In this document: positions 1-39,674 of the stretch, piece by piece | How positions within the stretch are numbered: the stretch's first letter is position 1 | How the letters are laid out: every line of letters begins with the position of its first letter | NCBI GenBank assembly: GCA_002726445.1 | Contig: PBSZ01000091.1 | Coordinates: 1 to 39,674, forward strand | Source of the DNA: Cellvibrionales bacterium | GTDB lineage: Bacteria; Pseudomonadota; Gammaproteobacteria; Pseudomonadales; UBA7434 | Direction of reading: 5' to 3' | DNA: 39,674 nucleotides | Program-made: the position numbers and the translations under genes | Notes under the pieces: model-generated | The model's database searches: none | What the model saw: the letters and a program-made list of their open reading frames with translations, nothing else | What the model was told of the DNA's origin: nothing

Positions 1-90
1 AATTAAAACCTTTTTAAAACTATTTGCACTACCGTGCGCGCTTGATGTTAATGTCGAACAGCTTTTTTCAAGCTCAACTGCTATTGAAGA

Positions 91-171
91 TTATTGAGCC
101 CACCGACGACGACTCGAGACACCGGCCAAACTGGCCAAGGCCGTAGCAAATAATAATAAAAAAATATCCAT
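91..171 (-). CDS. Candidate small membrane protein, 26 aa (MDIFLLLFATALASLAGVSSRRRWAQ)
   Basis: Read manually: ATG at 171-169, TAA at 93-91. A hydrophobic stretch is followed by RRR. The nearest SD-like AGAGGG is about 19 nt upstream, which is poor spacing. Below the ORF-track length cutoff. Confidence 0.3.
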   Translation of the reverse strand: MDIFLLLFATALASLAGVSSRRRWAQ

Positions 172-497
172 TACTTAATCGTCTTGAAGTCCCTCTTTTG
201 GGTTTTTTCAAATCAATTAGAAAGAACATCGTCCTCTCATAAGATCAATGCTTGGGTGTCTCTCAATGCTCGTTGCGACCTTATTTAAATCAAACGCTCT
301 AATCAATAGCTATACGGCCTAAACTCATTTCACCCACCGACTGTGACGATGACTGCCAAAAGAGGTAATGTTCCAAACCAAAAATTACCGAATACCATAA
401 CGCTAAGCGATTGAAAAACATTAATTTTGTAGTAACCTTAGCGTTCTGTTATATCGCTTAATAACCGGCAATTAATGCCCCTATCGTGTGAAGTATT

Positions 498-2141
498 ATG
501 AAAGAAAATCCAGAGCAAGCCATTCCGGAAGTCTTTGAATCGCTGAAGAAATTCCCTTTACCCAGCAGTCAAATGAATGATCTAAATTTCTCGATGGACG
601 ACAGTCATTCTCATGCAAGACTGACCGCCGCTGGTTTAACTATCGATTTTTCACGGGCTCGCATCAGTCAAAAGGTGTTAAATGAGCTGCTTTCGATCGC
701 CGAATCTAAACATTTAAGCGAGCAAATTCAATTACTTATTAAGGGAGCTGAGCTCAATAATACTGAACAGCGAGCGGCCCATCACACAGCTCTAAGGCTG
801 CCCGAACAGCAACAAGATCGTGTTGAGGTAACAGCAACACAACACGAGATTAAGCGCATTAGCGATCAACTAAGAACTCAACAATGGCGTGGTCGAAGTG
901 ATACAACGATTACGGATATTGTTAATATCGGCATCGGCGGCTCAGACCTCGGGCCAAGAATGATTAGCCATGCACTGGCAAACTATGCCGATGGTCCCAA
1001 GGTGCATTTTGTCGCCAATGTTGACCCGCGCGACCTTGAGTGCACCTTACAAGCTCTATCGCCGTCAAATACCTTAATCATTATTTCATCGAAGTCGTTT
1101 AACACCACGGAGACACTGGAAAACGCCTTATCGGCGAGGCAATGGCTGCTTACTGAAATGACCGATGATGACTTATCAAAACACGTTATTGCCGTGTCAT
1201 CTAATATTGAAAAAGCCGTTGAATTTGGCGTTGCACCTGAAAATATCTTACCCATGTGGGATTGGGTTGGGGGTAGATACTCACTTTGGTCGGCGATTGG
1301 CCTGCCCATTGCCATTGCCACAGGTTACCAAAATTACTGTGACTTACTGGCCGGCGCGCACAGCATGGATCAACATTTTGCGCAAAGCCCACTGAGCACT
1401 AACCTACCAGCATTGTTGGCGTTATTAGAAATTTGGTATATCAACCGCGGCAATGCCAACAGCATCGCCGTACTTCCCTATAGCCATGAACTGCGTCTGC
1501 TGCCTGACTACCTGCAGCAACTTGTCATGGAGAGCAATGGTAAGCAGGTCGATAAACAAGGGAGCCCGGTGGGTCATCGAACTTGCGCAACCATCTGGGG
1601 CAGTGCCGGTACGATTGGCCAGCACTCCTTCCATCAATTACTTCATCAAGGCACAGAAAATATTCCGGTTGATTTTATATTGCCGTTAAGCAGCCACTCG
1701 GATAACGAACATAAACAAGCGCATTTAGTTGCCAATTGTTTAGCCCAAAGTAAGGCCTTGACGGAAGGAAAAACCATTGCTGCCGCTGAACAGGAATTAC
1801 TTGATAGTGGCGCTTCAACTGAGGAAGCCCAGCGACTCGGCAGTCACAAAGCAAGCCCAGGCAATCGGCCTAATACGATCATTACCATGGAAAAACTCAC
1901 CCCCAGTCATTTAGGCGCACTGGTGGCACTTTATGAACATAAGGTTTTCGCCCAAAGTGTGATATGGGGCATTAATGCTTTTGATCAATGGGGCGTCGAG
2001 TTAGGCAAGCAGCTAAGCAGTCCAATTCTAGCCGCATTAAAGGGTAACACTGAAGACAGTCAAGCACCTATCGATTCACCTACCGATGCAACCACCGCCT
2101 ATTGGTGCGAGCAATTCATTGAAATACATAAAGACGGTTGA
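498..2141 (+). CDS. pgi: Glucose-6-phosphate isomerase
   Basis: Motifs NIGIGGSDLGP, SSKSFNTTET, DWVGGRYSLWSAIG, QQLVMESNGK, GQHSFHQLLHQG and FDQWGVELGK; 547 aa. Confidence 0.97.
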   Translation: MKENPEQAIPEVFESLKKFPLPSSQMNDLNFSMDDSHSHARLTAAGLTIDFSRARISQKVLNELLSIAESKHLSEQIQLLIKGAELNNTEQRAAHHTALRLPEQQQDRVEVTATQHEIKRISDQLRTQQWRGRSDTTITDIVNIGIGGSDLGPRMISHALANYADGPKVHFVANVDPRDLECTLQALSPSNTLIIISSKSFNTTETLENALSARQWLLTEMTDDDLSKHVIAVSSNIEKAVEFGVAPENILPMWDWVGGRYSLWSAIGLPIAIATGYQNYCDLLAGAHSMDQHFAQSPLSTNLPALLALLEIWYINRGNANSIAVLPYSHELRLLPDYLQQLVMESNGKQVDKQGSPVGHRTCATIWGSAGTIGQHSFHQLLHQGTENIPVDFILPLSSHSDNEHKQAHLVANCLAQSKALTEGKTIAAAEQELLDSGASTEEAQRLGSHKASPGNRPNTIITMEKLTPSHLGALVALYEHKVFAQSVIWGINAFDQWGVELGKQLSSPILAALKGNTEDSQAPIDSPTDATTAYWCEQFIEIHKDG

Positions 2142-2161
2142 ATCACTGCGTTTACTCAAAG

Positions 2162-3526
2162 TTACTGAATCTTAGCCAACAGCTCTTCGGTTTTTGCTTG
2201 CATCAATGCCATATCACCCCGCGACTCAACATTGAGTCGCAGCAATGGTTCAGTGTTAGATTTTCTAATATTAAAGCGCCAATTATCAAAGCTAACACTG
2301 ACCCCATCGGTATAATCAACATCAATCGCCGATGCTTGATAGTCATCAAGGATTGATGAGATTACCGCATCAGCATCAGCAACGGTTCGATTGATCTCAC
2401 CGCTAACGGGATAATTGCTGATCATTTCACTGACTAAACTCGATAAGGGTTGACCTTTTTTAGCCACTAACTCAGCAATCAATAACCAAGGAATCATGCC
2501 ACTATCGCAATAAGCAAAATCACGGAAATAATGATGGGCGCTCATTTCGCCGCCATAGACAGCATCTTCTAGCCGCATGCGTTCCTTAATAAACGCGTGG
2601 CCTGTTTTACTCATAATAGGCTTGCCGCCTAATTGATTGACGATGTCACAGGTATTCCAAGTGAGTCGTGGGTCATGCACCACCGCTTGGCCTGGCGTTT
2701 TTTGTAAAAATGCCTCCGCTAGCAAACCTACGATATAATAGCCTTCAATGAACTGGCCCTTTTCATCAAAGAAAAAACATCGATCAAAATCACCGTCCCA
2801 GGCAATGCCAAAATCAGCATTGGCCTCGATAACAGCATCAATGGTTGGCTGTCGATTCTCAAGCAGCAGTGGATTAGGAATGCCATTCGGAAAATTACCA
2901 TCAGGCTGATTAAATACCTTGGTAAATTCGATGGGCAGTAATGGCTCGAGTGCATCGATCACTAATCCTGCACCGCCATTACCGGCATTACAGGCAATTT
3001 TGAGTCCCGCCAATGCGTCAACATCAATATAACTTAATAAGTGCTTTAAATAAGCCGGTCGGCTCTCTAAGGGAGTAATGCTAGCAGCAGAATCAGAGCT
3101 GTTAAAATCTCCCGACTCCGCTAAAGCCTTAATGTCCAGCAAGCCCGTATCACCACTAATAGGCTGACTGCCACGTTTCACCAATTTCATGCCGTTATAA
3201 TCGATGGGGTTGTGACTGGCGGTTACAACCACCCCACCATCAACATCATTATTAAAGGTGGCAAAGTACATTTCTTCTGTACCCGACATACCAATATCTA
3301 ACACTTCTGCACCAGCATCATTAATTCCGCGAGCAACGGCTTGGGAAAATTCAGGGCTGGTCAAGCGAATATCATGACCAAGACAAATACGCTTGGCACC
3401 TAGGTATTGGGCAAAAGCTCTACCGATGCGATAGGCAATCTCTTCATTTAATTGATCAGGAATACGGCCGCGAATATCATAAGCTTTGAAACAACTGTAA
3501 TTTGAAATTTTCTTATCTCCTATCAA
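2162..3526 (-). CDS. manB: Phosphomannomutase (CpsG/ManB type); true start may be ATT at 3508
   Basis: [16 protein letters not shown] (phosphoserine loop), AWDGDFDR (metal loop), GGEMSAH and RKSNTEP. Confidence 0.93.
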
Positions 3527-3528
3527 GC

Positions 3529-4356
3529 CTATTTTTTATAGACATGGTCATAGCAATAATTGGTTGCATCGATAAAGCCTTCTATGCTGCCACAGTCAAA
3601 ACGCTTACCCTTAAATTTATACGCCATCACACAGCCTTTTTTAGCTTGCTGTAACAAAGCATCGGTGATTTGAACCTCGCCATTCTTTCCTGGTGGGGTG
3701 TCACGAATAATATCAAAAATATCCGGCGTTAAAATATAACGACCAATAATCGCTAAATTAGTTGGCGCATCTTCAGGTTTAGGTTTTTCTACCATATCGG
3801 TTACCCGATATAGATCGTCTCGAATCATATCACCCGCAATGATACCAAATTTTTCAACCTGATCTGCCGGTACCTCTTCAATGGCAACGATAGTGCATCG
3901 AAACTGTTTATACATCTCGACCATTTGGCTCAAAACACCATCATATTCCTGACCGAAACAAAGGTCATCGGCTAACACAACGCCAAAGGGTTCATCGCCT
4001 ATTAATGTCTCACCTGTGAGAATGGCATGACCCAAACCCAACATCTCACTTTGCCGTGTCGTTGAAAATGTACCGCGATCAATCACATCACGAATATCAC
4101 TCAACAGTGCCTCTTTACCACTACCGGATATCTCATTCTCTAGCTCATAGTTAGTATCAAAATAATCATTTATCGCGCGCTTATTCCTGCCGGTCACGAA
4201 ACCAATTTCAAACAAGCCCGCATCTAGCGCCTCTTCAACACCGTAGTGAACCAAAGGCTTATTGACAATAGGCAACATCTCTTTGGGCATGGCCTTCGTC
4301 GCCGGTAAAAACCGGGTGCCGTAGCCTGCCACTGGAAACAAACACTTTTTTATCAT
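3529..4356 (-). CDS. galU: UTP--glucose-1-phosphate uridylyltransferase
   Basis: [43 protein letters not shown] and FDCG. Confidence 0.97.
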
Positions 4357-4423
4357 CTTTACGCTAAACCCTGTATAAATATTAAAATTACAGTCTTTTT
4401 TGATCTGCTCAGATAATCATTGG

Positions 4424-5854
4424 TTATTCATGCCGGCCATAATCATCGTCAAAGCGAACGATATCATCTTCACCAAGGTAAGCGCCAGACTGAATTTCAA
4501 TTAATGTTAACGGTATAGAACCGACATTCTCTAATCGATGCTTTTGTCCAAGTGGAATATAGGTTGATTGGTTTTCAATTAAAGTGAAGACCTCGTCGCC
4601 GCAGGTGACTTGCGCCTCACCAGAGACCACCACCCAATGTTCTGCCCTGTGATGGTGCATTTGCAGCGAGAGTTTTTGTCCGCAATGCACAACAATTCTT
4701 TTAACTTGAAATCGCTCACCCTGACAAATAGTTTCATAACTACCCCAGGGTCGAAACACTAACTGATGCGCCGACCCTTCGCTACGATGACTCAGCTGCA
4801 AGGCAGTGACAATTTTTTTGACGTCTTGAATTGCATTTTTATCCGCCACCAAAACCGCATCACTGGTTTCGACAACGACGGCATTTGATAACCCTAGCGT
4901 CGTGACGAGACGATGATCACTCATCACCAAGCTATTAGTGCTGTCCTGCATAAGGACATCGCCAATAGCCACATTGCCTTGCTCATCTTTATCGGAAATA
5001 TCCCATATCGCCTGCCAGGAGCCGACATCGCTCCACTCTGCGGCTAAAGGCACCATGGCTCCTTTAGCCGTATGTTCCATGACAGCATAGTCAATGGAGT
5101 CGCTAGGACAGCCAGCAAAACATTCTTCATCAACACGGATAAAATCAAGATCGCGATATGCCCGTTTAAATGCTTGCTGACTGGCCTGATAAATTTCTGG
5201 CGCATAAGCAGCTAACTCAGCCAGAAATTGATCGGCGCGAAAAAGAAACATACCGCTGTTCCAACTGAAATTTTGATCGGCAATATAACTTTCAGCCGTC
5301 TGCTTATTTGGCTTTTCAACAAACCGCTTTATAGAAAAAATAGACGCTTCAGTAGTATTTATTAACAGAGGCTCTCCTCGCTCTATATAGCCATAGCCTG
5401 TCTCTGGAGCGTCGGGCACAATACCAAAGGAAACTAAATAACCTTGTTCTGCCGCATGTGTAGCCTGACTTACCGCATTTGAAAAAGCCTGTTCATTTTT
5501 AATATTGTGATCAGCTGGCAAAACAAGCAACACGGCATCTGGATTGATTTCTAAAGCCGAGAATGCCGCAATGGCTACGGCTGGGGCTGTGTTTCTTGCC
5601 ACAGGCTCAAGAATGATATTTGCAGGCTGAACACCTAACTGCTGAAATTGCTCAGCCACAAAAAAACGATTTTCATGATTGCAAATTGCAAGAGGAGCAG
5701 CCACATCATTGAGACTTTTTAATCGCAGCGCTGTCGACTGCAGCATTGAATAGCCGTCATCTAAAACATCAATAAATTGCTTCGGGTACGACGCTCTTGA
5801 TAAAGGCCATAATCGACTGCCTGAACCACCGCATAAGATGACAGGAAAAATCAT
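4424..5854 (-). CDS. manC: Mannose-1-phosphate guanylyltransferase/mannose-6-phosphate isomerase
   Basis: GGSGSRLWPLSR, EPVARNTAPA, ETGYGYI, FVEKP, WNSGMF, SIDYAVME, WSDVGSW; C-terminal cupin with RPWG and LSLQMHHHRAEHW. Confidence 0.96.
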   Translation of the reverse strand: MIFPVILCGGSGSRLWPLSRASYPKQFIDVLDDGYSMLQSTALRLKSLNDVAAPLAICNHENRFFVAEQFQQLGVQPANIILEPVARNTAPAVAIAAFSALEINPDAVLLVLPADHNIKNEQAFSNAVSQATHAAEQGYLVSFGIVPDAPETGYGYIERGEPLLINTTEASIFSIKRFVEKPNKQTAESYIADQNFSWNSGMFLFRADQFLAELAAYAPEIYQASQQAFKRAYRDLDFIRVDEECFAGCPSDSIDYAVMEHTAKGAMVPLAAEWSDVGSWQAIWDISDKDEQGNVAIGDVLMQDSTNSLVMSDHRLVTTLGLSNAVVVETSDAVLVADKNAIQDVKKIVTALQLSHRSEGSAHQLVFRPWGSYETICQGERFQVKRIVVHCGQKLSLQMHHHRAEHWVVVSGEAQVTCGDEVFTLIENQSTYIPLGQKHRLENVGSIPLTLIEIQSGAYLGEDDIVRFDDDYGRHE

Positions 5855-6069
5855 AACTATCCTTTTAACTGTATATTAAAATGTACTGTGATTAGGCAAC
5901 GTCCAAAGAGGCTCGTAATTAATAGTTTAGTTTTCTAGCTTGAAACGTCACATTTAACTATTGCTACTGGACTTAACCATGATAATCGCTAAAATGACGC
6001 TCCAGTCAACGCTTAACAACAGTTAGCCTTGGCTCTCTATCTTATTATAACCTTATTAGGCCACGAAAC

Positions 6070-6576
6070 ATGACAATCACTCAAAATTCTTTCTCTAAAG
6101 AAGAATTAATTGCCTGTGGCCATGGTCACATTTTCGGTCCTGGCAATGCGCAATTACCCATCGATAATATGCTCATGTTAGACCGTATAACCAAAATCAC
6201 CGACCAAGAAGGCGATTTTAATAAGGGTTATATTGAAGCCGAACTTGATATACACCCAGAGCTTTGGTTTTTTGACTGTCACTTTCCTGGTGACCCAGTG
6301 ATGCCGGGCTGCCTTGGCCTCGATGCACTTTGGCAGCTAATTGGCTTCTTTCTAGGCTGGAAAGGTAATGAAGGACAAGGTCGCGCATTAGGCTGTGGCG
6401 AAGTGAAATTCACCGGTCAAGTCACTCCCGAGGCGAAACTCGTCAGCTATAAAATTCATTTAAGTCGACTCATTGAGCGAAAATTAGTAATGGGTATCGC
6501 CGATGCCACCATGGAAGTCGATGGCAAGGTCATTTACACCGCAAAAGACCTTCGTGTCGGCCTATTTAAGAAATAA
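6070..6576 (+). CDS. fabA: 3-hydroxyacyl-ACP dehydratase/isomerase FabA
   Basis: [21 protein letters not shown], with the FabA-type Asp; also GRALG. Confidence 0.97.
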
Positions 6577-6682
6577 CCGCTCACCGAAACCCCTCACTTT
6601 TTAAAACGTTTTAATTTCCGACAATAATGATTTCATCGTATAATTACGGTTTAATCATTGAGTATCAGTAAAGGCATCATTC

Positions 6683-7900
6683 ATGAGAAGAATCGTTGTT
6701 TCAGGTATGGGTATCACTTCTTGTTTAGGGTCAACCACAGAAGCTGTTACAGCTGCCCTTAAACAAGGCCTATCAGGCATTAAGTTTAACCCTAGCTACG
6801 CCGAATTAGGCATGCGCAGCCACATTGCAGGCATGATTGATCTTGATCTCAGCGAGCTGATTGATCGAAAACTGTTGCGATTTATGGGGAGCGCCGCGGG
6901 CTTCGCCTATCTTTCAATGGCTGCCGCCATTGCCGATGCCGGTCTTGAGCCAGTCGAGCTCTCTCATCCACGCACCGGCATCATCGCAGGCTCAGGTGGC
7001 GCATCATCAGCCAGCCAAGTCGCGGCGGCAGAAATCCTAAAACAACGGGGCATTAAACGTGTGGGGCCCTACCGCGTCACACAAACCATGGGCAGTACGG
7101 TATCCGCTTGTCTCGCCACAGCCTTTAAAATTAAAGGCATCAATTATTCTATTTCTTCTGCTTGCTCAACCAGTGCGCACTGCATCGGCAATGCATTGGA
7201 GCAAATTCAACTCGGCAAGCAAGATATTGTTTTTGCTGGCGGCGGCGAAGAAGAACACTGGACGATGAGCTGCCTTTTTGATGCCATGGGTGCATTGTCA
7301 TCAAAATACAATGACACGCCAGAATTAGCCTCTAGAGCTTATGACCGCGATCGAGACGGCTTTGTTATCGCCGGCGGCGGTGGCATGTTAGTGTTAGAAG
7401 AACTGGAGCACGCAAAAGCCCGTGGTGCAAAAATTTATGCTGAAATCGTCGGTTATGGCGCGACTTCAGACGGCGCAGAAATGGTCGCACCCTCAGGAGA
7501 AGGAGCCGTTAGAGCCATGCAGTTAGCCAGCGCCAATCTCGACGGTAACATTGACTATATCAATGCACACGGCACTAGCACCCCCGCGGGCGACATGGTC
7601 GAGCTCGCCGCGATGAAAACGGCTTTTGGTGAAAACATCCCCTCGATCAGCTCAACAAAGTCTTTATCGGGACACTCTCTGGGTGCCGCTGGCGTTCAAG
7701 AGGCGATTTACAGTTTACTGATGTTACAAAACAACTTCATTGCAGGCTCTGCCAACATACATCAGCTTGACGACGCAGCTAAGGGCTTACCGATTATTGA
7801 AAAAACCATTGAAGGGCTTGAATTAAATCGCGTCATGTCAAACAGCTTTGGTTTTGGCGGCACCAACGCCAGTTTAGTGTTTCAACGCTATACAGGCTAA
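6683..7900 (+). CDS. fabB: Beta-ketoacyl-ACP synthase I
   Basis: [11 protein letters not shown] (active Cys), [18 protein letters not shown] and [10 protein letters not shown]; directly downstream of fabA. Confidence 0.96.
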
Positions 7901-7906
7901 CACGAG

Positions 7907-9145
7907 CTAAATTTTTAACTCACCAAAACATGATAGCGGTAAAATAGTGCAGTGATCACCTGCCGTTAATTTCTGGCCAGCGGCCATAGGGATTAAAATA
8001 TTGGCCGCAGAGATCGACGACAATACACCCGAGCTTTGATTATCAAACAAGTCAGCAATCACTTGACCTTCTTCATTAATACGAGCAACACCCCGTAAAA
8101 AATCTAATCGGCGACCGCGATTATACCATTCAAAGTTCGCCGTGGCTGAATAGCCTGTCAGACTAGCATTGGCAAGATCGATATCAACTAAGTTGGCCAG
8201 CCCCATAGATTTCAATAACCACGGCCTAACCAATAAATGAAACGTCACATAGGCAGACACCGGGTTACCAGGCAAGCCAAAAAAGGCTGTACCTTGAAGC
8301 TGGCCAAAGGCAACTGGCTTACCAGGCTTGATAGCTAATTTCCAAAAATCAATAAAGCCTAGGGCTTCTACTTGTTGACGAACATAATCTTCTTCGCCAA
8401 CCGACATACCACCGGTCGTAATCACGCAATCGGCTTGCTCAGCAGCCTGCAGTAAAAATTGCGCTGTCGATGCCGCATCGTCAGGGCATCGGCCTAGATC
8501 AAGCGGAATAGCGCCGCATTCAGCTATTTTAGCGGCTAAAAAGTAACGGTTAGAATTGTATATTTGCCCAGGCTCAAGCGCCTGCTCAGGGTCTTTAAGC
8601 TCATCACCGGTGGAAAAGAAAGCGACCGTTAATGGCCGATAACATTGTAATTTGCTAACCCCGACCGAGGCCAACAAACCAATATCTCCAGCACTGAGTC
8701 GATGCCCTTTGGCAACCACCTCTGACTGGTATCGTATATCTTGTCCTGCTAATCGAATGTGCTGGCCTAGAGAAGGTGTTTCCGAGAAAGTTACCTGATT
8801 ACTGTCAACCAGCGACTGACTGTCTTCTTGGAGTATGACGGCATCGGCACCTGCCGGTATCATCGCGCCGGTAAAAATTCGCGCTACCGACACTGGCTCT
8901 AACGCAAGGGCCAAATCCCCCGCGGCAATTCGCTGCGATACGGTAAAGGTGTTACCCCGCGCAAAATCAGCACAACGAACGGCATAGCCATCCATAGCAC
9001 TGTTATCAACCGATGGCACATCGATAGCGGCTATTTTCTTCGCGGCGGTTATACGACCTAAGGCCTGATTCAGCGATATTGATTCAACCTCAGGCTCTAG
9101 CGATTTAGCTAAGACCTGAGCAAGCCCTGTCTCGAACGCTATCAT
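7907..9145 (-). CDS. moeA: Molybdopterin molybdenumtransferase
   Basis: NSAMDGYA, RIFTGA, STGDEL, TTGGMSVG, KPGKP and GLPGNPVS; ATGA overlap with moaB. Confidence 0.96.
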   Translation of the reverse strand: MIAFETGLAQVLAKSLEPEVESISLNQALGRITAAKKIAAIDVPSVDNSAMDGYAVRCADFARGNTFTVSQRIAAGDLALALEPVSVARIFTGAMIPAGADAVILQEDSQSLVDSNQVTFSETPSLGQHIRLAGQDIRYQSEVVAKGHRLSAGDIGLLASVGVSKLQCYRPLTVAFFSTGDELKDPEQALEPGQIYNSNRYFLAAKIAECGAIPLDLGRCPDDAASTAQFLLQAAEQADCVITTGGMSVGEEDYVRQQVEALGFIDFWKLAIKPGKPVAFGQLQGTAFFGLPGNPVSAYVTFHLLVRPWLLKSMGLANLVDIDLANASLTGYSATANFEWYNRGRRLDFLRGVARINEEGQVIADLFDNQSSGVLSSISAANILIPMAAGQKLTAGDHCTILPLSCFGELKI

Positions 9146-9669
9146 TGATCGTTTTTTTGGTGCTGAAGCACGCCATGGAAGTTACAGGGTCGATGGCGAC
9201 TGTCGAGTTGCTCAGACAAAATCGCCTCCCATGCTAGCTGACAAGCACCGGTCGAACCGGGCATGGCAAAGATCACCGTTTGATTAGCAAAGCCTGCCAA
9301 GGCGCGTGATTGAATGGTAGATGTGCCAATGTCGGCATAAGACAGCTGCCTAAACAGCTCACCAAAACCGTCAATTTCTTTATCGAACAGAGGGCCGATC
9401 GCCTCGGGAGTGGAATCACGGCCACTAAAACCAGTCCCGCCAGTAATCAACACCGCATCGACCGCTGCGTCAGCAATCCAAGCCGAAATAGTGGCACGAA
9501 TAGCGTAGATATCGTCTTTAACGATATGACGCTGGAATAAATGATGACCTGCTGCTGCGATTGAATCGACCAAATAATCACCTGAAGTATCATTTTTGTC
9601 CGTTCGCGTGTCAGAGACCGTTAATACAGTCACCGTTAAGGGCTGAAAAGTAGCGGAAGCTTTAGACAT
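9142..9669 (-). CDS. moaB: Molybdenum cofactor biosynthesis protein B
   Basis: VLTVSDTR, DTSG, TGGTG, DSTPEA, GFGELFR and MPGS. Confidence 0.95.
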   Translation of the reverse strand: MSKASATFQPLTVTVLTVSDTRTDKNDTSGDYLVDSIAAAGHHLFQRHIVKDDIYAIRATISAWIADAAVDAVLITGGTGFSGRDSTPEAIGPLFDKEIDGFGELFRQLSYADIGTSTIQSRALAGFANQTVIFAMPGSTGACQLAWEAILSEQLDSRHRPCNFHGVLQHQKNDQ

Positions 9670-9776
9670 AGAGGCGTTTTACCTGTTTTTATGAGTGAGA
9701 CCATTTAAAAACCCCTTTTATTGCCAAATACTGCAATTTCGGATGGTTTTCTCTATTTTCACTGTTTATACAGCTA

Positions 9777-9813
9777 TTGACAATCACCTTACAACTCTGA
9801 ATAATCGGCGGCC
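9777..9813 (+). promoter_or_regulatory. Sigma70 promoter of rpsT with GC-rich discriminator
   Basis: TTGACA (9777-9782), 17-nt spacer, AATAAT (9800-9805), then CGGCGGCC, typical of stringently controlled promoters. Confidence 0.7.
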
Positions 9814-9851
9814 TTAAATTTAAGCCTTAATATGCACTATTGGAGATAATC

Positions 9852-10118
9852 TTGGCCAATTCGCCCCAATCAAAAAAACGCGCACGACAAGCTGAAAAAC
9901 GTCGTAATCACAATGCAAGTATGCGATCTATGGTTCGTACTTATTTAAAACGCGTTATTGCTGCCATCAGCAGCGGTGATGCTAGCGCCGCTCAAGCCGC
10001 GTATAACGATGCTGTTCCGGTCATTGACCGCATGGCCGATAAAGGCGTTATTCACAAGAACAAAGCCGCACGCCATAAATCACGTCTTAATGCCCAGGTT
10101 AAAGCCCTCGCAAGTTAA
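9852..10118 (+). CDS. rpsT: 30S ribosomal protein S20
   Basis: [13 protein letters not shown]...[13 protein letters not shown]. Start moved to TTG 9852, 6 nt after GGAG; a UUG start is also used by E. coli rpsT. Confidence 0.98.
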
Positions 10119-10174
10119 GCTGGCTCATTATATACTAAGTTATTGATTTTAATTGTTTATTTTTCCAATCAAGC

Positions 10175-10198
10175 AGGCGTATAGGCGCCTTTTTTTTT
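10175..10198 (+). terminator. Intrinsic terminator after rpsT
   Basis: AGGCGT-atag-GCGCCT stem-loop followed by a run of 8 T. Confidence 0.75.
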
Positions 10199-10382
10199 AT
10201 GTTTAACCAAAATCGCTCCGTTAAGCAACGATAAACTGTTAACCCCTCTACCCCTTATTTTTGCTAGCAACTTCTGCCAAAAAGATATACCACGACCTCC
10301 GGTAAGTCGACATTTTTGGCAATCTACTCAATCGCAATAAGCTACTGTGAGAATAAATACCCCTTAAAAAGCCGATGAATCC

Positions 10383-10419
10383 TTGTCTCAACCGGCAAGA
10401 TGGCTTATTATTCGCGGCC
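10383..10419 (+). promoter_or_regulatory. Sigma70 promoter of rplU-rpmA
   Basis: TTGTCT (10383-10388), 17-nt spacer, TATTAT (10406-10411) and GC-rich discriminator TCGCGGCC. Confidence 0.6.
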
Positions 10420-10542
10420 TTTTTTGGGGTAATTGATTTATCCTTTATTACGAGCCAAAGGGCTCATTACCGTTGCCAGACTCGCCAATAAAAATAGCGT
10501 GTTAATCCAAAAGCAAAGTTTGGCCGCAATACGGAGAAAAAT

Positions 10543-10854
10543 ATGTACGCAGTTGTTGAAAGTGGTGGTAAACAACACCGAGTGATAGAAGGTGAAACCC
10601 TGAAAGTCGAAAAACTTGACCTTGCCACTGGCGAGTCACTCACTATCGATCAAGTCTTGATGGTCGGTGAAGGTGAATCGGTTAAAATTGGCGCACCTTA
10701 CGTTGCGGGCAGTTCTGTCACTGCAGAGGTTGTGTCACATGGCCGCCATGAAAAAGTGACCATCGTTAAATTTCGTCGACGCAAGCATCACCGCAAACAG
10801 ATGGGCCATCGACAGTGGTATACCGAATTAAAGATCACCAGCATTGCTGGCTAA
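10543..10854 (+). CDS. rplU: 50S ribosomal protein L21
   Basis: [14 protein letters not shown]...[19 protein letters not shown]; GGAG RBS. Confidence 0.99.
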
Positions 10855-10898
10855 GGTTTTCGATCAACAAACAGATTAGATAAATTTTGGAGTAAATC

Positions 10899-11153
10899 AT
10901 GGCGCATAAAAAAGCTGGTGGTAGTACGCGTAACGGACGCGATTCAGAGTCAAAGCGATTAGGTGTTAAATGTTTTGGTGGCGAGGCCGTCAAAGCAGGC
11001 AATATTATTATTCGTCAGCGCGGCACTAAAGTTCACCCTGGTGTCAATGTTGGAATGGGCAAAGACCATACCCTCTTTGCAACTGGCGATGGCTTTATTA
11101 AGTTTGAGCAAAAGGGTCCAAAAAATCGAAAATACGTAAACGTAGTTTCGTAA
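10899..11153 (+). CDS. rpmA: 50S ribosomal protein L27
   Basis: [24 protein letters not shown]; GGAG RBS. Confidence 0.99.
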
Positions 11154-11173
11154 ACACGGCTTTTATGAACCCC

Positions 11174-11202
11174 AAAGCCCTGTCTTACGACGGGGCTTTT
11201 TT
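11174..11202 (+). terminator. Intrinsic terminator after rpmA
   Basis: AAAGCCCTGTC-ttac-GACGGGGCTTT stem (one G-U pair) running into a T tract. Confidence 0.85.
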
Positions 11203-11261
11203 GTATCGGCCTCATATTTAAATGTGACCAATATAATCAGTTACTGTTGGCCAACCATTGA

Positions 11262-12473
<1,212 letters not shown>

Positions 12474-12523
12474 ACACGGTGAGCTTGCGTAAGTGAAGCA
12501 TAAAATTAACAACTGATCGTGAA

Positions 12524-13657
12524 ATGAGTCCGACCATGACATCGATAAGCACAGACAAAAAAATCTGCTGGGTCATTAAGATTGGCAGCGCACTACTGAC
12601 AGGTAATGGTCAAGGTTTAGCGGTGGACGCTCTCGATCACTGGGTCGAGCAGATAGCCAAATTAAAAGCCATGGACTATGACATCGTCATCGTCTCTTCA
12701 GGCTCGGTTGCCGAAGGCATGACTCGGCTAGGGCTTCAACAACGCCCTACCGCGCTTCATCAATTACAGGCCGCCGCAGCGATCGGCCAAGCTGGCTTAA
12801 TTCAAGCCTATGAAACACGCTTTAAAAAGTTTGATTTACTAACCGCGCAAATTTTATTGGTGCACGACGACTTATCTTCACGCACTCGCTACCTTAATGC
12901 GAGACAAACACTGCAAAGTCTACTCGATTCCAATGTTATTCCTATTGTCAATGAGAATGACACCGTAGCAACCGATGAAATTCGTTTTGGCGACAATGAT
13001 ACCTTAGCCGGTCAAGTTGCCAATTTGGTCGATGCTGAACGCTTAGTCATTCTAACCGATCAGCAAGGCGTGTTTACCAAAGATCCTAGAAAACATCGTG
13101 ACGCCACATTAATTCAAGAATGTGACGTGAATGACAAGACACTCGATGCAGCCGCGAGTGGCAGCAGCGGCAACCTAGGTCGCGGCGGCATGAGCACTAA
13201 AATAAAAGCCGCACGGTTAGCGGCCCGCTCTGGTGCAGACACCGTTATCACGGATGGATTAACGAATAATGTCATTATTCGACTGGCCAACAATGAGTGT
13301 CTAGGCACGCGACTAAGCAGTATAGATAGCCCTATTAGCCAGCGAAAACAGTGGCTTTCAGGCAGTCTGGCAAGCTGCGGGCAATTAATTATCGATCAAG
13401 GCGCCGAAAAGAAACTACTCGAATCAGGCAGCAGCTTATTACCCATCGGTGTAACTGGGGTAAATGGAGAGTTTTCTAGAGGTGACCTGGTTAGTTGTGT
13501 TAGCACTGACGGGCGAGAAGTGGCGCGCGGTTTAACAAACTACAGCAGCGAAGAAGCTAATAAAATTGTCGGCCAAGCCAGTGATCAACTTAGCGCACTG
13601 TTAGGTTACGGTGGTGACGAAGAGCTCATACATCGCGATAATCTTGTATTAGTCTAA
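12524..13657 (+). CDS. proB: Glutamate 5-kinase
   Basis: VIKIGSALL, VSSG, NENDTV, FGDNDTL, GGMSTK and a C-terminal PUA domain ending HRDNLV. Confidence 0.97.
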   Translation: MSPTMTSISTDKKICWVIKIGSALLTGNGQGLAVDALDHWVEQIAKLKAMDYDIVIVSSGSVAEGMTRLGLQQRPTALHQLQAAAAIGQAGLIQAYETRFKKFDLLTAQILLVHDDLSSRTRYLNARQTLQSLLDSNVIPIVNENDTVATDEIRFGDNDTLAGQVANLVDAERLVILTDQQGVFTKDPRKHRDATLIQECDVNDKTLDAAASGSSGNLGRGGMSTKIKAARLAARSGADTVITDGLTNNVIIRLANNECLGTRLSSIDSPISQRKQWLSGSLASCGQLIIDQGAEKKLLESGSSLLPIGVTGVNGEFSRGDLVSCVSTDGREVARGLTNYSSEEANKIVGQASDQLSALLGYGGDEELIHRDNLVLV

Positions 13658-13667
13658 ATCGAAACAC

Positions 13668-16600
13668 CTATTTCACAGAAAGCAAAATATCGCCGTCATC
13701 TAAGCCGGGACGATTAAGCTCGCCCTGCGATTTAATCTTCCCTGGCGGATCATTAATGGTTTCTGTCAACTCAGCAGCACAATAAGAGGCATCGACCTGC
13801 GCTTGCGGGGCTTCGTTATAGCAAGTTTTTCGTTGCTTAGGCAGGCGTGCTAAGCGACGGATCATTGCATCCATCTGTGAAGGAGGCATTTCTTGACCAT
13901 GCTGAGCACCGGCCGAGCGGGTAATCGTTTCATTCATTAATGTACCACCTAAATCGTTAGCACCCGAATTTAAACAAGCTGCCACGCCCTGCTCGCCCAT
14001 TTTGACCCATGAGGCTTGAATATTATGAATTTGGCCGTGCAAGACAAGACGAGCGACGGCGTGCATCAATACGGCCTCACGAAAAGTTGGCCCTTTACGT
14101 GACAGGCCTTTTAAATACATCGGCGCTTCTTCAGGCACAAAAGGTAATGGAACAAATTCAGTAAAACCACCCGTCTTAACTTGCAGCGCTCGCAATCTCA
14201 ATAAGTGGCGCGCCCAATGAGTAGGCGTTTCTATGTGGCCATACATAATCGTGGATGTGGTTTTCATGCCTAAGCTATGTGCCGTTTCCATGACATGCAA
14301 CCACTGCTCAGTACGGATTTTTTCAGGACAGAGCGTGTCGCGCACTTCGTCATCTAATATCTCTGCCGCGGTGCCAGGCAAGGTTGATAAACCCGCTTCA
14401 ATTAACTGCTGCAAGTAGGTTTTAATATCTAGGCCTAAGGTTTTCGCCCCCTGCCAAATTTCTAATGGCGAAAAAGCATGGATATGCATATCGGGAGAGG
14501 CTTGTTTAATCGCATGGCAAATATCAATGTACGTCTGGCCAGTATAGCCAGGGTGAATACCACCCTGCATACACACTTCAGTCGCACCGCGATCCCAAGC
14601 TTCGCAGGTTCGACGCTGAATTTCTTGCTCGCTTAAATCGTAAGGCCTGCCACGTAAGTTTTCACTCATTTTGCCCTTAGAAAAGGCACAAAATTGGCAT
14701 TTAAAATAACAAATATTGGTGTAGTTAATATTGCGATTAACCACGTATTTAACCGTATCTCTATTCACTGACTGTCGAAGTGAGTCTGCCGCATGACAGA
14801 CATGCCAAAAGTCATCGTTACGCGCCGAAAAGAGTTGCGCCACTTCTTGTTCTTCCAGCACTTCGCCAGCTGAAGCCTTGGCTGTAATCGCAGCGATCGC
14901 GCTTGAAGCAACCGGCCTTGCTTGGTCATCTTTTTGTGCTTGCCACCAAGCAGGGATCGTATTCGAAATGCCCGCCACCCAGTTGTCTGTTCGCGGCCAA
15001 CCTTCACTATCGATCATGGCAAGCACCTTAGCCTGCATAGTGGGTTCTACCCAACGACAAGTGTCGCTCGCATAGTCAGGGTAGATGGTTAGTCTTTCAT
15101 GCAGGTACTTACCCGTCGCACGAGTTTGAGATGCCAACTGATCAACATGAGGCCATGGGGCCTCTGGATTGACATGATCTGGGGTCAGTGGCGATACACC
15201 ACCCCAGTCATCGATGCCTGCTTGAACAATCTTTTCTAGCTCGCCCGGGCTCAAATTAGGCGGCGCTTGAATATGCATCGCAGCACCAAAAATAATACGC
15301 GCGACTGCAATAGTCCAAAGTAATTCTTCGACGCTGGGATCAGGCGCCTGAGCCATTTTAGTATCAGGCTTGGCTCTAAAGTTTTGAATGATCACTTCTT
15401 GCAAGTGGCCATACTGCTCATGTAAATCACGCAGCGCCAACATTGATTCAATACGCTCGCGGCGCGTTTCACCAATGCCGATTAGAATGCCCGAAGTGAA
15501 CGGCACATTTAATTCACCGGCCAATCGAATTGTCTCTAAACGAACAGCAGGGTCTTTATCAGGCGAACCGTAGTGCGGCATACCTTTTTCGGTTAAGCGC
15601 TCGGAGGATGACTCGAGCATGATCCCCATTGAAGCCGACACTTTTCGCAATGCTTTAATCTCGTCAGCATCCATACATCCGGCATTAATATGCGGCAGTA
15701 GAGAGGTCTCCTCTGCGACCCGTTGAGCAACATGTGTCACGTATTCTAACGTGGTACTGAAGCCCATCTCAGCCAAAGCCTCGCGCGCCACTCGATAGCG
15801 CAACTCTGGCTTTTCGCCCAAGGTGAAAAGCGCTTCTTTGCAACCCTGTAACTCACCTTGCTTAGCTAAAGCAACCACTTCATCAGCCGTCATGTAAATA
15901 GCGTCGAGGTGTCTTGGTGTGGTGGCGAAAGTACAGTAGTGACAAACATCACGACACAAATGGGTCAGCGGAATAAATACTTTTCTCGAATAAGAAATCA
16001 GCGAACCATGCCCAGCATCTCGCAAGGCCGATGCCTGTTTCATTAATGCCACTAAATCATCATTATCAGCTAATGCCAAGGCCTGACTCTGCGACGGTCG
16101 ATCAAGCAGACTGTAATCAAGTGATGTTGAAGCCTGCGCATCGATTATCGAACTCGGCTCAACCTCTTCAACCTCTAGCATCCACATCATTTGTAGGCGT
16201 TGGGCAATTGCACTGTCACGACAATATTCAGAGGTGTGTGAAGCGGTATGCAAAGCCTGAACTGACACCGTATCCGATGACAGTGAATGTGATTGATTAA
16301 GGCCAAGAATAAAGGCCATTAAATCACTGGGGGTATCAATATCTGCGGCAATCGCCCTTGAATAAAATCGTTGGATCAACATGTCTTGCGCGGCAAATGA
16401 TTCCTGATGAAGCGCAAAACTATTGCGCCCAAAGTGAAATAGCTGCCGATTTAATGTTTGTCGTTGCTGAATTTTAAGCGGTAAGAATTGGCTGCTGTGC
16501 AATACCATTGTATTGGTGCCGGTTTGATGACGGTCAGAGACTAAGGTCACTGAATCGCGCCGCACTGAAGAGGATAAATCATCTCGCTGTTGCGCAAGTC

Positions 16601-16982
16601 GTTCTATCTCAGCGATCGACAACTCGGGCAGATCGGCATGTAAAATACAGATATCGGTATCGTCAGCTAATTGTAAAACATGCTCACAGCCAGCATTAAT
16701 AGCCGCATTCAATGGAGAAAAAAGCGTGTTCAATTTTGAATGTACTTGAGCGCCTTGTTCTGGCTCAGAGATTAGCGTCACGCCATGGTGCTTAGCCATT
16801 AAAGCGGCAGTTGGATCATCAGACACTATCACAATGCCGTTTATTGAGGGTGCCTGAGTTAATACTGACAATACATCTTCAACCATCGCATGAAATAAAC
16901 GATGGCGCTCAGCAGCCGATAACACGCCAGAAAGACGCTGCTTGGCACTGACAAAATCTTTAAGTGGTAAGACTGCCCACAT
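13668..16982 (-). CDS. fbiC: Fused CofC-like guanylyltransferase + bifunctional Fo synthase (CofG-CofH, FbiC)
   Basis: aa 1-~265 carry CofC motifs (AVLPLK..AKQRL, HADLP, GTN, FGRNS, DIDTPSDL). CofG domain: YSRKVFIPLTHLCRDVCHYC, EALFTLGEKP, DDWGGVSP. CofH domain: YVVNRNINYTNICYFKCQFC, MQGGIHP, PGTAAEIL, NIQASWVK, NDLGGTLMNE. The frame is uninterrupted. Confidence 0.93.
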   Translation of the reverse strand: MWAVLPLKDFVSAKQRLSGVLSAAERHRLFHAMVEDVLSVLTQAPSINGIVIVSDDPTAALMAKHHGVTLISEPEQGAQVHSKLNTLFSPLNAAINAGCEHVLQLADDTDICILHADLPELSIAEIERLAQQRDDLSSSVRRDSVTLVSDRHQTGTNTMVLHSSQFLPLKIQQRQTLNRQLFHFGRNSFALHQESFAAQDMLIQRFYSRAIAADIDTPSDLMAFILGLNQSHSLSSDTVSVQALHTASHTSEYCRDSAIAQRLQMMWMLEVEEVEPSSIIDAQASTSLDYSLLDRPSQSQALALADNDDLVALMKQASALRDAGHGSLISYSRKVFIPLTHLCRDVCHYCTFATTPRHLDAIYMTADEVVALAKQGELQGCKEALFTLGEKPELRYRVAREALAEMGFSTTLEYVTHVAQRVAEETSLLPHINAGCMDADEIKALRKVSASMGIMLESSSERLTEKGMPHYGSPDKDPAVRLETIRLAGELNVPFTSGILIGIGETRRERIESMLALRDLHEQYGHLQEVIIQNFRAKPDTKMAQAPDPSVEELLWTIAVARIIFGAAMHIQAPPNLSPGELEKIVQAGIDDWGGVSPLTPDHVNPEAPWPHVDQLASQTRATGKYLHERLTIYPDYASDTCRWVEPTMQAKVLAMIDSEGWPRTDNWVAGISNTIPAWWQAQKDDQARPVASSAIAAITAKASAGEVLEEQEVAQLFSARNDDFWHVCHAADSLRQSVNRDTVKYVVNRNINYTNICYFKCQFCAFSKGKMSENLRGRPYDLSEQEIQRRTCEAWDRGATEVCMQGGIHPGYTGQTYIDICHAIKQASPDMHIHAFSPLEIWQGAKTLGLDIKTYLQQLIEAGLSTLPGTAAEILDDEVRDTLCPEKIRTEQWLHVMETAHSLGMKTTSTIMYGHIETPTHWARHLLRLRALQVKTGGFTEFVPLPFVPEEAPMYLKGLSRKGPTFREAVLMHAVARLVLHGQIHNIQASWVKMGEQGVAACLNSGANDLGGTLMNETITRSAGAQHGQEMPPSQMDAMIRRLARLPKQRKTCYNEAPQAQVDASYCAAELTETINDPPGKIKSQGELNRPGLDDGDILLSVK

Positions 16983-17010
16983 AAAAAAACCTATTTATAG
17001 TTGAGTGTTA

Positions 17011-17973
17011 TTACGCCGTTGAAGAATACAGTTGTTCAGTAAACTGCAAACATTGCTCAGCTAAATTTATCTTATCTTGCTCGCTGTGCATCACCGTATC
17101 GGTTATTTTTACCTTGATGCCCATCGTCTCAATTTCAGCGGCTCGATCAGAATCGCTGCGATCAATAACCAGGCCGTCAATGATATCACTATAGTAACTA
17201 GCAACACCGCTCACCGAGACTGGCATTTCAAGCCCCTGCATCATATTTGCGGTTGGTCCCTTGATCGCCATGCCATTCACAATAGGCGATACTGCAATAA
17301 TAGGTGCCCGACATCGCTTAAGTTTTGGTAATACCGACGGTATTTTTAAGATCGGGTCGACACTGACAAAGGGGTTCGACGGGCAAATAATAATCGCCTT
17401 TGGCTCAGCCGCTATGGCCATCTCGAAAGCGTCGCTAGGAGTCGCTGATGACATGCCGTTAAAACGAATCTCGCTGATCGGGGGTTGGCACTGCTGGCCG
17501 ACAAAATAGTCTTGGAAGTCAAGCCAACCCTGTTCAGTTAGCACCTGTGTCGCAACGGCGTCGTTGGTCATGGGAATCAGCTGTTGTTCGACCCCTAGCG
17601 CTTGACATAGCTTGGCTGTGACCTGCTCTAAACTGAGGCCCTGCTCAAAATATTGGCGCCTACGCGTATGTGTGGCGAGATCACGATCGCCCAATCGAAA
17701 CCAGGTCTCGCCGCCAAGCGCCGACATAGCATCCATAAACTGCCACGTTTCATTGGCCACTCCCCAACCCTGCTCGACATTACTTAAACCCGCCAAGGTA
17801 TACATCACGGTATCGAGATCTGGCGAAACAGGAAATCCTAAATGACAGAAGTCATCGGCAGTATTAGCAACAATAGTCAACTGTTTTGCCGACAGTGATC
17901 GCGCCAAGCCCAGCGCTAATTTCGCACCGCCAACACCGCCTGAAAGGGCTAATATATTTGCTTGCTCTATCAT
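17011..17973 (-). CDS. cofD: 2-phospho-L-lactate/phosphoenolpyruvate transferase (CofD/FbiA)
   Basis: LSGGVGGAKL, ANTADD, SPDLDTVMY, WFRLGDRD, PSNPFVS and VSPIV..AIKGP. Confidence 0.95.
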   Translation of the reverse strand: MIEQANILALSGGVGGAKLALGLARSLSAKQLTIVANTADDFCHLGFPVSPDLDTVMYTLAGLSNVEQGWGVANETWQFMDAMSALGGETWFRLGDRDLATHTRRRQYFEQGLSLEQVTAKLCQALGVEQQLIPMTNDAVATQVLTEQGWLDFQDYFVGQQCQPPISEIRFNGMSSATPSDAFEMAIAAEPKAIIICPSNPFVSVDPILKIPSVLPKLKRCRAPIIAVSPIVNGMAIKGPTANMMQGLEMPVSVSGVASYYSDIIDGLVIDRSDSDRAAEIETMGIKVKITDTVMHSEQDKINLAEQCLQFTEQLYSSTA

Positions 17974-17988
17974 TCTATAATCACTTGG

Positions 17989-18762
17989 CTAACGAAACAG
18001 ATCGGCTTTTTTGTCACGGATCAATGCGCTAGCATCCTGTTCGCTGGCCTGCCAATCCCAACCTCGAATAACGACCGCTGGAACCGATTCACCACCCTGC
18101 CCCATCAATAGCGAAGCGGCCGATGCCAGTTCGTCTGCGTCAGCCATTTCGGTAACTTCTAGCGGCCGACCGAATAAATCAGAGGCGCCAATCGCTGAGC
18201 GCAATGCCGGCACGGCAGCACTGCCTATAGCAAAACCGGTAATGCCATTACGCCATGCTCGACCCGCACTGTCACTGATAATGATACCTATTTTTAAGCC
18301 TTGCCGAGCAAAATAATCGGCAAGCTGTTTCGCACTCAAATTGGCATCAATGGGCAGTAACAAGACCCGTTCACGGCCCTCAAAATCAGTAATATTAGAC
18401 CGATCAATACCAGCATTAGCATGCACGTATCCACAGCGATGCTCGACAATCATAACGCCTGGGCGATGCCTAACCACTTCTTTTGACTCGTCTAGAATCA
18501 ACTGCACTAAGCGAGGATCTTTATCCACTTCTGCGGCCCATTGCAGCGCCTCGGCAGAAGGCTCAATTTCGTCCAGTAAGGCATAGCGACCTTCAGATTT
18601 TGAAATAATTTTTTGTGCGATAACCAGTATATCGCCATCCACGAGTTTGAACTCAGCGGCAGCTAAAGCGACATCGATTAAGGCTGACAAATCATCGCCA
18701 ACCTCGATCAAAGGTAATGTTTTCAGTGCGGTTAGGGAAAGATCCACAGGCGCGACTGGCAA
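17989..18762 (-). CDS. cofE: Coenzyme F420-0:L-glutamate ligase (single-domain CofE)
   Basis: QKIISKSEGR, ANAGIDRSN, SDSAGRAWRNG, DLFGRPL, ADELAS and terminal DLFR. TTG start immediately follows the npdG stop, with GAGG upstream. Confidence 0.94.
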   Translation of the reverse strand: MPVAPVDLSLTALKTLPLIEVGDDLSALIDVALAAAEFKLVDGDILVIAQKIISKSEGRYALLDEIEPSAEALQWAAEVDKDPRLVQLILDESKEVVRHRPGVMIVEHRCGYVHANAGIDRSNITDFEGRERVLLLPIDANLSAKQLADYFARQGLKIGIIISDSAGRAWRNGITGFAIGSAAVPALRSAIGASDLFGRPLEVTEMADADELASAASLLMGQGGESVPAVVIRGWDWQASEQDASALIRDKKADLFR

Positions 18763-19443
18763 TTAAGCCTCTGGAATGCCCGTTATGGCAAGCCCAGCAT
18801 GACACTTGTATTGCTTGTTAATAAAAATCAGCACCGAGGTGAGGGCTTCAACCGCCGCGGCATTTGCGATTGAACCACCGTGGTAGCCCTTCATGCCCGC
18901 CGCCTCAACAAGCTTGATCACTTCTTCTCGGGCCGCTTTTTTATTGCCGCAGACAATAACGTCACAGGTTAAGTCACTGCCCGCTTGTAAATGCACAGCA
19001 GCGACATTTTGAAATGCCGATACTACTTGAACATTTTCACCAACGATCTCCTGAGCGATTTGACCTGCTGAGCCCTGCTCTGGCAATTGGACACGCGCTA
19101 CTTTAGGTGGCACTAATGGCACCGTTACATCAATTAAAATTTTACCCTCAAGCACATCTTTAACTGACTCTAAGGTGCTGGCATGGTGGGCAAAAGGAAC
19201 CGTCATTGCAACGATATCGGCCGCACTGGCAGCCGCATGGTTATCCATTGCTTCGGCAGCAGAATCAGCAATGCCTCGCTCTTGCATCAAGCCTTGTAAG
19301 GCATCGACCGCTTGTTGCGCTTTTTCTTGGGTCCGCGAGCCAATGATGACGCGATAGCCGGCCTGTGCCCAACGACGAGCTAAACCGGTACCAAGATCAC
19401 CAGTACCGCCTAAAATGGCAACAGTGGGTAGTAAATCACTCAT
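18763..19443 (-). CDS. npdG: NADPH-dependent F420 reductase (F420H2:NADP+ oxidoreductase, Fno)
   Basis: ILGGTGDLGTGLA, IGSR, TVPF, DVTVPL, VSAFQNV and VEALT..LI.IN..YK; first gene of the cof operon. Confidence 0.9.
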   Translation of the reverse strand: MSDLLPTVAILGGTGDLGTGLARRWAQAGYRVIIGSRTQEKAQQAVDALQGLMQERGIADSAAEAMDNHAAASAADIVAMTVPFAHHASTLESVKDVLEGKILIDVTVPLVPPKVARVQLPEQGSAGQIAQEIVGENVQVVSAFQNVAAVHLQAGSDLTCDVIVCGNKKAAREEVIKLVEAAGMKGYHGGSIANAAAVEALTSVLIFINKQYKCHAGLAITGIPEA

Positions 19444-19714
19444 AGCAATTCCTTATTGTAATTGTGGATTAAATTGTCGGCCAACGGTCATCGTTGAACG
19501 AAGTCAATGAACCAAAACAGGTTTACGGTTATTATACGCTGAAATCACCTTTAAAGATGAGTGGCAATAACCGCCACCCTAGCAAGGCATATTTCCCTTT
19601 TAAATCAAGATGCAGTTACAATAAGCGGAAATAAGCAATTAAACAATTCGCTAACATCGAGCCTAACTCGATTTTTAGCATCCGATCGGCATCACTAGTA
19701 ATGCGAATGGAATT

Positions 19715-20539
19715 ATGGCTAACAACGATAATACGCAAGACAACGCTACCAATACGAGACTTTGCTTCGATAACGCTGTGGTATTGGTGACCGGCGGCGG
19801 CAAAGGGGTGGGGCTAGGGATAAGTCTGCGCTTTCTTGAGGCAGGTGCAACTGTCTATATTTGCGGCCGATCCGCACCAGAATCGCTGCCATCGGCATCG
19901 ACTAAAGACGGCAGTAATGTCGCACAATTTATTAACGCCGATGTCCGCGATCTGGATCAGACACAAGCCATGTTCGATCAAATCAAAACCGAATCGGGTC
20001 GTTTAGATGTGTTAGTCAACAATGCTGGCGGCGCACCTCCGGCTGAAGCGGCAACGGCATCACCGCGTTTTTCAGCATCAATTATTAATCTGAATTTGCT
20101 TGCGCCGATTAACCTTGCTCAAATGGCCAATGCCATCATGCAAAATCAAGCCTGTGGCGGAAGTATTATCAATATTGCCAGTGTTAGCGTCATTCGGCCT
20201 TCTCCGGGCACGGCCGCTTATGGCGCTGCCAAGGCAGGCATGGTCAACTTTTCCTCATCAGTCGCGGTAGAATGGGCGCCAAAGGTCCGTGTTAATGCGG
20301 TTATCGCAGGTTTAGTGAGAACCGAGCAAGCGGAATTACATTACGGTGATGAAGCCGGCATCGAGGCGGTGGGGCGTACGATTCCTCTGGGTCGCATGGC
20401 GCAACCTCAGGACATTGGTGATGCCTGTTTATTTTTAGCTTCATCACTGGCAAGCTATGTATCTGGCTCAACGGTAACCGTTCATGGCGGCGGCGAAGCA
20501 CCCGCCTTTCTGTCCGCTTCTAACGCAAATAACGAGTAA
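19715..20539 (+). CDS. Short-chain dehydrogenase/reductase
   Basis: [22 protein letters not shown] and terminal VHGGGE.P; resembles SDRs of actinobacterial steroid/lipid catabolic clusters. Confidence 0.88.
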
Positions 20540-20546
20540 GTCACTT

Positions 20547-21686
20547 ATGTCTTCACATTCTCCAACGGTCGACCTTGCCATGCAGCTAATGGCCTGTCGC
20601 TCGGTGACACCTATCGACGATGGCTGCCAAGATATTATGATTGCTCGATTGCAAGCCATCGGCTTTAAAATTGAGCGTTTACGGTTTGATGACGTGGATA
20701 ATTTCTGGGCGGTTCATGGTGACAGTGGCGATATCCTGGCCTTTGCTGGCCATACCGATGTCGTGCCAGCTGGTGACGAAAGCCAATGGCAGTACCCACC
20801 TTATCAGCCTCGTGTCGAACAAGGCCAGTTATGCGGTCGTGGTGCTGCCGATATGAAAGGCAGCTTAGCCGCGATGGTTACCGCCACCGAGGCTTTTATT
20901 TCCGCACACCCTAATCACCCCAACCGTCTGGCTTTTTTAATCACCAGCGATGAAGAAGGAATCGCCATTAATGGCACTGTTAGGGTAATGGACTATTTAG
21001 CCGATCAAAATGAAACGATTCGTTGGTGCGTGGTAGGTGAGCCCTCTAGCACCGCATTAACCGGCGATACGATTAAAAATGGTCGTCGCGGATCACTGGG
21101 GCTGAAATTGACTATCCACGGTGTTCAAGGTCATGTCGCCTACCCCCATTTAGCGGATAATCCCATTTTTAGTTTTTCTCCCGCTCTGGCCGAGCTGAAT
21201 CAAACAGAATGGGATCGAGGCAATGATTTCTTTCCTACCACGAGCTTTCAAATTTCTAATATACAAGCCGGCACAGGGGCGACTAACGTTATCCCTGGTG
21301 ACTTACACATCATCGCTAATTTTCGCTTTTCAACTGAGCTGACAGTCGACGACATTAAACAACGGCTAACTGCCATTCTTGATCGGCATGGTTTGCAGTT
21401 TAGTATTGAATGGCACTTGAGCGGACTGCCGTTCATCACTGAGCGAGGCGAATTAATTGACGCCAGCGTGACGGCTATCGAACAAGTGACCGGCTTGCAT
21501 ACAGAGTTGAGCACCGCTGGCGGCACATCGGACGGGCGCTTCATTGCGCCAACCGGCGCCCAACTGGTGGAACTCGGCCCTGTGAACAAGACTATTCATC
21601 GAGTCAATGAACGGGTGAATGCAGCTGAACTCGACCAGTTACAGGCAATCTATGAAAAAATAATGACCGCATTACTCAGCGACTAA
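20547..21686 (+). CDS. dapE: Succinyl-diaminopimelate desuccinylase
   Basis: [40 protein letters not shown] and GGTSDGRF. Start moved to ATG 20547 because the ORF-track start overlaps the SDR. Confidence 0.96.
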
Positions 21687-21690
21687 GACC

Positions 21691-21939
21691 ATGATGCAAG
21701 CCAGCAAAAGCAAACTGGCAAGACTCTTTCGTGATGATCGACAGCGAATCACGCATTTCGCTATTAGTGGGCTTATCTTTTTTCTCAGCTATGCCCTGCT
21801 CTACTGGTGCGAAACCAATATAGCGCCATCACTGCGACAAGAGCTGATTTCACTCGCGTGTCTTGTTATTGGTGGCTTAGCGTTTTGCTGGGCGATGCTG
21901 ATGCAAATACTGTTTATTTTATCGCGAATCTTTAAATAA
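21691..21939 (+). CDS. Hypothetical small membrane protein (2 predicted TM segments)
   Basis: Starts 4 nt after the dapE stop; has two hydrophobic stretches and fills the gap. Confidence 0.7.
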   Translation: MMQASKSKLARLFRDDRQRITHFAISGLIFFLSYALLYWCETNIAPSLRQELISLACLVIGGLAFCWAMLMQILFILSRIFK

Positions 21940-21945
21940 ACGTTG

Positions 21946-22491
21946 CTAAAAAATCAAACCCAGCGTCGGCACATCAATATTAGCGTAATCCATAATAACC
22001 TCTCGATCAGCGATTTTAAAATTCCCATCAATCATTAATAATTGATCATTACGCTGGCCGCTATAGATAAAATTATCACTGCCGGGTCTAGCAAAAAATA
22101 AATGGAAGTTGCTCCGCACGCGAACACTTTCATCACTGTGGTCAAGCACCTCAACATTGCCAATAATACGACGCGTTCTAGCCGGTGGGTTGTCGGCCCA
22201 AGAGTTCATCTTATAGGCTCTGTCTACTCGGACAAAAAGGTGGGCATAACTCTCTTCACGAATCGGGCAGCCCAAACCATCGCTACCCTCAAGTTCATTA
22301 TCTATTGCAATCATAGCCTCTTCACCGCGCTGACGATTATTGACTAAGGCATTGACTCTTGCAGGCATTACATAGCGAATACTTTCACTAACGAGGGATA
22401 ACCACTGCTGATATTGACGGCCATCTAACAAGCTAGCTTCGCGGTAGTAGAACTGCTCGATCGCATATTGTCTTTCAATATCAGATATCAT
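21946..22491 (-). CDS. Aromatic ring-hydroxylating dioxygenase beta subunit
   Basis: FYYREASLLD, W...IRYVMP, SWADNPPARTRR, SGQRND and KIADREV; overlaps the alpha-subunit stop. Confidence 0.92.
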   Translation of the reverse strand: MISDIERQYAIEQFYYREASLLDGRQYQQWLSLVSESIRYVMPARVNALVNNRQRGEEAMIAIDNELEGSDGLGCPIREESYAHLFVRVDRAYKMNSWADNPPARTRRIIGNVEVLDHSDESVRVRSNFHLFFARPGSDNFIYSGQRNDQLLMIDGNFKIADREVIMDYANIDVPTLGLIF

Positions 22492-23803
22492 CAGCGCTTA
22501 CCTGTTTGGAACTGGCGATTAATTCACGGCTATCATTCACTGCTTCTAATGCAGATCGCCATCGCGAAAAGAAAGCACGGGCATAATATTCATTGGCCGT
22601 TACACTGAGCATGCCGGGAAGATCCGGGTGCGGCTTTTCCTCCCCTAAACCTAAGCCATAGAAATAAGGTTTATCGTCTGCAAAATCGATATTACTGCCT
22701 AAATACTGTTGCATCCATGCTTCTGAATCTTCTTGTTCAAGAATGCCACCCGGACCAAAAAAAGAACTGTAGTTAGTACGGAGTATTTTTTTAATCGCAT
22801 CGGGGGCATCGGCAGGCACCACTGCCCACGACCAATACTCGACTTTATTCGGCCCTCGAGGATGCGACACTTTGAACGAAGTATTCGACCATAAAAAGGA
22901 TAAATTGGGATAAACACCATAGGTTAGACCTTTCATACGCGAGCGAATGTTGCCAACCCGCTCAGCGGCTTTGGCCTGAATCTCAAACAGATACTCCTGT
23001 ATTTCAGCGCCCCCTAAAATGGCACCCATGCCTTCCATACCCCATGCCACATGTGCGTTATCAGTCCCCTCTGGCATGAGTCTAAAGGTAGCACCGTGAC
23101 CGGGCTCAGGAACAGCACTCCAACCGACTGAAAATATTTCTTCATTCGCTTCCGCTGGTATTACTGCACTGTGTAAAAACGGCCCATGATTCACATCACC
23201 TAACTGGTTCTCCATCGGCAATTTCCAGTTAGCGTTAATTGTCCAACGATGAGGCGCGCCAATAAACTCTATACCATTGTCAAAGCGTTCAAAAAAAGCA
23301 TCTAAGTAAAATCGCATATCACCGAGATAACTGTCGAGCGACTGAACTGACTCATCGAAACAACCAAAAATCATTCCACGCCACGACTCCACTCTAGGCA
23401 CAGCTTTGAGACCCAATACGGACTTGTCAGGCTTGTTGGTTAATAATTTTTCTTGGGGTATAGCCACTAAGCTGCCGTCAACACGGTAGGACCAGTTATG
23501 ATACGGGCAAAGGAAACGCTTGGTGTTGCCATGGTCAGCACGACAAACCGGTAAGCCACGATGGGAGCAGCTATTAATAGAAGCGTAAATTTTACGGTCT
23601 TCGCCGCGGGCTAAGATAATTGGCGTTTCACACATATAAGCTTGAACAAAATCACCTGGGTTTTTAATTTGACTTTCATGCCCTAAAAAAAGCCAAGCTT
23701 TAGCAAAGATACCCTTTTTCTCAAGTTCATAAACGCGCTGGTCGGTCCAAGCCTTGCGACTCACATAAGCGGCATCATCACTGACTAAATCACTTATCTT
23801 CAA
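22481..23803 (-). CDS. Aromatic ring-hydroxylating dioxygenase alpha subunit (Rieske)
   Basis: Rieske C-x-H-x17-C-x2-H (CSHRG...CPYHNW). Mononuclear Fe region NWKLPMENQLGDVNHGPFLH and GPGGILEQEDSE. Confidence 0.94.
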   Translation of the reverse strand: MKISDLVSDDAAYVSRKAWTDQRVYELEKKGIFAKAWLFLGHESQIKNPGDFVQAYMCETPIILARGEDRKIYASINSCSHRGLPVCRADHGNTKRFLCPYHNWSYRVDGSLVAIPQEKLLTNKPDKSVLGLKAVPRVESWRGMIFGCFDESVQSLDSYLGDMRFYLDAFFERFDNGIEFIGAPHRWTINANWKLPMENQLGDVNHGPFLHSAVIPAEANEEIFSVGWSAVPEPGHGATFRLMPEGTDNAHVAWGMEGMGAILGGAEIQEYLFEIQAKAAERVGNIRSRMKGLTYGVYPNLSFLWSNTSFKVSHPRGPNKVEYWSWAVVPADAPDAIKKILRTNYSSFFGPGGILEQEDSEAWMQQYLGSNIDFADDKPYFYGLGLGEEKPHPDLPGMLSVTANEYYARAFFSRWRSALEAVNDSRELIASSKQVSADDI

Positions 23804-23839
23804 GGCCAGACCCCCAGCTTAACAACACCTTTAATGTCG

Positions 23840-24730
23840 TTAGAGTTGTGGTATTTCTGCTAGGTTTAATGGCAACTCAGACTTATTATAACAATCGGCA
23901 CGGAAACTTAACGTTTCGGCGGCTTGATCAACATTGATCATGACCACAAAACGCTGCTCGCGAATACCGTCTAATAAATATTGTGCCAACTCATCTAAAT
24001 CTTGAAACTGTAATTCCATACCCGCCGCTTCAGCTGCTTGCTTAAAGTCCTCAACCGAAGGCACAGGATCATAAGGTTTTTCACGCGCCAAATCAGCAGG
24101 CCTATTTCTATCGGTGGTCCAAATACCCGTATCTAGCACACCGCCCGAGGGGTAAAACAAGCTGGCGCGGACATTGGTTTCTTCAGTAATTAACTGCGCT
24201 GCGAGGCACTCGGTAATAATCGATACAGCCGCTTTACTCGACGCGTAAACCGATTGATAAGGCAATGGTGAGATACCACCATCACCGGATGAAGTATTAA
24301 TCACATGGCACTCATCACCCGAAGCAATCATTTTAGGTACAAACGCTTGAATGCCGTGAATGACGCCCATTACATTAACACCATGCACCCACTTCCAATC
24401 ATTAATCGTGGTTTCCCAAACATTGCACGAAGGGGCAGCCACACCGGCATTATTAAATAATAAATGACAGCCACCATGATCGGCATACACTTGATCTGCT
24501 AGCGCATTAACTGAATCGGGGCTGGATACATCAGTCTGGATGCCGCTTAAGCTTGCATCATCAGCACCTAATTCAGCAATTACGCTGTCGATAGCGCTCT
24601 GCTCAACATCGGCAATCACTACCTTAGCGCCCTCGGCTAATAAAGCGCGCACTATCGCTTTTCCGATACCACTAGCACCGCCTGTCACAACCGCTACTTT
24701 ATCTTTAAACTGTTTCATGATGAATTCCAC
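23840..24730 (-). CDS. Short-chain dehydrogenase/reductase (start may be ATG 24718)
   Basis: TGGASGIG, FNNAGV, NTSS and YASSK. Confidence 0.88.
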   Translation of the reverse strand: MEFIMKQFKDKVAVVTGGASGIGKAIVRALLAEGAKVVIADVEQSAIDSVIAELGADDASLSGIQTDVSSPDSVNALADQVYADHGGCHLLFNNAGVAAPSCNVWETTINDWKWVHGVNVMGVIHGIQAFVPKMIASGDECHVINTSSGDGGISPLPYQSVYASSKAAVSIITECLAAQLITEETNVRASLFYPSGGVLDTGIWTTDRNRPADLAREKPYDPVPSVEDFKQAAEAAGMELQFQDLDELAQYLLDGIREQRFVVMINVDQAAETLSFRADCYNKSELPLNLAEIPQL

Positions 24731-24852
24731 TCTTTGTCATTATTAATACATGCAGGCAGAATTTCCTGCGTGATGAATACACAGGGATATGATAACTGGA
24801 CTAATGGCCCAAAAAGATTACCGATGTGAGAACAATCGTCGAGGAAACAGCC

Positions 24853-25674
24853 TTAACGACGGCTTGGCTTTTTATTTTTAGCGGGGCGGCTTTGATCGCG
24901 TGAGGCAGGATCTGATTTTTCAGGGTTTGAATCCACCGGTTCTAAGCCCGCTAAATTGGCTAGGCTCGCCACCTCGGCTGAACTTAATTCGGTATATTTT
25001 CCCGCCTTAAGTGACGAGGGGATAAAAACATTACCATAACGAACGCGTTTTAAACGACTGACTTGAAGCTCTTGAGATTCCCACAATCGTCGCACTTCAC
25101 GATTCTTGCCTTCCATCAATACGACATAAAACCAACTGTTGCTGCCGGTGGCATTTCGACCGCGCTGTATATCCGTAAAGCGGGCGATACCATCTTCAAG
25201 TAATACACCTTCACGTAAGATTTGTAAGGTCTCATCCTCAACCACACCTTTTACACGAACAGCATACTCGCGGTCGATCTGATTGGAGGGGTGCATTAAC
25301 GCATTTGCTAAAGTGCCATCGTTGGTAAATAACAGTAATCCGCTGGTGTTAATATCTAAGCGACCTACAGCAATCCAACGCTCGCCTTTTTTAGCCGGCA
25401 GTCGATCAAATACGGTTTTTCGACCCTCAGGATCAACGCGGGTCGACACCTCTCCTTCAGGTTTATTATAAATAATGACTCTTGTTTGTTCGGCTTTTGA
25501 TGACAACCTTAGACGCTTTCCGTCAAGCTCAATGACATCTCCAAGCGTGGCTTTAGCACCCAAGCTGGCAACTTCACCGTTAATTGTTAAACGACCGGCA
25601 ACGATCCAGCGCTCAATTTCTCGACGTGAACCCAAGCCTTCTGCAGCCAACACTTTTTGCAAACGTTCAGACAT
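24853..25674 (-). CDS. rluB: 23S rRNA pseudouridine synthase B
   Basis: S4 domain ERLQKVLA..GSRRE, YNKPEG, GRLDINTSGLL and EGKNREVRR; follows scpB. Confidence 0.93.
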   Translation of the reverse strand: MSERLQKVLAAEGLGSRREIERWIVAGRLTINGEVASLGAKATLGDVIELDGKRLRLSSKAEQTRVIIYNKPEGEVSTRVDPEGRKTVFDRLPAKKGERWIAVGRLDINTSGLLLFTNDGTLANALMHPSNQIDREYAVRVKGVVEDETLQILREGVLLEDGIARFTDIQRGRNATGSNSWFYVVLMEGKNREVRRLWESQELQVSRLKRVRYGNVFIPSSLKAGKYTELSSAEVASLANLAGLEPVDSNPEKSDPASRDQSRPAKNKKPSRR

Positions 25675-25747
25675 ATCGCTATCTTTTGTTCATATTAAGG
25701 AAGGGGTTAGCCTTGGGGCTAACACAGAGTATTGCAATCAATGACGA

Positions 25748-26632
25748 TTAAATGGCTGATTCATTCACCGCTTTCAGCTCAGTCGCTGCAAAGTCAGGCT
25801 GATCATCGTGTTGCGACTCAATCACATTATCAGCTTGATCATTATTATCGAGCAACTCATCTTCGATCCAACTTTCAAGCGCAACCGTCTCTTCAAGACT
25901 ATCACTGACTTGCTGATCGGTATCCATCAAATCATTATTCAACGACTGTGCTTCGTCGTCCAATGACTCAACTGGATTATCGCTCTCTGTCGATGCAACC
26001 GCCGCTTGTTGGTCATCACCTTCTTCAAGCGTTTCATCATTGGCAGAAGTCATCGTTTCTACCGGTAATTCAATATTTAATTCGCGGCTGATGGTATTTA
26101 AATCTCGCACCTCTGCCAAAGGTGGCAACTGATCGAGACTCTTCAGATTAAAATAATCTAAAAATTGTTTAGTGGTGGCATAAATAGTGGGTCTGCCAGG
26201 GACATCTCGATGACCTACTGATTTTATCCACTCACGCTCAAGTAAGGTTTTAATGATTTGACTACTGACAGCAACCCCTCTGATCTGTTCAATCTCTCCT
26301 CGGGTAATGGGTTGACGATAGGCGATGAGAGACATCGTTTCTAATAGTGCACGGGAGTAACGCGGGGCTCTTTCTTGCCAGAGTTTATTAACCCAACGTG
26401 ATAAATCTTGTTTAACCTGATAACGATAACCACTTGCCACCCGCTTTAATTCAAAGCCTTTGTGTTCACAATCGGCCACTAAATCTGTCAACGCTTGATC
26501 AATTAAACTGTCTTCAGGCTGTTCTAAATCATCAAATAAGGCGGTTAAATCGCGTCGCTGAAGGGGTTTATCAGCCGCCATTAAGGCGCCTTCGAAAATG
26601 CGTTTTATTAGCTCTAAATCATCTATTTTCAT
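25748..26632 (-). CDS. scpB: SMC-Scp complex subunit ScpB
   Basis: SRALLET.S.IAYRQPITRGEIEQIRGV, GHRDVPGRP and FLDYFNL; long acidic tail. Confidence 0.95.
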   Translation of the reverse strand: MKIDDLELIKRIFEGALMAADKPLQRRDLTALFDDLEQPEDSLIDQALTDLVADCEHKGFELKRVASGYRYQVKQDLSRWVNKLWQERAPRYSRALLETMSLIAYRQPITRGEIEQIRGVAVSSQIIKTLLEREWIKSVGHRDVPGRPTIYATTKQFLDYFNLKSLDQLPPLAEVRDLNTISRELNIELPVETMTSANDETLEEGDDQQAAVASTESDNPVESLDDEAQSLNNDLMDTDQQVSDSLEETVALESWIEDELLDNNDQADNVIESQHDDQPDFAATELKAVNESAI

Positions 26633-26678
26633 GGCGTTTCATTTCTCTTAATAGACTAAACTGCTGTAAAAAATATTA

Positions 26679-27662
26679 TTATTGGCCTTCTTCAGCGCTC
26701 GCTACTTTTGCTCGTATATGGATCGGTGCAAAAGGTTCCGCTTGCACGATATCGATTAATGACTCTTTAATTAATTCCATTATCGCTAAGAAGGTCACCA
26801 CCACACCGGCCCTGCCTTCACTGGCCGTAAAAAAAGCAGCAAATGAAACAAAACCCTCACCGCCGTGTAACTGATCTAATACTCTACCCATTCGCTCGCG
26901 CGTCGACAAAGGCTCTAAATGCACTTTATGGCTTTCGAACATGTCAGCGCGATGCAGTACATCCCCAAGAGCAATAAGTAGTTCTTTTAAATCGACATCG
27001 GGTTGAGGGCGCTCGCGCTCATCCTCAGGCGGCTCAATTTCAGCAATAAAAATATCACGCTCGACTCGTGGCATGACAGCAATGTCCTCAGCAGCTTTTT
27101 TAAAGCGCTCATATTCTTGCAAGCGTCGAATGAGCTGGGCCCGAGGGTCCTCTTCGTCATCATCAATTTCTTGCGAGCGGGGCAATAACATGCGCGATTT
27201 AATTTCTGCCAGCATGGCCGCCATCACTAGATACTCAGCCGCTAACTCAAATTGCATGGTGTCCATCAAGCGCACGTAGTGCATGTACTGCTCGGTTAAT
27301 TCAGCAACGTTAATATCGAGAATATCGAGATTTTGCTTTTTAATTAAATACAGCAGAAGATCAAGCGGCCCCTCAAAGGCATCGAGAAAAACCTCTAGGG
27401 CTTTGGGAGGAATATAAAGGTCTACCGGTACTTCGGTCAGCTCTTCACCTCGCACGATTGCAAAAGGCAGCTCTTGCTGGGCATCCCCACCTGCTGAGGG
27501 TTCGGTTGGGGCTCGACCTCTCAACTCTAATAGCCTAGGTCGACTGACTTGGCTATTGGTTTTCAATGCAATAACAGACTCACCGGAGGCCTCTAGGCCA
27601 CTGGTTTCTATCGAAGCCAGGGTTTCTGTGGAAGCTAGGGTTTCAGCAGAGTTATCAGTCAT
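26679..27662 (-). CDS. scpA: Segregation and condensation protein ScpA
   Basis: FEGPLDLLLYLI, AAEYLVMAA.L..IKSRMLLP, DPR..L and FLAIMEL. Confidence 0.95.
   Translation of the reverse strand: MTDNSAETLASTETLASIETSGLEASGESVIALKTNSQVSRPRLLELRGRAPTEPSAGGDAQQELPFAIVRGEELTEVPVDLYIPPKALEVFLDAFEGPLDLLLYLIKKQNLDILDINVAELTEQYMHYVRLMDTMQFELAAEYLVMAAMLAEIKSRMLLPRSQEIDDDEEDPRAQLIRRLQEYERFKKAAEDIAVMPRVERDIFIAEIEPPEDERERPQPDVDLKELLIALGDVLHRADMFESHKVHLEPLSTRERMGRVLDQLHGGEGFVSFAAFFTASEGRAGVVVTFLAIMELIKESLIDIVQAEPFAPIHIRAKVASAEEGQ
27603..27656. repeat. Imperfect 18-bp tandem repeat (about 2.5-3 copies) in the 5' end of scpA
   Basis: ggtttctatcgaagccag | ggtttctgtggaagctag | ggtttcagcagagttatc; encodes ...AETLAS-TETLAS-IET. 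Confidence 0.65.
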
Positions 27663-27833
27663 AAATGACGATTTTCCTATTAATATGCGCTACTTAAAGT
27701 ACTTATAACAGCATTGAATAGCCACCATTATAGCGATAAATCGGATGATAAAAACAGTAGTATTGACGAAATTTAGAACACTTCTCGCAACCGCCGCTAC
27801 TCAACAAAGAATGGGCTTTAGCATGGAATAAAA

Positions 27834-28457
27834 CTAAAGTCGAAATTCTTCGACTGAACCGGCACCTTCTCGCAAAATAATCGGCTCATCATTGCTGAGA
27901 TCAATTACACTGGTTGCTTCCATGCCGCAATACCCGCCGTCGATGATGAGGTCGACTTGATTCGCTAACAGGTCTCTAATTTCGTAAGGATCCAATAATG
28001 GCAGCTCATCTCCGGGTAAAATCAGGGTCACGCTCATCATTGGCTCAGTCATTGCTGCCAATAAACTCTGAGCAATACGGTTATCCGGAACACGAATACC
28101 AATCGTCTTGCGTTTGGGCTGTTTTAGGCGCCGCGGGACCTCATTAGTCGCATGTAAAACAAAGGTATAGGGGCCTGGGGTATGATTCTTGATGGCGCGA
28201 TAGGCAATGTTATCGACCTTAGCATAGGTCGCAATGGCTGATAAATCGCGGCACACTAGGGTGAAATTATGCTTATCATCGAGCTGGCGAATACGACGAA
28301 TCCGCTCAACTGGTTGTTTTTCATCCAGCTGACAACCTAAGGCATAGCCGGAATCAGTGGGGTAAACCACCACTCCGCCTCGCTCAATCACCTCAACAGC
28401 CTGCGAAACAAGCCTAGATTGGGGGGTTTCAGGATGAATTTGCAACATTTGGCTCAT
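27834..28457 (-). CDS. yciO: YciO-type Sua5/YrdC family protein
   Basis: MSQMLQIHP, YPTDSGYALGC, PGPYTF, IGIRVP and IIDGG. Start placed at ATG 28457, a TAATG overlap with the PHP stop. Confidence 0.9.
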   Translation of the reverse strand: MSQMLQIHPETPQSRLVSQAVEVIERGGVVVYPTDSGYALGCQLDEKQPVERIRRIRQLDDKHNFTLVCRDLSAIATYAKVDNIAYRAIKNHTPGPYTFVLHATNEVPRRLKQPKRKTIGIRVPDNRIAQSLLAAMTEPMMSVTLILPGDELPLLDPYEIRDLLANQVDLIIDGGYCGMEATSVIDLSNDEPIILREGAGSVEEFRL

Positions 28458-29341
28458 TATTTCACTGCCCCCTCTGCCGCTAAACGGCTCGCTATTTGCG
28501 GCAACTGCCAAACCGGCAATGCCGTTGCGGGGAGAGCTTTATGACAGCCAACATCCGACCAATGCTGCTCGGGCGTATGGAAATCGCTGCCCATCGAGCA
28601 GGCAAGCTCGAATTTATGCGAAAGCCGCAATAAATAATCCGTCACACGCCCATCTTGATGGCCACTGATCAACTCGAGGCCGTCACCGCCGACGGCTTTG
28701 AAGGCGGCGAGCGTGTCACGCAGCCGAGTCTTGGTTAAGCCGTATTTATCAGGATGGGCAAAAATCGCTAAACCACCCGCTGCATGTATCACCGATACTG
28801 CCTCAGAGGCTGTCGGCCAATTCATTTTCACATCGCCGGGTTTACCCTTCCCCAACCAACGCTTATAGGCTTGCTGAAGCTTATCGCAATGCCCTTGCTC
28901 AAGCAGATACTGGGCAAAATGCGGGCGACTAAGACTGGCGCCAGCGGCAATTTTTTTCGCCCCTTCTAATGCGCCAGTGATCCCTAACCGCTCCAATTTC
29001 AGCCCCATCATTTCACCCCGCCGGTCTCGTAAGCTTCGTTGCTGAGCCAAAAAGTCTTTTAGCACTGGTGTCGCAGGATCCAACCATAGACCGACAATAT
29101 GATAGGGTTGCTGGTCAATACTGGCGCTAATCTCAACTCCCGGCACTAAATAAATGGGCCAACGGGATTTAAAAGCAGCGACATTCTGCAACTGCTCGAC
29201 ACCCGCCATCGTGTCATGGTCGGTGAGTGCTAAATGCGACACACCGTTATTCACCGCTCGATCAAGTAGTTGTTCTGGGGACAAATGACCGTCCGATGCG
29301 GTGCTGTGGGTGTGCAGATCAAAAATCATAGGGGCTTTCAC
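28457..29341 (-). CDS. yciV: PHP-domain phosphoesterase (YciV/TrpH/RNase AM family)
   Basis: DLHTHSTASDG, LTDHDT, GVEIS, RPHFA, AHP and GSDFH; conserved position before yciO. Confidence 0.88.
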   Translation of the reverse strand: MKAPMIFDLHTHSTASDGHLSPEQLLDRAVNNGVSHLALTDHDTMAGVEQLQNVAAFKSRWPIYLVPGVEISASIDQQPYHIVGLWLDPATPVLKDFLAQQRSLRDRRGEMMGLKLERLGITGALEGAKKIAAGASLSRPHFAQYLLEQGHCDKLQQAYKRWLGKGKPGDVKMNWPTASEAVSVIHAAGGLAIFAHPDKYGLTKTRLRDTLAAFKAVGGDGLELISGHQDGRVTDYLLRLSHKFELACSMGSDFHTPEQHWSDVGCHKALPATALPVWQLPQIASRLAAEGAVK

Positions 29342-29500
29342 TCAACTGTGTATGCTTAGTATCGCTTAAAAAATTATTAAAAGATATTCACCGATAGGGA
29401 TTTATAACTACTCATTGGGGGTCGAATTCAGGTAAAATCAACTGATTAACGAATTAGCCAGACTGTAATATTTTATTTACCAAGACAAGACGACTCTTAG

Positions 29501-30088
29501 ATGCGACAAATACTCGATTTAATCCCACTTATCTTATTCTTCATCGCTTACAAAATGGATGGCCAATCACTGGAATTACTGGGCTATTCACATACCTTCG
29601 ATGGCATTTTCTCTGCTACAGCGGTGTTGATGATTGCATCGACTGTACAAGTTGCCATGATCAAGTTATTCACTGGCACTGTCGAGAAACAATTACTCTG
29701 GTTATTTGCCGTTGTTGTGGTTGCCGGTTCGGCAACGTTAATACTTCGCAACGAATTGTTCATTCAATGGAAACCCACTGTCTTTAATTGGGGAATGGCG
29801 ACAGTATTACTCGCCAGTCTATTTATTGGTAAGAAGAGCTTACTTGAACGCATGTTGGGTCAGCAACTACAGTTACCTAAGCCAGCCTGGCTTCGGCTTA
29901 ATCAACTTTGGATTACCAACTTCACGGTCGTAGGTGCGCTGAATATTTACGTCGCTTATAACTTTTCACAAGCCGCATGGGTTGACTACAAACTCTATAG
30001 CGCGTTTGGTTTTACCTTACTATTGATGATACTCACAATGGTGATTATTTTTCCACATATCAAAGATCAACCTGACGATGCTAACTGA
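29501..30088 (+). CDS. yciB: Inner membrane-spanning protein YciB (IspZ)
   Basis: LDLIPLILFF, FIQWKPT, W.RLN..W and WVDYKL; multi-TM. Confidence 0.92.
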   Translation: MRQILDLIPLILFFIAYKMDGQSLELLGYSHTFDGIFSATAVLMIASTVQVAMIKLFTGTVEKQLLWLFAVVVVAGSATLILRNELFIQWKPTVFNWGMATVLLASLFIGKKSLLERMLGQQLQLPKPAWLRLNQLWITNFTVVGALNIYVAYNFSQAAWVDYKLYSAFGFTLLLMILTMVIIFPHIKDQPDDAN

Positions 30089-30119
30089 GCAATAGTCAGC
30101 AGAGGAATATTACCACCAT

Positions 30120-30419
30120 ATGTTATATGCCATTATCAGTGAAGATGTTGAAAACAGCCTAGCCTTGCGACAACAAGTTAGAGACCAGCACTTAGCGCGA
30201 TTAACTCACCTCAAGGATCAAGGTCGGTTGGTACTAGCAGGTCCTCATCCCGCCATCGATACTGAAGAGCCCGGCACATCAGGCTTCACCGGCAGTTTAA
30301 TCGTTGCCCAGTTTGACAGTCTGCAGGCAGCCGAACAATGGGCAAAACAAGACCCTTATATTGCCGCCGGTGTTTATCAACAGGTCACTGTTAAGCCGTT
30401 TAAAAAGGTTTTGCCTTAA
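30120..30419 (+). CDS. yciI: YciI family protein
   Basis: HLARL, AGP, GSLIV and DPY...GVY. Confidence 0.93.
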   Translation: MLYAIISEDVENSLALRQQVRDQHLARLTHLKDQGRLVLAGPHPAIDTEEPGTSGFTGSLIVAQFDSLQAAEQWAKQDPYIAAGVYQQVTVKPFKKVLP

Positions 30420-31141
30420 TGAAGAAAAACGACTTTAAGTTTTGCGCTCACCTAACAAGCCTACCCCTACTGCTTGCTTGCTGTGTCATGACAGCCTTGT
30501 TGCTCACCCCTATTGAGATCCAAGCTGAGCAAACAACGGTTTATGTTAGCGATGTTTTTTATGTGCCGCTACGCAGTGGCAACTCAAACAAACACCGCAT
30601 CATTCATCGCGGTCTTAAATCGGGCACGCCATTAACACTCATCGAATCTGACCTTGAAACAAAGCTAAGTCGGGTAACGACCAGCACCGGCATCGAGGGT
30701 TGGATACAAAGCCAATACCTTAGCGAAACCATGATTGCCCGAACACAGCTTCAAGATATACGCGCAACTGATAAATCCTTACGCCGTGAACTGCAATCTC
30801 GAACAGCCAATGAAACTCAACTGACTGAAGCGATAAGACAATCACAGCAAACACTCAAGCAATTGAAAAAAAATAATCAAGCACTTGAAACTGAATTGAG
30901 CCAGATAAAAAAACTCTCGGCTAATGCGATAAATTTAGATAATAACAACCGCAAGTTGTTACAGAATAACGAAATGCTCAAAATTGAAATTGCCGAACTA
31001 CAAGCCAACAACGCTAGACTGGCTGATAAAAGTGATAAAGAATGGTTTTTACGGGGCGCTTTCGCGGTTTTTATCGGTGCAATATTAGCCATAGCCCTGC
31101 CCCGCTTAAAAATAAAATCTCGAGCCAAAGAATGGTCTTAA
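30419..31141 (+). CDS. SH3-domain protein (YgiM/TIGR04211-like)
   Basis: Signal peptide, YVSD.FYVPLRSG, GIEGWI, coiled coil, then a C-terminal TM with a basic tail ending EWS. Confidence 0.85.
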   Translation: MKKNDFKFCAHLTSLPLLLACCVMTALLLTPIEIQAEQTTVYVSDVFYVPLRSGNSNKHRIIHRGLKSGTPLTLIESDLETKLSRVTTSTGIEGWIQSQYLSETMIARTQLQDIRATDKSLRRELQSRTANETQLTEAIRQSQQTLKQLKKNNQALETELSQIKKLSANAINLDNNNRKLLQNNEMLKIEIAELQANNARLADKSDKEWFLRGAFAVFIGAILAIALPRLKIKSRAKEWS

Positions 31142-31165
31142 CGTGATAGCAACGATGGAGAAAAT

Positions 31166-31822
31166 ATGATGAGCATATCCTCACAGACTATTCAGTCGAT
31201 TAGAAAAATTATTAGCTGCTGGGCATTTTTCATGGTAACAGCTTGTTCGGCTGAAAAATCCAGTATCGACCAACCCTTAGTGGCAGAATTAGATGCCAAT
31301 CCAGTAGCCGCTAACATCGATGTCGTCATTGTCACCAATCAGGGCGATATCAGCCTCAGCTTAAACGCCGAGCAAGCGCCCCTTTCGGTCGCCAACTTTC
31401 TTAGTTATGTCGATAGCGGCTTTTACCAGCAAACTATTTTTCATCGCGTGATTGATAACTTCATGATTCAAGGCGGCGGCTTCGACCCAGCCATGAAAAA
31501 GAAAACTACTCAAGCGGCGATTAACAATGAAGCGGATAATGGCCTATTCAACGCTATCGGGACGATTGCCATGGCAAGAACTAATGCGCCTCACTCTGCG
31601 ACTAGTCAATTCTTTATCAATGTCAACGATAATGCCTTTTTAAATCACCGTGGCAAAAATGCTGCCGGCTGGGGTTATGCGGTATTTGGTCAAGTTACCG
31701 CAGGAATGGATGTCGTTAACGCCATAAAGAGCGTACCAACGGGTCGCCTCAACGGCATGGGCGATGTTCCCAATACGCCCATTATTATTGAGCGTATCAG
31801 CCGAATCAGCAACGCCGAGTAA
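31166..31822 (+). CDS. Cyclophilin-type peptidyl-prolyl cis-trans isomerase, probable lipoprotein
   Basis: FHRVIDNFMIQGGG, AMART, SATSQFFIN and YAVFG; N-terminal lipobox-like VTAC. Confidence 0.93.
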   Translation: MMSISSQTIQSIRKIISCWAFFMVTACSAEKSSIDQPLVAELDANPVAANIDVVIVTNQGDISLSLNAEQAPLSVANFLSYVDSGFYQQTIFHRVIDNFMIQGGGFDPAMKKKTTQAAINNEADNGLFNAIGTIAMARTNAPHSATSQFFINVNDNAFLNHRGKNAAGWGYAVFGQVTAGMDVVNAIKSVPTGRLNGMGDVPNTPIIIERISRISNAE

Positions 31823-31839
31823 GACAGGCAAATAGCCTT

Positions 31840-32664
31840 ATGAAAAAAAATCATAGCCCGATAGCACTCAGCGTCAATTTAAATAAAATTGCCCTGATTA
31901 GAAATTCAAGGCCGGGCAATAATCCCGACCTTTTGGCCTACGCCAGACAATTACTGATTGCTGGCGCCAATGGCCTCACTGTTCACCCACGCCCAGACCA
32001 GCGGCACATACGACCCGAAGATTGCTATCAAATAAAAGCCATGCTTGACGAACTCAATCACAGTCGTGACCAATCAATGATTGAATTTAACATTGAGGGT
32101 AATCCATTTACCGAGTTTTGTGCCGCACCAAGAGATGACTTTAACGACTATCCCGGCTTCATAGAAATACTCGCCAAAGCTCAGCCAGACCAAGCCACAC
32201 TCGTGCCTGACAGCGATAGCCAGTTAACCTCTGACCATGGGTTTGATCTTAGTGGTGAAACCACTGCATTAGAAAATATAATCGCAAAAATCCATCAGCT
32301 TGGTTGTCGCGTCAGTTTGTTTATGGATCCAGACCCAGAACAGATTCGCCGCGCTAAGGATATTGGCGCCGATCGCATTGAGCTCTATACGGGGCCATAC
32401 GCTGACGCCTTTACTGAAGCGTTACTCAGTGGTAACACTCGCCACGCAGACAAATTATTTAAGCAACATGTTAGCGCTGCTGAGCAAGCGGAAAAACTAG
32501 GCCTAGGTGTTAATGCAGGCCATGATTTAAATTTACACAACCTTCCCCAATATCAGCAACTGCCACAATTACTCGAAGTGTCGATCGGTCACGCATTGAC
32601 GATTGACTCACTGGAGTTGGGCTTAGAAAAAGCCATCAAAGCCTACTGCGATATTCTTCGCTAA
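31840..32664 (+). CDS. pdxJ: Pyridoxine 5'-phosphate synthase
   Basis: LSVNLNKIALIRNSR, TVHPRPDQRHI, FNIEG, TLVPD, IELYTG, NAGHDL and EVSIGH. Confidence 0.95.
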   Translation: MKKNHSPIALSVNLNKIALIRNSRPGNNPDLLAYARQLLIAGANGLTVHPRPDQRHIRPEDCYQIKAMLDELNHSRDQSMIEFNIEGNPFTEFCAAPRDDFNDYPGFIEILAKAQPDQATLVPDSDSQLTSDHGFDLSGETTALENIIAKIHQLGCRVSLFMDPDPEQIRRAKDIGADRIELYTGPYADAFTEALLSGNTRHADKLFKQHVSAAEQAEKLGLGVNAGHDLNLHNLPQYQQLPQLLEVSIGHALTIDSLELGLEKAIKAYCDILR

Positions 32665-32684
32665 GTACTGATTATCACTAATTA

Positions 32685-33272
32685 CTAGTCATTATCAGGC
32701 AAATAAGCCGATAGGGACTCCACTATCGATGCTAATTCAGGCTTGTATTGAAGTAATTCTTGTCGGCTTAAGCCTTGTATTTCGTGCGGAAAAACCAACC
32801 ACTGATCGGTTTCATAAAGATAAAAATCAGGCCGAGTAGCAGACTTTATATGACTCGGCTTAAAATAAGGGGTGGCTATTTTTATTGTCGCGGGTGCATT
32901 ATCCGCGCAGCCTAATTGCAACTGCTTAATGACCTCAGCAATACTCAAACCAGAATCGTGAACATCATCGACAATCAGTAATTGATCATGAGACTGAATA
33001 TGCCGAACCAAATATTCAAGTCCATGCACCTCGACTTGACGTTGCTGATGACCTGAAGCGGAATAAGAAGAAGTGCGGATCGCAATATGATTAGTGCTAA
33101 TACCACAACACTCAAAAAGTTCTTGAACTGCAATACCGATAGGCGCTCCGCCACGCCAAATACCGACAATAAAGGTGGGCTTAAAACCACTGGATAAAAT
33201 TTTACTCGCTAATTTAAATGAATCTTCTAATAACTCACTGGCAGTGATGAATTGCTTAGTCACTGATTGCAT
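32685..33272 (-). CDS. Type I phosphoribosyltransferase (probable purine salvage, hypoxanthine/xanthine)
   Basis: GIWRGG, PRPP-binding LIVDDVHDSG, and WLVFPHE. Confidence 0.85.
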   Translation of the reverse strand: MQSVTKQFITASELLEDSFKLASKILSSGFKPTFIVGIWRGGAPIGIAVQELFECCGISTNHIAIRTSSYSASGHQQRQVEVHGLEYLVRHIQSHDQLLIVDDVHDSGLSIAEVIKQLQLGCADNAPATIKIATPYFKPSHIKSATRPDFYLYETDQWLVFPHEIQGLSRQELLQYKPELASIVESLSAYLPDND

Positions 33273-33275
33273 CGA

Positions 33276-35516
33276 TTAATGCTCGCTAGTACTGACCGAC
33301 AATTTCACCGGCACTGATTTAAACGCAGGCGTTTGACTACGCGCGTCTCTCGCTGAGCCAATCAACACATTGGCTTCGGGATAATACGCCATAATATCAC
33401 CGTCAGGTAAGTCAAACGGATAAACAGTCACCGCTTGCATATGACCATGGGCCGATTGAATATCAAGCTTATCACCGGCTTGAATACCCAATTGAGAAAT
33501 TTGCCTAGGGTTCATCATCACCGCCCAGCGTTGATCAACACGGCGATAGCTGTCTTTTTCTTCATAGATAATTGAATTGAATTGGCCCTCACTGCGAACG
33601 CTCATCAAACGAAATGGGAACGCCGCATCACCTAAGGCCTTAGGTAAGGGATGAACAACAAACTTAGCTTTACCGCTTTCTCGCTTAAATTCTGGGGTGT
33701 GCAGCAATCGCTGGCCAACGTGAAATTCTTGTTTAGCGATGTCGATGGTCTTTAACTGCGCCATGCCGGGCACCACAGCCGCAATCGTTTCGCGAATAGT
33801 GCGATGCGAGCGAAATACAGAAAAATCAAACGTCGGCGATAGACTTTTCTTATCACTGCGCCGGGCCATTAACTGCTCGGCAAAATGCGTCAAAATGGCA
33901 ACTTCAGAACGCACATTGCTTAGGCGGTCAATACCACCCTCGCTATAGCGAACAAAGTTAAACATTGACTCTTGCGTCGTTGGCTCTGGCTCTTCATCAC
34001 GCGCAGCTACCGGTAAAATAATAGCCTCGCTATTGTTAATGCCGTGAAGATGGCCTTTATTCAAAGTGGTGGTGAGATAAACTTTACACGCAATTTTATC
34101 AAATGCTTGTTCTGCCCAGACAGAATTGGGCGTTGCCTGGAACAAGTTACCTCCCATGATTAATGCGGCATCTATTTCACCACGATCAGCCGCCTCTAAG
34201 CAGGCCAAGGTATCGAGTCCAGGCGAGTCTTTTTTATCGGGCAAGGCAAGGCCTAACTGCTGCTCAATATTATTGAGCACCTCATCGGCCAACACAGGCT
34301 TAACGCCGATGGTACCTATTCCTTGGACATTACTGTGTCCTCGTAACGGCAATAAACCCGCAAACGGTTTTGCGATCATACCTCTGAGCAAGGCTAAATT
34401 TGAAATATACTCGACGTTTGCTACGCCGTGCTGATGATGCGTCACGCCCATACCCCAAGCAAACACGGCGTTTTTTGATTGGCTATACACTTTCGCCACC
34501 GCCTCTAATTCACCGCGAGAAACACCCGACAGCGATTCAATTTCCGACCAAGCAGTAGCGGCAATATCGTCGATAAATGACTGATAGTCTTCCGTGTGTT
34601 GCAATAAAAAATCACTGGCCACGGCGCGTCTTTCAATGACCGCTTTAGCTATACCCTTGAATACTGCTATATCAGTGCCAATATGTGGCTGCAGATAATG
34701 CGATGCAATTTCATCGCCACCAATAATCAAGGAGCGAGGACTTTTAGGTAAAGCAAAACGCACGAGGCCTGGCTCCTTAGCCGGGTTAATGACCACCACT
34801 TGGCCACCGCGAGCACGGCAGGCCTGCAGTTTATGAACAAATCGAGGATGATTCGAGGCAGGATTAGCGCCAATGACAAATATACAATCACAACCATCGA
34901 GGTCAGCTAACTCGACAGTAGAAGTCCCCACGCCAATAGTTTCTGACAGACCTACACCGGTCGCTTGGTGGCAATAGTAAGAGCAATTATTGACATTATT
35001 GGTGCCGTAGACACGCGCCAATAATTGCAGAACAAACCCCGCCTCATTAGACGAGCGACCTGAGGAATAAAAGAAACTGCGTTCAGCAGGCGTATGAGAA
35101 AAATGTTCGGCTGCCTGCTCAATAGCCCAATCCCATTCAACGGTTTCAAAATGCGTCGCATTTTTAGCTTTATATAAAGGTTTGTCTAGCCGTCCTAAAT
35201 GCTCTAATTGATGGGCGCTCAGTTCCCGGAGTTCGGCTAAGGAGTGGGTGAAAATTTCTGAAGGAATGGGAGGTTGAATATCAGTTGACTGAGCCTGAAC
35301 GCTTTTATTGCAGACCGAAGGAAAATCACCTTGCTCATTGGTCATGCCGCCCTGTTGGCCGCCCATGCCTAAACCACAAGCCTTACAGGCATTTTTAGCG
35401 GTTAACGCCTTCGCTGAATGATTCAGGCCTATGCGATTGACCGTTTTTAGGGTGTAGAGAATCTTTTTAGCGCCACCGCCAACCGCTGGTTTGACCGACT
35501 TGTCCGATGTTCCCAT
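33276..35516 (-). CDS. FdhF/YdeP-family molybdopterin oxidoreductase
   Basis: CKACGLGMGG, FYSSGRSSNEA, NNCSYYCHQ, NPASNHPR, PLRGHSNVQG, RSEGQFN, YYPEAN and TPAFKS. Confidence 0.9.
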   Translation of the reverse strand: MGTSDKSVKPAVGGGAKKILYTLKTVNRIGLNHSAKALTAKNACKACGLGMGGQQGGMTNEQGDFPSVCNKSVQAQSTDIQPPIPSEIFTHSLAELRELSAHQLEHLGRLDKPLYKAKNATHFETVEWDWAIEQAAEHFSHTPAERSFFYSSGRSSNEAGFVLQLLARVYGTNNVNNCSYYCHQATGVGLSETIGVGTSTVELADLDGCDCIFVIGANPASNHPRFVHKLQACRARGGQVVVINPAKEPGLVRFALPKSPRSLIIGGDEIASHYLQPHIGTDIAVFKGIAKAVIERRAVASDFLLQHTEDYQSFIDDIAATAWSEIESLSGVSRGELEAVAKVYSQSKNAVFAWGMGVTHHQHGVANVEYISNLALLRGMIAKPFAGLLPLRGHSNVQGIGTIGVKPVLADEVLNNIEQQLGLALPDKKDSPGLDTLACLEAADRGEIDAALIMGGNLFQATPNSVWAEQAFDKIACKVYLTTTLNKGHLHGINNSEAIILPVAARDEEPEPTTQESMFNFVRYSEGGIDRLSNVRSEVAILTHFAEQLMARRSDKKSLSPTFDFSVFRSHRTIRETIAAVVPGMAQLKTIDIAKQEFHVGQRLLHTPEFKRESGKAKFVVHPLPKALGDAAFPFRLMSVRSEGQFNSIIYEEKDSYRRVDQRWAVMMNPRQISQLGIQAGDKLDIQSAHGHMQAVTVYPFDLPDGDIMAYYPEANVLIGSARDARSQTPAFKSVPVKLSVSTSEH

Positions 35517-35548
35517 CTCAGCCTCGCTAATCGCGACTCTTCGTTTAC

Positions 35549-36415
35549 CTAAACTAGACCCTGCTGCATTTTAGCAGCCGCTACTGTGTTATACATTAAA
35601 CAGGCGATCGTCATTGGGCCCACGCCACCCGGTACGGGTGTAATCGCTGAGGCTACTTCGCTGACTGCATCGAAGTCAACATCACCGACTAAACGACTTT
35701 TACCGTCTTGTTCAATCCGATTAATACCCACATCAATCACTACAGCGCCGGGCTTCACCCAGTCAGCTTTCACAAAATGCGGGCGACCGACCGCAGCGAC
35801 TAAAATATCTGCTTGCTGACACAGTGCTTCAATATTTTTTGTCCGTGAATGTACAATCGTGACGGTGCAACTTTGTTGCAATAGCAACAGTGCCATCGGC
35901 TTGCCGACGATATTGGAGCGTCCGATAACCACCGCATGCTTACCGCTCAAATCACCGAGTCGGTCTTGTAACATCATCAGAGAACCCAGTGGCGTACAGG
36001 GAACCATTTGATTTTCACCAACGGTTAAAGCACCGACGTTTTCGACATGAAAACCGTCGACATCTTTAGCCGGCGAAATAGCTGCTAACACGGCTTTATC
36101 ATTAATCTGCTCCGGCACCGGCAGTTGCACAAGGATACCGTGCACTGCACTGTCGTTATTCAGCTCATCAATTAAGGCCAATAGCGCTTCTTCAGTGGTA
36201 TCGTCACCGAGGCGGTGCTCGATGGAGCGAATTCCTAATTGCTCACAACGCCGTACTTTATTACGAACATAAACTTGGCTGGCGGGGTCTTCGCCGACTA
36301 GCACTACAGCAATACAGGGCAATAACTGATGCTGGGCCTCTAATTCACTGACTTCAGCTTTTAATTTCTCACATAGGTCATCGGCAAACTGCTTACCATC
36401 AATCACACTCGACAC
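35549..36415 (-). CDS. folD: Bifunctional methylene-THF dehydrogenase/methenyl-THF cyclohydrolase
   Basis: [35 protein letters not shown] and [11 protein letters not shown]; GTG start after GGAG. Confidence 0.97.
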
Positions 36416-36623
36416 AGATCAACTCCAAAAATTAGTTAGTTTATTCATCAAATACACAGCTACTGTAGCCAACAGAGACAGTTTACCTTGAATTCAGACC
36501 CACATAAACCACAATCAAGCCATGGCCCAAACTTAATGCAAATTAATCCTTTAAATCTCTCGCTCAGGTATGTTGGAGGTCAAACGATTGGGGCATCAAT
36601 CGACAGCTTCGAGGGCAATACTG

Positions 36624-38015
36624 ATGGATAACCAGACGATCAAGCAAGACAAAGCTGAACTGAACGCGGCTTGGGACGAGTTAATCGCTGAACTTCAATG
36701 TGCTAGGCAGGCCATTGATGATCCAGCGCTATTCCCTCCAGAGGCAAGCAGTCGCGTATTGGCCGAGGGCTATCGCTACCTAGCCGGATTTTTACACCAT
36801 GGGGTGGAGCGAACCTTTCACGAAGACGCGGATTTTCCTGTATTTCGCAATGCACTGTCAGTCATTAATAAATCCACCATTGAAAACCCCGATGCGATTT
36901 ATTTTTATGCCCCTATTGATGGCCGACAGCAATACGAAGTGACTGCGCAGTTAGACAATTTTGATCACTGGCAAGGCAAGCCCCGCGCCGCTGACCAAGT
37001 GCAGGCGCCGCAATACCTGATCTTTGAAGTGGCCGATGGACCGATGTCGGGTGACACAGGTGAATTAACAGAACTGGCAAAGGGTTTTAGAACCAGTTTT
37101 GGTCGGCTAGATAATGCCGACTTAATCGTCAGTGATGAGGGCGAGTTAAGAATTTTATTAGGCCCTGAAAAACCGGCCGGCTATGAAGGCAACTTTATCT
37201 GCACGCGTAAACCGCCCAATCAATACAGCAAAGACGGCCTCGATCGCTTTGCCACTTATATTAGCGGCAGGCAATTATTTTATGATTGGAAAAATGAGCA
37301 ATCAGTGGCCTTATCGATTCAGTCTATCGATCATATTGGCCAGCACCCCGCGCCCTTAACGCCGGTTAAAACGGCCGATCATTTGCGCCGCATGGGGGCC
37401 GTTATTCGTGGCCAAATGCACTTTTGGCTAAACTTTTACGACAAGGTATTAAATGTACATGGCAGTCATGGGCAACCCGAAGACGGTCGATTTTTCTTTC
37501 CCGTCAATGGCTATAACCGACCCAATGCCGCGTCGGGCGACACAGGCGGCGGCATGAGCACCAATGTCTATGCCGGCGGCATGTACGAATTAGCCGATGA
37601 CGAAGCACTCTATATCGAGGCAACTTACACAGGCTCGCCGATTTATGTCAGCGTTCATTTAGGAAATTTATGGGGCGAATCGCCTGATTATGCCAATCAC
37701 CAAAGTAGCCTTAATTTATTTCAGATGTACATGGGTGATGATCGTGTGCAACGTTGGATTGTTTCACACCGCGATCCAGGTATTCAAAACTGGCTAGACA
37801 CGACCGGCTTGCCAAAAGGGTTTTTATCGCATCGCTGGGCGTATTCAGAGATTCCACCCGAGAGTGAATGGCCGGTTATTGAGGCGAAAAAGATAAAACT
37901 CACTGACGTCGATCACTATATTCCTGCTGACATGCCGCGATTAAGCAAAGCCGAACGCGGGCAATCGATTGGCATTAGACAAGCGCATGTGCAACGTCGT
38001 TATCGATCGTTTTAA
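36624..38015 (+). CDS. Uncharacterised protein (DUF1214-like C-terminus)
   Basis: Long clean ORF with AEGYRYL, ENPDAIY, ESPDYANHQSSLN and HRDPGIQNWLDTTG. Start placed at ATG 36624, 8 nt after GAGGG. Confidence 0.7.
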   Translation: MDNQTIKQDKAELNAAWDELIAELQCARQAIDDPALFPPEASSRVLAEGYRYLAGFLHHGVERTFHEDADFPVFRNALSVINKSTIENPDAIYFYAPIDGRQQYEVTAQLDNFDHWQGKPRAADQVQAPQYLIFEVADGPMSGDTGELTELAKGFRTSFGRLDNADLIVSDEGELRILLGPEKPAGYEGNFICTRKPPNQYSKDGLDRFATYISGRQLFYDWKNEQSVALSIQSIDHIGQHPAPLTPVKTADHLRRMGAVIRGQMHFWLNFYDKVLNVHGSHGQPEDGRFFFPVNGYNRPNAASGDTGGGMSTNVYAGGMYELADDEALYIEATYTGSPIYVSVHLGNLWGESPDYANHQSSLNLFQMYMGDDRVQRWIVSHRDPGIQNWLDTTGLPKGFLSHRWAYSEIPPESEWPVIEAKKIKLTDVDHYIPADMPRLSKAERGQSIGIRQAHVQRRYRSF

Positions 38016-38896
38016 TCGCGCAAGCGATCAGTAAAGCGGCAGATACTTTTCCATGCCGCTGCTGCCTCAGGCACGCCAGCACTAATTAACCCGTGCCAAC
38101 CGTGAATCATCGACGGCCAACTTTCGACGATGACTGAAACGCCTGCCAAGGTCGCGCGACTGGCCAGCCGCAAGGCACTCGGCGCCATGGTGTCGTATTG
38201 CCCCACCTGTAAAAACAGCGGCGGCAACCCGTTTAATTCGGCATAACAAGGCGAAATACGCGGATCGTCTAAGGGCATTTGCTGACCGACAAAATCTCGC
38301 CCTCTATTTTGCACCCACTCAGGGGTAAGAAATGGATCGCGCGAGGTGGGATAGTCACTGACACTTAAATCAAACCAACCGGTCACTGAAACAAATGCCG
38401 CCGGCATCGCTAAACCACGATCACGCGCAGCCAATAAACTGCCTATTGCTAAACCGCCGCCACAGGATTCCCCCACCACAATAATTTTTTCAGCCGCAAC
38501 CCCTTGCGCCAGCAACGCCTCGTAAACCGCTAGGCCATCATTGTGCGCCGCGGGATAGGGTTGTTCTGGCGCCAAACGGTAATCGGGCATAATGGTACGA
38601 ATGTTTAATTGCCGGCAGATAATCTCGGCATAAAAATGGTAGTCCGACAACGGGCATGAAACCAAGGCACCACCATGAAAATACAGAGCAATAAAACCAT
38701 CATCGCGAAAATCCTGTAGATGATAGTCACCACAATTAACACCGCCATAAACTTTGATGGTTTGTTCAACATCGTCACCAACGGCATGGCCATGAAACGG
38801 CGCCATAGTTTTTCTGACACTGAGATAATCCGCTTGCGGATCGGCAAAGTCGGCAGGCACACTGCGAATAATCTGTTGGATAATGTCACTGGCCAT
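38012..38896 (-). CDS. Alpha/beta hydrolase (HSL/family IV esterase)
   Basis: HGGAL oxyanion loop, DYRLAPE.PYPAA, nucleophile motif GESCGG, D in GQYDT and H in MIHGW. Confidence 0.9.
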   Translation of the reverse strand: MASDIIQQIIRSVPADFADPQADYLSVRKTMAPFHGHAVGDDVEQTIKVYGGVNCGDYHLQDFRDDGFIALYFHGGALVSCPLSDYHFYAEIICRQLNIRTIMPDYRLAPEQPYPAAHNDGLAVYEALLAQGVAAEKIIVVGESCGGGLAIGSLLAARDRGLAMPAAFVSVTGWFDLSVSDYPTSRDPFLTPEWVQNRGRDFVGQQMPLDDPRISPCYAELNGLPPLFLQVGQYDTMAPSALRLASRATLAGVSVIVESWPSMIHGWHGLISAGVPEAAAAWKSICRFTDRLRD

Positions 38897-38928
38897 AAGA
38901 TCTCTCGACTCGGGTATCAGCGTATTAA

Positions 38929-39342
38929 CTAGGATTCATTCATAGGCGGTGTTTCAGCATGATGCTCTAAAATTTCCACTTGGTAACCGTCCGGATCTGC
39001 GACAAACGCGGCCGTGACTGGCCAGCCGTCTAATCTCACAGGCGCAGAAATCGATTCAACGCCCTGTTCCATGCAGCGCTGGTAAAGCCCTTCACAGTCA
39101 TCGGTATTAATATAAAATTTCCATAGGGCATTGCCGTGATCGATTGGGCCAGTCTCGTCATGGTGACGGGCGATTTGCAGCCTAAAACCATTTTCGCCTT
39201 CGAATAACACCTCGGTCACATTCATACCGCCAGGCTGCTCTAAGCGATGCGTAATGGTAAAGCCCAGCACCGTTTCATAAAAATGAATCGACGCGTCTAA
39301 GTCACTCACGTTAATACAAAATTGATCAAAACTGGTTTTCAT
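38929..39342 (-). CDS. VOC/glyoxalase-like protein
   Basis: NVSDLDASIHFY..VLG and FVADPDGYQVEI; AGGAG RBS. Confidence 0.88.
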   Translation of the reverse strand: MKTSFDQFCINVSDLDASIHFYETVLGFTITHRLEQPGGMNVTEVLFEGENGFRLQIARHHDETGPIDHGNALWKFYINTDDCEGLYQRCMEQGVESISAPVRLDGWPVTAAFVADPDGYQVEILEHHAETPPMNES

Positions 39343-39374
39343 ATGATCTCCTTTATTATTGATTATTTTTAAAC

Positions 39375-39674
39375 TTATACCGCTAAAACGCCGCCGTTAA
39401 CAACCAAGGTTTGGCCTGTCACCCACGACGCCTGCTCATCGATTAAGTACTGCACTGCGTGGGCTACATCAGCACCGGAGCCCAATCGTCCCGCAGGTAT
39501 GCCGCGTATTAAAGGTGCGGCAAACTCTTCGGGCACATTATCCATTAAACCCAAGGCAATCGAATTAGCCGTCACGCCATCAGCACCGACTTCACGTGCA
39601 AGATGCCGCATAAAATGCGCAGCGCCGGCTTTCGCTGTGCCGTAAAGCGATACGTTAATATCCAGACCCTGTCG
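39375..39674 (-). CDS. SDR family oxidoreductase, C-terminal part (5' end outside window)
   Basis: The frame stays open to the window edge: RQGLDINVSLYGTAKAG (YxxxK), then GVTANSI, GRLG and WVTGQTLVVNGG. Confidence 0.88.
   Translation of the reverse strand, partial: RQGLDINVSLYGTAKAGAAHFMRHLAREVGADGVTANSIALGLMDNVPEEFAAPLIRGIPAGRLGSGADVAHAVQYLIDEQASWVTGQTLVVNGGVLAV

Follow-up and report, generated by a model that had tools for sequence, protein, structure and literature searches.

Natural fusion of CofC to FbiC in F420-biosynthesis operons of a marine order of Gammaproteobacteria

Background

In the biosynthesis of coenzyme F420, CofC (FbiD) is regarded as a small protein in its own right, one which is hard to assay alone. 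Two fusions between pathway enzymes are known: FbiC of Actinobacteria and Proteobacteria, which joins CofG to CofH and which the available portions of an F420 review describe only as a two-domain fusion, and FbiB, the pathway's other known fusion according to the same source, in which CofE is joined to an FbiE domain of nitroreductase fold (PMC8498797).

The present work concerns a gene of an uncultured Cellvibrionales bacterium which lies in a window (the whole stretch of DNA that was analysed) of 39,674 nucleotides and which encodes CofC and FbiC in one polypeptide. The protein resembles FbiC in that its aa ~297-1104 form a complete FbiC with both radical-SAM cysteine motifs (the unfused 827-aa FbiC of Litorivivens lipolytica is 65% identical to it over 817 residues), and it differs from FbiC in the ~270-aa CofC domain and linker that are added at the N-terminus. 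The added domain shares its predicted fold and its invariant residues with the stand-alone CofC/FbiD proteins of Mycetohabitans (7P97), M. tuberculosis (6BWG and 6BWH) and M. mazei (2I5E), but it is covalently joined to FbiC and carries two clade-specific inserts. Like FbiB, the protein unites neighbouring F420-biosynthesis functions, although the partners are others and the cofE of the window is unfused. A natural CofC-FbiC fusion constitutes a third fusion type in F420 biosynthesis, after CofG-CofH (FbiC) and CofE-FbiE (FbiB).

The most similar operons are the unfused fno-cofE-cofD-cofC-fbiC operons of Zhongshania and of other families, whose gene order and orientation are identical to those of the window and whose products show 67-72% identity in FbiC and 33-48% in CofC; they differ in that cofC ends with a stop (ORFs of 247-263 aa) and the start of fbiC lies a few to a few tens of nucleotides away. 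The reading which is considered probable here is that the window gene is a functional end-to-end fusion of such neighbouring, translationally coupled cofC (fbiD) and fbiC genes, with the domains carried on a flexible tether.

The fusion gene and its operon

The gene (Table 1) begins with ATG and contains no internal stop. The original prediction of an uninterrupted 1104-aa frame agrees with the ORF call and the translation, and its CofC::CofG::CofH reading is borne out by an HMM scan in which all domains score over their cut-offs. In the Pfam scan, CofC (PF01983) covers aa 1-233 with 52.3 bits against a cut-off of 22, Radical_SAM is matched twice, and CofH_C is placed at aa 939-1058. Among the NCBIfam models, the cut-off of 105 for cofC (TIGR03552) is exceeded marginally, at 108.8 bits (111.6 bits for the genome-level match), while CofGH (NF006687) scores 1155.3 bits against a cut-off of 1018, which assigns the protein to FbiC.

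The CofC domain ends in C-terminal helices (aa 249-269) that are present in proteobacterial stand-alone CofCs too, and the linker begins with the acidic stretch EVEEVEPSSIIDAQAS (aa 270-285); this stretch and the DIDTPSDL motif, both of which had been predicted, were located in the translation. The two CxxxCxxC motifs also lie at their predicted coordinates, C343/C347/C350 of the CofG half at nt 15933-15956 and C758/C762/C765 of the CofH half at nt 14688-14711, and both are invariant in 34 homologues.

Table 1. Coordinates of the fusion gene, its parts and the neighbouring operon genes in the window
Feature	Position	Strand	Basis
cofC::fbiC fusion gene	13668..16982	-	1104 aa + stop; single ORF, three-domain HMM matches
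CofC/FbiD guanylyltransferase domain, aa 1-269	16176..16982	-	PF01983 and TIGR03552 over cut-offs
DIDTPSDL, aa 214-221	16320..16343	-	invariant in 34 fused proteins
Acidic variable linker, aa 270-296 (~27 aa)	16095..16175	-	pLDDT <50 over aa 267-289
CofG half of FbiC, aa ~297-690	14913..16094	-	TIGR03550 CofG (NCBIfam), aa 330-653, 501.9 bits vs cut-off 213
CofH half of FbiC, aa ~691-1104	13668..14912	-	TIGR03551 CofH (NCBIfam), aa 710-1057, 574.1 bits vs cut-off 374; PF19288 CofH_C
cofD/fbiA (2-phospho-L-lactate transferase), 320 aa	17011..17973	-	PF01933; TIGR01819 282 bits vs 257
cofE (F420-0:gamma-glutamyl ligase), 257 aa	17989..18762	-	PF01996; TIGR01916 256.7 bits
npdG/fno (NADPH-dependent F420 reductase), first gene of the operon	18763..19443	-	TIGR01915 193.9 bits vs 149.8

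The operon runs fno-cofE-cofD-cofC::fbiC, so that the fusion gene is last, and cofD lies immediately upstream of it, as had been predicted, with 28 nt between the end of cofD and the fusion ATG. A domain scan of the operon confirmed that it holds no separate cofC. The cofE product has the F420_ligase domain only and lacks the nitroreductase domain found at the C-terminus of FbiB. No match to a further cofC, cofH or cofD was obtained in the window's own assembly, a metagenome-assembled genome (MAG) of 99 contigs which is 70% complete and in whose missing part a second cofC could sit.

Reality of the junction

A fused frame could in principle be an artefact of assembly or sequencing, or else two genes might recently have come to be read through in the manner of a pseudogene, and the fragmented state of the source MAG leaves room for such an account. 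It is almost certainly wrong, because the junction, at which the original prediction had allowed for a stop or an indel, is crossed without indels by independent metagenome contigs of other studies. The junction stretch was found in 20 runs from 13 studies. One DNA contig (run X4) spans 15400-17031 with one differing letter and zero gaps, a contig from run X9 spans the entire query stretch, and a contig of 898 nt from X15, an RNA library, which is not proof of transcription, spans 15491-16388 and so runs across the linker; no insertions or deletions are listed for the junction-crossing contigs. The same architecture moreover occurs at 28 to 98% identity, including in one-contig genomes of 2.5-4.8 Mb, and the members of the window's clade are all fused or else cut by contig ends, which likewise argues against an artefact. 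The fusion is not an assembly error.

Distribution of the fused architecture

Nor is the CofC::FbiC fusion unique to the window's genome. Of the sampled genomes with cofC, 146 belong to the window's order, of which 18 have the fusion and 128 do not, and 15 belong to other parts of the class, where the fusion did not occur. The possibility that all close relatives have separate genes, which would have told against the original prediction, is contradicted by the domain-architecture search, in which the fused genomes fall in six families of the order and include Oceanicoccus and a Halioglobus MAG.

At the protein level the fused architecture is represented by at least 38 clusters (90% identity). 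Each of the 33 matches to aa 1-330 has a length of 1010-1115 aa and contains PF01983, PF04055 and PF19288, with identities of 28-83%, and five further full-length fused clusters were obtained from additional searches. A search of cluster representatives with the CofC domain gave, among the best 150 matches, 149 proteins of 90-322 aa and one of 678 aa (P0085), which is a fused protein truncated inside CofH and aligns to aa 1-739 at 49% identity; this search was left out of the architecture counts because fused proteins probably stand under FbiC-type representatives.

The suggestion of rarity in the original prediction is thus upheld in part. The fusion is absent from the F420 literature that was searched (Ney et al. 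2017 (ISME J) and its supplements, which may show it, lay outside the scope of that search), but it is common in one marine order of Gammaproteobacteria. In public databases the fused proteins go under single-function names ('CofH', 'FO synthase' or '2-phospho-L-lactate guanylyltransferase'), and an apparent lack of cofC or an over-long 'CofH' in automatic annotation can arise because cofC is fused to fbiC.

Origin and recurrence of the fusion

The same gene order is found at unfused loci of relatives from five further families of the order, as well as at 12 Zhongshania loci. At four of the five loci from other families, the cofC and fbiC frames either share 4 nt or are separated by 5-26 nt; at the fifth (L002) the listed frames overlap, and the start of fbiC is not fixed. 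Residue 18 of an unfused FbiC aligns to aa 297 of the fusion, and the C-terminal helix motif of its CofC domain recurs in stand-alone CofCs, where a variable tail comes after it. We infer that the fusion arose through loss of the short junction between the cofC stop and the fbiC start, and the adjacency and translational coupling of the two genes in unfused relatives offer a simpler origin than the metabolon discussed below.

The recurrence of the fusion was evaluated on two trees. The first (FastTree) holds 173 rows of fused and stand-alone CofC, after removal of a protein without an N-terminus (P0017), four near-copies of P0012 (P0010, P0011, P0013 and P0014) and those stand-alone matches (10 of 149) which fell outside 195-330 aa. 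The second (IQ-TREE, LG+G4) holds 55 rows that were chosen after the first tree had been seen, namely 19 fused, 31 stand-alone neighbours and 5 stand-alone from the loci. The fused label requires 8 changes on either tree. A single clade of the 19 fused rows was rejected (log-likelihood difference 270, p-AU 0.00056), and the state must therefore have changed between fused and unfused more than once; the union of the window's clade with an Oceanicoccus-like clade, a group which was named after the tree had been seen, was not rejected (p-AU 0.47). Gain and loss are indistinguishable on these trees, which are also compatible with one ancient fusion followed by several fissions. Within the window's clade the identity of the CofC domain falls to 43% and all members are still fused, and this persistence through long divergence hints at some advantage beyond that expected of independent domains.

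Conservation, fold and substrate type of the CofC domain

According to a published account, D116, D188 and D190 of the M. tuberculosis FbiD hold two Mg2+, and substrate contacts are made by K17, L92, T148, G163 and S166 (PMC8764529). K8, K14, R16, D117, G155, N157, G185, S188, D214 and D216 are among the residues that never vary across 34 fused proteins, while L91 is nearly invariant and position 156 is T or S. Over 45 fused and stand-alone CofCs, 17 columns are invariant, none of which varies within the set of 34 fused proteins either, and DIDTPSDL, which aligns to DIDEPEDL of 2I5E, is invariant over the 45 as well; D214 and D216 would be the Mg-binding pair, and D220 is likewise invariant. 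The invariants of the fused proteins map onto the FbiD ligand residues K17, D116, T148, G163, S166, D188 and D190 as given in that account (PMC8764529), in a mapping which uses an HMMER alignment with an inferred 14-residue tag offset and which places G163, S166, D188 and D190 by motif. Judged from these alignments, the fused CofC keeps all family-invariant residues, including the predicted Mg-binding Asp triad (D117, D214 and D216). Pairs with an FbiC identity of 83-92% have CofC identities of 58-75% if they are fused and, in the case of unfused Zhongshania pairs, of 57-85%; relative to FbiC, the fused CofC diverges at the same rate as the unfused.

In a Foldseek search with the AF2 model of the domain (pLDDT 88.6, pTM 0.88), the eight best matches are all chains of 7P97, 6BWG, 6BWH and 2I5E (E-values between 1e-15 and 3e-11), and the TM-score by target is 0.90 for 7P97, 0.80 for 6BWG/6BWH and 0.72 for 2I5E. 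The domain is predicted on this model to have the MobA-like nucleotidyltransferase fold of the solved CofC/FbiD structures. In the window's clade the domain is enlarged by two inserts, one at aa ~75-88 and one at ~166-180, and model confidence is low in both.

The possibility that the CofC domain is dead or has been re-purposed (for example for regulation or GTP sensing), with the true guanylyltransferase encoded elsewhere, is suggested by these inserts, by the borderline cofC score, by the 30% of the genome that is missing, and by a relative (G342) in which a fused and a stand-alone cofC occur together on one contig. It is nevertheless extremely unlikely, given that the family-invariant and ligand-binding residues are all retained and that the divergence rate relative to FbiC equals that of the unfused CofC. 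In genus g1, furthermore, no stand-alone cofC scores over the cut-off beside the fused gene, and in the g1 genome G012, a single contig rated 98% complete, the sole other cofC match has 46.7 bits, under the cut-off of 105.

The use of 3-phosphoglycerate (3-PG) by the Mycetohabitans CofC is set by M91, H145 and S162, and the published criteria for this type are Ser at the FbiD G163 site, Met at the L92 site and His at the site of M. smegmatis T152 (PMC8764529). At the 3-PG-determining positions, as placed by an inferred mapping, the window protein has L91, T154 and G185, which differ from the residues of the 3-PG type, and on the basis of these three positions its CofC is predicted to be of the 2-PL/PEP type, not the 3-phosphoglycerate type.

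The linker and the proposed working of the fusion

The full-length AF2 model (pTM 0.70), which has no inter-domain error map and was used solely to evaluate linker disorder, places the low-scoring stretch around the linker between confident domains, and both the length and the sequence of the linker differ among fused homologues. In the proposed working of the fusion, the N-terminal CofC domain would produce the GMP-activated side-chain donor and the CofH and CofG radical-SAM domains would produce Fo; the separately encoded CofD would join both products to give (dehydro-)F420-0, to which CofE would then add glutamates. The three catalytic modules are most likely independent on their disordered tether of ~27 residues, and the fusion is likely to be of benefit through synthesis at a fixed 1:1 ratio and through co-localisation, rather than through a dedicated channel.

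The fused gene might alternatively yield two proteins, if an internal start or proteolysis of the linker freed FbiC, and the fusion would then have no consequence at the protein level. M265, M266 and M268 stand just ahead of the linker, at the end of the CofC domain, and a disordered linker would be accessible to proteases; a sigma-70-like match is also present at 16171-16144 (-), but the scan of 13400-19900 for promoters and terminators returned chance-level counts for both (10 sigma-70-like matches found and 9.6 expected; 6 vs 7.0). The product from the first ATG would keep CofC joined to FbiC even if an internal start were used, and M-M-W-M is the conserved C-terminal helix of CofC in the window's clade, not a start context that extends across the other fused clades. 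This alternative is accordingly very unlikely.

An intact fusion raises the question of a metabolon, as put forward in the original prediction. In such a metabolon the fusion would keep the active site of CofC beside the domains that produce Fo, and CofD would dock on the CofC domain and take up labile LPPG/EPPG and Fo without their release to bulk solution. CofC/FbiD is reported to be active only alongside CofD/FbiA and to keep its product bound, both of which the authors read as signs of a hand-over from CofC to CofD (PMC6450877, PMC8764529); in addition, the fusion recurs and persists, and cofD is the adjacent gene at every locus examined. However, the fusion partner of CofC is FbiC, whereas it is CofD that consumes the CofC product, and the linker is predicted to be disordered and varies in length and sequence. 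Even the two domains of FbiC are reported to pass their intermediate by diffusion (PMC8498797, citing Philmus 2015), and the 128 unfused cofC-bearing relatives manage without a fusion. A complex prediction for CofD (23 rows) with the CofC domain (45 rows) scored 0.06 and 0.01, where the mark to be reached was 0.32, values which, obtained without controls, speak neither for nor against binding. The metabolon is considered improbable, and about as improbable is a physical complex for F420-0 assembly that is built around the fusion, with CofD docked on the tethered CofC and with Fo from CofG and the unstable GMP-activated side chain meeting at one site. If such a complex did exist, the repeated independent fusion in oligotrophic marine Gammaproteobacteria would represent selection against the loss of diffusible Fo and labile LPPG/EPPG.

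Significance and genomic context

As a tethered end-to-end fusion, the gene varies a known pathway only modestly and leaves its chemistry unchanged. Oceanicoccus (fused) and Zhongshania (unfused), which share the same operon, are natural comparators for F420 yield and for the protection of labile intermediates, and the fusion may be a ready-made part for heterologous F420 production.

A search of the 70%-complete genome for a dehydro-F420-0 reductase of the kind that belongs to the actinobacterial PEP route with FbiB, whether fused to CofE or stand-alone, returned just two generic nitroreductase-family ORFs elsewhere in the genome, with 50.7 and 22.4 bits, far under the cut-off of 249.6 for the FbiB C-terminal domain (TIGR03553). 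The same genome has 14 luciferase-like matches and five matches to PF04075 (the F420H2-dependent reductase family, Ddn-like), compared to none in any of 14 control genomes, and it appears that uncultured marine bacteria of the Cellvibrionales type use F420.

Architecture and authenticity of the fusion

The fusion is encoded by a single open reading frame which begins at an ATG and has no internal stops, and profile searches recover all three enzymes within it. The CofC, CofG and CofH models all score above their cut-offs in this one frame, in keeping with the three-domain product of the original prediction, and the two CxxxCxxC motifs, the DIDTPSDL sequence at aa 214 and the acidic linker were found where that prediction had placed them. 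The genes proB, obg and rplU lie downstream of the fusion in convergent orientation, and the remainder of the window consists of ordinary chromosomal housekeeping genes.

Features of the window and profile matches within the fusion protein
Feature	Position	Strand	Remarks
cofC::fbiC fusion	13668-16982	-	1104 aa
CofC (Pfam)	aa 1-233		52.3 bits, cut-off 22
TIGR03552 cofC (NCBIfam)	aa 3-225		108.8 bits, cut-off 105
TIGR03550 CofG (NCBIfam)	aa 330-653		501.9 bits
TIGR03551 CofH (NCBIfam)	aa 710-1057		574.1 bits
NF006687 bifunctional CofGH (NCBIfam)			1155 bits, cut-off 1018
Radical_SAM (Pfam)			two stretches
CofH_C (Pfam)	aa 939-1058
CxxxCxxC motif	15933-15956
CxxxCxxC motif	14688-14711
CofC insert	16719-16760	-	aa ~75-88
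CofC insert	16443-16541	-	aa ~148-180
cofD	17011-17973	-	upstream of fusion, same strand
cofE	17989-18762	-	upstream, ligase domain only
npdG/fno	18763-19443	-	upstream, same strand
SDR	19715-20539	+	adjoins F420 operon
M20 peptidase	20484-21686	+	beside F420 operon
Rieske ring-hydroxylating dioxygenase, beta and alpha subunits	21946-23803	-	beside F420 operon
Second SDR	23840-24730	-	beside F420 operon
ORF	30419-31141	+	240 aa; no Pfam match at E <= 1e-4
ORF	36570-38015	+	481 aa; no Pfam match at E <= 1e-4

Because the source assembly (1.56 Mb, with the window as contig C91) consists of 99 contigs and is rated 70% complete, the junction was checked for assembly error. Near-identical copies of 15700-16600 occur in 20 public sequencing runs from 13 studies. 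A DNA contig from run X4 spans 15400-17031 with one letter different, and a contig from run X9, which is a possible source of the window, spans all of 15400-17100; no insertions or deletions at the junction are listed in the run contigs compared over this interval. An 898-nt contig from the metatranscriptome library X15 spans 15491-16388, which comprises the CofC end, the linker and the CofG start, and demonstrates presence in that library, transcription not being thereby proven. Independent contigs thus cross the linker with no indel.

Conservation and distribution

When aa 1-330 were used as the query, all 33 proteins retrieved (28-83% identity over this stretch) were 1010-1115 aa long and carried PF01983, PF04055 and PF19288, and the CofC domain alone, compared with longer proteins, gave 27 matches, 26 of them full-length fusions and one a 514-aa fragment. 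With the FbiC part as the query, PF01983 is found in 20 of the 120 matches listed; among these matches the 14 closest full-length proteins (74-98% identity) are all fused, and in the 66-70% identity range fused proteins stand alongside unfused ones of 812-840 aa. One protein, P0219 (75% identity, 901 aa), has no PF01983 match; we suspect that it is truncated, because its length is intermediate between fused and unfused forms and it lies on a 5-kb contig. At 90% identity the fusion occupies at least 38 full-length clusters. A further fused lineage is represented by P0085, a protein of 678 aa which has 49% identity to the window protein and ends inside CofH, so the word-based searches did not recover every fused form.

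The window's genus is represented by 21 species genomes, the window's own among them. A cofC match above the cut-off is present in eight, six times in open frames of 1091-1113 aa and twice in frames that end at contig ends; in a ninth genome the gene is fragmented. None of the 21 showed a stand-alone cofC above the cut-off. Matches of that strength are missing from the remaining 12, most of which are rated 94-100% complete, and F420 biosynthesis is therefore patchy even inside the genus. Across the window's order, cofC was detected at E <= 1e-15 in 146 of 401 genomes sampled, and lies in an open frame of at least 1000 aa in 18 of these 146, from six families (f1, f18, f22, f37, f53 and f56); one more frame, of 825 aa, begins at a contig end, and the others are 144-512 aa long. 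In a sample of the whole class, cofC was found in 16 of 400 genomes scored, and all 15 besides that of the window's genome lie in frames of 210-298 aa. So far the fusion is confined to one order of marine Gammaproteobacteria.

The 22 named loci divide into six complete fusions, four loci cut by contig ends and 12 unfused loci, all from Zhongshania, with cofC ORFs of 247-263 aa; the unfused Zhongshania include the cultured Z. marina, Z. aquimaris, Z. antarctica, Z. aliphaticivorans, Z. aquatica and Z. borealis. Three of the fused loci come from MAGs near the window, of which two are titled Cellvibrionales and the third Pseudomonadota, and the other three from a Pseudomonadales, an Oceanicoccus and a Spongiibacteraceae MAG. 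Both forms occur together in G342, a genome of family f53, whose contig C4 has two cofC matches (41650-42246 and 1890-2480) about 40 kb apart, one of them fused within an open frame of 1089 aa and the other standing alone at 264 aa. The pair may reflect duplication, transfer or an intermediate state.

Origin of the join

The order fno-cofE-cofD-cofC-fbiC is common to all loci examined, fused or unfused. At unfused loci from five other families, cofC and fbiC overlap by 4 nt (L005), are separated by 5 nt (L004), 13 nt (L003) or 26 nt (L006), or overlap as listed with the fbiC start not fixed (L002), where all starts are those of the ORF listing and the true ones possibly lie further in. Stand-alone proteobacterial CofCs carry the helix motif H-T-x-x-Y-L-x-x-S-G-I-x-x-R-L after the Asp-x-Asp box, followed by a variable tail; fused proteins carry the same motif at aa ~248-266. 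The FbiC of Litorivivens, which is unfused, aligns through its residue 18 with aa 297 of the window protein. On this evidence two complete proteins have simply been joined end to end, with a linker formed from the former CofC tail and the former FbiC N-terminus.

The C-terminal extension of proteobacterial CofCs (proteins P0042-P0118; window aa 248-266) includes this conserved helix motif and lies past the end of TIGR03552, a model of 196 positions. Its packing in the CofC domain model is of good confidence (pLDDT ~90), and no discussion of it was found in the passages of the F420 literature searched.

A FastTree phylogeny of CofC domains, 34 fused and 139 stand-alone, requires 8 changes of the fused label, at least 5 of which are forced by starred branches, and an IQ-TREE phylogeny (LG+G4, quick) of 19 fused and 36 stand-alone rows also requires 8, with 2 forced by starred branches. 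The AU test rejects the placement of all 19 fused rows in one group (log-likelihood 270 lower, p-AU 0.00056), and does not reject a single group made up of the window clade and the Oceanicoccus-like clade (p 0.47), a grouping that was defined after the tree had been seen. Both trees are unrooted and cannot distinguish fusion from fission; we infer repeated fusion in the window's order because all 15 sampled cofC genes outside it are unfused and unfused genes are the majority inside it.

Integrity and predicted specificity of the CofC domain

The invariant CofC-domain columns in the 34 fused proteins are P6, K8, K14, R16, L17, L21, E25, R26, M33, D36, D56, D117, P119, G155, N157, G185, S188, H192, D214, D216 and D220, and those in 45 fused and stand-alone CofCs are K14, R16, L17, R26, L29, M33, D36, D117, P119, G155, N157, G185, S188, H192, D214, D216 and D220. 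The reported ligand residues of M. tuberculosis FbiD are D116, D188 and D190, with two Mg2+, and K17, L92, S166, T148 and G163 (Hasan et al., PMC8764529). In a HMMER alignment to 6BWG, using a 14-residue tag offset which was itself inferred, FbiD ligand residues fall on window K8, L91, D117 and T156, and the remaining ones were matched by motif to G185, S188, D214 and D216. Use of 3-PG by the Mycetohabitans CofC is reported to be set by M91, S162 and H145 (PMC8764529), whereas the window protein has L91, G185 and T154; because the 3-PG-type residues are absent, the CofC of the window protein is predicted to be a 2-PL/PEP-type enzyme.

In the PDB, the CofC domain model (pLDDT 88.6, pTM 0.88) is matched best by the three CofC/FbiD proteins of solved structure, 7P97, 6BWG/6BWH and 2I5E. 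Among pairs with 83-92% identity in FbiC, the CofC parts are 58-75% identical in the fused proteins of the window clade and 57-85% identical in Zhongshania; the relative divergence of the fused CofC matches that of unfused genes. The window-clade CofC also has two inserts, of low model confidence, which the alignment shows to be absent from other fused clades and from stand-alone CofCs.

Likely effect of the fusion

A full-length AF2 model built from a 34-row alignment (mean pLDDT 82.1, pTM 0.70) has confident CofC, CofG and CofH modules, and pLDDT falls below 50 at aa 77-86 (the clade-specific insert), aa 231-246 and aa 267-289 (the linker). We interpret this as three catalytic modules joined by a flexible tether. 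If CofD docks on the fusion, there may be a true CofC-CofD channel, and functional coupling of the two has real grounds in the literature, in which CofC/FbiD is active only with FbiA/CofD present (PMC6450877) and GPPG remains bound to CofC (PMC8764529). However, the fusion partner of CofC is FbiC instead of CofD, and diffusion is reported even between the two FbiC domains (in a review, PMC8498797). Both points speak against a channel; the fusion would guarantee that the Fo-making and side-chain-activating activities are present in equal amounts and close together.

In full-text literature searches and in passages of F420 papers that include a 2021 review, a CofC-FbiC fusion is not mentioned, the only fusions mentioned being CofG-CofH and CofE-FbiE. 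Public sequence databases already contain the architecture under names that cover only part of it, the fused proteins being called, where a name is given, only "CofH", "FO synthase" or "2-phospho-L-lactate guanylyltransferase", from organisms named as Cellvibrionales bacterium, Oceanicoccus sp., O. sagamiensis and a Halioglobus MAG. The fused homologue of the cultured O. sagamiensis is P0031, with 1060 aa. We regard CofC-FbiC as a third type of fusion among the F420 biosynthesis enzymes, one that recurs; it is of use for annotation and as a natural experiment, and it introduces no new mechanism.

Probable F420 use by the organism

The window's own genome, as far as the 70%-complete assembly extends, has a single cofC, a single cofH and a single cofD. 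It contains five matches to PF04075 (Ddn-like F420H2-dependent reductase), a family with no match in any of 14 control genomes, and, within its 1.56 Mb, 14 luciferase-like (PF00296) matches; the matches to the two families lie at places including loci L032-L041. The organism appears to need F420, and for a marine bacterium with so small a genome its investment in F420-dependent enzymes seems heavy. Two stand-alone nitroreductase-family genes, at L030:1423-2118(-) and L031:1420-2073(-), find their best NCBIfam matches, weak ones, in the FbiB C-terminal domain and BluB; both are candidates, and only candidates, for a dehydro-F420-0 reductase should the organism use the PEP route.
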